Shown: in pieces, positions 1 to 64,000 of the stretch
How the letters are laid out: each line of letters begins with the position of its first letter
How positions within the stretch are numbered: position 1 is the first letter of the stretch
Program-made: the position numbers and the translations under genes
The notes under the pieces: model-generated
Told to the model about the DNA's origin: nothing
Databases searched by the model: none
The model's input: only the letters and a program-made list of their open reading frames with translations
NCBI GenBank assembly: GCA_963770895.1
Contig: CAVYRF010000002.1
Location: forward strand, 2,528,001 to 2,592,000
DNA length: 64,000 nt
Source of the DNA: an uncultured Acidobacteriota bacterium
Lineage (GTDB): Bacteria > Acidobacteriota > Thermoanaerobaculia > Multivoradales > UBA5704
Direction: 5' to 3'

Positions 1-390
1 GCCCGCGCCGGCGCGCGGACCTCTGCCGGTCGCGGCAAGGGCGGCCTGCTCACCCTGACGCAGATCAGCAAGACCACCGGCATCTCCTATCCGACGCTGG
101 TGCGCTACGTGCGCCTTTACGCCGATCGCCTGCCGCACGAAGGGGAGGGCCGCTCGCGGCGTTTCTATCCCGAAGCGGTGGCCGTCTTCCGCAGCCTGCG
201 CGAAGCCAGCGGGCGCGGCGGGCGTCGCGCCGGATCGGTCGCGGCGCGCCGCGGCCGGCCGCCCAAGGCGGCAGCCTCGGGCCGGTTGGAAGGGATTCTT
301 CAGGCGCGTATTCGCGACCTTGAGAAGTTTCAACAGGCGATCGAAAAGCGCTTCGGCGACCTGGTCAAGGGCCTGCAAAGACTGCGCTAG
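1..390 (+). CDS. MerR-like helix-turn-helix DNA-binding protein (5'-partial)
   Basis: Frame is open from base 1: LTLTQISKTTGISYPTLVRYVRLY...GEGRSRRFYPEAVAVF resembles a MerR/excisionase HTH plus wing; C-terminal coiled coil. Confidence 0.6.
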   Translation, partial: ARAGARTSAGRGKGGLLTLTQISKTTGISYPTLVRYVRLYADRLPHEGEGRSRRFYPEAVAVFRSLREASGRGGRRAGSVAARRGRPPKAAASGRLEGILQARIRDLEKFQQAIEKRFGDLVKGLQRLR

Positions 391-486
391 CGGTTACGAC
401 GTCCCCGCGCCCCAGCCGCCTGTGCGCCGGTTGGCGCCATGAAACAGGTTGCGGTGCGCGGGGCCTGCTGCCGTTCGTCGTACCTC

Positions 487-1485
487 TCAGACCACCAGGT
501 GGTCCCAGCCACCGGGCCGCAGCTCCCGGGTCACGCCTGCCGTTGCGATCAGCAGCCGGCGCCGGGTTTCGATCGTGCCGATGCAGCGGCAGCCGAAGCG
601 GGCCGGTGGCCTGGTTGCGGCGGGCAGGGTGAACAGCAAGACGTAATCCTCACCGCCGGTGAGCGCCAGATCCTGCGCGCTCGCCCCCAGGGCGTCACAC
701 AGGCGGACAAAGCCCTCTGCCTGGGGCAATTGCTCGGATTCGACGCGGGCGCCGACGCCGCTAGCCGCGCACAGCCTGGATAGATCCAGCGCCAGGCCGT
801 CTGAAACATCCATGGCGGCCCCTGCCTGCTGAGCTCCCAGCCAGCGGCCGAGCGCCAGCTGCGGCTGTGGCTGCAGGTGGCGTGTCACCGCGGCGCGCGC
901 CGCGGCGGCCAGGCCGCGGCGGCCGGGCGCTTCCAACCAACCAGGGGGCAGGCGCACGCCGCTGCCGCGCGGGCGCGCACCGGCGGCGACCAGCAACCGG
1001 CCGGCGGCGGACTGGCCCACCGCGCCGCCCAGCCACAGCCGCTCACCGGGCCGGGCGCCGGAGCGGCGCAGCCAGCGCGCGCCGCGCGGCTTGCGGCCGA
1101 GCAATGTCAAGGTTGCGACCAGCGCAGAAGGTTCGGCGCCGCGCGACAGGTCGCCCCCCGCGAGCCGCACGTGGTATCGCTCGCAAGCCGCAAGCAGAGC
1201 GCGGAAGAACCGGCGGTGCGCAAAGTCCGGCGGCGCGGTGAGCGCAAGAAAGGCATATGCCGGCGAGGCGCCCATCGCCGCCAGGTCCGACACATTGACC
1301 GCCAGCAGCCGCTCGGCAATCGAGCCGGCGTTCAGATCCGCAACAAAATGGACCCCGGCGATCTGGCTGTCGACCGTCACCGCGAAGCCGCCGCCGCCCG
1401 GCAGCACGGCTGCATCGTCGCCGATCAACGGCCGCGCCATCCGGCCGGCAAGCCAGCGCAGCAGCCGATCTTCGCCTCCCGGCAT
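487..1485 (-). CDS. thiL: Thiamine-monophosphate kinase
   Basis: IGDDAAVL, VNVSDLAAMGA, LAGGDLS, AAMDVSDGLALDL and GGEDYVLLFT motifs; ATG at 1485 with AAAGAGG RBS. Confidence 0.92.
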   Translation of the reverse strand: MPGGEDRLLRWLAGRMARPLIGDDAAVLPGGGGFAVTVDSQIAGVHFVADLNAGSIAERLLAVNVSDLAAMGASPAYAFLALTAPPDFAHRRFFRALLAACERYHVRLAGGDLSRGAEPSALVATLTLLGRKPRGARWLRRSGARPGERLWLGGAVGQSAAGRLLVAAGARPRGSGVRLPPGWLEAPGRRGLAAAARAAVTRHLQPQPQLALGRWLGAQQAGAAMDVSDGLALDLSRLCAASGVGARVESEQLPQAEGFVRLCDALGASAQDLALTGGEDYVLLFTLPAATRPPARFGCRCIGTIETRRRLLIATAGVTRELRPGGWDHLVV

Positions 1486-1502
1486 CCGGGCGGCCTCTTT
1501 AA

Positions 1503-3917
1503 CTAGACGCTCGCCGGGACGGCGACGGAGCGGTCGGGTTTTTTGCGCGCCGGCTTGGGATCGTGGGGCGACCGCAAGGCCAGGCGGAGGACTTCGTCCA
1601 TGTATTCGACGAAGTGAAAGACCAGGCCTTTTTTGATCGGCTCCGGTATTTCTGCGAGGTCGCGCTGGTTGAGCTTGGGGACGATCACGGTGTGGATGCC
1701 GGCGAGCTTCGCGGCGAGGACCTTTTCTTTCAGCCCGCCGATCGGCAGGATGTCGCCGCGCAGGGTGATCTCGCCGGTCATCGCCACGCGCCGGTTGACC
1801 GGCTTGCCGGTCAGGACCGACAGGATCGCGGTGCCGATGGTGATTCCCGCGGAGGGGCCGTCCTTGGGAATGGAACCGGCCGGCACGTGGATGTGGATGT
1901 CGTGTTTGGCAAAGAAATCGGGCGGCGTGTCGTGCTCGCCCGCCCAGGAGCGGGCGTGGCTGAGGGCCGCCTGGGCGGACTCCTTCATCACGTCGCCCAG
2001 CTGTCCGGTGAGCAGGAGCAGGCCCTTGCCCGGCACCGCCACCACTTCGATGAACAAGAGGTCGCCGCCCACCGCGGTCCACGCCAAGCCGGTGGCGACC
2101 CCGACGCGATCGCGTTCCAGCAGCTCTTCGGCAAAGTGCTTGCGCACGCCGAGAAGCTTTTCGACCTGGTCGCCCCCGACCGTCACCTGGACGCTTTCGC
2201 CGCGCGCCACGCGCACCGCCACCTTGCGGCAGATCGCGGCCAGCTCGCGTTCGAGGTTGCGCAGCCCCGCTTCCTTGGTGTACCCGGCGATCACCTGGCG
2301 GATTCCCTCGGGGGTGAAGGTGACGTGATCGGCGGTCACGCCGTTTTCGCGCATCTGTTTCGGCACCAGGTGGCGCTCGGCGATTTGCAGTTTTTCTTCT
2401 TCCGTATAGCCGGTCAACCGGATCACTTCCATGCGGTCGAGAAAGGCGGGCTGGATCGGCTCCAACATGTTGGCGGTGGCGATGAAGAGCACCCGCGACA
2501 GGTCGTAGGCCAGGCCCAGGTAGTGATCGACGAAGCTCCAGTTCTGCTCGGGATCGAGCACCTCCAGCAGCGCCGACGAAGGGTCGCCGCGGAAGTCGGC
2601 GCCGATCTTGTCGATCTCGTCGAGCACGAACACCGGATTGCTGGTGCCGGCCTGGCGGATGCCCTGCAGGATGCGTCCCGGCAGCGCTCCGACATAGGTG
2701 CGCCGGTGGCCGCGGATCTCGGCTTCGTCGCGCACGCCGCCCAGCGAGAGGCGCACGAAGCGCCTGCCGAGCGAGCGCGCGATCGAGCGTCCCAGCGAGG
2801 TCTTGCCGACTCCGGGCGGCCCGACGAAACAGAGGATCGGGCCGCGCGTGTCGGACTTCAGCTTGCGCACCGCAAGGTATTCCAGGATGCGCTCTTTGAC
2901 CTTTTCCAGGTCGTAGTGATCTTCGTCCAGGACCTGCTGCGCATGCTCCAGGTCCAGGTCGTCTTCGGAGAGCGTTTCCCACGGCAGGGCGGTCAACCAA
3001 TCGAGATAGGTGCGGATGATCTGGGTTTCGGCGCTTTCGGGGTGGCTGCGCTCCAGCCGCCGGATCTGGCGCTCCATCTCTTCGCGCCCTTCCTTGCTCA
3101 GCTTCCGCTCATCGGCGAGCTGGCGGTAGCCGGCGATCTCTTCGCCCAGCTCTTCGCCTTCGCCCAGCTCCTGCTGGATGGCCTTGAGCTGCTGACGCAG
3201 GAAGTACTCCCGCTGGCTGCGATCGATTTCGCCGCGCGCCTGGGAGGAGATCTCCTGCTGCATGGTGAGCACCTGGATTTCATGCGCCAGCAGATCGCTC
3301 ACCTTGCGCAGGCGGGCGATCGGATCGATCGTTTCCAGGATGTCCTGCGCCTCGGCCAGCTTGAGATCCAGGTTGCTGGCCGCGAGGTCGGCCAGGCGCC
3401 CCGGCTCTTCGAGATTGGCGGAGATCACCATCACTTCGGGGGAGATGCCCTTGCCCAGGGTGACGGCGCGGTCGAGGCTTTCCTTGACGCTGCGGATGAG
3501 CGCTTCGATTTCGAGCCGCGGCGCTTCCACCGGCAGGTCTTCGATGCGTTCGATCTTGGCCTGTAGATAGGGGTCGACCTGGCTGATGTGCTTCACCCGC
3601 GCGCGCGCCAGCCCCTGCACCAGGATGCGGATGCGGCCGTCCGGCAGCTTGAGCATGCGCATGATGACGGCGGCGGTGCCGACCGGGTACAGGTCGTTTT
3701 CGCGCGGGTTTTCCAGCGCGCCGTCACGTTGCGCCACCAGCATGATGACGCGGCTTTCGGCCAGCGCGCGGTCCACCGCCAGAACGCTCTTGTCGCGCCC
3801 CACCGACAGCGGCAGGATGATGTAGGGAAACACCACCGCATCCTTGAGCGGCAGCACCGGCAGGACGTCGGGGATCTTGATCGCCTCGTCCTGCGCTTCG
3901 GTGGGCGGTCGGCTCAT
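1503..3917 (-). CDS. lon: ATP-dependent protease La (Lon)
   Basis: Lon N-domain, Walker [15 protein letters not shown], catalytic PKDGPSAG and PIGGLKEK. Confidence 0.98.
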
Positions 3918-4378
3918 TGCGGTCCCCCTGCGGCCGGCTCCGTGATCGGCAGGCGACGAGCTTCCTGGCGCTTGTTTTCGATTTTCGGGAACTCGATTTT
4001 GAGCAGGCCGTCCGCGAGCTGTGCCGTGCCGAGATGGCTGTTCACCGGCCAGAACAGCTGAATCTCACGGCCGAAGCGCCCCTGGCTGCGTTCCATGCAA
4101 TGGAAGTGGGCGTTGGCGCCGGCCGTGGCCGGGGCCTGCTTGACACCGGACAGCACCAGGCGCGAGCCCTGCACTTCGACCACCAGGTCGCTGGCGGCGA
4201 ATCCCGGCAGCTCGACCAGGATCAGGACGGAGGAGCCGGTATCGACAATGTCCAGCGGCGGCTGCCACTCCCCGGCGGCGATTTCGCCGTCGGGAAGCCC
4301 CATGACCTCCTGCAGCAGGCGATCGAGCTCGGCCTGGAAGCGCGACAGGAAATTGACGGAGGCGTACCGGCCGGTCAT
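3914..4378 (-). CDS. Hsp20/alpha-crystallin small heat-shock protein
   Basis: WQPPLDIVD...VELPG...ERSQGRFGREIQL...DGLLKIEFPK; ATGA overlaps with nrdR and lon. Confidence 0.88.
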   Translation of the reverse strand: MTGRYASVNFLSRFQAELDRLLQEVMGLPDGEIAAGEWQPPLDIVDTGSSVLILVELPGFAASDLVVEVQGSRLVLSGVKQAPATAGANAHFHCMERSQGRFGREIQLFWPVNSHLGTAQLADGLLKIEFPKIENKRQEARRLPITEPAAGGPQ

Positions 4379-4932
4379 GCGGATTCGGCTGGCGGCGAGA
4401 CGGTGGATTTGTCGGCGGCGGCGTTGCTGGAGCCCGCATCTCCGGCGGCGCCGGCGGCGGGCGCCGCCGCCGGGATGGCGGTGGGTTGAATCAGGCTCTT
4501 GAGCACGTCCATGAAAGCATCCAGGTCTTCGAAACGCCGGTACACCGAGGCGAAGCGCACGTAGGCGACCTGGTCCTGCTCCCGGAGCCGCTCCATGACG
4601 AAGGCGCCGATCTGGTGCGTCGAAATCTCGCGGTCTTCGCGGTCGTGCAGCATGGCTTCGGCTTCGCCGACGATCGCCTCCAGGCTGCGCATCGCCACGG
4701 GGCGCTTTTCGCAGGCCTTGAGCAATCCCGACAGGAGCTTTTTGCGGCTGAACTCCTCGCGCGAGCCGTCGTGCTTGACGACCATATAGGGGATGTCTTC
4801 GATCTGCTCGTAGGAGGTGAAGCGCCGCCCGCAGCTCAGGCATTCGCGCCGGCGGCGGATGGTGGCGCCGTCGCGGCTTTCGCGCGAGTCCACCACGCGG
4901 TCGCGGTTGTCGGAGCAGAAAGGGCACCTCAT
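4375..4932 (-). CDS. nrdR: Transcriptional repressor NrdR
   Basis: MRCPFC...IRRRRECLSCGRRFTSYE zinc ribbon, ATP cone, VAYVRFASVYR. Confidence 0.97.
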   Translation of the reverse strand: MRCPFCSDNRDRVVDSRESRDGATIRRRRECLSCGRRFTSYEQIEDIPYMVVKHDGSREEFSRKKLLSGLLKACEKRPVAMRSLEAIVGEAEAMLHDREDREISTHQIGAFVMERLREQDQVAYVRFASVYRRFEDLDAFMDVLKSLIQPTAIPAAAPAAGAAGDAGSSNAAADKSTVSPPAESA

Positions 4933-4995
4933 GACGATTTGAGCGCTGGTCGCGGCAATGGTTTGTACCGAACGTTGTGGACCGGCCGGGGCCGG

Positions 4996-6501
4996 TCACT
5001 CCTTGGCGTGCAGGGCGATGTTGAGGCGGAGCAGCAGCTTTTCGATGCTGGCGTCGCCGGTGCCCTTGATCTCGACCTGCAGATCGCGCACGGCGTCCAC
5101 GACGTGATGCTGGTCGTCTTCCACCTGGAAGCTGACCAGAAAGCGGCGAGCGCGCGCAAAGTCGGCGCGTTTCAGGCTCATCTCGATGTTGCGCGACAGC
5201 TCGGTGCGGCCGTTGCCGGCCGCCGCCTTGTGCGCCGCCGAGCCGGACAGGGAAGCCAGCGACGCGAGCCCTGCCGACGATGGGGAGGCGGTGGCGGCGG
5301 TGGCGGCGGCGGTTGCAGCGTTGGCGGCGGCAAGAGACGCGGCGGCGCGCGCCGCCACGGCCGCCGGCGAATTGACGCCGCCGGCGGGCTGCATGGCTTC
5401 GCGCCGCAACTTTTCGAGCTCGCTCAGGACGTCTACCGACCTGCTCTTGCCGGTGGCCGTCTTGCCGGGTGGCCGCGCCGCGACAGGCGGCCTGACCGCG
5501 GTGGCGGCTGATGCAGCCTGCGCGGTGACCAGGGCCGGTGTCGACACCGGTGCTGGCGACGGCGTAACCGCGAAGTGCGGCCCGCTTTGCGGCGCGAGGT
5601 TGGCGATCGCCGGCGTCGCCGGCGTTGTCGGCGCCGGCGCCAGGGGCGGCAAGGGCGCCAGGGCCTCCGCCGGCACCACGAGCGCTCCGGAGCCGCCGGC
5701 GGCCAGGGACGCGGCGGCTGCCGCGGTCGGCGGGTAGGGTGTGGCGGTAGCCGTCAGCTGCGGCGCTGCCGCGGCGGTGCCGGCGCTGGCAGCCAGGTGG
5801 CTGGGCGGGGCCGGGGCACCGCCGGCTGCCGCGGCGCCGGTGGGACGGACGGAGCTGGCGCCCGGCGACGCCGCGGGCGACAGGCGATTGCCGGAGCCTT
5901 CGTTGCCGCTGCGCCCAAGGCGCTTTTTGAGCGCCAGCAGAGTGAACTTTGAGATGCCCTTGAGGGTTTCGAAGACGCCGTGGCCGGATACCGCGGACGC
6001 TTCGTACCAGGGCCAGCCCTGGCGGTTGATCGCCTGGTTGAGCTCGTCGACCGAGTAGATCTCGGCGAGGTCGCGCTTGTTGTATTGCAGCACCAGGGGG
6101 AGGCTGTCGATGGACAGGCCCATCTCGCCCAGGTTCTCCTCCAGATTGCGGAAGGAGTCCAGGTTGGCCTGCAGCATGGCGCGCTGCGAATCGACGACGA
6201 AGACGACGCCGTCGACGCCCTTCAGCACAAGCTTGCGCGTCGTATTGTAAAAAACCTGGCCGGGGACGGTGTAAAGCTGGATGCGAGTATTGAAACCGGC
6301 AATCGAGCCCACGTCGAGCGGCAAGAGATCGAAGAAGAGGGTGCGGTCCGTCTCCGTTTCCAGCGACACCATCTCGCCGCGGGAATCGGTGGTCGTATGG
6401 CCATAGATGAAGTGCAGATTTGTCGTTTTTCCGCACAGACCGGGGCCGTAGTACACCACTTTGGCCGCCATCTGCATTGTGCTGTAGTTAAAAAAGACCA
6501 T
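4996..6501 (-). CDS. MglA-family small GTPase with long C-terminal extension
   Basis: KVVYYGPGLCGKTTNL, DRTLFFD, LYTVPGQVFYN, LQYNKRD; followed by an Ala/Pro-rich linker and a short globular C-terminal domain; ATG at 6501. Confidence 0.88.
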   Translation of the reverse strand: MVFFNYSTMQMAAKVVYYGPGLCGKTTNLHFIYGHTTTDSRGEMVSLETETDRTLFFDLLPLDVGSIAGFNTRIQLYTVPGQVFYNTTRKLVLKGVDGVVFVVDSQRAMLQANLDSFRNLEENLGEMGLSIDSLPLVLQYNKRDLAEIYSVDELNQAINRQGWPWYEASAVSGHGVFETLKGISKFTLLALKKRLGRSGNEGSGNRLSPAASPGASSVRPTGAAAAGGAPAPPSHLAASAGTAAAAPQLTATATPYPPTAAAAASLAAGGSGALVVPAEALAPLPPLAPAPTTPATPAIANLAPQSGPHFAVTPSPAPVSTPALVTAQAASAATAVRPPVAARPPGKTATGKSRSVDVLSELEKLRREAMQPAGGVNSPAAVAARAAASLAAANAATAAATAATASPSSAGLASLASLSGSAAHKAAAGNGRTELSRNIEMSLKRADFARARRFLVSFQVEDDQHHVVDAVRDLQVEIKGTGDASIEKLLLRLNIALHAKE

Positions 6502-6555
6502 AGCCGGATCGAACCGAAAATGGGCTTCGCAGCATAGCATCCGCCCCCAGGGGAA

Positions 6556-7584
6556 TCAAATCTCACCCCGCCGGGTCTGCGGCGACGCCCCGTTGGCATC
6601 TCCCGCGACCCCGGCGGCTGCCGCCGCGGCCAGTTCCTCCAGGCGCGAGCGCAGCGCCGCATAGTCCGTGGACGGCAGTCCGGGCTCGCCGGCACCCATC
6701 TCTCCCATCCCTGTGGCGACGACGGCTCGCCCGCCCGCCAGCGCCCCCTTGCCGCCTCTATCTGCCGTGGTCTGGATGGCTGGTCTGGTCGCCGCGGCTT
6801 CCCTGGCGCGCAGTGTTTCGCGGGCGATTTCCAAGGCCAGGGGTATCCGTTCGGGCGACGCTTGGCGGAGGGCCTGCAGATGTCGCGCGAAGGTTGCCAG
6901 GTCGCCGCGGGCTATCGGACCGGTCAGCGCTGCCTCCGCGGCGCCGGCGGTGGCGATGGCGGCGACGGTGCCCCGCGCCAGCTCGACGTATCCCGCCGCC
7001 ACCGCCGGCGGCAGGCCGGCGCGGGCTGCCAGGTCCGCCGCCGCCGCCAGCAGGGTGGCGACGCCTCCGGCGGCGAACGTGGCCGCGAAGTGGTAGAGCG
7101 GCCGGGCGGCCGGCGCCACCTCGCCGGCGATGCCGCCCCAGGCGGTGACCAGCCGCCGGGCGAGCCGCAGGGCCGCCGGGTCGCCGTCCAGACCAAAGAA
7201 GACGCCGTGCGCCTGTGCCGGGTCCGGCAGCGGGAAGGGGAACGCCTTGAGCGGATGCAGCGCGCCGATCGCCGTGCCGTGGGCGGCGAGCGGTGCCAAG
7301 GTGCCGGCGTCGCGGCTTCCCGAGGTGTGCAGGGCAACCGCCGCCTGCGGCCGGCCGGCCAGGTCCGCCGCCACCTGATCCAGGGCGCCGTCGGGCACGG
7401 CGATCAGCAGCAGGTCCTGCCCCCGGCTGGAGGCGCCGGCGACCTGCGCCCGGCCCACGGACGCCACCAGTTGGGCGCCCGCGCCCACCGCCCATGCCGC
7501 CAGGCTCCGCCCGACACGTCCCGCCCCCACCAGGGAGAATCGCAATCCGCCCAGGGGCGCCGCGCCATCCATTCGCTCGGTCAC
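6556..7584 (-). CDS. Rossmann-like/DUF2520 oxidoreductase (PanG-like ketopantoate reductase family)
   Basis: VGAGRVGRSL, IAVPD, HTSG, LHPLKAF, LYHFAA, ALTGPIARGD. Confidence 0.8.
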   Translation of the reverse strand: MTERMDGAAPLGGLRFSLVGAGRVGRSLAAWAVGAGAQLVASVGRAQVAGASSRGQDLLLIAVPDGALDQVAADLAGRPQAAVALHTSGSRDAGTLAPLAAHGTAIGALHPLKAFPFPLPDPAQAHGVFFGLDGDPAALRLARRLVTAWGGIAGEVAPAARPLYHFAATFAAGGVATLLAAAADLAARAGLPPAVAAGYVELARGTVAAIATAGAAEAALTGPIARGDLATFARHLQALRQASPERIPLALEIARETLRAREAAATRPAIQTTADRGGKGALAGGRAVVATGMGEMGAGEPGLPSTDYAALRSRLEELAAAAAAGVAGDANGASPQTRRGEI

Positions 7585-7768
7585 GGCGCAACAGTAGTGG
7601 CCCGCTTCCGCTGAAGCAAGGGGGAGGGCCGCACCCTTGCCGCGATACCGGCCGGGGGCTGGCGGCGGTGGACGGGGGGCTGTTGCGCGGCGGTGCGGCA
7701 GTCTTTGCGCAGGGTCAGGCTGCTGGCGACAAAATGCGTTGGTTCAGTAGTTTGGGTCTGGTGTGCGC

Positions 7769-7797
7769 TTGACAGAACGAGCGGTTGCGGGTACCAT
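7769..7797 (+). promoter_or_regulatory. sigma70-type promoter of the hrcA operon
   Basis: TTGACA (7769-7774), 17 bp spacer, TACCAT (7792-7797), immediately before the CIRCE. Confidence 0.8.
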
Positions 7798-7800
7798 GCA

Positions 7801-7827
7801 TTAGCACTCTCGCGTGGAGAGTGCCAA
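7801..7827 (+). promoter_or_regulatory. CIRCE operator (HrcA binding site)
   Basis: TTAGCACTC-N9-GAGTGCCAA, one mismatch from the consensus, upstream of hrcA. Confidence 0.95.
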
Positions 7828-7855
7828 CGCGAGAAGAGGCGCGGAGGCCGGGCCG

Positions 7856-8986
7856 ATGGCGATGGAAACATGGGATGCGGACAGGCTTTCGCCGCGCGAC
7901 CGCGAGATCCTGAAAGACATCATTGCGACCTATATCTTGAGCGCCGAGCCGGTCAGCTCCCGGTCGGTGGCCAAGCATGGGCGGCTGGGGCTGTCCGCGG
8001 CGACGATCCGCAACGTCATGGCGGACCTTGAAGAGTGGGGCTTCCTGGTGCAGCCGCACACTTCGGCCGGGCGGGTGCCGACGCCGGCGGCGTATCACAT
8101 GTTCATCGAATCGATGATGCATACGCGGAAGCTCCCGGCGCGCGAGCGGCGTTACATCGAAGAGCACCTGGGCAGCCCGCAGGCCGATGCCGACGACCTG
8201 ATCGGCACCACCTCCCACCTGCTGTCCGAGCTGTCGCAGCAGGTCAGCATCGTGGTGGCGCCGGGAATCGGTGAAACGGTGCTCAAGGCGGTGGATTTTG
8301 TGCCGGTGGCGGAGCGCAAGGTGCTGTGCGTGGTGGTTTCGGACGCGGGGTTCGTCGACAATCGGCTGATCGAGACGGAAGAGGAGATCCCCCGCCACGA
8401 GCTGATCAGGATCTCCAACTACCTGACTGAGAATTTCGCCGGTCAAAGCCTGAACGCGATCCGCGACCGGCTGCTGCGGCAGATGGCGGAGGAGCGGGTG
8501 CAGGTCGACCGGCTGCTGGCGCTGACCATCGAGCTGGCGTGCGAAGGTCTGGCGCCGGGCCCGCGCGAGCGGCAGCCTGAAGTGTTGGTGGATGGCGCCT
8601 CGGCGCTGCTGGTGCGTCCCGAGCTGGCGGACATCCAGCGGGTGCGCCGCATGTTCGAGGCGTTCGCCGACAAGGCCCGCCTGGTGCGCATGCTCAACGG
8701 CTGCATCCAGGGCGGCGGCGTGCGGGTGCTGATCGGCGCCGACAGCGATCTGACCTCGGAGCTCGATTTCAGCCTGGTGGCGTCCTCGTACCACGTCGGC
8801 GGACAGCCGCTCGGCACGCTCGGCATCTTCGGTCCTTCGCGCATGGACTATCAAAAGGTCATTCCCCTGGTTCACTATCTGGGACACGCGCTGTCACGGG
8901 CGCTGTCCGATGCATTCGCGGGTGCGCCGGCTTCCGGGGCGGGGGTCGGGGCGGGCATCCGCGGCAGGAGAGAGGGAGATGTCTGA
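7856..8986 (+). CDS. hrcA: Heat-inducible transcription repressor HrcA
   Basis: EPVSSRSVAK, LSAATIRNVMADLEE, QPHTSAGRVPT, GIFGPSRMDY; GGAGG RBS before ATG 7856. Confidence 0.96.
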   Translation: MAMETWDADRLSPRDREILKDIIATYILSAEPVSSRSVAKHGRLGLSAATIRNVMADLEEWGFLVQPHTSAGRVPTPAAYHMFIESMMHTRKLPARERRYIEEHLGSPQADADDLIGTTSHLLSELSQQVSIVVAPGIGETVLKAVDFVPVAERKVLCVVVSDAGFVDNRLIETEEEIPRHELIRISNYLTENFAGQSLNAIRDRLLRQMAEERVQVDRLLALTIELACEGLAPGPRERQPEVLVDGASALLVRPELADIQRVRRMFEAFADKARLVRMLNGCIQGGGVRVLIGADSDLTSELDFSLVASSYHVGGQPLGTLGIFGPSRMDYQKVIPLVHYLGHALSRALSDAFAGAPASGAGVGAGIRGRREGDV

Positions 8987-9668
8987 GCAGCCGACTGAGG
9001 GCGACAAGATCGAGTTGGAAGAGCCGGCGGACGACCTGGAGGCGACGATGCGCGAAGCGCTGGCTGCCGTCGAAGCGGCAGAGGGCGAGCGCGCCGCCGC
9101 TCCCCCCGACCCCGGCAACGACGTCGGTGCGCTGCGCCAGGAAATTGCCGACCTGCGCGACCGCTCGATGCGGACGCTGGCGGATTTCGACAACTTCCGC
9201 AAGCGCGCCGAGCGCGAGCGGCAGGAGGTCCGGCGGTACGCCTTGCTGGAGCCCTTGCGTGACTTCCTGCCGATCGCCGACAACCTGGAGCGGGCGCTGT
9301 CGGCGGGCGGCTCGGCCGACGACCTCAAGCGCGGCGTCGAAATGATCCTGCGCCAGATGCAGGACCTGCTGCGCCGCTTCGGGGTGCGTGAGATCACCGC
9401 CGCGGGCGAAGTGTTCAATCCCGCCGTGCACGAAGCGGTGGCGCGCGCCGAAAGCGACGCGGTCGGCGTCCCCACGGTCACCGAAGCGCTGGTGCGCGGC
9501 TACATGCTGCACGACCGGCTGCTGCGGCCGGCCATGGTCAAGGTGGCGGTGCCGGCCGAAAAGAGCCCGGCTGCAAGCGGCGCCACCGGCGCCGCCAACC
9601 CGGCGGACCCGGCTGATGCGGGCGCCGCCGCGCCGCCGGCGGACGACGCCGAACCCCGAGGCCATTGA
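8979..9668 (+). CDS. grpE: Nucleotide exchange factor GrpE
   Basis: LADFDNFRKRAERE, FNPAVHEAV, GYMLHDRLLRPAMVKV. Confidence 0.95.
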   Translation: MSEQPTEGDKIELEEPADDLEATMREALAAVEAAEGERAAAPPDPGNDVGALRQEIADLRDRSMRTLADFDNFRKRAERERQEVRRYALLEPLRDFLPIADNLERALSAGGSADDLKRGVEMILRQMQDLLRRFGVREITAAGEVFNPAVHEAVARAESDAVGVPTVTEALVRGYMLHDRLLRPAMVKVAVPAEKSPAASGATGAANPADPADAGAAAPPADDAEPRGH

Positions 9669-9773
9669 GGCCATTCGTGCCGCGCCGACGTACCACATAC
9701 AATAGGTGAACTCTTCACGTTGCGGCGCCGCCGGCGCCGGGGGGGGCCTCACTGGCACCATGAGGCAGGTCGC

Positions 9774-11609
<1,836 letters not shown>

Positions 11610-11625
11610 CAAAGGTTGACGTTCG

Positions 11626-12738
11626 ATGGCAAAGCGTGACTATTACGAAGTTCTCGGCGTCGAGCGCACCGCCGGCACGGCCGAGATCAAGACGTCCTAC
11701 CGCAAGCTCGCGGTCAAATATCATCCCGACCGCAATCCCGGCGACAGCGAAGCCGAAGACCGTTTCAAGGAAGCGTCGGAAGCCTACGAAGTGCTGTCGG
11801 ACGCCGATAAACGCGCCCGCTACGATCGTTTCGGCCATCAAGGCGTCGCCGGCGCCGGCAGCGCCGGCTTCGATCCGGCGATCTTCGCCGACTTTTCCGA
11901 CATCCTTGGCGACCTGTTCGGCTTCGGCGGCGGCGGCCGCCGCGGCGGCGCCTCGGGCATGACGCGCGGCGCCGACCTGCGCTACGACCTGTCGCTCACC
12001 TTCGAAGAGGCCGCCTTCGGCACCGAGATGACCCTGCGCATCCCGCGCCTGGAAGGCTGTCCCAGGTGCGAAGGCACCGGCAGCGCCGACAAGGCGGCGC
12101 CGGCCCCCTGCTCGATGTGCGGCGGGCGCGGCCAGGTGCGCTACAGCCAGGGGTTCTTCACCGTCGCCCGCACCTGCCCGCAGTGCCAGGGAGAAGGCCG
12201 CAGAGTCACCAACCCCTGTTCCGAGTGCCGCGGCGAAGGCCGCGTCGAACGCGAACGCTCGATCTCGGTCAAGATTCCCGCCGGGGTCGACACCGGCGCC
12301 CGCCTGCGCCTCACCGGCGAAGGCGAGCACGGCCGCCAGGGCGGCCCCGAGGGCGACCTCTACGTCGTGCTCTCGGTCAAGCCCCACAAGACCTTCCGCC
12401 GCGACGGCGCCAACGTGCACTCGCGCCTGTCGATCGCCTACGCCCAGGCGGTCCTCGGCACCACGGTGGAGGTGGACACCTTGCGCGGCAAGGCATCGCT
12501 GGACGTCCCCCCCGGCACCTCCTACGGCCGCGACTTCCGCCTGCGCGGCGAAGGCATCGAACGCCTCGACGGCAGTGGCCGCGGTGACCAGGTGGTGACC
12601 GTCACCATCGAAGTCCCCAACCCGCGCGACCTGTCCGACGACGAGGTCGCCTTGCTCCGCCGCCTGGCCGAGCTGCGCGGCCTCCCCTTGCGAGAGGAAA
12701 AAACCGTCCTCGACCGGGTGAAGAACCTCTTCGCCTGA
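11626..12738 (+). CDS. dnaJ: Chaperone DnaJ
   Basis: J-domain with HPD, G/F-rich region, four CxxCxGxG repeats. Confidence 0.97.
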
Positions 12739-12836
12739 CCCCGCCGCCAACCCGCTCGCGCGTCGCCCCGCGGCGCGCAGGCTAGCCCGGTGCGGCGGGC
12801 GTCCGGCGACGCCAGGCGGCCAGCCAGTTCCCCAAC

Positions 12837-14021
12837 ATGCCCTATCTGCGGCGGGTCTACCGCGTCCACCCCGACCATGAAGACGCCCTGGTCGCCGACC
12901 TCTGGCAGGCCGGCACCCTGGGCGTCGAAACCGACGCCGGAGCGCCGTTCGGCAGTGAAACCGCGGAGCAGGCCAGCCCGGCCACCGTCGATAGCCGCGC
13001 CGCCGCCGCGGACGCCGGCCGCGGTGACAGCGCTTGGGTGGGCCAGGTTGCCGCCGACAAAAGCGGGATGGACGCCGCCGAGGAGGGGCGCGACAAGGAC
13101 GCCGGGGCCGAGGGACGCGACAGAGTCGCCGGGGGCGGGAAGGGCGACCAGGCTCCCGGGTGGGTGCGGTTGACCGCTTATTTTGCCTTGCCTGTGGCCG
13201 GTTTGCCGCAGCCGATCTCGCCGTTGGTGGCCTCCGGGGCCGCGGTGTGCGAGCTGGAGGCTGTCCTGCAGGATACGGACTGGATGGCGGAGTATCGCCG
13301 CCGGTCGCAGCCCTTCCTGCTAGGCCGCAGCCTGGTCGTCGATCCCGGTGAGCCCGAAGAGGGCGCCGCCGCCGCGCCGGCCGCGCCGCTGGGGGAAGCG
13401 GGCGACGGCGGCGCGTCCGGGCGCCGGCTGCTGCGCCTGCCGGCGCGCACCGCGTTCGGCACCGGCAGCCACGAATCGACGTCGCTGGCGATCGATTTGC
13501 TGGAAGCGGAGGATCTGGCCGGCCGCACGGTGCTGGACGTGGGCACCGGCACCGGCATCCTCGCCTTTGCGGCGCTTGCCTGGGGCGCTGCCGGCGCCGT
13601 GGCGTTCGACGTCGATCCGGTCGCGGTCTTCCAGGCGCGCCTCAACAGCCGCCTCAACAGCCTCTTTCCGCTGCTGTTCACCGGCCGCGCCGCGGCCCTC
13701 AGGGCGGCCCTCCAAGGGCGGCGATTCGACGTGGCGGTGGTCAACGTGGTGCCTGAACAGGCACTGCCCGACCTGGCGGACATGGTGCCGGCGGTCGCCA
13801 GCTCCGGCGCGCTGATCCTTTCCGGCCTGCTGGCCGAGCGCGCCCCAGACGTGCTGGCGCATTGCGCCGCCCTGGGCCTGGGCGAAACCGCCCGCCGCCA
13901 GGCCGGCGATTGGGTGGCCCTGCGCCTGGCCCGCGGCGATCAAGCCCGGCCGTCGCCGCACCACCAGCAACAGGAAGTCCGCGGCCAGGCGCCGCCAGGC
14001 GGCGCACCGGCGAGCCGATGA
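12837..14021 (+). CDS. prmA: Ribosomal protein L11 methyltransferase
   Basis: AFGTGSHEST, VLDVGTGTGILA, LILSGLL; canonical position after dnaJ. Confidence 0.88.
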   Translation: MPYLRRVYRVHPDHEDALVADLWQAGTLGVETDAGAPFGSETAEQASPATVDSRAAAADAGRGDSAWVGQVAADKSGMDAAEEGRDKDAGAEGRDRVAGGGKGDQAPGWVRLTAYFALPVAGLPQPISPLVASGAAVCELEAVLQDTDWMAEYRRRSQPFLLGRSLVVDPGEPEEGAAAAPAAPLGEAGDGGASGRRLLRLPARTAFGTGSHESTSLAIDLLEAEDLAGRTVLDVGTGTGILAFAALAWGAAGAVAFDVDPVAVFQARLNSRLNSLFPLLFTGRAAALRAALQGRRFDVAVVNVVPEQALPDLADMVPAVASSGALILSGLLAERAPDVLAHCAALGLGETARRQAGDWVALRLARGDQARPSPHHQQQEVRGQAPPGGAPASR

Positions 14022-14872
14022 TCACCCTGCTGGTCGAGCCGCACCGCTTCGACGCCGGCGACGCCGGTGCGTCTGCCACCTCCGAGCTGGTGATCGAGGG
14101 CGACGTGTACCGCCACCTGTTTCGCGCCCGGCGGGTGGCGGTGGGTGAGCGCTTGCGGGTGGTGGACGGTGCGGGGCGGGCGCGCTGGGGGACGGTGGCG
14201 CGGGTGGGGCGCAGCGCGGCAATCGTCACCCTGGAAGGGCCGGCCGCGGACAACGAGCCGCGGCTGACGGTGGTGCTGCTGGTGGCGACGCCGCGGCCCG
14301 AGCGGGCTGCCTGGCTGGTGGAAAAAGCGACGGAGGTGGGGGTGGTGGCCATCCGGTTCCTGCAGACGGAGCGGGCGCCGCGCGATCTGGGCGAAGGTGC
14401 CGTGGCGCGGCTGCGGCGGGTGGTGGCGGCCGCTGTCGAGCAGTGCCACCGCTCGCGCTGCCCCGAGGTCACCGGACCGCACCCTTTTGCCGCGGTGCTC
14501 AGGGGCGGCGGCCTGGCGGACGGCGTGGGGCGGCGCTGGTGGCTCGATCCTGCCGCCGCGGCCTCGGCTGGTCAGGCCGGCGCCGACGGCGGCGCGGCGC
14601 CGCTGGACGACTCCAAGGACGGCGGGGGGCTGCTGGTCGGCCCGGATGGGGGCGCGCCGTTGCCGGCCGGCCCGGAGGGCGTTGCGGCGCTCCTGGTGGG
14701 GCCGGAGGGAGGGTGGGCGCCTGGCGAAAGTGCGGCGTTGCGGGCGGACGGATGGCACGGGGTGACGCTGGGGGAGCGCGTGCTGCGCATCGAGACCGCG
14801 GCGGTGGCGGGCGCCGCGCTGCTGCTCCTGACCCCGGTGCCGGCGATGGTCGCGGGGGCTGTGGCGCAGTAG
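14018..14872 (+). CDS. rsmE: 16S rRNA m3U1498 methyltransferase
   Basis: VEKATEVGV, AAVEQCHR, LLVGPEGGW, LGERVLRIETA. Confidence 0.92.
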   Translation: MITLLVEPHRFDAGDAGASATSELVIEGDVYRHLFRARRVAVGERLRVVDGAGRARWGTVARVGRSAAIVTLEGPAADNEPRLTVVLLVATPRPERAAWLVEKATEVGVVAIRFLQTERAPRDLGEGAVARLRRVVAAAVEQCHRSRCPEVTGPHPFAAVLRGGGLADGVGRRWWLDPAAAASAGQAGADGGAAPLDDSKDGGGLLVGPDGGAPLPAGPEGVAALLVGPEGGWAPGESAALRADGWHGVTLGERVLRIETAAVAGAALLLLTPVPAMVAGAVAQ

Positions 14873-14927
14873 ACACTTGCCGGGGTCACACGTTAGAGTC
14901 GACGAACCCGGATAAGGAGACCAACCA

Positions 14928-15971
14928 GTGGACGCCGCCAACTCGCAAAGCCCTTTCACCAACGTCCGCTGGATCTGGATGAACGGCCAGCTCATCGAGT
15001 TCGAGCGCGCCACCATCCATGTCATGACGCATGCGCTGCACTACGGCTCGGGAGTGTTCGAAGGCATCCGCTGCTACAGGACGCACACCGCGCCCGGCGG
15101 GTCGGCCATCTTTCGGCTGCCGGAGCATCTCAGCCGCCTGGAGTATTCGGCCAAGGTATACCGCATGGACGTCGGGTACTCGGCGGCGCAGCTGGACGAA
15201 GCCATCTGCGCGACGATCCGGGCCAACGGGTTTGAAGAGTGCTACATCCGGCCGCTGGTCTACCGCGGCTTCGGCACCATGGGGGTCAATCCGCTCAACT
15301 CGCCGGTCGAAGTGGTGATCGGCGTCTGGCCGTGGGGCAAGTACCTGGGCGAAGACGGCCTGACGTCGGGCGTGGACGTGTGCGTCTCGTCGTGGCGTCG
15401 CCCTTCCTCCAGCACGCTGCCGGCGATGGCCAAGGCGACGGGCAACTACCTCAACTCGGCGCTGATCAAGATGGAGGCGATCACCAACGGCTTCACCGAG
15501 GGGATCGCGCTGGACTCGGGCGGCTACGTCAGCGAAGGCTCCGGTGAAAACCTCTTCCTGGTGGATCACGGCGTGCTGCTGACGCCGCCGGTGTCGGCGT
15601 CGCTGCTGCCGGGCATCACGCGCGACGCCGTGATCACGCTCGCCACGGACATGGGCCTCCCGGTGCGCGAACAGGTCATCCCGCGCGGCCTGCTGTACAC
15701 CTGCCAGGAGCTGTTCCTGACCGGCACCGCGGCTGAAATCACGCCCATCCGCAGCGTCGATCGGATTCAGGTCGGCGCCGGCCGGCCGGGTCCGATCACC
15801 CGCCAGCTGGCCGCCGAATTCCTGGGGATCATCGGTGGCGACATCAAGGATCGCCATGGGTGGCTGTCGCCGGTCTATACCGAAGGCAAGCCGGACAAGC
15901 AGGCAAAAGCACAGGCCGAAGCGCCCGCGGAAGTCCTCGCCGGGGTCGGCGGTTCCGCTACCGGCGGCTAG
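14928..15971 (+). CDS. ilvE: Branched-chain amino acid aminotransferase
   Basis: HALHYGSGVFEGIRCY, AKATGNY (PLP Lys), EGSGENLF, LLPGITR, FLTGTAAE. Confidence 0.95.
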   Translation: MDAANSQSPFTNVRWIWMNGQLIEFERATIHVMTHALHYGSGVFEGIRCYRTHTAPGGSAIFRLPEHLSRLEYSAKVYRMDVGYSAAQLDEAICATIRANGFEECYIRPLVYRGFGTMGVNPLNSPVEVVIGVWPWGKYLGEDGLTSGVDVCVSSWRRPSSSTLPAMAKATGNYLNSALIKMEAITNGFTEGIALDSGGYVSEGSGENLFLVDHGVLLTPPVSASLLPGITRDAVITLATDMGLPVREQVIPRGLLYTCQELFLTGTAAEITPIRSVDRIQVGAGRPGPITRQLAAEFLGIIGGDIKDRHGWLSPVYTEGKPDKQAKAQAEAPAEVLAGVGGSATGG

Positions 15972-15998
15972 TACCCCGCTGCCCCGCGAAATACCCCG

Positions 15999-17171
15999 AT
16001 GAATATCAACGACCTGCTGAAAATCGCCGTCGAGCGCAAGGCTTCGGACCTTCACCTCAAGGTGGGGAGCCATCCGGTGCTGCGTGTGGACGGCGACCTG
16101 GCGCCGCTCGGCGAGCTCAAGCGCCTGATGCAAGAGGACACCATCGCCATGGCGTTCTCGATCATGAACGCGCGCCAGAAGCAGCGGTTCAAGGAAGAGT
16201 TCGAGCTGGACATCGCCTATTCGGTGCCCGGCCTGGGCCGCTTCCGCTGCAACGTCTTCCAGCAGCGCGGCGCGGTTGGCCTGGTCATGCGCGTCATCCC
16301 GGCGCGCATCCAGAGCGTGCGCGAACTGATGCTGCCGCCGGTGCTGGAAAGGATTTGCGAGGAGCGGCGCGGCCTGGTGCTGTGCACCGGCACCACCGGT
16401 TCCGGCAAGTCGACGACGCTGGCCGCGATGATCGACTACATCAACAACAGCCGCGGCGAGCACATCATGACCATCGAGGACCCGATCGAGTTCCTCCACC
16501 GCGACAAGAAATCGATCGTCAACCAGCGCGAAGTGGACGTGGACACGCGCGGCTTCTCGCCGGCGCTGCGCGCCGCCCTGCGCCAGGACCCCGATGTCCT
16601 GCTGGTGGGCGAAATGCGCGACTTCGAGACGATCGAAACGGCGCTGCTGGCGGCCGAAACCGGCCACCTGGTGTTTTCGACCCTGCACACGCTGGACGCC
16701 ACCGAAACCGTCAACCGCATCATCTCGGTGTTCCCGCCGCACCACCAGAAGCAGATCCGCATCCAGCTGTCGCAGGTGCTGCGCTCCATCGTCTCGCTGC
16801 GCCTGGTGCCGCGCGCCGACGGCATCGGCCGCGTGCCGGCGGCCGAAGTGCTGATCTCGACCGCCTATATCCGCGAGTGCATCGAAAACAAGGAAAAGAC
16901 CAAGTACATCCGCGAGCAGATCGCCCTGGGCACCAGCCAATACAACATGCAGACGTTCGACCAGTCGCTCTTCCAGCTTTACAAGAGCGGCCTGATCACG
17001 CTGGACGAAGCCCTCAAGCGCGCCACCAACCCGGACGAATTCAAGCTCAAGATCCAGGGTGTCCAGTTCACCGCCGACATCTCGCGCGAGCAGATGGAAG
17101 AGGCTCTCGCCATGCCGGGAGACGGCGACCTCCTGGGCGGCGCCGATGCGTTCGAGCTCGAACAGCACTGA
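15999..17171 (+). CDS. pilT: Type IV pilus retraction ATPase (PilT/PilU family)
   Basis: ASDLHL, GTTGSGKSTT, TIEDPIE, LRQDPDVLLVGEMRD, AETGHLVFSTLHT, MQTFDQSL. Confidence 0.9.
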   Translation: MNINDLLKIAVERKASDLHLKVGSHPVLRVDGDLAPLGELKRLMQEDTIAMAFSIMNARQKQRFKEEFELDIAYSVPGLGRFRCNVFQQRGAVGLVMRVIPARIQSVRELMLPPVLERICEERRGLVLCTGTTGSGKSTTLAAMIDYINNSRGEHIMTIEDPIEFLHRDKKSIVNQREVDVDTRGFSPALRAALRQDPDVLLVGEMRDFETIETALLAAETGHLVFSTLHTLDATETVNRIISVFPPHHQKQIRIQLSQVLRSIVSLRLVPRADGIGRVPAAEVLISTAYIRECIENKEKTKYIREQIALGTSQYNMQTFDQSLFQLYKSGLITLDEALKRATNPDEFKLKIQGVQFTADISREQMEEALAMPGDGDLLGGADAFELEQH

Positions 17172-17679
17172 TCCGCCGCGCCCTGCCGTCTCCTGCTACG
17201 ACCGGGCGTGCCAGCTGCTGGCCTTACGGCCCCACTTCCGCCGCGAGCTGGCGGTCAAGCTGGCGCGGCGCGGCTACCCTGCACCCGATATCGACGCCGC
17301 GCTCGATCGCCTGCAAGGCCAGGGCTACCTGGACGACGCGGCGACGTCCCAGGCGTGGGTCGCCTCGCGCCTGGCGCGCGGCGGCCTGGGGCAGAGCCGC
17401 CTGCGCGCCGAGCTGGCCAGGCGCGGCGCGGCGCCCGAGGCGGCCGCGGCGGCCCTGGCCGACCTGCCGCAGGACGACCTGGCGGCGGCGCGCGAAGCGG
17501 CCCGGCGCTGGCACGGCCGCACGCCGGATGCGCTGGCGCGGCACCTGGCGCGAAAGGGCTTCTCCCGCCGTGCTATCTTTGCCGTCCTGAAAGATCACCC
17601 CGTGGCGGCCGGGCTGTCCGACAAGGCGGCCGGCGCCTGGGACGACGACTCCGGCGACCCTGAAGACGGTTCCTCGTAG
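17146..17679 (+). CDS. recX: Regulatory protein RecX
   Basis: LLALRPHFRRELAVKLARRG...GYLDD...RLRAELARRG...HLARKGF; sits just before alaS; start codon uncertain. Confidence 0.8.
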   Translation: MRSSSNSTDPPRPAVSCYDRACQLLALRPHFRRELAVKLARRGYPAPDIDAALDRLQGQGYLDDAATSQAWVASRLARGGLGQSRLRAELARRGAAPEAAAAALADLPQDDLAAAREAARRWHGRTPDALARHLARKGFSRRAIFAVLKDHPVAAGLSDKAAGAWDDDSGDPEDGSS

Positions 17680-17757
17680 CCCGGCCGCACCGCGGCAGGC
17701 ATCCCGGAAATCGGCGGAAACCGGGGATCATGACCACCCCGACAGCGCGTGTGACCG

Positions 17758-20442
<2,685 letters not shown>

Positions 20443-20494
20443 CCGGCTCGCCGGGGCCGGCGTCACCTCGGTCCGGCACCCGGCCGGCGCCTGG

Positions 20495-22258
20495 CTAGAG
20501 GACGGTTTCCCGCAACACTTCTTCGATCGTCGTCACGCCGTCGCGGACCTTTTGCAGGCCGCTGCCGCGCAGCGTGATCATGCCGTTCTGGATCGCCTTG
20601 ACGCGCAGCTCGTAGGAGCTGGCGCCCGACAGGATCATCTCGCGCACCTCGTCGTCCACTTCCATCGCTTCGTACAGCGCGATGCGCCCCTTGTAGCCGG
20701 TGTTGCTGCACCGCTCGCAGCCGCGGCCGCGGAAGAGCTTCAGGTTGCGCGACTCGGCCTCGGCGAAGCCGGCTTCGATCAGGGCGTTGGGCGGCACCTC
20801 GGGCGCCGGTTCGCGGCAGAAGGAGCAGATGCGCCGCACCAGCCGCTGGGCGGCGATCATGTGCACCGAGGTGGCCACCAGGAACGGCTCGATGCCCATG
20901 TTCATCAAGCGGTTGATCGACGACGGGGCGTCGTTGGTGTGGAGCGTCGAAAGCACCAGGTGGCCGGTCATGGCGGCCTTGATCGCCACTTCGGCGGTTT
21001 CGAAGTCGCGGATCTCGCCGACCAGGATGATGTTGGGGTCCTGGCGCAGGAACGAGCGCAGCGAGGCGGCGAAGTTGAGGCCGATCTGCTCGCGCATCTG
21101 CACCTGGTTGATGCCCATCAGGTTGAACTCGACCGGGTCTTCGGCGGTGATGATGTTGACTTCGGGGGTGTTGATGCGTTGCAGCGCCGAATACAGGGTG
21201 TTGGTCTTGCCGGAGCCGGTGGGCCCGGTGACCAGCACCATGCCGTAGGGCTTGAGGATGGCGTTTTCGAAACGGCGCAGCGATTCGGCCTCGAAGCCGA
21301 GCTTCGCCATGTCGAGCATGAGCTTGTCTTTGTCGAGCAGCCGCATGACGATCTTTTCGCCGAACAGCGTCGGCAGGACCGACACGCGGTAGTCCAGGTC
21401 CTTGGCCTTGCCGCCGATCTTGGTCTTGATCTTGATGCGGCCGTCCTGCGGCAGGCGCTTTTCGGCGATGTCGAGGCGCGCCATGATCTTGACGCGGCTG
21501 GTGATCGCCTCCTTGAGCTTGAGCGGCGGGTGCATCATCTCGTAGAGGATGCCGTCGATGCGGTAGCGGACGCGGTATTCCTTTTCGTAGGGCTCGATGT
21601 GGATGTCGGAGGCGCCGCGCTTGATGGCATCGGTCAGCACGATGTTGACCAGCTTGACGACCGGCGCCTGCTCCGCCTCTTCTTCCAGGGCCGCCAGGTC
21701 GAAGTCGGAGTCTTCGGCGAGGACCTCCAGGTCGGTCGGCGTGCCGGCCTCTTCCGTCAGGTCCTCCATGACCTTCTTGAGCTCGATCGCGTGGGTCGAG
21801 CCGTAGTAGCGGTCGATGGCGGCGCGGAGGTCGGATTCGGCCGCCAGCACCGGCTCGACCTTGTAGCCGGTCATGAACTTGACGTCGTCCATGGCGAAGA
21901 CGTTGGTGGGGTCGAGCATCGCCACGGTGACGGTGGCGCCGGCCTTGCCGACCGGCACGATGATGTATTTGCGCGCCAGCTCCGGCGGGATGATCTTGAC
22001 CACCGCTTCGTCGATCTCGGTCGCCTGGAGGTCCACGGCCGGCACGCCGAAGTGCTGGCTCAACGCCTCCACCAGCTGCCGCTCGTTGAGGTGGCCCAGC
22101 TTGATGAGCGCCGCGCCCAGCCTGCCGCCCTGCTCCTTCTGATAGGCCAGCGCTTCCTGAAGCTGCTGCGTATCGATCCTGCCGGTGCGTATCAACAGTT
22201 CGCCGATCTTGTCCGGCGAAGAAGTCGGTTTGCGTGCGGCGAATTCCGGTGGTGCCAT
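20495..22258 (-). CDS. pilB: Type IV-A pilus assembly ATPase PilB
   Basis: MshEN-like N-terminus (KIGELL...RLGAALIKLG), ASDIHIEP, GPTGSGKTNTLY, LRQDPN, tetracysteine motif. Confidence 0.93.
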   Translation of the reverse strand: MAPPEFAARKPTSSPDKIGELLIRTGRIDTQQLQEALAYQKEQGGRLGAALIKLGHLNERQLVEALSQHFGVPAVDLQATEIDEAVVKIIPPELARKYIIVPVGKAGATVTVAMLDPTNVFAMDDVKFMTGYKVEPVLAAESDLRAAIDRYYGSTHAIELKKVMEDLTEEAGTPTDLEVLAEDSDFDLAALEEEAEQAPVVKLVNIVLTDAIKRGASDIHIEPYEKEYRVRYRIDGILYEMMHPPLKLKEAITSRVKIMARLDIAEKRLPQDGRIKIKTKIGGKAKDLDYRVSVLPTLFGEKIVMRLLDKDKLMLDMAKLGFEAESLRRFENAILKPYGMVLVTGPTGSGKTNTLYSALQRINTPEVNIITAEDPVEFNLMGINQVQMREQIGLNFAASLRSFLRQDPNIILVGEIRDFETAEVAIKAAMTGHLVLSTLHTNDAPSSINRLMNMGIEPFLVATSVHMIAAQRLVRRICSFCREPAPEVPPNALIEAGFAEAESRNLKLFRGRGCERCSNTGYKGRIALYEAMEVDDEVREMILSGASSYELRVKAIQNGMITLRGSGLQKVRDGVTTIEEVLRETVL

Positions 22259-22324
22259 GCGCTCTCCTGGTGGGGCGATACGGACCCCCTTGCCGGCCCG
22301 GGAGAGGCCGGCACTGCCCCGTAG

Positions 22325-23389
22325 CTAGACTGTAGCTGCCACGGAGTTTAGCAGCGCCGCAGCGTGCTCTGCCAGCCGCTCGGGCGGGATTTGCAGCAAG
22401 CAGGCCTTGGGCTCGGCAAAGCGCCGGTAGCAGAAGCTGCAGGGCAGCCGGTGCACCAGCGCCCGCTCGGGCGCGCCGTAGGGGCCGTGGCGCGCCGGAT
22501 CGGTCGGCCCCATCACCATCAGCACCGGAGTCCCCAGGGCGTGGGCGAGATGGATGGGGCCGGTATCGCCGCCCAGCGCCAGGGTGGCGCGGCGCAGCAG
22601 CGCCGCGAGCGACGGCAGGTCGGGCGCCGCCACGGCCTGGGCGGCGCCGGCGCTGGCCGCCACCACCGCCCCGGCCAGGTGCTCTTCACCGGGCCCGGCG
22701 GCGACGCGGGTGGGCACTCCCGTCGTATCCAGCAGGCGGCGCGCCGCGGCGCCCCACCAGGCGGCGGGATAGGCCTTGTTGCCCCAGCCGGCGCCGGGGT
22801 GGACCAGGGCGAAGGCGCCGTTGCCGGAGGGTACCTCGGCGGCACCTGCCGCCGTGGCGCCGCGCAGCAGGCGGTCGCCGCCGAAGTCGGCCGGCTCGCG
22901 CGGCAGGCCCAATGCGTCGAGCAACGACAGGGTGCGGTCCACGGCGTGGGTGCCGTGCGCCGCCACCGTCTCGGAGAGCCACAGCGCGCTCGACGGCTCG
23001 CGGCGGCTGGCGCGGGCGTGGCCGATGCGGCGGCCGCACAGCGACAGCAGGGCGAGGACGGCGGCTTTGTGGTTGCCCATCAGGTCGAGCACCACCTGCG
23101 GCGCAAAGCGATCCAGGTCGGCAAGCAGCTCCGCCGCCTGGGCGAGCGTCCGGCCCGCCAGGGGCCGCCGCCCCCAGCGGCGCAGCCGCACCACGAGCAG
23201 CTGGTCGAGGTCGGGATGGCCGGCGAGCAGCGGCGCAAAGGCTTCCTCCACCACCCAGCCGAGCACCGCCTGCGGCAGGTGGCGGCGCAGGGCGGTGAGC
23301 ACCGGCAGCGCGTGCACCACGTCGCCCAGGCTGCTGGTGCGCACCAGCAGGATGCGCGGGCGCGGTGGCAGCGGCTCGCCGCGGTTCAC
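22325..23389 (-). CDS. LPS heptosyltransferase (GT9, WaaC/WaaF-like)
   Basis: [43 protein letters not shown]; GTG start overlaps the upstream stop. Confidence 0.88.
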
Positions 23390-23925
23390 GGCTTGCCGGC
23401 CGCCGGCGCCGACGCCGACGACGCCGGCGGCGTGGCGGTGGCGGGGGTGCCGGCGAGCTGCTGGACGCGGGTGATGAGGTCGCTGGTGGCATGGTCCTTG
23501 GGGTCGCCGACCAGCGCCGTGCGGCCGCCGTAGGCGCGCACCACGTCGTACTCGGGCACGCGCTCCGGCACGCCGTAGTCGGTGCCCTTGCAGTGCACGT
23601 CGGGGCGCAGGCTGGCCAGCAGAGCGGCGGGGGAGTCCTGGTCGAAGACCACCACGAAGTCGACCGGCGCCAGCGCCGCCAGCAGCTCGGCGCGCTCGCC
23701 GGCGGGCACCAGCGGCCTGCCGCGGCCCTTCAGGCGGGCCACCGAGGCGTCGCCGTTGATCGCCACCACCAGCGCATCCGCCTGCGCGCGGGCCGCCTGC
23801 AGGTAGCGCAGGTGACCGACGTGCAGCAGGTCGAAGTGGCCATTGGCGAAGGCGATCCGGCGGCCCGCCAGGCGCAGCTCCGCCAGCCGCGCCGCAAGGT
23901 CCTGCTCGCTCAGGACGACGCCCAT
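23386..23925 (-). CDS. rfaE2: D-glycero-beta-D-manno-heptose 1-phosphate adenylyltransferase (HldE domain II)
   Basis: [31 protein letters not shown]. Confidence 0.9.
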
Positions 23926-24965
23926 CGCAGCTCCTCCAGCGGCCGGGGGTCGGCACGGATCACCCGCCGCAGCTCGTCCGGGCCCAGGGTGGCGGTGCGC
24001 GCCTTCATCACCACCACGCCGCCGGCATAGTTGGCCAGGATCGCTGCCTCCAGCGGCGTGGCGCCGGCTGCCAGGGCCAGCGCGCAGGCGCCGATCACGG
24101 TGTCGCCGGCGCCGGTGACGTCGGCCACCTGGTCGCCGCCGGAAACCGGCAGGTGGGCGGCGCCGCCGCCTGTCCGGAACAGGCTCATGCCGCGGCTGCC
24201 GCGGGTCACCAGCAGGAATCCGACCCCCAGGCGGTCCAGTCCCAGGCGGCCGGCGCGCTCGACCGAGCCCGGATCGTCGTCGTGGATGCGCTGGCCGAGC
24301 AGCGCTTCGGCCTCTTCCTGGTTGGGGGTGGCGCCGTCGAGGCCGGCGAAGGCGGCCAGCCGGTAACGGCTGTCGCCCACCAGCGGCGCCCCCGGCGCCA
24401 GCGCCTCCTTGAGGGGCGCCACCAGCGCCGGATCCACCGTGCCGTAGCCGTAGTCGGAGACGATGCCGGCGCGCGCCAGGCCGCGCCAGCCGGCGAGCGC
24501 CGCGGCGAAGCGCTGCCGCTCGGCCGCCGCCAGCGCCAGCGAGTCTTCGATGTCGTAGCGCACGATCTGCTGCTTGACCTGGCTGGGGCCGCCGCCCAGG
24601 ATGCGCACCTTGGTGGGGGTGCGGAAGCCCCGCCGCACCGCCACGCCGTCGGTCGCCACGCCGAGCGCCGCCAGCCGCTCGCACAGCCGTTCGCCGTTGG
24701 CGTCGTCGCCCACCACGCCCAGCGGCAGCGGCGTGCCGCCGAGCGCCGCCACGTTGGCCACCGCGTTGGCGCCGCCGCCGGGGAGCAGCAGCTCTTCCTG
24801 GAAGCGCAGGATCAGCACCGGCGCTTCGCGGCTGATCCTTTTGGGCTCGCCGGTGACGAACACGTCCGCCACCATGTCCACCAGCATCAGGATCCGCTGG
24901 CCCGCCATCCCATCCACCAGCGCCAGCAGCCGCTCAGTCGTCGGAACTATTTCTCTATCAGTCAT
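23910..24965 (-). CDS. rfaE1: D-glycero-beta-D-manno-heptose 7-phosphate kinase (HldE domain I, PfkB family)
   Basis: [39 protein letters not shown]. Confidence 0.88.
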
Positions 24966-25016
24966 TTGCGCAGCCGGATTGTAGCAGGAGGGGGAGCGGC
25001 TGGTAAGCTAACCGGC

Positions 25017-25514
25017 ATGGGTGAACCGATGCCGGCGTCAGCTGCGGGCGGGCTTGCGAGCGGGGCCGCGCTGACCACCACGCACCAGGGGATCTTCGCC
25101 TGGGCGCGAGCCGCCGGGATGCGGCCGGTGCGGCTCGGCCTGGCCTGCTGCGCGGTCGAAATGACGGCGGCGGTCGGGCTCGGCGACGCGGACGGGAGCG
25201 CGGCGGCGGCGCCGCCGCCGGTCACCGCGCCGGCGGCGAGCGACGTGCTGATCGTCGCCGGGACGGTGAGCGAAAAGCTGGTGCCGTGGCTGCGCGACCT
25301 GTGGGAGCAGATGCCGGCGCCCAAGTGGGCGGTGGCGGTGGGGGCCTGCGCCAGCTGCGGCGGGCCGTTTGCCACCTACGCCGTCACCCAGGGGATCGAC
25401 CGCGTGCTGCCAGTTTCCGTCTACGTGCCGGGCTGTCCGCCGGCGCCCGAGGCGCTGCTGCTCGGTCTCATGCACCTGGCCAAGAAGATCGAGCGCGAAC
25501 GGAGGCGGCGCTGA
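25017..25514 (+). CDS. nuoB: NuoB-like Fe-S subunit (divergent)
   Basis: LACCAVEM, VAGTV, MPAPKWAVAVGACASCGG, YVPGCPP. Confidence 0.82.
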   Translation: MGEPMPASAAGGLASGAALTTTHQGIFAWARAAGMRPVRLGLACCAVEMTAAVGLGDADGSAAAAPPPVTAPAASDVLIVAGTVSEKLVPWLRDLWEQMPAPKWAVAVGACASCGGPFATYAVTQGIDRVLPVSVYVPGCPPAPEALLLGLMHLAKKIERERRRR

Positions 25515-26110
25515 GCGTCGATCCGCTGTTGGGCGAGCTGCGCCAGGAGCTCGGCGACGCCATCGTCGCGACGTCGGAAGGCGCCGCGCCCGGCGCCGCC
25601 AACTCTGCAAGCGCCGCGGCCGGCGCCGCCAACTCCGAAGGCGCCGTGAGCGCTGGCAGGCATCCGTCGTCGCTGCTCACCATCGAGGTGCGGTGCGCGG
25701 AGCTGGGACGGGTCGCGGGGCTGCTCTACGGGCGCTTTCGCTTCACCTTCCTGGCGGACCTGTGCGCCGCCGACGATCCCGGTCTGCCGCAGCGCTTCCA
25801 GGTGGTGTATCACCTGTATAGCTTTCGCGAGAACCGCCGCCTGCGCTTGCGGGTGCGCGCCGCCCAGGGCGAACCGGTGCCGAGCGTCCGCGGCGTGTGG
25901 CGCGCCGCGGATTGGCCCGAGCGCGAAGCCCACGAGATGCTGGGGGTGACCTTCGGCGGCCACCCCGACCTGGCGCCGCTGCTGCTGTGGGAGGGCTTCG
26001 CCGGCCATCCGCTGCGCAAGGACTTCCCGCTGGCGGGCCTGGCGACCGGCGCCGCGCCGGCGCTGGCGCCGGAACTGCCCCAGCCCCCGGCGGACGGTGG
26101 CCCCGCTTGA
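25511..26110 (+). CDS. nuoC: NuoC-like subunit
   Basis: RFQVVYHLYS, VPSV, AADWPEREAHEMLGVTFGGHPDL, GHPLRKDFPL; probable CTG start after GGAGG. Confidence 0.82.
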   Translation: MSVDPLLGELRQELGDAIVATSEGAAPGAANSASAAAGAANSEGAVSAGRHPSSLLTIEVRCAELGRVAGLLYGRFRFTFLADLCAADDPGLPQRFQVVYHLYSFRENRRLRLRVRAAQGEPVPSVRGVWRAADWPEREAHEMLGVTFGGHPDLAPLLLWEGFAGHPLRKDFPLAGLATGAAPALAPELPQPPADGGPA

Positions 26111-27273
26111 GCGACCTGGCGACCGCCGCCACGGCCGAGCTGGCGTTCGGGCCGCGGCATCCGGCGATGCAGGGGATGCTGCGGCTGCGCCTGACTCTCG
26201 ACGGCGACACCGTCGTCGATTGCCGGCCGCTGATCGGCTACGGGCATCGCGGCCTGGAAAAGCTGTTCGAAGGCTACTCGCTGCGCGACAACGTGGCGCT
26301 CACCGACCGGCTCGACTTCGTCGCCGCGGCCGCCGCCAACATCGCCTACGCCGGCGCGGTGGAGCGGCTGCTGGGGCTGGACGCGCCGCCGCGGGCGCGC
26401 TATCTGCGCGTGGTCCTGGCGGAGCTGCAGCGCCTGGCGTCGCACCTGCTGTGGCTGGGCACCTTCGCCGAGGACGCCGGCGTGCCGGCGCTGCTGGCGC
26501 CCTGCCTGCACCGGCGCGAGCAGGTGCTGGACCTGCTGGCGGCATACTGCGGCGCCCGGCTGACGCTGCGCTGCGCGCTGCCCGGCGGCATGCCGCGCGA
26601 CGCGCCCGACGGCTGGCTTGCCGCCTGCGGCCAGCTGGCGGCGGCGGCGCCGGCCTGGGTGGACGGTTGGGAGGCGGCGCTGGCGGCGGATCGCATCTTC
26701 CGCAACCGCACCGTCGGGTTGGGCCTGCTGGCGCCCGAAACGGCGATCGCGCTGGGCGTGACCGGCCCCTGCCTGCGCGCCAGCGGCGTCGATTTCGACC
26801 TGCGGCGGGCGCTGCCGTACGACGCTTACGACGCCCTCGACGTCGAGGTGCCGCTGCGACAGAACGGCGATGCCTACGATCGCTGCCTGGTCCGGCTGGC
26901 CGACATGCGGCAGGCGGCGCTGCTGGTCACCCAGGCGGTCGAGCGCATGCCCGCCGGGCCGGTCGGGCCGGCCGCGGCGCCGCCGGATGAGGCGCCGCCG
27001 GATGAGACGGCGCCAGCCGGCGCGTGGCAAGACGAGGTCTACTTTGCCGTGGAAGGGCCGCGTGGGGAGCTCGGTTTCTACGTTGCCGTGGCCGGCCGGG
27101 CGGCGGGTGCGGCGGCTCCCAGCCTGGATGAGGCGCCGCGCCGGTGTCATGTGCGCTCGCCGTCGCTCTTCTGTTTGCAGGCGCTGCCCGAGATGGCCCG
27201 CGGCCACGAGGTCGGTGAGCTGGTGGTGCTGCTGGGGTCGTTGGACCTGGCGCTCGGCGAAGTGGATCGCTGA
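26107..27273 (+). CDS. nuoD: NuoD-like subunit (divergent quinone site)
   Basis: GPRHPAMQGMLRL, GYGHRGLEK, DRLDF, ELQRLASHL, TGPCLRASG, EGPRGELG, C-terminal LGEVDR; TTG start. Confidence 0.82.
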   Translation: MSDLATAATAELAFGPRHPAMQGMLRLRLTLDGDTVVDCRPLIGYGHRGLEKLFEGYSLRDNVALTDRLDFVAAAAANIAYAGAVERLLGLDAPPRARYLRVVLAELQRLASHLLWLGTFAEDAGVPALLAPCLHRREQVLDLLAAYCGARLTLRCALPGGMPRDAPDGWLAACGQLAAAAPAWVDGWEAALAADRIFRNRTVGLGLLAPETAIALGVTGPCLRASGVDFDLRRALPYDAYDALDVEVPLRQNGDAYDRCLVRLADMRQAALLVTQAVERMPAGPVGPAAAPPDEAPPDETAPAGAWQDEVYFAVEGPRGELGFYVAVAGRAAGAAAPSLDEAPRRCHVRSPSLFCLQALPEMARGHEVGELVVLLGSLDLALGEVDR

Positions 27274-27556
27274 GGTCATCGCCCACGGGACGTGCCATTT
27301 TGGCGCTCGATCCGCGGGCTTTGGCGCGCCGCGGCCGTCGTATCCTTGCCGAACCGGGGGCATGGGCGGGCGCTGCCGCCCGCGGTGGGTGGCTGGCCGA
27401 CAAGGCATTCATCTTGCTGATGCGCGAGACGGCGGCTGCGGACGAGCGGCCTGACGGCCGCTGCCCGCTCGTGGACCAACCGGGACAACGGACCGGTCCG
27501 CGCGCCGCGGTTCGCCATCAACGGCAAAGCGCTCACCAGGTGGAGGCGTCAGGGGG

Positions 27557-28612
27557 ATGATCGAAGCACAGAGCTTGAGCCGCAAGTTTGGCGACTTCAC
27601 CGCCGTGGACGGCGTGTCGTTTGCCGCCGCGGATCACGAGATCCTGGGGATCCTGGGTCCGAACGGTGCCGGCAAGACGACTACCATCCGCATGATCACG
27701 GGGTTCCTGCCGCCCACCGGGGGCCGGGTGACGGTCGCCGGGCACGACCTGTTCGAGGCGCCGACCCAGGTCCGCCGCGAGCTCGGATACCTGCCCGAGA
27801 ACGTCGCCCTCTACCCCGAGATGCGGGTCGACGAATACCTGGGCTACCGCGCCCGGCTGGAGGGGCTGGTCGCCGCCGAAGCGCGCAGCTCGATCGCGGA
27901 ATCGATCGACCGCTGCCTGCTGGGCGACGTGCGTCACCAGATCATCGGCACGCTGTCCAAGGGCTACCGCCAGCGGGTCGGACTGGCCACGGCGATCCTC
28001 CACCATCCGCGCGTGCTGGTGCTGGACGAACCCACCGTCGGCCTGGATCCCAAGCAGATCATCGCCATCCGCGAGCTGATCCGCGAGCTGGGGCGCGAGC
28101 GGACGCTGCTGCTGTCCACCCACATCCTGCCCGAGGTCGAGCTGCTCTGCGACCGGGTGCTGATCATCGATCGCGGCCGCATCGCCGCCGAAGGCACGCC
28201 CGAAGCGCTGCGCCAGTCCTTTGTCGGCAACACCGGCGTCCGGGTGCTGCTCAAGGACGCTCCCGTCGACGCCCGCGCCGCCCTGGAGAGCCTGGCGGGC
28301 GTGCTGGCGGTGCATCCCGGCGCCGCCGGCGACGGCAGCTTCGTTCTGGAGTGCGAACGCGGCGCCGACCCGCGCGAGCAGGTGTTCCACGCCGCGGTCG
28401 AGCGCCGCTGGGTGCTGCTCGAGCTGGCGCAGGAGCGCGCCTCGCTCGAAGACGTCTTCGTCCGCCTCACCACGCGCGACCTGGCGAGCGAAGCGCACCA
28501 CGACTCGCACGATTCCCATGATTCCCACGACCCGGACAACGCGACCGTCCCCGGCGACCACCACGGTACGCCGCCCGACGCCTCCGGCGAGAACAGCGAG
28601 GTGCCGTCGTGA
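27557..28612 (+). CDS. ABC transporter ATP-binding protein (GldA-like)
   Basis: [34 protein letters not shown]. Confidence 0.92.
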
Positions 28613-29349
28613 AGGCATTGTGGGCCGTCTTCCTGCGCGAGCTGCGCGCCTATTTCGTGTCGCCGCTCGCCTACCTGGTGCTGTTTTTCTTCCTGCTGTA
28701 CAACGGCTTCGTCTTCTCGACCGTGGTCAGCTACCTGAACAATCCGCAGGCCCCCAGCATCGAGCGGCCGCTCGACAGCATGTTCCAGGGGTTCTTCTTC
28801 TGGATCCTGCTGCTGTTCCTCTGCACCGTGCTGACCATGCGGCTGATCTCCGAGGAGCTGCGCTCGGGATCGATCGAAGTGCTGATGACCGCGCCGGTCA
28901 CGGAGGTCCAGGTGGTGCTCGGCAAGTACCTGGCGGCGCTGACGTTCTACTGCGCCCTGTGGGCGCCGACCGTGAGCTATGCGCTGATCGTCGGCCACTA
29001 CGCGCGCGTCGATTGGGGGCCGATCGCCGGCGGCTACTTCGGCATCTTCTGGCTGGGGGCGCTGTTCCTTGCGATCGGCCTGCTGTTTTCGGCGCTCACC
29101 CGCAGCCAGCTGCTGGCCGCCATCATGACCTTCGCGGTGCTCACCATCCTGTTCGTGGTCGGCCTGCTGGAAAATCTTTTCAACGGCGACGCCGCCCGCC
29201 AGGCGCTCAGCTATGTCGACCTGTACGGCCACATGGAGGAGATGCACAAGGGCATCATCGATACCCGCCACCTGATCTATTACGGATCGGCGATCTTCTT
29301 TTTCCTCTTCCTCGCCAGCCGGGCGCTCGAAGACCGCAAGTGGAGGTGA
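28609..29349 (+). CDS. ABC-2 permease (GldF-like)
   Basis: RELRAYFVSPLAY, TMRLISEELRSGSIEVLMTAPV, VLGKYLA; about six TM segments. Confidence 0.88.
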   Translation: MKALWAVFLRELRAYFVSPLAYLVLFFFLLYNGFVFSTVVSYLNNPQAPSIERPLDSMFQGFFFWILLLFLCTVLTMRLISEELRSGSIEVLMTAPVTEVQVVLGKYLAALTFYCALWAPTVSYALIVGHYARVDWGPIAGGYFGIFWLGALFLAIGLLFSALTRSQLLAAIMTFAVLTILFVVGLLENLFNGDAARQALSYVDLYGHMEEMHKGIIDTRHLIYYGSAIFFFLFLASRALEDRKWR

Positions 29350-29353
29350 CCGG

Positions 29354-30811
29354 ATGGAAACCTTGAGGCGCCGGCGGCTGGTCAAGACGGGTACCCTGTC
29401 GGCGGGCGCGCTGCTGATCCTGGCGCTGCTCGTCATGCTCAACTACTTTGGCTGGAAGTACTACAAGCGTTTCGACTGGACCGGCAGCCGGATCTACTCG
29501 CTGTCGCCCAAGAGCCAGGAGGTGCTCAAACACCTCAACCACGACGTCGACGTGGTGATGCTGATCCCGATCGGCTCCAACGTCTACGAGCAGAGCCGCG
29601 AGCTGCTGCAGCGCTTCGCCTCCGCCTCGCCGCACGTCCACCTGCAGGTGGTGGATCCCGAAAAGAACCCGGCGCGCGCCGCGCAGCTGCAGCAGAGCTA
29701 CGGCCTCACCGCCCCCAGCGTGGTGTTCGCCTCGGGCGCCGACCGGCGGGTGGTGGACACCGCCGACATGGCCGACATGGATTACTCCGGCATGCAGCTG
29801 GGCCAGCAGCCCGAAATGACCGGCTACAAGGGCGAGCAGCTCTTCACCAGCGCCCTGCTGCAGCTGAGCGAAGGCCGCAAGCCGAAGATCCTGTTCACCA
29901 CCGGCCACGGCGAACGGGCGCTCGACGACACCCAGGGGCGCGGCCTGTCCAACGCCCGCCAGCTGCTGGGCGCCGACAATTTCCAGATGGAGGAGTGGGC
30001 GTCGCTCGGCAAGCCGGCGGTGCCGGACAAGACCGACCTGGTGGTGATCGCCGGCCCCACCAGCTCGTTCGTCACCCCCGAGCTGAACGCGCTTGCGGCC
30101 TACCTGCACGGCGGCGGGCGCATCCTGGTGCTGCTCGATCCGACGCTCGCGGGCGGGAAGGTCGTCGACACCGGCCTGGAAGGGTGGCTGGCCGGCTACG
30201 GCATCAAGGTGGACAACGACATCGTCGTCGACCCGGCCAGCGCCCTGCCGTTCTTCGGCTCCGAAACGCTGTTCGCCAAGGACTACGCCGATCATCCGAT
30301 CACCAAGGCGCTGCGCTCGGGGAACCTCCCGGTGCTGGTCAGCCTTGCCCGTTCGGTGCGCAAGGGTGAGGCGCCGCCCGCGGCCGGCGCCCAGGTGACC
30401 GAGCTGATGCACACCTCCAGTCAGGGTTGGGGCGAAACCGACCTGGCCCACCTGGATGCCGTCGCCAAGGACGCCAACGACGTGCAGGGTCCGGTGTCGC
30501 TCGGCGTGGCGGCGGAGATCGCGGGTCAGGGCGGGGCGCGCCCCTCCCGCCTGGTGGTCTTCGGCGATTCCGACTTTGCCTCCAACCAGCTGGTGCAGCA
30601 GGCCGCTCCCAACGCCATGCTGCTTGCCAACTCGCTCAACTGGCTGGTCGAGCGCGTCAGCCTGCTGGGCATTCCGCCGCGTCGCACCGAGCAGGTGCGG
30701 CTCAGCCTGACGCAAGGCGAGCTGCGCACGGTGTATTTCCTGTCGATGCTGCTGCTGCCTGGCCTGGCCGCCGCCGCCGGCATCTTCGTCCGCTTCCGCC
30801 GCCGGCGGTAG
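29354..30811 (+). CDS. GldG-like ABC transporter auxiliary component
   Basis: N-terminal TM, RFDWT...YSLS, FTTGHGE, VVIAGP, RLVVFGDSDFASN, NSLNWL, C-terminal TM. Confidence 0.85.
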   Translation: METLRRRRLVKTGTLSAGALLILALLVMLNYFGWKYYKRFDWTGSRIYSLSPKSQEVLKHLNHDVDVVMLIPIGSNVYEQSRELLQRFASASPHVHLQVVDPEKNPARAAQLQQSYGLTAPSVVFASGADRRVVDTADMADMDYSGMQLGQQPEMTGYKGEQLFTSALLQLSEGRKPKILFTTGHGERALDDTQGRGLSNARQLLGADNFQMEEWASLGKPAVPDKTDLVVIAGPTSSFVTPELNALAAYLHGGGRILVLLDPTLAGGKVVDTGLEGWLAGYGIKVDNDIVVDPASALPFFGSETLFAKDYADHPITKALRSGNLPVLVSLARSVRKGEAPPAAGAQVTELMHTSSQGWGETDLAHLDAVAKDANDVQGPVSLGVAAEIAGQGGARPSRLVVFGDSDFASNQLVQQAAPNAMLLANSLNWLVERVSLLGIPPRRTEQVRLSLTQGELRTVYFLSMLLLPGLAAAAGIFVRFRRRR

Positions 30812-30822
30812 GTGCCTCCGCG

Positions 30823-32328
30823 ATGCGTCCGCGTACCCTTCTCATCCTGGCCGTGGTGGTGGCGGCGCTCGCCGCCTTCCTCTATTTCTACGGGCGCGAC
30901 CTGCCGTCCAGCGACGAGCTCGCCCAGCGCGCCAAGCACGTGCTCGACTTCAAGAAGGACCAGGTGACGCGGATCGCCATCGATACCGACGGGCGGACGG
31001 TGGTGCTGGAGAAGCAGGCCGCCGCGCCTGCCGCCACCGCCGCCGATGGCAAGGACGCTGCCGCCGGCAGCGCCGCGGCTGCCGCCACGCCGCCCGGCGC
31101 CGGCGCCGCTGCCGCCGATTGGCGCATCGTGCGGCCGCTGGCCGCCCGCGCCGACGCCGGGGCGGTGGAGGCGCTGCTCGACAGCCTGGCCAGCCTCGAC
31201 CACACGCGCATCCTCGACGCGGTGGTGCCGGGCCAGGTCGGGCTGGACAGGCCGCGTGCCGTGGTCGCCCTGACCGTCGCCGGCAAGCCGGCCGCGACGG
31301 TGCTGCGGGTGGGTGCCGCGGTCCCCACCGGCGGCGAGATGATCGTCGGCGTCAGCGGCCGGCCGCAGGCCTACGTGGTCGGCGATGCGCTGCTCGGCGA
31401 CCTGCGCAAAAAGCCCGGCGACTGGCGCGACCACCAGCTCTTCCACGGCGACCGCGACCGCGTCGAGCGGCTGTCCTGGACGACCGCCGGCGGCCCGCGG
31501 GTGGCGCTGGCGAAGCGGGGAGACGGCTTCTGGCTGGAAAGCCCGCTGGTCGACCGCGCCGACCGCGACCAGGTCGAAAAGCTGTTGACCGACCTGACCG
31601 GGCTCGCCGCCGAACATTTCCTCGATCCGCCGGCGCCGCCCGCCGCCCAGCTCGGTCTGGAGCCGCCGCAGACCGCGCTGGAGGCGGTGGTGAACGGCCA
31701 GCCGGCGCCCTTCGTCGTGCAGCTGGGGAGCAGCCACACCGTGGCCGCGCCCCCGGTGGAGGCCGGCGCTCCCGATTCGACCGCCTCGCTGACCTACGCG
31801 CGCGTCGGCGGCACCCTGGTCGACACCCGCTCGCAGCTCGCGCAGACGCTCGCCAAGCCGGCCGCCGACTGGCGCTCGACCCAGCTTTCGGGACTGGAGG
31901 TCCACCAGGTGGACTCCGCCGTGGTGCGCGCCGATCAGCCCGGCGCGGCGCCGCTGGTGCTCACCCGCAGCGGCACCGACTGGAAGCGCGGCGCGGTGCC
32001 CATCTCCTACCTGCCGGTCTCCGACCTGCTGTTCGCGGTCACGGAAGCCAAGGCCGACAAGCTGCTGACCGCCGCCGAAGCGCAAGCCCAGGGCATCGCC
32101 CAGGGGCAGCCCATGCTGGCGTTCGAATTGAAAGCCGGGCAGGCGGGCAGCGAGACCCTGACGATCTACCCGGCCCTGACCGGCGCCATCCAGGGCGTGC
32201 CGGCGCGGGCCAGCGGCCGCGACGTCGTGCTGCTGCTGCCGGCCGCCAAGCTGGCGGACATCCAGCAGCGCCTGCAGGCGGTGCGCGCCGAACCGGCCAT
32301 GGCCGCCGCCAAACCAGCCAAGAAATAA
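30823..32328 (+). CDS. DUF4340-type exported protein
   Basis: N-terminal membrane anchor, repeated W-x-x-x-x-P...AD...L modules; usual position after GldG-like genes. Confidence 0.72.
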   Translation: MRPRTLLILAVVVAALAAFLYFYGRDLPSSDELAQRAKHVLDFKKDQVTRIAIDTDGRTVVLEKQAAAPAATAADGKDAAAGSAAAAATPPGAGAAAADWRIVRPLAARADAGAVEALLDSLASLDHTRILDAVVPGQVGLDRPRAVVALTVAGKPAATVLRVGAAVPTGGEMIVGVSGRPQAYVVGDALLGDLRKKPGDWRDHQLFHGDRDRVERLSWTTAGGPRVALAKRGDGFWLESPLVDRADRDQVEKLLTDLTGLAAEHFLDPPAPPAAQLGLEPPQTALEAVVNGQPAPFVVQLGSSHTVAAPPVEAGAPDSTASLTYARVGGTLVDTRSQLAQTLAKPAADWRSTQLSGLEVHQVDSAVVRADQPGAAPLVLTRSGTDWKRGAVPISYLPVSDLLFAVTEAKADKLLTAAEAQAQGIAQGQPMLAFELKAGQAGSETLTIYPALTGAIQGVPARASGRDVVLLLPAAKLADIQQRLQAVRAEPAMAAAKPAKK

Positions 32329-32330
32329 AA

Positions 32331-32357
32331 ACGCCGGGGCCTCCGTGGCCCCGGCGT
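32331..32357 (-). terminator. Intrinsic terminator between convergent genes
   Basis: 11-bp perfect stem ACGCCGGGGCC/GGCCCCGGCGT with 5-nt loop, followed by TTTTATTT on the minus strand. Confidence 0.75.
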
Positions 32358-32443
32358 CTCGGTCGTCTGCGGACGCCCGCGGCGGGCGGGTGGCGCCGCG
32401 GGCGGGCTTCCTACGGTGGAGTGGCCGGCAGCGCTGCCTGACG

Positions 32444-33955
32444 CTACCGCCCCTGCTTGCGCAGCTCGCTGTGCTTGGCGCCGTAGACAAAGTAGATGAC
32501 GACGCCGATCACCATCCAGACGACCAGGCGCAGCCAGGTGGCGCCGGGGAGGCCGGCCATCAGGCCGAGCGCCACCAGGGCCGAAAGCGCCGGCACCACG
32601 GGAACGAACGGCACGCGGAAGGCGCGCTGCAGGTTGGGCTGCGTGCGGCGCATCACGATGATGCCGAGCGAGACGATGACGAAGGCCAGCAGGGTGCCGA
32701 TGCTGACCAGCTCGCCGAGGGTGGTGATGGGGGTGAAGCCCGCGGCCAGGGCGACCACCACGCCGGTGATGATCGTCGTGACGTAGGGGGTGCGGAAGCG
32801 CGGGTGGACCTTCTTGGCCCAGCCTGGCAGCAGCCCGTCGTTGGCCATCGACATGAAAATGCGCGGCTGGCCGAGCATCATGACCACCATCACCGACGAC
32901 AGGCCGGCGATGGCGCCCAGCTTGACCAGGAACGGCATCACGTGCATCAGCGACGCCATGAAGCCGCCGCCCACCTGCGACTTGGCGGCGTCGATCGCCA
33001 CCGCCATCGGGGCCGGCACGCCCAGCTCGGTATAGGGGACCAGGCCGACCATCACGCCCGAGACCAGCACGTACAGGATGGTGCACAGCACCAGCGACCC
33101 CAGGATGCCGATCGGCATGTCGCGCTGCGGGTTGCGCGCCTCCTGCGCCGCCGTCGACACGGCGTCGAAGCCGATGTAGGCGAAGAAGATGACGCCGGCG
33201 CCGCGCAGGATGCCGCTCCAGCCGTACTTGCCGAACTCGCCGGTGTTGGCCGGGATGAAGGGGTGCCAGTTGCCGGTATGCAGGTACATGCTGCCGGCGG
33301 CGATCACCATCAGCACCACCGCCAGCTTGAGGATGACGATCACCGCGTTGACCCGCGCCGACTCCTGGATGCCGACCACCAGCAGAGCGGTCACCAGGCC
33401 GACGATGATCACCGCCGGCAGGTTGAACACCGCGGTGACGTGCGGGCCGCTGGCGGCCATCGCCATGGCACCCTCGCCCACCGCCACGCGGGTTCCCGGC
33501 GCGGCGCTGAGCGCGGCGGGAAACTGGATGCCAAAATCCTTGAGGAAGCTGACCACGTAGCCCGACCAGCCCACCGCCACGGTGGCGGCGCCGAGGGCGT
33601 ATTCCAGGATCAGGTCCCAGCCGATGATCCAGGCCACGAACTCACCCAGCGTGGCGTAGCCGTAGGTGTAGGCGGAGCCGGCGATGGGCACGGAGGAGGC
33701 GAACTCGGCGTAGCACAGGCCGGCCAGGGCGCTGGCGAATCCTGCCAGCACCATCGACAGGACGATGGCCGGGCCGGCGTACGCCGCCGCGGCCTGGCCG
33801 GTGAGAACGAAGATGCCGGTGCCGATGATGGCGCCGATGCCCAGGGTTGTCAGGTCGAGCGCGGTCAGCACGCGCTTCAGACTGTGCTCGCCGCTGGCCG
33901 CGGCCTCCTGCTTGAGCTGCTCGATCGGCTTGGTCGCTAACAGCGGGTTGGCCAT
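32444..33955 (-). CDS. APC-family amino acid permease
   Basis: [41 protein letters not shown]; GGAGG RBS. Confidence 0.92.
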
Positions 33956-33984
33956 ACTGGGTGACCTCCGAGGGGGTTGATCTT

Positions 33985-35571
33985 TCAGGGCTCCATGGCG
34001 CCGGTAGCGCCGGCGGCGTCCGACAGGCCGGCGGCGGTAGCCGGCGGCGGGCCGGAGCGACGCCACAGCAGGTAGACCGGAATGCCTGTCAGCACGATCA
34101 GCAGGCCGGGCCAGGTGGTTTGAGTGCGGTACAGCAGCAGCACCACTTCGATCGCCACGGCGGCCACCAGGTACAGCGCGGGGACCAATGGGTAGCCGAG
34201 GGCGCGGTAGGGGCGCGGGGCATCGGGCCTGGTGCGCCGCAGCCGGAAGATGCCGGCGATGGTCAGGATGTAGAAGATCACCACCGAGAACACCACGTAG
34301 TCGAGCAGGTTGCTGTACAGGTTGCCGTACTGCGCGTGGCCGCCGGCGTCGAGCAGCGGCGCCCCCGCGGCGTCGCGCAGGCGGGTGCGCGGCAGCACCA
34401 GCAGCGACGCCCACACGCACTGCAAGGCCAGGCCGAAGGCCGGCACGTGACGCCGGTTGAGCCGCCCGGTGGCGCGGAAGAACAGGTTGTCGCAGGCCAT
34501 CGCGTAGTAGACCCGCGGCCCGGAGAGGATCAGGCCGTTGTCGCAGCCGAACGTCGAGATGATGATCGCCACCGCCATGATCGTCGCGCCGACGGGCCCG
34601 AAGATCGCCTGCAGGGCGGCGGTCGCCACGCGGTCGTCGGGGGCGTGCTGGATGGCGGTCAGGGGCAGCGTCACCAGGTAGCTGACGTTGGCCAGCACGT
34701 AGAGCCCGATCACCAGGATGGTGCCGCTGGCCAGGGCGAGCGGCAGCGTGCGGCGCGGGTTCTTGACCTCGGCGGAGGCGAAGGTGATGTTGTTCCAGGC
34801 GTCGGACGAAAACAGCGACCCGACCTGCGACACGCAGATCGCCACCAGCAGCCCGACCGCGCCGGCGCTGGCCGCGATCTGCGGCACGAACGGCAGATCG
34901 GGCCGGATCGGCGTCACGCCGCGCGGCGTCCACATGTCGTGGAAGTTGGCGGCGATGGCGGCGTGGTTGCGGCCCACCAGGATGCCGAGCAGCACCAGCG
35001 CGGCCAGCGACAGGGTCTTGGCGGCGGTGAAGGTGTTCTGCACCAGCTTGCCCAGCTTGATGCCGCGGGTATTGAGGATGCTGAGAAAGACGATCAGCAG
35101 GATGCCGACCAGCTGCTGCAACGACAGCGACACCGCGTACCCGGACGACAGGTCGATCGGCGGCACGATCCAGGCGTCGGGCGAGATCGCCGGCACCAGC
35201 ACGCCCAGAAACCGGGCGAAACCGACGGCGACCGCGGCGATGGTGCCGGTCTGGATCACCAGGAACAGCGTCCACCCGTACAGAAAACCCCACAGCGGCG
35301 AGTAGGCCTCCCGCAGGTAGACGTATTGGCCGCCGGCCCGCGGCATCATCGCCGCCAGCTCGCCATAGGAGAGGGCGGCGGCGACGGTCAGCAGCCCGGT
35401 CACCACCCACACCGCCAGCAGCCATCCGCTGGCCCCCACCTGGCGGGTGATGTCGGCGGGGACGATGAAGATCCCGGAGCCGATCATCGACCCCGCCACC
35501 ATCATCGTCGAGTCCAAAGGTCCCAGCTCGCGGACGAAGCCGGTGCCTTCCGCTTCTGACTCTGTCGGCAT
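33985..35571 (-). CDS. APC-family amino acid permease (LAT/SteT-like)
   Basis: [45 protein letters not shown]; AAGGAG RBS. Confidence 0.9.
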
Positions 35572-35908
35572 CGGGTACGCTCTCCTTGGCGTGGCGCGCA
35601 AAAAGTGCCGTCATCCTACAGGCAGGAAGCGCCAAATGTCACGACGGCGCGGCATTTCAGCCGCGCCGCGGGCTCCGACCCCCAATCCGCTTGCTGCCTG
35701 CCGGCGGGCCGCTGCTGCCGATGTAGAGCAGGCTGCCGTGCCGCCCCCCACGCCGGTCGGCGCCCACAGCACGCCGCCGGGCGAGCCTGGCAGCTGCTGC
35801 AGGGCACCCTGACAGGCCGCTACCGGGAGCTCCCAGCCGTAGCGTTCGCGCAACCGCAGAATTATCAGGCAGAGCCGGAAACCCTGTGGTCGCTCAAGAT
35901 GCGACTCA

Positions 35909-36324
35909 TCACCGGCCCGTGCGGGCCGCAAGCAACCTGCGAAGGCTTATAAGGAGCCATTTTATTGGAACCTGGAATGGGCGCAAATACCAGAAGCGCC
36001 GCGACATGTAGGACCTCATCAGAGTGTCGCGCCAGCGATTGGCTGCGGCTTCGCGCACGTTGTAGTCTTTTGATAGCGCTCGGTCGATGTGATGACCGAT
36101 CTCGTGATAGAGGGTTCGCGACACAAGGGCTTCCCGAACTGCACTGCGCCGCAGAAGCCATACGGGCCAGCCATGAGCAATGGCGTCAATGTAGAGGTCT
36201 ATAGCCGCTGCCCTCGCAGCCCCTGGAGACGAGCTGAAGGCACGGCTTGCACCAGACACTCAACCGTCCCATGGAAGTCGATTGGTAGGTTGAACGTCCC
36301 AAAGTCATCAACAACTCGCACCAT
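35909..36324 (-). pseudogene. Interrupted HExxH (zincin-like) protein in the low-GC tail of the toxin locus
   Basis: The 5' piece MVRVVDDFGTFNLPIDF...LQGLR (36199-36324) stops; another frame continues AIDLYID...LYHEIGHH...RFWYLRP. Confidence 0.5.
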
Positions 36325-36409
36325 CGGAGGTTTCTACGTCCTTTTCCCGTGGTCCCAGGGTAGACGGCTGGATCACGCCGGCGGCCATGGGTACCAGCGG
36401 TGACCGATC

Positions 36410-36964
36410 CTAAACCCAGCGCTCGATCCCAAGGCTACCGAGCTCGCCCGCGAGTGCATGAATCTCCTGCTCGCGCGGGGTATACACCTCCATGTAGTTG
36501 TCGTGGCTTGTGTAGACGACCAAGGCCGCCGGGATTGAGATCACATGTGCGTCGAAGCCGAATGCGATTGCCAGGCGTGCCATGCCAAGTGCCAATGCAT
36601 ATTCCGTCTCGTCAAACAGGTGGCAAGGCGCTTCCTTGATCCAGCGCCGTTCTCCGTATCCGGCGCGGACTGCTCTCCACAAATCAGCGAAGCCGCCCCC
36701 CCTGACATCCCAATCCAAAAGCCAGATCGCCCATGACCTGGCACTTGGAGCCGCTTGAAACAGTGTGTCAACCAGCCTCGCTTGCAGGACTGAGGAATCC
36801 GGCAATTTCAGCTGAAGCGCTTCCGACTGAACTTGCGCAGGCAACGCCGCGCCGTCAGTCGACTGCTGGGACAAAATAAAACCCGCATAGAGATCCTCCT
36901 CATCCATCTTGATCCCTCGCGCTAGCAAGTAGGCGGAGCCCTCAGCAGCAGTAAGGCATATCAT
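36410..36964 (-). CDS. Hypothetical protein, candidate immunity protein
   Basis: First intact ORF downstream of the RHS toxin; lower GC; no signal peptide; W-rich motifs R..YGE....EAPCHLF, FGFDA, SHD. Confidence 0.62.
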   Translation of the reverse strand: MICLTAAEGSAYLLARGIKMDEEDLYAGFILSQQSTDGAALPAQVQSEALQLKLPDSSVLQARLVDTLFQAAPSARSWAIWLLDWDVRGGGFADLWRAVRAGYGERRWIKEAPCHLFDETEYALALGMARLAIAFGFDAHVISIPAALVVYTSHDNYMEVYTPREQEIHALAGELGSLGIERWV

Positions 36965-37161
36965 CGTGGTCTCATCCTGGTCAGATTCGAAAAGGCCTGG
37001 TGCAATGGCGAGAACGCCTGGCCCAGGTCCTCTGCGAGCTGGCACCGAGCATCAGCAAAACTTCGTTATCTATTAACATGCCTAGTCTCGCTTCCTAGCG
37101 CGCCAAGAGCGCGAGAAAAATCAACCCTGTCGCCAAGGCAGGTTCGGAAAGTGGGCGCAAG

Positions 37162-40100
37162 TTAGCCACTTGAGCCATCCGTCGAAGGTGCCAGCGGACA
37201 GCCGGGTAAGAACGGCAGTAGTATGCAAGGGCTAATAATCGGAAATAGCATTGGAGCAAAAGGATCTGGAGGTTCGATGCCGAGGGGCGCGTCTTGCGGA
37301 GTTGGCGCTGGGTGTGCCTCCGAATCTGGGACTTCATTGCCAACTTCATCCAACTTCCAGGATCTATTGCCATCGTTCAGGTCCCAGTGATCTTTGCCGA
37401 TTGCACGTCTGCCACCAGGATTGAATGGCCCCTTAGGCTCCTTGTGCCAGCTGCACTCGAGCTGAGTACCTGGGATTTTCCACTTTCCGCCACGCTTGTC
37501 TTGAGGATTGTTGATCCAACGCCAAGTCCCATTGGGCATCTGCGGCACCCCCTGCGGCTGGCCTTCAGGTGTTGTTGGTCCATAACCGGGGGGCAGCGGT
37601 GACGGTGGACCAGGCGGATGCGGTGTCCATCCGTCCGGATCGAATAGGTTGAGTGGGTCGTTTAAAGAATACGCATACAGATCGGAGCCAGCCGTTGCTG
37701 CGCCATCGCGGCTTTCCCAGCGGCCCAGATTGGGGTCGTAGGCGCGATATTTGGTCAGGTTGAGGCCGGAGGGCGAGTGGTAGTACTGGCCGGCGAAGCC
37801 GAAGCGGGGCGGGGTGCCCTGGTTGATGGTGAGGCGGCCCCAGGGGTCGTAGTCGTAGCGGCTGACGACGGTGCCGCTGGTGTTGGTGACTTCGCGGACG
37901 CTGCCCAGGTGGTCGTAGGAGAAGTAGTAGTAGCTGGGGCCGGACTGCATGCCGTTGGGGAAGAAGCGGGTCAGGATGTTTTCGTTGGGACAGGTGATGG
38001 TGTCGACGCCGGGGATGGCGGTGGCGGTGCCGCCGTAGTGCACGCTGATCGAATGGGCGGAGCCGGTATAGATCGAGAGTGTCGAGTAGGTGAAGCCGTG
38101 ATCGCCGTTGCCGATGCCGGCGTTGAGCAGGTCCTGGCGGAAGGTGCCGGCGGCGATGGTGGCAAGCAGGGTAGTGCCATCGTAGATGTCGACATCGATG
38201 GCATCGTTTGGTTCATTGGCATCCCAGGCCCAGCCGGCGATCTGGGTGCAGTCGGCGGCGTCCAGGTTGCCACCGAAGCTGGGGGCCGGGCAGGTGAGAT
38301 CGATGGTGCCGCCGATGGGGATGCTGGTGCCACCGATCTTGAGCGAAACGGTGTGCTGAGTGTTGGTCTTGAAGGCGACCGGGGTGTTGAAGAAGAATCC
38401 GTGGTTGCCGTTGCCGATGCCGGCGTTGAGCAGATCCTGGCGGAAGGTGTTGGCCTGCACGGCGGCGACCGGCGTGGTGCCGTCGTAAATGTCGACATTG
38501 ATCGGCGCATCGGGCTGGTTGGCGTCCCAGGCCCAGCCGGCGATCTGGTTGCAGTTGGCGGCGCCAAAGGAGCCGGAGAAGCTGGCCTGGGCGCAGGTCA
38601 GGGTCTGGGTGCCGAGCACAAAGGTGCTGCCGCTGGGAGTTACGGTGACGGTGTGCGCGGCGCCGGTCTTGAGCGATGCCGGGGTGTTGAAAAAGAAGCC
38701 GTGGTTGCCGTTGCCGGCGCCGGCGGCGCGCACGTCGGCGCGGAAGGCGCTGGCCAGGGTGGTGGCGGTCTTGGTCGAGCCGTCGTAGATGTCGACGTCG
38801 ATCGGCGCGTTGGGGGTGGCAGGGTTCCAGGCCCAGCCGACCAGCTGGTCGCAGTGGATGTAGTTGACCCCGCCCAGGGGCACCGGTCCGAGGCCGGGCG
38901 CGGTCGTGGCGTCGGTCTCTTCGGCGATCTGATCGCCGATCCAGATGTAGTGGCGACTGGTCTGCGCCACGCCGTTCAGCTTTTCGGTGATCTGCACCCG
39001 CCGGCCCAGGCCGTCGTAGGTGAACTCGCTGCGCTGGGTGCCGATGTTGATCGCGGTCAACCGGTTTTCGGCATCCCATTCGTAGGTGCGGGTGCCGTCC
39101 GACAGGACGTTGCCGTTGGCGTCGTACTGAAACGCCGCACCGCCGGCGGTGGTCACCACGGCGGTGGCCAGTGCCTGCACCTGCGGGTCGGCGTGGCTCG
39201 CGGCCGTGATGGTCACCGCGCCGTCGGTCGAAGGCGCGGTGAACAGACCGGTCGGGTCGATCGTGCCGGCCGAGGCCGACCAGGCGACCGTGGTGTCGGC
39301 GGCGCCGGTCACGGTGGCAGTGTACTGCTGCATCGCGCCGGCGGCCATGGGTACCTCGGCCGGCGTGATGCTCACCGATACAGCTGGAGCGGTGCTTACC
39401 GTGATCGTGACCACCCCCTGCACCGGACCTCCGGCGTCGGTCGCCTGGGCCACGACGTGGTAGACGCCCGGCGTCGCCGGGGCGGTGTAGACGCCGGAGC
39501 TGGAAACGATGCCTCCGCCGGCGCCCTCTTCGACGCTCCAGGCGACGGCCGGATTGATCACACCGCTGACCCGGGCGGTAAACGTCTGGCTGGCGCCCGG
39601 CGCCAGGCTGGCCGACGAGGGCAGCAGGATCAGGTCTTCGCCCACCGTGACGGTGCCATTGCCGGACTTGGTCGGATCGGCGGCCGAGGTGGCGGTGACA
39701 GTGTAGACACCTGGCGTTGCCGGAGCGGTGAACAGACCGTTGGCGGCGATCGCCGCCGGCGCCGGCCCGGCCACCGACCAGGTGACGGCCTGATTGGGGT
39801 GCGGCGCGGCGTTGACATCTTCGACCACCGCTGTGAATGGCTCCTGCTGACCGGAGTCGATCACCGACCGCGCCGGCGATACGGCGACGCCGGCGACCGG
39901 CATGGCGCTGTCGACCGCGACCTGTGCGGTGCCGGTAGCCGCCACCGGCCCACCGGCGGTCTGGGCGGTGACTGTATAGGTGCCGGGCGCAATCCCCGCC
40001 GGGATCTGCAACGCTCCGGCGGAAGAGACGGTACCGCCGGGCATATTGGTAGACCACTCCACCGCCTGCTGGCTGCCGGTGACGTCGGCCGCAAACTCGA

Positions 40101-40809
40101 CCGCGGAGCCGGGCGTGGCCACGACCATGTTCGGCGTGACCATCATCACGACCACGTTCACCGTTGCGACCGCCGGATTCAGGCCTTCGTTGACATCGTC
40201 GTCATTGGTTACATAGACATGGAACACGCCGCCTGGCTGGTTGACAAAGTGTTCGTATACGCCTGTCGGACCGTCTCCGAAGCCTCCGCTTCCGACGGCT
40301 TGCCCGTTGGGATCGTCGGTGAACCAGATGTAAGAAGGGTTGGTCGAATTGACCACGCTGGCGGTGAAGGTCACAGGCTGGATGCCGGCGACCGTCGCAC
40401 TGGTGGGCGAAATGGAGGTCGTCGGCGGCGCCGGGACCGTGATCGGAAAGGAAGCGGTGACCGAGTCGGCACCAGCGTACAAGACGAAATATCCCTGGGT
40501 CGTACCCGCGGTGACCGTAACCTTGTTGCCATTGGGTGCCAGCGTCAGACCGGTCGGCGGGACGACCGACCAGGTGATGGGGTCGAAGATGTCGTACACG
40601 TTCGCGGTATACACCTGCGATTCGGTCTGATCGAGGATTGATGGACCGCTGATGGTGATGCTGGGCGGCTGCGCCGCCAGACGCGGCCCAGCTGCCCAAA
40701 CCGCTCCAGCCGCCGCCAGCGCCATCAGCACACGACGCATCCGCGGCCACCGCCCACTCCGCCCGTTTCGGTCGCCGGCGCCGGCTGCCGCCAAGATCTC
40801 AGTTTTCAT
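37162..40809 (-). CDS. Secreted RHS protein chain B: signal peptide, Ig-like repeats, YD repeats, RHS core, C-terminal toxin
   Basis: RRVLMALAAAGAVWAAGPRLAA signal; Big_2-like repeats; YDANGN/YEWDAENRL/YDGLGRR; DHLGSVR, YDYDPWG, RAYDPNLGRW, NDPLNLFDPDG; AAGGAGG RBS. Confidence 0.9.
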   Translation of the reverse strand: MKTEILAAAGAGDRNGRSGRWPRMRRVLMALAAAGAVWAAGPRLAAQPPSITISGPSILDQTESQVYTANVYDIFDPITWSVVPPTGLTLAPNGNKVTVTAGTTQGYFVLYAGADSVTASFPITVPAPPTTSISPTSATVAGIQPVTFTASVVNSTNPSYIWFTDDPNGQAVGSGGFGDGPTGVYEHFVNQPGGVFHVYVTNDDDVNEGLNPAVATVNVVVMMVTPNMVVATPGSAVEFAADVTGSQQAVEWSTNMPGGTVSSAGALQIPAGIAPGTYTVTAQTAGGPVAATGTAQVAVDSAMPVAGVAVSPARSVIDSGQQEPFTAVVEDVNAAPHPNQAVTWSVAGPAPAAIAANGLFTAPATPGVYTVTATSAADPTKSGNGTVTVGEDLILLPSSASLAPGASQTFTARVSGVINPAVAWSVEEGAGGGIVSSSGVYTAPATPGVYHVVAQATDAGGPVQGVVTITVSTAPAVSVSITPAEVPMAAGAMQQYTATVTGAADTTVAWSASAGTIDPTGLFTAPSTDGAVTITAASHADPQVQALATAVVTTAGGAAFQYDANGNVLSDGTRTYEWDAENRLTAINIGTQRSEFTYDGLGRRVQITEKLNGVAQTSRHYIWIGDQIAEETDATTAPGLGPVPLGGVNYIHCDQLVGWAWNPATPNAPIDVDIYDGSTKTATTLASAFRADVRAAGAGNGNHGFFFNTPASLKTGAAHTVTVTPSGSTFVLGTQTLTCAQASFSGSFGAANCNQIAGWAWDANQPDAPINVDIYDGTTPVAAVQANTFRQDLLNAGIGNGNHGFFFNTPVAFKTNTQHTVSLKIGGTSIPIGGTIDLTCPAPSFGGNLDAADCTQIAGWAWDANEPNDAIDVDIYDGTTLLATIAAGTFRQDLLNAGIGNGDHGFTYSTLSIYTGSAHSISVHYGGTATAIPGVDTITCPNENILTRFFPNGMQSGPSYYYFSYDHLGSVREVTNTSGTVVSRYDYDPWGRLTINQGTPPRFGFAGQYYHSPSGLNLTKYRAYDPNLGRWESRDGAATAGSDLYAYSLNDPLNLFDPDGWTPHPPGPPSPLPPGYGPTTPEGQPQGVPQMPNGTWRWINNPQDKRGGKWKIPGTQLECSWHKEPKGPFNPGGRRAIGKDHWDLNDGNRSWKLDEVGNEVPDSEAHPAPTPQDAPLGIEPPDPFAPMLFPIISPCILLPFLPGCPLAPSTDGSSG
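37985..38875 (-). repeat. Three tandem ~90-aa beta-domain repeats inserted inside the RHS region
   Basis: C..(L/I).GWAW(N/D)..P..I.VDIYDG.T...FR.D...AG.GNG.HGF occurs three times with high DNA similarity. Confidence 0.85.
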
Positions 40810-43800
40810 GGCCGCCCTCCTTGACCGCGCCCGAGGGGGTCTTGGCAACGGTTCCATCCTGCGGAGGGCCCGGCTTCGCGGAGCGCACGCGCTCCATCTG
40901 CACCGCATTCTGCGCCTGCCAGGCCAGGCCGCTCTGCAGCGTGATCAGCTGGTTGGCTCCGTCGAAGGTCGCCGTCGACAGCGCGCCGTCGATGATCTCG
41001 CTGGTGCGGTTACCCGTGGCGTCGTAGGTGAAGGCGTTGTTGTGCAGCGTTGTCACCGGCGACTGCACCGGATCGGTCGTCTGCTGCCGTGCCAGCAGCT
41101 GCTGCGCTCCGTCGTAGGTGAAGTCGAAGAAGCGCCCGCCGGGGTTGTTGAGGTCGTGCCAGGTCAACCCCACGATCTGCTGGTGCGCCGGGTCGTACGA
41201 GTAGTTGAACTGCGACAGGTTGTAGCCGTTCGTCGTCGATCCCCAGGTGAGCTGCGACAGCCGGAAGTCGTGCGCCACATCCAGGTAGCTGTAGGTGGGC
41301 CCCTGTCCGTTGGGGTACGAAAGCGCCGTCATGCGGTTGGACGATCCGGCGTACGACGCGGTGAACCGGCCGAGCGGGCTGGTCATCGTCGCCAACCGGT
41401 CCTGGCTGTCGAAAGTGCGCGTCTGAGCGATCCCGTCGAGCGTCTGCCCGACCTGCCGCCCCAGCACGTCGTACTGATAGGTGATCGCATGGTTGGGCGC
41501 CGGCGCCGTTACGCTCGCAACTTGCCCAGCCCCCAGGACACCCCCGGGATTGTAGGTGTAGGTTGTCGTGCCGATCCCGTCGGTCATCGACAGAAGCCGC
41601 GGCAGGTTCAGGTCGTATTCGTACTGCACGCCCGGCGTCGGATGCACTGTGTTCTGATAGCTGGTCGCCGCAAGCAGATTGTCGATGGTGTATGCATAGT
41701 TGGTCACCTGGTTGAGTCCGTCGGTGCGGCGCACCAGGCGGCCGGCGCTGTCGAAGCTGTACTGTGCCACCGTCTGGCCGTTGACCTGCTTGCCCACCAC
41801 CCTGTTCAATCCGTCCAGCATCCAGGTCGTCAGGTTGCCGCGCGGATCGGCCACCTGCGACAGCGCTCCGCATCCGCACCACGAATAGGTCGTCGTACGC
41901 CCCAGCGGATCGGTGATCGACATCAGACGGTCCGCCGCATCGTAGGCGTAGGCCGTCACTCGCCCCAGGCGGTCCTGCGCCGCTACCACGTCCAGACGGT
42001 TGAACACCACCTGGTCGGCGGAACCGTCCGGGTAGGTGATCTCGATCAGACGGTCCAGGTTGTCGTAGCGGAAGCTCAGCGTGTAGCCGTCCGTCGAGGT
42101 CCAGGTGGCGAGCCGGTTGGCGCCGTCGTAGGTATAGCTCTCCTGATACTGAGTGCCGGCGACCGCCACATTGGTCAGAAAGCCCCGGCCGTCATAGGTG
42201 TAGTTGGTCGTCACGCCGTCCGGCCGCTTCGCCGAAGTGAGCTCGCCAAAGGCGTTGTAGGTCATCGTGTAGGTCTGCCCCGCATCGTCCGTGTAGGTCA
42301 GCGGCCGGTGGTTGCCGTTGTAGGTATAGCTCGCCACCGTCTCGTGCACAGCGTTGATCACCGTCGACACGTCGGCGTAGCTTGGCGGCGCGTAGATAAA
42401 TGTGGTCTTGCGCCCGGCCGGATCGTAGGTCCACTGCGGTCTGCCGGCACCGTCCAGCGTGGCGCTGTAGACCTGTTGCTGGCCATTGTCCAGCACCCGC
42501 GCCACTGTGCTTGGCGTCGACAGCGTCCCCTGGTAGCTGTCGGCCGTCTCCCCAGGATAGGAAAACCACAGCCGCCGCTCCCCCTGCGGCTGCATGAAGC
42601 CGGGAATCGACGACACCGCCGTTTCGCTCTCCGTCGCGTCACGCACCCAGTGGATCGTGTAGGTGGCGTTCAGATACCGGTTGGGATCCGACGGGTTGTA
42701 GCTCTGCATCGCCGTCTGGTTCCAATAGTAGGTATTGCGGTACGCCAGGTTCTCGTTGCCGAAGCCGGCGGGAATCGGCTCGGTGGTGGTTTCGGGGATG
42801 TTCTGCGCCTCGTGCGTGAACTCGATCCGCTCCGTACTGCCCAGCGGATCCGTCGCCACCAGCCAGCGGCTGTCGCCCAGATCCGTATTGACGCACGGAG
42901 GCGCCTCACCCATGCCGAAGCTCGTGGTGCCGTAGGGCGTCGTCATCGCGTTCATGAAGTCGGTCGGAACGCCGAACGCTCCCGTGCAGAGCGGACCCGG
43001 CGGCTCGGTCGCCAGCGGTCCGTAAGTGAACGACGAGGTCATCCCCACCGCATCCGTGATGCTCTGCAGCTCGCCGTTCGCATACTGGAACACCGCCTGC
43101 CGGCCAAACGGATCGGTCACCGCTGTCAATTTGTATGGATCGCCGGACAACCCATAGCTGAGCGTCGTCTGCTGCCCCACCGGATCGGTGATCGTTACCA
43201 GGCGCATCGATGCGTCATAGGTTAGGTTGACCGAGTTGCCATACGGATCGGTCGCCTGGGTCAGGAAGTATTTGCGCATCGTGGTCGCGCCGTCCGACTG
43301 GCCGTAGGTTTCGACTGCACCGTCCGGGTAGACGCGCTGGAACCCCGTCGTGTTCGGACCATTGAGGGTATCCTGCACAAGGCGCATCGCGGTCTCGTGC
43401 GAACCGCCGATGTTGGGACCGTACTCCCACCATAAAGTGGTCGACACCTGGCTCAGGATGTAAGAGCCGCCGCCGCGCTCCGCCACGCGGATCGTGCCGC
43501 CGGTCTGCAAGGGATTGTCGTCTTCGACGTAGGACAGCCAATCGAAGTTCCAGCGCGAACCCAGGTTGGTGAAGAGGAACGTCTGCGGCTGGAAGTCTTC
43601 GCGGCTGTTGTAGGTGATGCCGAACCGCATCGCCGGACCGACCGGCGGCGTGTAGCCCACCGGCTCGTCGGTGACGTTCAAGCTCACCGGCGCGGTGTGG
43701 AAGTTGTACACCGGCATGCCGGTGTTCGCGCCGCCGCACTGCCCCGGCTTCTTGGGGTCGGCCGGCGTGGTCGCCCCCGGATTGGGATTGGCTGCGGCTC

Positions 43801-44830
43801 CCTGGCCGTGCACCCCTGCCGCTTCGGCCTCCGCCACCTCCCTCCACCCCTGGCGCGGCACGCCCCCCGGCACCGCGGCCAGCAGGTAGCCCGACGACTC
43901 CTCTTCGACCGCTGCGCGGCTCAGCCAGTGATCGTCGCCAAAGGTCAGATCCTTGACCAGGAACCGGTCGCCCTGCTGCGCCACCACCGCCGCGAAGTGG
44001 TCGGCCTTCCAGTGCAGCACCGCGGGCACCGGAATTGGCGACCCCGGCTCGCGCTTGACCGCGTACAGGCCCAGTCCGGTCTGCCGCGCGAGCTTCACCA
44101 GCTCGCCCAGCGAGGTGCCGCGCTTCGTCGATCGGTACCGCAGCACCCGCGGATCGGGCGCCGCACCGGGATGCAGCACTTCCGCCACGCGCTCCACTGC
44201 CAGCGGCCCGCAGCGGAACGAGCTGCCCGGGTCGTGTCGCATCTCCCACAGGCTGGAGCGCGCCCCCAACACCATCTCGGCGACGTGACCGGAAAGCGGC
44301 CTGGTCGCCGCCACATCCAGCAGCGCCGCCAGCGCATCGGTGCGCCCCAACGAAGCATCGATCTCGATCTCGACCGCCAGAGCCGCGTCGGCGATCTTGC
44401 GCGCCGCAGGGTCGGTGGACGCCGCCGCGCGCCGCCACGCCGCGCTGGCCGCCGCCAGCGCCCGGTCCAGGTAGCCGGTGTGGCGGTAGAGCACCGCCAG
44501 GTCGGCCTCGAGAGACGGCGCCCAGGCCGAGCCCGGGTGCCGTTCCAGGAAACCGGTCAGCGGTTCGACCGCTTCGACGTCGGCCGCCGCCCGGTAGGCG
44601 CGGATCGCCGCGGCCAGCTCGCGCGTCTCGTCTGCCGCGGGCGCCCCCACCGCCACCAGCGGCTCCGCGAAGGTCCGCCCCTCTTCCGGGCGATCCAGCG
44701 CAGGAGGAGCACCGCCCGGTGCCGCCAAGACCATCGTATCGCCGGACGCCGCGGGCATCGCCCCCGCCGCGCCCGCCAGGAGAGTTGCCGGACCGACCAA
44801 CATCAGCATCACGCCGAGACGCAGATTCAT
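40799..44830 (-). CDS. Secreted RHS protein chain A: signal peptide, peptidase C39-like domain, RHS/YD repeats, no RHS core
   Basis: MNLRLGVMLMLVGPATLLAGAAGA signal; RCGPLAV, LHWKADHFAAV, VKD triad; many YD repeats (TDPYGN, YDASMRL, YDAADRL, YDVLGR). Confidence 0.88.
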   Translation of the reverse strand: MNLRLGVMLMLVGPATLLAGAAGAMPAASGDTMVLAAPGGAPPALDRPEEGRTFAEPLVAVGAPAADETRELAAAIRAYRAAADVEAVEPLTGFLERHPGSAWAPSLEADLAVLYRHTGYLDRALAAASAAWRRAAASTDPAARKIADAALAVEIEIDASLGRTDALAALLDVAATRPLSGHVAEMVLGARSSLWEMRHDPGSSFRCGPLAVERVAEVLHPGAAPDPRVLRYRSTKRGTSLGELVKLARQTGLGLYAVKREPGSPIPVPAVLHWKADHFAAVVAQQGDRFLVKDLTFGDDHWLSRAAVEEESSGYLLAAVPGGVPRQGWREVAEAEAAGVHGQGAAANPNPGATTPADPKKPGQCGGANTGMPVYNFHTAPVSLNVTDEPVGYTPPVGPAMRFGITYNSREDFQPQTFLFTNLGSRWNFDWLSYVEDDNPLQTGGTIRVAERGGGSYILSQVSTTLWWEYGPNIGGSHETAMRLVQDTLNGPNTTGFQRVYPDGAVETYGQSDGATTMRKYFLTQATDPYGNSVNLTYDASMRLVTITDPVGQQTTLSYGLSGDPYKLTAVTDPFGRQAVFQYANGELQSITDAVGMTSSFTYGPLATEPPGPLCTGAFGVPTDFMNAMTTPYGTTSFGMGEAPPCVNTDLGDSRWLVATDPLGSTERIEFTHEAQNIPETTTEPIPAGFGNENLAYRNTYYWNQTAMQSYNPSDPNRYLNATYTIHWVRDATESETAVSSIPGFMQPQGERRLWFSYPGETADSYQGTLSTPSTVARVLDNGQQQVYSATLDGAGRPQWTYDPAGRKTTFIYAPPSYADVSTVINAVHETVASYTYNGNHRPLTYTDDAGQTYTMTYNAFGELTSAKRPDGVTTNYTYDGRGFLTNVAVAGTQYQESYTYDGANRLATWTSTDGYTLSFRYDNLDRLIEITYPDGSADQVVFNRLDVVAAQDRLGRVTAYAYDAADRLMSITDPLGRTTTYSWCGCGALSQVADPRGNLTTWMLDGLNRVVGKQVNGQTVAQYSFDSAGRLVRRTDGLNQVTNYAYTIDNLLAATSYQNTVHPTPGVQYEYDLNLPRLLSMTDGIGTTTYTYNPGGVLGAGQVASVTAPAPNHAITYQYDVLGRQVGQTLDGIAQTRTFDSQDRLATMTSPLGRFTASYAGSSNRMTALSYPNGQGPTYSYLDVAHDFRLSQLTWGSTTNGYNLSQFNYSYDPAHQQIVGLTWHDLNNPGGRFFDFTYDGAQQLLARQQTTDPVQSPVTTLHNNAFTYDATGNRTSEIIDGALSTATFDGANQLITLQSGLAWQAQNAVQMERVRSAKPGPPQDGTVAKTPSGAVKEGGHEN

Positions 44831-45165
44831 GCCATGCTCCCTTCGAATGCGATCACAAACTCTTTGTGGGAGCGGCGCAAAAAGGCCCCGCTCCCATCGG
44901 CTCCGACTGCCCGATTCCGCTTCAGGCATGTATACGGGCGGTGAGTAAATAAGGTTACACGAATTTCTTGCAACGATGGGTAGCCGCGGCCCCTTGGCGG
45001 GCTCGCGGAGCCCGATAACAAAAAACGGCCGCCGCTGGCCTGGCGCTCCTGAAGCTTCTCGCGTTCGTGGTCGGGAGTGGTGTTTTCGATCTGGGCGCGG
45101 ATCTGCTGGACCCGGCCGGCGATCGCTTCACGCCGCTTGGCGTTCCCGGAGTTGGTGACAGGCCG

Positions 45166-46999
45166 CTAGCTGCGGCCGGCGCTCCACTGCGCGGTTTCGG
45201 CGGCGCAGACCTCGTCGAGGGGGCTGGGGACGGACAGCCAGTTGCCCTGGGCGTAGTCGACCCCCAGGGCGCGCAGGCGATCGACCGCGGCGCTGCCGGG
45301 CACCATCTCGGCGACGGTCTGGATGCCCATGACGTGGCTGACCTGGTTGATCGATTCCACCATGGCGCGGTCGAGCGGGTCGTTGACGATGTCCTTGACG
45401 AACTTGCCGTCGATCTTGAGGAAGCTGACCGGGATGTCGCGCAGGTAGGAGTACGACGACATGCCGGTGCCGAAGTCGTCCAGCGCGAAGCGCACGCCGA
45501 TCGCCGACAGGCCGCTGATCAGGCGCTCGGCCTGCTGCAGGTTTTCGATGGCGGCCGTTTCGGTGATCTCGAAGCAGATCTTTTCGGGCGGCACGCAGGC
45601 GGCGGCCAGCTCGTCTTCGATGTAGCCGAGCAGGCTTTCGTCCGACAGCGACACCGCGGACAGGTTGATCGAGCAGGTGTCGAGCGCCTGCAGGAACTGC
45701 GGCGGCTGGGCTGACAGGTTGCTGGCGCAGGTGTGGATCACCCAGCGATCGAACGCTGCGCATCAGGCCGTAGCGTTCGGCGGCGCGGATCAGCTCGCTC
45801 GGCAGGTGGACCCTGCCGTCCTCTTCGATCATGCGCAGCAGCACCTCGAAGAAGATGCCGCGCCCGGCGCCGGCGCCCAGCGGGTGGATGCGCTGGCAGA
45901 AGAGCCGGAAGCGGTCCTGCTCCAGGGTCTGGCGGATGCGCAGCACCCAGTTCATTTCGCCGTGGCGGCGGATGAAGGTGGCGTCGTCTTCCTGGTAGAC
46001 CTGGATGCGGTCGCGCCCCTTCTCCTTGGCCACGTAGCAGGCATGGTCGGCGGCGGACAGCAGGTGGGCGATCGACTTGAAATCGCGGGTGATCGGCACC
46101 AGGCCGATGCTCGCCGCGACGGCAAAGGATTTGTCCTGCCAGTTGAAGCGCAGCTGGCGCAGGGCGCGCTGGAGCTTGCGCACCTGCCCTTCGGCGGCCA
46201 GCAGCGAGGTGCGCGGCAGCAGCATGCCGAATTCGTCGCCGCCCAGGCGGGCCACCGGGCCGCTGTCGCGGATCACGTCCTGCAGCAGGGCGCCGACGCG
46301 GCGCAGCAGCTCGTCGCCGGCCAGGTGGCCGCAGGTGTCGTTGACCAGCTTGAACTGGTCCAGGTCCATATAGCAGAGGGCGTGGGTGGTGCCCTCGCGG
46401 GTGGTCTCCTCCAGGCAGCGCTGGAGGTGGCTGTCGAAGGCCTGGCGGTTGAACAGCCCGGTGGTTTCGTCGTGGCTGGCCTGGTGGGCCAGCTGCAGCG
46501 CCAGCAGGCGCTTGTCCGACACGTCCTGAAACACCAGCACGGCGCCGATGATGCACGCGTCGTGGTCGCGGATCGGCGAGCAGACGCTTTCGATGGCGTA
46601 GCGCCGCCCGTCGCGCCGTTCGAGCGTCAGCCGCTCCGCCAGGCGGACGCTCACCCCCTGCGCGACGGCGCGGCGCACCGCGTCGGCGGCGCTGGTGCCC
46701 TGGGCGGCGCCGCCGTCCGCTTCGCCTTCGGCCCCTTCCGCCAGGCGGAAGACTTCGTGCAGCGGGCGGCCGGCGGCCTCTTCGCGCGTCCAGCCGGTGA
46801 TCCTTTCCGCCACCGGGTTGAGGTACTTGACCACGCCGGACGGCGCGGTGGTCAGCACGCCGTCGCCGATCGAAGCCAGGGTCACCTGGGCCAGCTCCTT
46901 TTCGGCGTAGAGCTCGGCCATCTGCTCTTCGTAGGCGCGGGTGGTTTCGGCGAGCAGGCGGCGCACGATCGCCAGCTCCAGGTGGTCGGGCTGGCTCAT
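45166..46999 (-). pseudogene. PAS-GGDEF-EAL c-di-GMP enzyme with a +1 frameshift near 45752
   Basis: TLASIGDGV PAS, HDETTGLFNR, RLGGDEF, EVLLRM; EAL half (SINLS, FEITET, LDDFGTG, LKIDG, AQG) lies in another frame. Confidence 0.85.
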
Positions 47000-48222
47000 G
47001 CGGCCGCGCGCTCCGACAGCAGCACCAGGATCGCCGTCTGGTTGTAGAAGGCCAGGTCGCCCCGGTCGGTAGGACCGATCTCGGCGAAGGTGAAGAAGCC
47101 GGACAGGGCGGCGCCGCCCAGGGCGGCGGCGATCGACGCCGGCTCGACGCCGGCGCTATCTCCCAGAACCACCTCGCGGCCGACGCAGGAATAGAGGATC
47201 GCCGCTTCCGGCCGACCGGCGCTCGCGGCGGCCGCGGGGGCGGCGGAGGCGCCGGCGGCGGCGGCGGTGCGCGCCAGCGACAGGTCGTTGCCCATGCCGA
47301 GCCGCACCCGGTCGCCGGTTTCGATGCTGCCCCAGAAGGTGACGGCGCCCGGCGGCTGGTCGAAGAAGCGCATGCTGCGATAGACCCCCTGGCGGTCGGC
47401 GCCCGGCCCTTCCAGGATCAGCGGAAAGCGGTAGGCGGATTCGGGCATCGGCGCCAGCTGGCCGTCCACCGTGAAGAAGCGCCGGTACCAGTCGGTCGCG
47501 GCGACGCCGTCGATCTGGAACGCGACGTTGCCGGCGGCGCGGTCGACGGTATAGACGGGCGACGCCGGGTCCCAGCCGCGCACCACTTCGATGCGCATCT
47601 GGACGCCGTGGAACAGCACCGCCAGGCAGGCCGAGGCCAGCACCCGCTCCTGGAAGAAGACGCGCGCGCCGGGCTCCGACACCGGTTCCCGTTGCGAGGC
47701 CAGGCCGCCGGCGACCAGCGGCTTGACGGTCCCCCCCGTTCGGCCCGCGCCGCCGGGCGCTTCGCCGCAGGCGGCAAGGTGATGCCGCAGGTCGGTCAGG
47801 AACCGCTCGATGGGGAAGCGCAGGCCGTCCACCAGCAGCAGGGCGCCGTCGGCCGCCGCCAGCCGCCGGGCGAGGGCGGCCGAGCGCTCGGCCGGCGGCG
47901 GCGATTGGTGGCTGCCTTCGATGACGTCCACCGCGGTGCTGTGGCCGGGCACCGCGAACCAGAACAGCTGCACGCTGCCCGAGCAGGTCAGCGCCTGGTC
48001 CGCGAACTGCGTCACCGCCTCGCAGCCGAAGCGCAGGCTGCCCGGCCACAGGGCGGCCATGGTGGCGAGCGTCGCCGGCAGGTGCTCGTTGGCAGGCAGG
48101 AAGGCGAGCGCCAGGTCGGGCTGGTGACCGCGCAGCGCGCTGGTGGGGGGCAGTTCGCCCGCTTGGCGCAGAAATTCCGCGGGACAGGGTCCAACGGGCA
48201 GCTGGACAGTTCGGCTGTGCAT
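46996..48222 (-). CDS. FIST-domain sensory protein (NosP-like)
   Basis: LLLVDGL, VAGGLAS, GWDPAS..YTV, FPL, YSCVGR, SGFFTFAEIGP, FYNQTAILV. Confidence 0.82.
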   Translation of the reverse strand: MHSRTVQLPVGPCPAEFLRQAGELPPTSALRGHQPDLALAFLPANEHLPATLATMAALWPGSLRFGCEAVTQFADQALTCSGSVQLFWFAVPGHSTAVDVIEGSHQSPPPAERSAALARRLAAADGALLLVDGLRFPIERFLTDLRHHLAACGEAPGGAGRTGGTVKPLVAGGLASQREPVSEPGARVFFQERVLASACLAVLFHGVQMRIEVVRGWDPASPVYTVDRAAGNVAFQIDGVAATDWYRRFFTVDGQLAPMPESAYRFPLILEGPGADRQGVYRSMRFFDQPPGAVTFWGSIETGDRVRLGMGNDLSLARTAAAAGASAAPAAAASAGRPEAAILYSCVGREVVLGDSAGVEPASIAAALGGAALSGFFTFAEIGPTDRGDLAFYNQTAILVLLSERAAA

Positions 48223-48416
48223 CGCCGTGCAGGCGCGCCCCTGAATGGGCGCACCGGCAGGTTCCGCGCCCGGTGCGGCTCCTCACCGCTCGCGAGAGGA
48301 TTTCATTGTACGCTCGCAAACCGCCCTGTCAAAGGGTCTGGACTGTGCCAGTCGTGATACCCGCGGTGTGACGGCGCCGCCCGTGATGGCGGCAGGCGCG
48401 GGGCGGCGTCCGCGGC

Positions 48417-50087
<1,671 letters not shown>

Positions 50088-50136
50088 GACGGCATTATAT
50101 GGACGTGGAGGGGAGGCCTCGAGCGAGAGCGGCGGG

Positions 50137-50183
50137 TCCCTTCCATTTGGGGTGGTGGAGGGCCTGGCCACTAGATATTGTGG
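50137..50183 (+). promoter_or_regulatory. Tandem NrdR boxes upstream of nrdJ
   Basis: CCACTAGATATTGTGG (50168-50183) matches acaCwAtATaTwGtgt; a degenerate copy TCCCTTCCATTTGGGG lies 31 bp upstream. Confidence 0.8.
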
Positions 50184-50191
50184 TTTGTCCG

Positions 50192-50220
50192 TTGACATGT
50201 GTGGCCCCTTGTAGTAATTT
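50192..50220 (+). promoter_or_regulatory. sigma70-type promoter of nrdJ
   Basis: TTGACA, 17 bp spacer, TAATTT, adjacent to the NrdR box. Confidence 0.65.
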
Positions 50221-50266
50221 CGACTGGTTTCGTCACTCTGACATTCGAACTTCGAGGAGAGATCGC

Positions 50267-53212
<2,946 letters not shown>

Positions 53213-53232
53213 GCGGGCGGGCGCCCCGGTCC

Positions 53233-53261
53233 CCGTCCCCTCCCGCCAAGGGAGGGGACGG
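53233..53261. terminator. Stem-loop between nrdJ and the convergent peptide gene
   Basis: 12-bp perfect stem CCGTCCCCTCCC/GGGAGGGGACGG with 5-nt loop; no U-tract. Confidence 0.55.
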
Positions 53262-53314
53262 CCAGGCGGGCTAGTGGACAGTGGTGGGCTAGGCCCGGCA
53301 GGTCGCTTTGGTGA

Positions 53315-53482
53315 TCAACACGCTGAGCCGCAATTGCTGGCAACAAACAGGTTACAGGAACCACCACAGGTGCGCCCTGTCCCCTCACCGGCAGCGACAC
53401 CCCCCAGGCGGTCCGGCGAGAGCTGGCGAAGGGTTTCGCGGTTCAGGCGCATCGCTTGGACAGTGACTTGCAATTTCTTCAT
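53315..53482 (-). CDS. Putative RiPP (class I lanthipeptide-like) precursor, 55 aa
   Basis: MKKLQVTVQAMRLNRETLRQLSPDRLGGVAAG-EGTGRTCGGSCNLFVASNCGSAC; GAGGAG RBS. Confidence 0.75.
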   Translation of the reverse strand: MKKLQVTVQAMRLNRETLRQLSPDRLGGVAAGEGTGRTCGGSCNLFVASNCGSAC

Positions 53483-53507
53483 GTTGCGCTCCTCAGTTAT
53501 TGTTTGC

Positions 53508-53536
53508 AGACTAGCAAGGGCAGTGACGGGTGGCAA
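53508..53536 (-). promoter_or_regulatory. Promoter of the peptide gene
   Basis: TTGCCA, 17 bp spacer, TAGTCT with extended TG on the minus strand. Confidence 0.6.
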
Positions 53537-53590
53537 GCCGGGGGTATCGGTCCGCTTTCGCGGGCGGGGGGTTTGCCTTATGCTTAGGGG

Positions 53591-54085
53591 ATGACAGCCC
53601 GCCGCCCTGCCGCTTTTCTGGTTTCGATCGTTGCCGTGCTGCTTTTGCTTGCTTGCAGCGACGGCTCCAGCGCCGCCGACCCCAAGGTCGATTTCAGGTT
53701 GAAGACCACCGACGGCCGCACTCTTGGGCCGCGTGATTTTGCGGGGCAGGTGGTGGTGGTGGACTTCTGGGCGACCTGGTGCGGACCGTGCCGGATGCAG
53801 GCCCAGATCCTGGAGCCGCTGTGGCGGGAGGTGAAGGGGCACGGCGTGCAGTTCCTGGCCGCCGACATGGGGGAGCCGGAAGAGACCGTGCGCGGTTTCC
53901 TGCACCTCAATCCGATGCCCTACCCGGTGCTGCTCGACCAGGACAGCCGCATCTCCGACAGCCTCAACATCACCGCCCTGCCCACCCTGATGGTCATCGA
54001 CAAAAAGGGCGGCGTGCGCTACCTCCAGCCGGGGCTGGCGGACGGCGACACCATCAAGCGCATCATCCGCCAGGCCGGCGGCTGA
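53591..54085 (+). CDS. TlpA/ResA-family thiol-disulfide oxidoreductase lipoprotein
   Basis: Lipobox LLAC, DFWATWCGPC, LPT cis-Pro loop. Confidence 0.9.
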   Translation: MTARRPAAFLVSIVAVLLLLACSDGSSAADPKVDFRLKTTDGRTLGPRDFAGQVVVVDFWATWCGPCRMQAQILEPLWREVKGHGVQFLAADMGEPEETVRGFLHLNPMPYPVLLDQDSRISDSLNITALPTLMVIDKKGGVRYLQPGLADGDTIKRIIRQAGG

Positions 54086-54399
54086 TCAGACCTTTCCCCC
54101 AGATCGCCATCGGCACCTGATCCGCTGAGCGCGGCTGCGGGTGACTGACCAGACGCGCCCCGCAAAGATCCTGGCGGTAGCTGGCCGATAGCGCCGGTCG
54201 GCCGGTCGCAATCTGCGCCGCGCGCCGATGCGCGGGACCGGCAGCCTGTTCCAACAGGAATCTCGACAAGCCGTAGCGGCGGCCACTTGAGCGGGCGGCC
54301 TGGAGGGTGTGGCGTTCAGGTGCGTCGGCCGCTGCCGGTGTGTCTGGCCGGCAGCGGCGGGTGTCCCGGTTGCAGAATGGGCTTCGGACCGACCTTGGG

Positions 54400-55047
54400 T
54401 CAGTCGAGCACGACGAGCGCCACGCGGCGGTTTTGGGCGCGGCCGTCGCGGGTTTTGTTGTCGGCGACGGGCGCGGTCTTGCCGTAGGAGATGACGTTCA
54501 TGCGGTGCAGGGGGAAGCCTTCCTTCTGGTTGAGGTAGCGATAGACCGCCTGGGCGCGGGCCAGGCCGAGCGCTTCGTTGTACTTGTCGGAGCCGACGTT
54601 GTCGGTGTGGCCCTGGACTTCGACGTAGACCGGCTTGTTGTCGTCCTTGACCTTCTTGGCGAAGTCGTCCAAGGCCTGCTGGGCGCCGGGCGACAGCTGG
54701 CTGCGGTTGAAGCCGAACTTGACGTTCTGGTCGGTCAGGACGGTTTCGTAGAGAAACTTGCCCTCGGCCAGCTTGCCGGCTTCCTGCGCGCGCTGCAAGG
54801 CTTCCTGCGCGGTCTTGGACAGCTCACCCACCTTCTGGTCGGTGGCGGCGATCTTCTGGTCTTCGCCGTTCAGGCGCTGCTCATGGTCGCCCAACTTGGT
54901 CTGGGTCTGCTCGACCTGGCCCTGCACCTGGTCCACCCGGGTGTTGACGGTGCCGGTCTGCTCCTGCACATATTTCTTGGTGGCGCAACCAGTTGCCGGC
55001 ACCACCAACAGCGCAGCGGCGAGGAGAGCCCACGATTTGGTCTGCAT
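54400..55047 (-). CDS. OmpA-family lipoprotein with N-terminal coiled coil
   Basis: Lipobox ATGC, VQGHTDNVG, LGLARAQAV, SYGKTAP, AQNRRV; AAGGAGG RBS. Confidence 0.9.
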   Translation of the reverse strand: MQTKSWALLAAALLVVPATGCATKKYVQEQTGTVNTRVDQVQGQVEQTQTKLGDHEQRLNGEDQKIAATDQKVGELSKTAQEALQRAQEAGKLAEGKFLYETVLTDQNVKFGFNRSQLSPGAQQALDDFAKKVKDDNKPVYVEVQGHTDNVGSDKYNEALGLARAQAVYRYLNQKEGFPLHRMNVISYGKTAPVADNKTRDGRAQNRRVALVVLD

Positions 55048-55119
55048 GAGATGTACCTCCTTGGACATGAAGCGTGAAGAGGAGAACGAGCCCCTTTTGA
55101 GCGCGTTGCCGCCTCCGGT

Positions 55120-56070
55120 TCAGCCGCCGGCAGGCGGCGGTCCTTGATAGCCCTGGCGGAAGATCACGGTCGCCCGGTCTCCCAGCCCTTTGGCGCGAAG
55201 CTCGATCCGCAGGTGGCGATAGGCGCGCGCCCCCTGGCGGGTCGTAAATCCCAGGACGTACTGGTGCCGAAGGTCTGCTTCGATGGCCTGCAGAGCCTTC
55301 GGGAGATCCTGCGGGCCGCCGATCGGATAATAGCGGCCGCCGGTGGTCAGGGCGAGCAGGTTGAGCACGTCGGCATAGCGGTACTCCTTTTTGCCGTCCG
55401 CCGAAAGCGCGTACGGGCTGCCGGAGCCCAGGCCGAGCACGTAGACCGGCACCTCCGCCGCGCGGACGATCTGGCGCGCCTGGTCGGGCTGCAGGGTGCT
55501 GGCGTTGTCCAACCCGTCGGTCACCACGACGGCGAAGCGCCGGCTGTTGTGCCCTTCCGCGGAGATGTCGGGGATCCAGGCGACGGCATCGTGCAGCGCC
55601 GTCGTGCCGTAGCCCTGCCACAGGCTGACCGCGTCGCCCAGGGCGCCTAAGTCGGTGGTGAAGGGCACTTCGACCTGACCGCGGCCGCCGGCAAAGGAGG
55701 CGATCGCGAACTCGTCGCCGGCGCCGGCCTTGCTCAGAAAGTAGCGCACCACGGCGCGGCTCTCTTCGATCTTGCCGCCGGTTCCCATGCTGCCCGACAG
55801 GTCTTGCAGGAAGACCAGGCTGGTGGGCGCTTCGGTGTTCTTGTCGAAGCTTTGAATGGGCACCGGCCGGTCGTCGACATAGAGGCGGAAGTCCTTGCCC
55901 TCCAAGTTTTGGGCGTACCCCGATCGGGTCCGGACGAGCACCGGCACCAGCACCTGCGTCACGGACAGGGTATCCTCGAACGCCGGCGTCGACGGGGCGG
56001 GTGCGAGCGCCGCCGGGGGAGGGGGCGCGGCCAATAGCAACAGAGGGAGCGTCCAGCGCACCGGATTCAT
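55120..56070 (-). CDS. Exported VWA-domain protein (acidobacterial VWFA-related type)
   Basis: Signal peptide, DLSGSM MIDAS, GTTALHDA, VTDGLD, TGG, LRHQYVLGF. Confidence 0.85.
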   Translation of the reverse strand: MNPVRWTLPLLLLAAPPPPAALAPAPSTPAFEDTLSVTQVLVPVLVRTRSGYAQNLEGKDFRLYVDDRPVPIQSFDKNTEAPTSLVFLQDLSGSMGTGGKIEESRAVVRYFLSKAGAGDEFAIASFAGGRGQVEVPFTTDLGALGDAVSLWQGYGTTALHDAVAWIPDISAEGHNSRRFAVVVTDGLDNASTLQPDQARQIVRAAEVPVYVLGLGSGSPYALSADGKKEYRYADVLNLLALTTGGRYYPIGGPQDLPKALQAIEADLRHQYVLGFTTRQGARAYRHLRIELRAKGLGDRATVIFRQGYQGPPPAGG

Positions 56071-56156
56071 AGCAAAAATCGCATGTGCAAGAGGCAGGCC
56101 AAAGTCAGCACCCCTGAGATCCGCGGCCGCCGTGCCGCCGCACCGCCGGAGAGACC

Positions 56157-56414
56157 ATGAGCGACGAGATCAATATCCGCAATATCTCAGTAGTTTGCGG
56201 CAACTGCCACACCTACCAGACGCTGACCTCGTTTTCGCGCCGCGAAGGCTGGAACGTCTATGTATATGAGTGCGAGAACGACCGCTGCGACCCCGCGGTG
56301 ACGCGCACCCTGATCGAGGTGCCGCGCGAGATGGATTCCTTCGCGCGCCGCGATCCCGGCTGGCGCGGAGGCGGCAAGCACGGCGCCGAGGGTGACGGCA
56401 ATCCGACCGATTGA
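56157..56414 (+). CDS. Small zinc-ribbon-like protein
   Basis: CGNC...CENDRC; GGAGAG RBS. Confidence 0.7.
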   Translation: MSDEINIRNISVVCGNCHTYQTLTSFSRREGWNVYVYECENDRCDPAVTRTLIEVPREMDSFARRDPGWRGGGKHGAEGDGNPTD

Positions 56415-56490
56415 GGCGGTTGCGGCGGCTCCCGGCGCCGAAGGTGACGGCAATCCGACCGACTGAGGCGGTTGCGGCGGCTCCCGGCGC
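56381..56490. repeat. 52-bp tandem duplication
   Basis: 56381-56432 and 56433-56484 differ at 2 positions; CGGCGC at all junctions. Confidence 0.9.
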
Positions 56491-56631
56491 TGTTCGTGCG
56501 CGCGGTCGTGCCGTTCTGGCACATGCTGAATCCGGTGTGCTACGCTGCGCCGCCGGGCCGGGTCCGCCGGCACTCCATCCACCGCCGCGCCGCGGTCTGC
56601 ACGGCTGTACGGATCACGCAAGGGATTCCCA

Positions 56632-57696
56632 ATGAAGACGATCGTTCACATCGTCGGCACCGGCACGATCGGCGAGCCGCTGCTGGGTCTCTTCACCGAC
56701 TTTCGCGAGCGGATGAAGATCGATGAAGTGACGTTCCACAAGCGCACGCCGCTGCCCTCCGACCGGGCGCGGCTCAACCACCTGATCGCGCGCGGCGCCC
56801 ACCTGGCCGTCGAATCCGACGTGATCGGCGAGTTCGAGCGGCTCGGCCACAAGGTGACCTTGACCGCCGAAGAAGCCCTGGCGCGCGCCACCGTGGTGGT
56901 CGACTGCACGCCGGCCGGCAACGAGAACAAGGAAAAGTTCTACCGCGGCCTCGCCGGCCCCAAGGGGTTCCTGGCGCAGGGCAGCGAGTTCGGTTTCGGC
57001 AAGCCCTACGCCTACGGCATCAACGACGAAGTGCTGGTGCCGGGGCAGGACCGCTTCGTGGAAATCGTCTCTTGCAACACCCATAACATCGCCACCTTGA
57101 TCAAGACGCTGTGCGACGACGGCGAGGCCGGCTACAACCTGGGGCGCGGGCGCTTTGTCTGTATGCGGCGCGCCAACGACGTGTCGCAAGCCGATGCCTA
57201 CGTGCCGGCACCCAACGTCGGCAGGCACGACGACGCCGAGTTCGGCACCCACCATGCCCGCGACGCCTGGCACGTGTTCGAGACCCTGGGCAAGGATCTG
57301 GACCTGTTCTCGAGCGCGGTCAAGCTCAACACCCAATACATGCATTCGATCTGGTTCAACCTGGAGCTGAACCGCGACACCACGGTCGAAGAGGTGCGGC
57401 ACCGCCTGCAGGAGAACCCGCGCGTGGCGGTGACCGACAAGCGCTACGCCAACCTCATCTTCAGCTTTGGCCGCGACCACGGCTACTATGGCCGTATCCT
57501 GTCGCAGACGGTGGTGGTGCTGCCGACGCTCACGGTGCACCGCAAACGCGAGGTATACGGCTTCTGCTTCACTCCCCAGGACGGCAACTCCCTGCTCTCG
57601 TCGATCGCCGCCGCCCTGTGGCTGATCGAACCCGACTGGAGCAGCGTGGCGAGCCGGCTGCATGCGGTGAACCGCTGGCTGTACCGCGAGATCTGA
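56632..57696 (+). CDS. Archaeal-type (class II) GAPDH-like dehydrogenase
   Basis: VGTGTIG, VDCTPAG, QGSE, VSCNTH, RRANDV, THHARD, MHSI. Confidence 0.7.
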   Translation: MKTIVHIVGTGTIGEPLLGLFTDFRERMKIDEVTFHKRTPLPSDRARLNHLIARGAHLAVESDVIGEFERLGHKVTLTAEEALARATVVVDCTPAGNENKEKFYRGLAGPKGFLAQGSEFGFGKPYAYGINDEVLVPGQDRFVEIVSCNTHNIATLIKTLCDDGEAGYNLGRGRFVCMRRANDVSQADAYVPAPNVGRHDDAEFGTHHARDAWHVFETLGKDLDLFSSAVKLNTQYMHSIWFNLELNRDTTVEEVRHRLQENPRVAVTDKRYANLIFSFGRDHGYYGRILSQTVVVLPTLTVHRKREVYGFCFTPQDGNSLLSSIAAALWLIEPDWSSVASRLHAVNRWLYREI

Positions 57697-58724
57697 ACCC
57701 GCGTCCGGCACGCCCGCGCGGCGACGACGATGCCGCGCTGCGCCCAGCCGAGCTGTGCCTGGGCGACCTGACCATCGAGGGGCTGTCGCTGGCCGGCGAC
57801 CAGACCTGGTTCCGCGTCCGCCCGCCCGGCCTGGCCTTCGACGTCGGCAGGGGCGCGGCGCAGCTCGCCGGCGCGCACGACATCTTCCTGTCCCACGGAC
57901 ACCTCGACCACGCCCTGGGCCTGCCCTACGTCCTGTCGCAACGGTCTCTGCACCAACATGCCGCCACCCGCGTCTTCTGCCCGGCGCCGATCGCCAAGCC
58001 GCTGACCATGCTGATCGAAGCCGCCGCCCAGCTGGAGCGCGTCCACTACGCCTGCGAGATCGTGCCGCTCGCCGTGGGCGATCGCGTCCCGGTGGCCCGC
58101 GACCTCACCATCGAGGCCTTCGCCACCGATCACGTCGTCCCCAGCCTGGGCTACCACCTGCATCGCCGCAAGCAGCACCTCGCCGCCGCCTTCGTCGGCC
58201 TGGCCGGCAACGAGCTCGCCGCCCTCCGCCAGCGCGGCGTCCAGATCGCCGAAACTGTCGAAGAGCAGTGGCTGACCTACTGCGGCGACACCGGCCCCGC
58301 CGTCTTCGACCTCAGCCCAGCCCTGTTCGACAGCCGCATCCTCCTGCTCGAATGCACCTTCCTGGATGCTGACCTGCCGGGAATGTCGCGACCGGCGGCA
58401 GCCGCGACTGACTTGCAAGGAATGTCGCGACAGGCGACAGCCGCGACTGACCTGCCGGGAATGTCGGGCCAGGCGACAGCCCCGACCGACCTGCCAGCCC
58501 CGACCGAGCTGCCAGGAGGCGGCGCGCGCGACAAGGGCGAGCTGTACAAGCACCTGTACTTTTCCGACATCGAACGGGTTGCCGGGCGGTTCCGCAATCA
58601 GCACATCGTGCTGCACCACCTGTCGCGCCGTTACAGGGTCGCGGATCTGCGCGCCGCGCTCGCCGCTCGTCTGCCGGACCTGGCACCGCGCGTTCACCTG
58701 ATGACAGAGGGCTCGGCACCATGA
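57693..58724 (+). CDS. MBL-fold nuclease, RNase Z-like (Thermotoga type)
   Basis: EGLSLAG, FDVG, SHGHLDHALG, TDHVVPSLGY, YCGDT, LECTF, HLSRRY; start uncertain (CTG overlapping the upstream stop). Confidence 0.78.
   Translation: MNPRPARPRGDDDAALRPAELCLGDLTIEGLSLAGDQTWFRVRPPGLAFDVGRGAAQLAGAHDIFLSHGHLDHALGLPYVLSQRSLHQHAATRVFCPAPIAKPLTMLIEAAAQLERVHYACEIVPLAVGDRVPVARDLTIEAFATDHVVPSLGYHLHRRKQHLAAAFVGLAGNELAALRQRGVQIAETVEEQWLTYCGDTGPAVFDLSPALFDSRILLLECTFLDADLPGMSRPAAAATDLQGMSRQATAATDLPGMSGQATAPTDLPAPTELPGGGARDKGELYKHLYFSDIERVAGRFRNQHIVLHHLSRRYRVADLRAALAARLPDLAPRVHLMTEGSAP
58371..58505 (+). repeat. In-frame 39-bp tandem repeat (3 units plus partial) inside the MBL gene
   Basis: DLPGMSRPAAAAT / DLQGMSRQATAAT / DLPGMSGQATAPT / DLPAPT. 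Confidence 0.88.
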
Positions 58725-60997
58725 CTCCTGCCGGCGGTCCGCGACCGCCCAACCGAGGTTCCCGCGGCGGCCCGCGCGGCCCACGCGACCCCAATGCCCG
58801 CGGCGGACCCGGCGATCGGGGCGGCCGGCCGGGCTCGACTCGCCCCGGCGGCCCGGGCCGGCCGGGTGCCCCCGCAGACCCGGAAAGCCGCGGCCGCTCA
58901 AGGGCCGGCGCTGGCCCCCCGGGTCCCGCGGTTCCCGGTGAGCGCAGCCGGGAGCGTGACCGCGGCGATACAGGTCCCGGACCCGGAAATCCATCCACCC
59001 GCGGTGGCGGCGCCTATGGCCGTGGCCGTGGCGCCGCCTCCGGCGGCGACCGTAGCGGTGCCGGCGGAGGCTCCGCCGAACGTCCGGCCGATCGCGCCCG
59101 CGAGCGCGGGCGGACCAGTGAAAGAGATCGGCCAAGCCGCGGCGGCCCGCGCGGTCCCGGCGGCCCACCCCCCCGCGGCGGCTCCGGCTACCAGGGCTCG
59201 TCTGGCCCCCGCGGTGGCCCTGGCACCCACGGCGGTGTTGGCACCGGCGGCCCCCGCGGTCCCGGCGGCCCACCCCCCCGCGGTGGTCCTGGCTACCAGG
59301 GCGCTCCTGGCTCCCGCGGTGGTCCGGGCGACCGTGGCGGGTCTGGCGACCGCAGTCGTCCGGGCGGCCGGACCGGGCCGGGCGGCCAAGGTCGCCCCGG
59401 TGGTCGGAGTGGACCTCGCGACCGTGATCGGCCGGGCGACCGGGACAGAGCGGAGGCGCCGCCAAGCCCGAGCGACCGGGACAGGGGGGAGGCGACGGCA
59501 AGCCCGGATCGCCGCGACAGCTCGCCTGGCCGTGGCTACGACCGCGGTCGCGCCGGCGGCGGTGCGGGCCACGGCGGCCGTGGCGGCTCCATTGGCCGCG
59601 GTCGGCCGGGTGGCGAGCGCGGCCCCGCCGGCGGCCGCTCCGCGGGCCCACCGTGGCGCAAAGGGACGCCGGCCAGCGATCGGGGGGAGGGGCGGCGGCG
59701 CGAGGGGCCTGCCGCGGGACCGCGCGGGAGGGCTCCCCATCCTGGATCGGCGGGGGGAGACCGGCGGGTGCGCCGGACGCCACCGGCGGAGCGGGTGCCG
59801 GCTCCGGCGCCGGTGATGCGGTTTGCGGCGGTGGATGAGCTGGAGGTGGTGGTCGAGAAGCTGGTGGCGGGGGGCGAGGGGCTGGCGCGGGTGGATGGCG
59901 TGCCGCTGTTCATCCCGCGTGCGGCGCCCGGCGACCGGCTGCGGGTGCGGGTGGTGGAGCGCCATACGGACTATGGGCGGGCGGCGATCGTCGAGGTTCT
60001 GCAGGGAGGGCCTGGGCGGCGCCCCGATCCGTATCCGGAGCTGGCGCGCACCGGGATCTGCGACCTGCAGCACATCGACGATGGGCTCCAGCCGCTGCTG
60101 AAGGCGGCGGCGGTGCGCGAAACCCTGGAGCGGCTGGGGCGCTTCGCGCTGCCGGCCCACATCGAGGTGTCGGCGGGGCAGCCTTGGGGCTACCGGCTGC
60201 GCACGCAGCTGCATACCGCACCCGACCCGGCGGGAGGGCCTGCCCGCGTCGGGTACCGCGCGCGCGGTACCCACGAGCTGATCGCGGTGGCGCGATGTCC
60301 TTTGCTGGTGCCGGAGCTGGAGGAGCTGCTGGGAGAGCTGCCGGTGCTGCTCGCCGGCGTGCCCGGGCGGCGGCTCGACCTGGCGGCCGGCGACGGCGGG
60401 GCGGTGACGGCGGCGCCGCTGGTGGAGGGGTTGCCGCACGGCGAAGTGTCGATGACCGTTGGCGAGTTCTCGTATGCCTACGATGCGCGATGCTTCTTCC
60501 AGGGCCACCGGCAGCTGCTGGCGCGGTTCGTGGAGCTGGCCGTGGGGACGGGGGAGGGGGAGGAGGCCTTCGACCTGTACGGCGGGGTGGGTCTGTTCAG
60601 CCTGCCGCTCGCGCGGCGCTACGGCAGGGTGGTGAGCGTCGAAGCCGACCGCGTGGCATCGCGCTATGCGCGCAACAACGCGCGGACGCACCGGTTGCCG
60701 CAGCTGCAATGCGTCGCCCAGGTGATCGAGAGCTGGATCGAGACCCTGCCCGAGCGGCCGGATCGGGTGGTGGTCGATCCGCCGCGCGGCGGGTTGTCGG
60801 CGCGCGTGCGGCAGGTGCTGGTGGCGCGGCGCGCCCGGCAGCTGACCTACGTTTCATGCGATGCGGCGACGCTGGCGCGCGACCTGCGACAGCTGGCCGC
60901 CGCCTACACCATCCAGAGCATCCATCTGATCGACCTGTTCCCGCAGACCGGCCACATGGAGACGATCGTGCAGCTGGCAGGCTTGGACCCTGCCTGA
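58721..60997 (+). CDS. TRAM-domain RNA m5U methyltransferase (RlmD/TrmA family) with ~365-aa R/G/P-rich N-terminus
   Basis: VEKLVAGGEGLAR TRAM, FFQG, DLYGGVGLF, VDPPRGG, YVSCDAATLARD, DLFPQTGHME. Confidence 0.88.
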   Translation: MTPAGGPRPPNRGSRGGPRGPRDPNARGGPGDRGGRPGSTRPGGPGRPGAPADPESRGRSRAGAGPPGPAVPGERSRERDRGDTGPGPGNPSTRGGGAYGRGRGAASGGDRSGAGGGSAERPADRARERGRTSERDRPSRGGPRGPGGPPPRGGSGYQGSSGPRGGPGTHGGVGTGGPRGPGGPPPRGGPGYQGAPGSRGGPGDRGGSGDRSRPGGRTGPGGQGRPGGRSGPRDRDRPGDRDRAEAPPSPSDRDRGEATASPDRRDSSPGRGYDRGRAGGGAGHGGRGGSIGRGRPGGERGPAGGRSAGPPWRKGTPASDRGEGRRREGPAAGPRGRAPHPGSAGGDRRVRRTPPAERVPAPAPVMRFAAVDELEVVVEKLVAGGEGLARVDGVPLFIPRAAPGDRLRVRVVERHTDYGRAAIVEVLQGGPGRRPDPYPELARTGICDLQHIDDGLQPLLKAAAVRETLERLGRFALPAHIEVSAGQPWGYRLRTQLHTAPDPAGGPARVGYRARGTHELIAVARCPLLVPELEELLGELPVLLAGVPGRRLDLAAGDGGAVTAAPLVEGLPHGEVSMTVGEFSYAYDARCFFQGHRQLLARFVELAVGTGEGEEAFDLYGGVGLFSLPLARRYGRVVSVEADRVASRYARNNARTHRLPQLQCVAQVIESWIETLPERPDRVVVDPPRGGLSARVRQVLVARRARQLTYVSCDAATLARDLRQLAAAYTIQSIHLIDLFPQTGHMETIVQLAGLDPA

Positions 60998-61064
60998 GGA
61001 GTTGTCCCGTCCGAGGCACTAGATCGGTTGCCGTTGACAGCCGTCGCGTGTCTGAACAGATACG

Positions 61065-61685
61065 ATGGGGGGCGCGGCAACGCCGATGGGCGGCATGCAG
61101 CAGCAGGGAGACGACGTGCTGGGTTTGGCAAGCCGGGACGAAGGTCGGGAATCGGAGCTGCTGGCGGCGGTGGCGGCGGGGGATCGCGGCGCGGCCGAGC
61201 GCCTGGTGGAGTACACCTACCAGGGGGTCTTCGCCCTGCTGCGCCGTCTGTGCGGCGAATCCGACCTGGCTGCCGACCTGACGCAGGAAACCTACCGCCG
61301 TGCCTGGAGCGCCTTGGACAGTTTCCACGGCAAGGCGCAGTTTTCGACCTGGCTCTGTCGCATCGCCTACAACGTGTTCCTCAACCACCTGCGCCGGCCG
61401 CGGCGGCTGGTGCCGATGGACGACCAGACGGCGGCGGCGGTGCGCGACCCCGCGCCGGGTGTCGACAGTACGTTCGACCAGGCGGCCGAGGGGCAGCGGC
61501 TGCGCCGCGCCGTCCTCCTGCTGCCCGAAGAGCAGCGCTTCACCGTCATCGCCCTGTTCTGGGGCGACCGTTCGGTGCGTGAAGTCGCGCTCGCCGAAGG
61601 GGTGAGCGGGGTGGCGATCCGCAAGCGGCTCAAGCGGGCGACCGAAGCCCTGGCCCGCGTCCTGGCGACGGAGGAGGCGCCGTGA
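61065..61685 (+). CDS. ECF RNA polymerase sigma factor
   Basis: AADLTQETY, FSTWLCRIAYN, LPEEQR, SVREVA; start could be 61065 or 61086. Confidence 0.9.
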   Translation: MGGAATPMGGMQQQGDDVLGLASRDEGRESELLAAVAAGDRGAAERLVEYTYQGVFALLRRLCGESDLAADLTQETYRRAWSALDSFHGKAQFSTWLCRIAYNVFLNHLRRPRRLVPMDDQTAAAVRDPAPGVDSTFDQAAEGQRLRRAVLLLPEEQRFTVIALFWGDRSVREVALAEGVSGVAIRKRLKRATEALARVLATEEAP

Positions 61686-63403
61686 CCCGGCGGCAGGGCT
61701 CGCGACCGCCGCGGTCGCCGGGCTGGCCGGGCTGGCCGAGCTGGCCAAACCGGCGCGATCGCCGCCTGGCGCGCCGCCTGGCCGCGGTGGCGCGTCCCGA
61801 GGATCGCGAACCGCCGGCCGGGCTGCTGCGGCGGCTGGCGGACGACATCCCCGACCGCTGGCCGGTGCCGGGCGCGACCCTGCCGCCCGAGGCAGCGCCG
61901 GATCGCCGCTCCGGCGCGCCCGGTGGCGCGGCCCGCACGCGCTGGATGGTGGCCGCTTCCCTGGCTGCCGCGATCGCCGCCGGCGCCCTGGGGCTGCGGG
62001 TGCTGGAGCAGACCTTGGGCCAACCCGAAAGCCGCGGCTTCCACGCGCCGGCGGCGGGTCCTGTGCCGGCCGTGATCGCCGCCGCCGCGGCAGGCAAGGC
62101 CGGCGGGTCGCCGCACGCAGGGTCGGTGCGCCGCGCCGCCGCGCCGCCGGCGCCGGCAGCCGCGACACCGGCAGAGGCCGATCGGAGGGATCTCGCCGGG
62201 CTGCCGCCCGCGGTGGCAAGAAAGCAAGCCGCCCCGCTGCAGCCGCCGCCGGCGGAGTTGGAAGCGAAGCACGCCGCGCTTGCGCCGGCGCCGGCCGCCA
62301 AGGCGACGTCGGTGCCGCCGCCACCGGTCGCGGCTGCGCCTCCGGCGGTCCTCGGCCGGGTTGCGCCGCCGGCTCGGGACCAGGCCGCGGGCGCGGGTGC
62401 GGGCTCGGCCGGGATCCCGACCCAGGCACAGGCCCCCAGGGCGGCGTCGCAGGCCCCGCCGCCGCTGGTGGCTCCTTTGCCGCGCGCCGCGCCCGCTGCC
62501 GCCGAAAAAGAGAACAGGATTAACGTCGGTGGCAATGAGTCGGGGGCCGCCGGCCTCTATACGCCCGCGGCGCCTGCCGGCGCTTCGGAGGTCGACACGG
62601 CCGCGCAGCTGCAGCACGTCGGTGGAAACCTGGCGGGAGCGCCGCCGCGGCAAGCCAGCGCTTTGCGGGTTGGCATGCCCGACGGCTCGCTGCGCTCCAG
62701 CTTCGGCGACGAGAGCGGCACCGCGGCGTATCGCCGGCTGCGGCGAGAGCTGCTGGACGCCGGCCGCCTGCCGCACGTCGGCACCTCGCAGCTCGAAGAG
62801 CTGGTCAACGCCTTTCAGCCGCGAGCCATGCTGGCTTCCTCGCCGGGGCTGTCCGCCGAAGGCGCGCCGCTGCCCGAGAGGGCCGGCGCCTACCTGCTGC
62901 GCTTCGCCGGCCACGGCCTGGCCGTGCCGCCGGGCCAGGGGGCGGTGGTGGTGGAATTCGAGCCGGCCCTGGTGGCGCGCGCCCGCCGCCTGGGCGCCAC
63001 GGCCGACAACGGCAGCGCCGCGGCGCTCTACGAGATCGACCTGCGCCGCGACCAGGTGAAACAGGCAGTCGGCGCCGACACGGCGGCGGACCCCGCGGTC
63101 GCCACCCTGACGGTGCGCGCCGGCGCCGCGGCGGGCGACGGCGCCGGGCAGGTGCGCGTGGTGCGCCTGTCCGACCTGCGCCCGTCCCTGGCCGTGGCAT
63201 CACCGGCGCTGCGGGTGCAGGGCCTTGCCGCGCGGTTCGGCGAAGCGCTCGCCGCGCCGGCCGGCGTGTCGCCGGAGCGCCTGCAACAGCTGCGGGCCGA
63301 AGCGCAGGCGCTGGCCGCGGAGCTGACCGCCGACCCCCGCGCCGGCGAGCTGCGCGACCTGATCGCCCGCGCCGCCGAGATCGCCGCCCCGCCGCGGCCT
63401 TGA
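61682..63403 (+). CDS. Membrane-anchored anti-sigma-like protein with YfbK-type flanking domains
   Basis: EPPAGLL N-terminus, TM WMVAASLAAAIAAGALG, Ala/Pro linker, AYRRLRR..L..GRLP....EELVNAF, ALYEI. Confidence 0.6.
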   Translation: MTRRQGSRPPRSPGWPGWPSWPNRRDRRLARRLAAVARPEDREPPAGLLRRLADDIPDRWPVPGATLPPEAAPDRRSGAPGGAARTRWMVAASLAAAIAAGALGLRVLEQTLGQPESRGFHAPAAGPVPAVIAAAAAGKAGGSPHAGSVRRAAAPPAPAAATPAEADRRDLAGLPPAVARKQAAPLQPPPAELEAKHAALAPAPAAKATSVPPPPVAAAPPAVLGRVAPPARDQAAGAGAGSAGIPTQAQAPRAASQAPPPLVAPLPRAAPAAAEKENRINVGGNESGAAGLYTPAAPAGASEVDTAAQLQHVGGNLAGAPPRQASALRVGMPDGSLRSSFGDESGTAAYRRLRRELLDAGRLPHVGTSQLEELVNAFQPRAMLASSPGLSAEGAPLPERAGAYLLRFAGHGLAVPPGQGAVVVEFEPALVARARRLGATADNGSAAALYEIDLRRDQVKQAVGADTAADPAVATLTVRAGAAAGDGAGQVRVVRLSDLRPSLAVASPALRVQGLAARFGEALAAPAGVSPERLQQLRAEAQALAAELTADPRAGELRDLIARAAEIAAPPRP

Positions 63404-63476
63404 TCCCGTTCGGTCGCACCCGCGCCGGGCGCCCGGTCCCGGCCGCCGGCAGGGAGCGGTGAGTGGTGCCTGCCGG

Positions 63477-64000
63477 TCAAGGCTGGTGGGGTGGTGCGGG
63501 TGGTGCGGTGCCGCCGGCGGTCGGGTCCGGTGGCGGTGGCGATGCCGAATGGTCGGCTTCGACCTGGCGCAGGCGCTCTTCGAGGATGTCGTTGGCGCGC
63601 TGCAGCTGGCGCAGGCGCTCCTCCAGGCTCTGGGCGGTGGCGCTGTCGGCGGCGGTTTCCTGCCGCAGCGCGCGCAGGGCGTCCTCGCGGGGATGGCGCT
63701 GCTCGTCCTGGATCTGCGCCTTCAGGCTGCGCTCCAGGGCGGGGATGGCCGCGGGGTCGCCCAGCTCGCCTAGGGCCTGCGGCACCTGCTCACGGATATA
63801 GAAGTCGGGGTCTTCCAGGTAGCCCTCAAGGATCTGCCGCGCCTGGCTGCGCTTTTCGGGGGTGGCGTGCGCGGCATAGCGCGCCAGGGCCAGCATCGCT
63901 TCGCCGCGGCCCAGGCGGGGGCTGCCGTAGCGGGCCAGCTTTTCGGCCTGGACCATGGTCTGGGGAGCGTCCAGGTCGGCGAGCGCCAACAGGGCGGCGC
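63477..64000 (-). CDS. C-terminal part of a HEAT-repeat protein with a terminal coiled coil (possibly M1 aminopeptidase type); 5'-partial
   Basis: LEDPDFYIREQVPQALGELGDPAAIPALE HEAT-like repeat, then LEERLRQL coiled coil. Confidence 0.6.
   Translation of the reverse strand, partial: AALLALADLDAPQTMVQAEKLARYGSPRLGRGEAMLALARYAAHATPEKRSQARQILEGYLEDPDFYIREQVPQALGELGDPAAIPALERSLKAQIQDEQRHPREDALRALRQETAADSATAQSLEERLRQLQRANDILEERLRQVEADHSASPPPPDPTAGGTAPPAPPHQP

Follow-up and report, generated by a model that had tools for sequence, protein, structure and literature searches.

Can the shell of an RHS toxin be assembled from two polypeptides that are exported separately? The prevailing view is that an RHS capsule encloses its toxin while one chain folds. 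TcB/TcC is, to our knowledge, the only accepted RHS capsule made of two chains, and it is assembled in the cytoplasm. A pair of adjacent genes, here termed A and B, raises the question anew. The genes lie in a 64,000 nt stretch of DNA (the whole stretch analysed, hereafter the window) from an uncultured Acidobacteriota bacterium. Each appears to encode a Sec-type leader, and the features of an RHS toxin are distributed between them.

Architecture of the A and B proteins

Gene A encodes a predicted signal peptide followed by a helical domain, a C39 peptidase domain, a plug with a YD-repeat shell, and a basic tail (Table 1). Its longest ORF spans positions 40799-44929, and the gene caller begins the protein (P0003) at M34, position 44830. 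The portion of the YD shell carried by A comprises about 930 aa, roughly nine tenths of the whole. It yields seven RHS_repeat stretches in a profile search (E 5e-50), resembles solved Rhs shells by sequence (e.g. 8qjd, 8h8a, 7q97) and terminates in the motif TFDGANQL. No RHS core (Rhs_assc_core) was found in A by searches with Pfam and NCBIfam profiles. These results agree with the original prediction, which had described A as an exported protein with a C39-like domain and a YD run but no core. The helical domain is modelled with helices at model residues 42-195 (AF2; pLDDT >90). Conservation of the tail is 0.44, compared with 0.62-0.72 elsewhere in A; other A-only proteins likewise have basic tails rich in Pro and Ala. 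Of 21 close clusters, 18 consist of A-type proteins 1285-1367 aa long.

Gene B (longest ORF 37162-40908; gene-caller start of P0039 at M34, position 40809) encodes a predicted signal peptide and, after it, six Ig-like modules, a short run of YD strands, three repeats, an RHS core and a toxin, and 15 B-type clusters share this architecture. About five Ig-like repeats had been predicted, whereas six modules are present, with 13 of the 15 module pairs similar at E <= 0.03; Pfam matches in the region are to Big_2, I-set, Ig_3 and PKD. The predicted resumption of the YD run, followed by core and toxin, is borne out. The prediction had missed an insert between the YD strands and the core that consists of three repeats (residues 676-978; 47-58% pairwise identity), each with one Cys pair (686/772, 786/873 and 887/973). 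These repeats belong to no known family and have no Pfam match, and of four loci in other Acidobacteriota genomes (L013-L016) the insert is present in L014 and L015 and absent from L013 and L016.

The YD strands (~80 aa; RHS_repeat E 5e-12) are the best conserved part of B (0.82), and in fused relatives they are contiguous with the A-type shell. The core is second in conservation (0.80). It matches Rhs_assc_core/TIGR03696 at residues 1020-1093 (E 1e-17), extends over ~113 aa and ends with DPDG immediately before W, where D1090 and G1093 are invariant. Residues 992-1093 align with the very end (last ~105 residues) of solved Rhs cores. Both proteins hold YD strands. The division is far from balanced, because B contributes only the final strands and the core plug.

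The signal peptides of A and B were judged solely by a Kyte-Doolittle (KD) hydrophobicity heuristic and by eye. The leader of A contains a hydrophobic 11-mer (mean KD 2.09) preceded by Arg, and the heuristic is positive for A in five of seven paralogs. The heuristic also picks up the leader that had been predicted for B, with an 11-mer of KD 2.41, a core near residue 60 and the sequence ...LAAQ directly ahead of the first Ig module. Of 11 B N-termini, ten carry a hydrophobic 11-mer of KD 2.0-3.25 between basic residues and the first Ig module; the exception is a deletion copy (p7).

Table 1. Positions of genes A and B, their parts and neighbouring elements in the window.
Feature	Position	Strand	Basis
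Gene A, 1343 aa from M34	40799..44830	-	ORF list; gene-caller start (P0003); Pfam and NCBIfam
Predicted signal peptide of A, residues ~34-60 (P0001 numbering)	44750..44830	-	hydrophobicity heuristic
Helical TPR-like domain of A, residues 85-232	44234..44677	-	AF2 model; weak Foldseek TPR matches
C39 peptidase domain of A, residues 233-355	43865..44233	-	Pfam PF03412; Foldseek; triad conservation
Plug and YD-repeat shell of A, residues 401-1331	40937..43729	-	RHS_repeat and YD_repeat_2x matches
C-terminal tail of A, residues 1332-1376	40802..40936	-	low conservation
Shine-Dalgarno site AAGGAGGG	40815..40822	-	5-6 nt upstream of B's ATG; same layout in paralogs and orthologs
ATG of B	40807-40809	-	within last codons of A, as is the Shine-Dalgarno site
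Stop (TGA) of A	40799-40801	-	junction sequence
Gene B, 1215 aa from M34	37162..40809	-	ORF list; profile matches; gene-caller start (P0039)
Predicted signal peptide region of B, residues 34-80 (P0002 numbering)	40669..40809	-	hydrophobicity heuristic
Six Ig-like (Big_2-type) modules of B, residues 81-587	39148..40668	-	Pfam; module pairwise similarity
Resumed YD strands of B, residues 588-668	38905..39147	-	YD_repeat_2x at 611-641; conservation
Three ~100-aa Cys-bracketed repeats of B	37969..38904	-	pairwise identity; Cys pairs
RHS-associated core of B, residues 981-1093	37630..37968	-	TIGR03696; alignment to solved cores
Variable C-terminal toxin domain of B, residues 1094-1248 (155 aa)	37165..37629	-	paralog homology stops at core
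Candidate immunity gene, 211 aa from GTG	36410..37045	-	toxin-linked co-occurrence

A variable toxin and a candidate immunity gene

Paralogs of B diverge directly after the core, and the toxin is the least conserved part of the protein (0.30). The toxin domain has no Pfam, PDB or firm Atlas match. The gene located 3′ of B is likely its immunity gene, as suggested by its co-occurrence with the toxin. Specifically, locus L015 carries a 40%-identical toxin followed by a 33%-identical immunity-like ORF, and a 43%-identical immunity-like copy resides inside the orphan region of paralog p4. This candidate has no Pfam match, and use of an internal ATG start would give a protein of about 184 aa. Judged by sequence, the locus has the features of an RHS polymorphic toxin: a run of YD-repeat shell, a core with the DPxG-hydrophobic motif, and a variable toxin whose likely immunity gene lies downstream. 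In place of one polypeptide that carries shell, core and toxin, there are two genes with separate starts and predicted leaders.

The C39 peptidase domain of A

Peptidase_C39 (PF03412) matches A at residues 240-352 with an E-value of 1e-5, a match that passes the cut-off. The Cys-His-Asp triad is intact and consists of C240, H311 and D327. Across 37 sequences the Cys and His are invariant and the Asp is nearly so, and all three are invariant across a set of 20. The AF2 model of the domain (pLDDT 87.9, pTM 0.83) finds its best Foldseek matches in the peptidase domains of ComA, LahT and PCAT1, which share the fold (TM 0.60-0.64 on target), the Cys-His-Asp triad and a His-to-Asp spacing of 16. Unlike the C39 domains of ABC exporters, that of A is not fused to an ABC transporter, as no such domain was detected with Pfam or NCBIfam. 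Because it is placed after a Sec leader, the peptidase is expected to act outside the cytoplasm.

Exporter-type C39 peptidases usually have a Gln six residues before the Cys, and this Gln is absent from the domain of A. Double-glycine peptidases normally cut after GG, GA or GS. We found no conserved site of this kind for the C39 domain and saw no conserved GG leader in B. The disordered linker that follows the domain contains an invariant G-x-G, which is a candidate cleavage site. Fused relatives also have the C39 domain; our guess is that it probably processes its own protein or a partner.

The split between A and B is conserved

On the coding strand, the junction (reverse complement of 40799-40822) reads AAGGAGGGCGGCCATGAAAACTGA and contains the predicted ribosome-binding site, the start codon of B and the stop codon of A. 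B is offset from A by +1, and over 40799-40908 the two frames are both open. The genome holds seven paralogous A-B loci, the window's included, which are 57-71% identical. In six of the seven, and in four loci from other genomes, a Shine-Dalgarno site lies inside the end of A, B starts no more than 11 nt from the stop of A, and a Sec-type leader is present. The ATG of B falls inside the final codons of A at the window locus (w) and in paralogs p2-p5; p6 has an ATGA stop/start overlap in a different frame. Loci L013-L016, from other Acidobacteriota genomes, have the Shine-Dalgarno site in the end of A and a GTGA or TAATG overlap, followed by a Sec-like leader. B is offset from A by +1 in five loci (w, p2-p5) and by +2 in five (p6, L013-L016).

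All ten intact Ig-stalk loci retain the Shine-Dalgarno site, the overlapping or nearly overlapping stop and start codons, the Sec-like leader and the A-B order. Because this arrangement is found again at six other loci of the genome, and in other genomes as well, chance can be excluded. In a tree of the family, the 11 split rows form one clade (SH-aLRT 100), which needs one change. Because the same split has been kept throughout a clade of soil Acidobacteria, the sequences indicate that it is, as had been proposed, an evolved two-gene arrangement and not a sequencing error. Also, metagenome contigs from three runs span the junction with no indel; all three belong to a single study, from which the assembly itself may derive, and so are not independent. 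No RNA runs containing the locus were found. Two of the seven paralogous loci are damaged (p5 by frameshifts in A, p7 by a 1109 nt deletion across the junction), and therefore not every copy is maintained.

Most relatives are single chains

The combination of C39 and RHS domains is not special to this locus but characterizes a large and mostly single-chain family. The proposed comparison of fused and split homologues gives the fused form at 29 of 36 evaluable loci. Among the best 150 cluster representatives, 147 carry the C39 domain, 116 are fused and 23 are A-only, ~15 of the latter with natural-looking tails. Members occur in Verrucomicrobiota, Acidobacteriota, Planctomycetota and Proteobacteria, and a literature search found no published description of the single-chain family.

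The single-chain proteins (e.g. P0024, P0025; loci L018-L057) contain the same series of parts, from leader and helical domain through the C39 triad to plug, shell, core and a variable toxin, and are 34-40% identical to A along its whole length. They differ in being one polypeptide of 1213-6193 aa (median 1705); full-length fused ORFs at the evaluable loci are 1486-1852 aa. The point at which A and B are divided corresponds to a loop in fused relatives, either with no insert or with one Ig-like insert of ~75-95 aa. For example, the shell of P0024 (from a Verrucomicrobiales MAG) is uninterrupted there, and P0025 has an ~85-aa insert. Genuine frameshift-type breaks occur in some fused relatives, such as L024, L025 and L031. 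There are also orphan B-type cassettes that begin at the YD strands and have no adjoining A gene (e.g. G000:C2:1555283-1556872).

Comparison with other RHS systems

Like TcB/TcC, A and B would form an RHS/YD capsule from two polypeptides, with core, aspartyl autoprotease site and variable toxin all on the second. The break is elsewhere, however. It lies only ~190 shell residues ahead of the cleavage site, such that the second chain gives just the last strands (~80 aa) and the plug (~113 aa), whereas TcB and TcC split the shell far more evenly. Furthermore, TcB and TcC are not known to carry Sec leaders, in contrast to the predicted Sec-type leaders on both A and B; the N-terminal C39 peptidase is another difference.

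Rhs effectors of type VI secretion systems (T6SSs), for which we take RhsA of P. protegens, Tse5, Tse15 and Tre23 (PDB 7q97, 8cp6, 8uxt and 7pq5) as representatives, also possess a YD shell and an RHS core, and match A and B in sequence. In their structures the self-cleaved fragments reportedly remain together non-covalently. Unlike A and B, these effectors are one chain with PAAR-, prePAAR- or VgrG-binding N-termini and no signal peptide. No PAAR or VgrG domain was detected in A or B with Pfam and NCBIfam. In line with the predicted lack of T6SS delivery genes, no match to the sheath gene (VipB/TssC) was found in the 94.95%-complete genome; the control for this search was positive in E. coli. 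WapA-type toxins of Gram-positive bacteria are Sec-exported polymorphic RHS toxins with a signal peptide and no T6SS, as is predicted for A and B. WapA, however, consists of one chain that bears cell-wall-binding repeats and, unlike A and B, is not known to have a C39 domain or a second gene.

A model for the A-B locus and its alternatives

We consider it likely that at this polymorphic RHS toxin locus evolution has divided the usual single polypeptide between two genes coupled in translation, with an immunity gene after them, and that the two chains together rebuild the toxin cocoon. Coupled translation would give matched amounts of A and B, and each chain would cross the inner membrane unfolded via Sec. 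Outside the cytoplasm, the YD strands of B would extend the open sheet of A, and the core of B would close the shell around the toxin. The aspartyl autoprotease of the core would then free the toxin by cutting after DPDG. The predicted product is a non-covalent two-chain cocoon, similar to TcB/TcC and divided elsewhere. As presumed loop insertions, the Ig arm and the three repeats would be expected on the outside, where they may serve as binding modules. No conserved neighbouring gene was found that would explain passage across the outer membrane. More tentatively, A may be an open shell of ~1,300 aa that B closes outside the cytoplasm by threading in the toxin, with the six-Ig arm and the disulfide-bracketed modules at the surface for target binding and the C39 peptidase as the trigger for opening or releasing the capsule; we regard this fuller scheme as possible rather than probable.

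The split itself might be an artefact, a frameshift introduced during sequencing or assembly, or this copy might be a pseudogene derived from a single-chain gene. The adjacent frames, both open over the junction, and the genuine frameshift-type breaks in fused relatives would fit such an origin. Nevertheless, this explanation is close to refuted: the break recurs with its Shine-Dalgarno site, start codon and leader in six paralogs and four other genomes at varied offsets, the contigs from three runs have no indel, and, if the region were read in a single frame, the shell would be interrupted midway by a leader-like hydrophobic segment and ~45 unconserved residues. The overlap of the reading frames would also fit a programmed ribosomal frameshift, or reinitiation, that yields one fused A-B polypeptide. 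The frame offset differs among loci (+1 or +2), no shared slippery sequence is evident, and the elements that are kept are those of independent initiation, which makes this mechanism highly improbable.

Two other explanations accept the split. A and B could correspond to subunits B and C of a Tc-type (ABC) toxin that needs a TcA-like translocator encoded elsewhere, given the precedent of a two-chain capsule and the presence of YenC2 and TccC2 among weak matches to the core. A search of the genome for TcA_TcB_BD gave no match, but its control search was silent as well, so that this result is uninformative. The assignment is improbable because neither an SpvB nor a beta-propeller domain was found in A or B (Pfam and NCBIfam), both chains appear to carry Sec leaders and the break is at another place. 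Alternatively, the two proteins could be exported and never form a joint cocoon, with A an open shell with a peptidase that serves as helper, chaperone or processing factor, and B the actual effector, an Ig-rich adhesin whose toxin follows a vestigial core. B does come with a predicted leader of its own and an extended Ig arm, as do many secreted Acidobacterial proteins, and the orphan B-type cassettes lack a neighbouring A gene. We judge this to be unlikely, though the most credible of the alternatives, since the YD strands and core of B are too little for a shell alone, directly continue the A-type shell in the 29 fused loci and are the best conserved parts of B, which is consistent with structural contact. 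In addition, A-B order and coupling are retained in the ten intact loci.

Implications for RHS capsules

As read from its sequence, a toxin-bearing chain with only the last strands and the plug, paired with a second chain that also appears to bear an export signal, is a variant of the RHS capsule. The split clade bears on whether an RHS shell can close after membrane translocation, and on how much of the shell needs a covalent link to its cargo. The natural forms grade from a loop that lacks any insert, by way of a single Ig insert and then large inserts, to a split accompanied by an Ig arm, and this series points out a site at which the capsule surface is permissive. The wider C39-RHS group is a large and apparently undescribed family of Sec-dependent RHS toxins with no T6SS link. 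If the fuller, more tentative scheme is true, the locus would represent a route of RHS toxin delivery that is independent of both T6SS and TcA, and a natural two-piece encapsulation system.

Gene A carries most of the shell and gene B its last strands, the core and the toxin

Gene A encodes a C39 peptidase and most of a YD-repeat shell, and gene B supplies Ig-like modules, the last YD strands, an RHS-associated core and a toxin (see the table). The original prediction had divided the shell between the two chains, and this needs correction in that the division is very uneven. No RHS-associated core was found in a Pfam and domain search of A, whose residues 829-1158 align with the shells of solved Rhs structures. 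Residues 992-1093 of B match the C-terminal ~105 residues of solved Rhs cores, and the match ends exactly at the cleavage site of those proteins (8qjb, 8qjd, 8h8a, 7q97).

The predicted order of Ig modules, YD strands, core and toxin in B was confirmed, with a second insert of three repeats that had been overlooked and for which no Pfam family was found. The Ig-like modules number six rather than about five, and 13 of the 15 module pairs are similar at E <= 0.03. Conservation, scored as the share of rows that carry the majority residue, is highest in the YD strands (0.82) and the core (0.80) of B, followed by the Ig modules (0.66), the three repeats (0.62) and the toxin (0.30); the tail of A scores 0.44.

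Features of the A-B locus (residue numbers count from the longest ORFs)
Feature	Position	Strand	Remarks
Gene A, ORF	44929-40799	minus	gene-caller start M34 at 44830, giving 1343 aa (P0003)
Gene A, N-terminus		minus	hydrophobic leader, then conserved helical region
Gene A, Peptidase_C39	residues 240-352		E 1e-5, exceeds Pfam cut-off
Gene A, plug and YD repeats	~930 residues		final motif TFDGANQL; RHS_repeat E 5e-50, seven stretches
Gene A, C-terminal tail	45 residues after TFDGANQL		unconserved
Gene B, ORF	40908-37162	minus	gene-caller start M34, ATG 40809-40807, giving 1215 aa (P0039)
Gene B, leader	N-terminal	minus	
Gene B, six Ig-like modules	residues 81-587		Pfam Big_2, I-set, Ig_3, PKD
Gene B, YD strands	residues 588-668		~80 residues
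Gene B, three ~100-residue repeats			47-58% identical to each other, one Cys pair per repeat
Gene B, RHS-associated core	residues 1020-1093		ends DPDG, followed by W; TIGR03696 E 1e-17
Gene B, toxin tail	155 residues after core	minus	matches no known family
Immunity candidate, 211-aa ORF	36410-37045, after B		counterparts in L015 and p4

Pfam searches returned no family for the helical N-terminal region of A. An AlphaFold2 model of residues 58-400, built from a 37-sequence alignment (mean pLDDT 87.9, pTM 0.83), places a helical repeat domain before a papain-like domain. The best structural match of the latter is the double-glycine peptidase domain of ComA (5xe9, E 8e-4, TM 0.64 on target), and the corresponding domains of LahT (6mpz) and PCAT1 are further top matches. 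C240 and H311 do not vary across alignments of 20 and 37 sequences, and D327 varies little or not at all; the His-to-Asp spacing is 16. Because this triad is conserved, the peptidase looks catalytically competent, and its position after the leader would place its activity outside the cytoplasm. An invariant G-x-G (G375, G377) lies in a low-confidence linker after the C39 domain and is not a classical double-glycine site.

The break between A and B is an evolved feature

Read on the minus strand, 40799-40822 is AAGGAGGGCGGCCATGAAAACTGA, which contains, as had been proposed, a Shine-Dalgarno site together with the start codon of B (ATG) and the stop codon of A (TGA); B is in frame +1 relative to A. 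Seven paralogous A-B loci are present in the genome that harbors the window (8.16 Mb, 3 contigs, 94.95% complete), with identities of 62-71% in A and 59-63% in B, and in all seven A and B occupy separate reading frames. In the window copy and in paralogs p2-p5, A ends in G(G/S)HEN and the ATG of B lies within CATGA(A/G)AACTGA. In p6, the stop of A and the start of B share the sequence ATGA, with B in the other frame. The same plan recurs in other genomes, at L013 and L014 (one Acidobacteriota MAG) and at L015 and L016 (Thermoanaerobaculia MAGs). Specifically, these four loci carry a Shine-Dalgarno site in the end of A, a start of B that overlaps the stop of A (GTGA or TAATG), a leader and Ig modules, and their B is in frame +2 relative to A.

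Leaders were assessed with a simple hydrophobicity test, the Kyte-Doolittle (KD) mean of an 11-residue stretch. Ten of the 11 B N-termini have basic residues and then a hydrophobic stretch (KD 2.0-3.25), and an Ala-rich site follows directly before the first Ig module. By this test, the signal peptide that had been predicted for B is matched by a putative hydrophobic leader everywhere except p7 (KD 0.99). Leaders of A are positive in five of the seven paralogs; p5 is frameshifted and the true start of p4 was not located.

Two paralogs show damage of their own. The p7 locus (G000:C2:5442924-5449270, G000 being the window's genome and C1 and C2 its contigs) copies p6 (G000:C1:532266-539788) at 98-99% identity but lacks 1109 nt, a deletion that takes the last ~140 codons of A, the junction, the start and leader of B and the first Ig modules; p7 arose by recent duplication and is already defective. 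The p5 locus (G000:C2:653401-660662) shares 93% identity with p2 across 7.5 kb (32 gaps). Frameshifts interrupt its A gene close to the start, and residues 28-212 and 209-1376 of the query are matched in separate ORFs.

Might the break in the window be a sequencing error, a recent pseudogene or a programmed frameshift? All three explanations are very unlikely: the offset between A and B varies among loci, and what is conserved are the elements needed to initiate and export B independently. Three contigs from soil-metagenome runs (X1 40634-41047, X2 40742-41400 and X3 40728-40881) cross 40799-40811 with no letter inserted or missing, in keeping with the original prediction; their support is weak because all three come from one study, possibly the source of the assembly. 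Among the runs searched, none of RNA covered the junction. Overall, an evolved split into two chains, each with a predicted export signal, is well supported, as originally predicted.

Split loci form one clade among fused relatives

In a search of 5.8 billion proteins, 21 clusters matched A at 43-100% identity, of which 18 are A-sized (1285-1367 aa). The more remote relatives combine an A-type part with a core in a single chain; they include P0024 (1569 aa, from a Verrucomicrobiales MAG), P0025 (1749 aa), and P0030 and P0031 (2462 and 2781 aa), the last two with a large insert and a LysM-like match. In P0024, the equivalent of the last YD repeat of A continues straight to the first of B with no break, and P0025 has an insert of ~85 residues at the break point.

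The comparison of fused and split homologues suggested with the original prediction was extended to one genome per species. Among the resulting 48 loci, A-type part and core share one frame in 29 and lie in separate frames in seven, and 12 loci, mostly at contig ends, were not judged. Four of the seven are the Ig-stalk loci L013-L016. L024 and L031, also among the seven, and L025, one of the 12, were considered as independent splits and rejected, as they look like frameshift-type breaks in fused-type genes, with neither a leader nor a new start. The copy at L059 is short and degenerate. The flanking matches of fused loci are separated by a gap that is near zero or ~73-96 residues, which corresponds to no insert or one Ig-like domain. 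The break in L031 (L031:11851-11930, Acidobacteriota MAG) is a 15-nt tandem duplication with a TAG; it falls inside a one-Ig insert, the same loop as the split.

An exhaustive HMMER search with residues 177-1376 of A covered 1.84 billion cluster representatives. Among the best 150, the core is on the same protein in 116, 23 end near the end of A, seven are cut earlier and four are of other kinds; 147 have a C39 domain. About 15 of these 23 A-only representatives (among P0160-P0272; 39-45% identity) have a tail resembling that of A, with 30-45 basic, Pro/Ala/Lys-rich, unconserved residues after the last YD repeat. Such a tail may do no more than accommodate the ribosome-binding site of the gene that follows, or it may be in contact with B.

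The plug-to-break region of 34 rows, 23 fused and 11 split, was placed in a maximum-likelihood tree (LG+G4, quick search in IQ-TREE). Six fused loci (L036, L038, L039, L041, L047 and L055) were left out because of contig ends, interruptions or want of a YD match, as were the broken loci and all truncated loci. The split rows form one clade (SH-aLRT 100), and therefore one change suffices to account for them. Fused C39-RHS genes also occur under unexpected taxa, in MAGs labelled Bifidobacteriaceae (L020, L027, L040 and L047) and Nitrososphaeraceae archaeon (L026). Because the tree groups these genes with Verrucomicrobiota, their placement suggests mis-binning rather than transfer.

Variable toxins and a candidate immunity gene

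The toxin tail of B has no Pfam match at E <= 5 and no PDB sequence match at E <= 10. Its best Atlas score is 0.83, with low recognition, and is a lead only; the MafB, Ntox21 and Ntox37 clusters score 0.77-0.80. A colicin-E3-like motif was considered for this tail, but no search confirmed it and it was dropped.

Among the paralogs, similarity ends directly after the core and the tails differ, and orphan B-type cassettes lie downstream of several A-B loci. Together these features are the usual polymorphic-toxin pattern. The orphan pieces are found downstream of p3 (G000:C2:1555283-1556872), p2 (C2:2989084-2989587) and p5 (C2:649059-650064). The piece at p3 runs from the YD strands (B residue ~580) through repeats and core to a different toxin tail, and that at p2 has an internal TAG.

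Directly behind the L015 toxin, itself 40% identical to the window toxin, lies a 33%-identical counterpart of the 211-aa ORF that follows B, and a 43%-identical copy is found in the orphan region of p4. We read the 211-aa ORF, for which a Pfam search gave no family, as a candidate immunity gene. A 116-aa ORF at 35909-36259 (minus strand) has a HEIGHH motif and a Zincin_1 match below threshold (E 0.025), and has a 45%-identical counterpart within a 224-aa ORF that lies downstream of p5. Its possible identities are a second immunity gene, an accessory gene and an orphan remnant.

The A gene was found in three of 40 related genomes, two of nine in the same genus and one in another genus of the family. 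So patchy a distribution would fit a toxin of the accessory kind.

Known systems, delivery and proposed assembly

To our knowledge, TcB/TcC is the only accepted two-chain RHS capsule, and it is the closest functional analogue of A-B. The two differ in the position of the break, in the export signals and C39 domain of A-B, and in the SpvB and propeller domains that A-B lacks. By descent, the closest relatives of A-B are the single-chain C39-RHS proteins. The terms 'split Rhs', 'bipartite Rhs' and 'two-component Rhs' did not occur in the main text of the papers searched, nor did the parts consulted describe a protein joining an N-terminal C39 domain to RHS repeats. C39-like peptidases are listed as C-terminal toxin domains of polymorphic toxins, and the sections consulted of that survey do not describe C39 as an N-terminal module of RHS proteins (Zhang et al. 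2012, PMC3482391). In the portion consulted of a study of giant Omnitrophota genes, C39 and signal peptides adjoin each other in the N-terminal part of very large secreted proteins, and C39 is proposed to cut its protein into pieces (10.1101/2023.11.21.568195), which parallels the role proposed below for the C39 domain of A.

In keeping with the original prediction, no T6SS sheath gene was found in the genome, which is 94.95% complete. Within 6 kb on either side of the 11 loci, nothing is shared upstream and only immunity-like ORFs and orphan cassettes are shared downstream; no conserved neighbor points to a dedicated exporter. A search for a TcA-type partner gave no match and is uninformative because its control was silent too. 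Some neighbors are peculiar to single loci. Approximately 7 kb upstream of p2, a 1420-aa open frame with a 107-bit Peptidase_C39 match (G000:C2:2972020-2972409, minus strand) is probably an ABC-type exporter, which was not seen at other A-B loci. Directly upstream of A (45128-48222, minus strand), a 623-aa PAS-GGDEF protein, which also matches EAL weakly and in part, and a 408-aa protein with FIST N+C domains are encoded; neither is conserved at the other A-B loci.

What is established is that the two genes are coupled, that each has an export-type leader of its own, that the core motif is intact, and that a variable toxin and an immunity candidate follow; the break falls in a loop that takes surface inserts, within a shell that is continuous apart from it. 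We propose that Sec would export A and B unfolded, that the strands of B would then lengthen the sheet of A, and that the core of B would shut the shell around the toxin and cleave after DPDG. The C39 domain may process its own protein or a partner, with the G-x-G of A as a candidate site. The Ig arm and the Cys-bracketed repeats would remain outside the shell as binding modules. A single cocoon built from two chains and shown on an adhesin-like stalk, as first proposed, is a plausible hypothesis.
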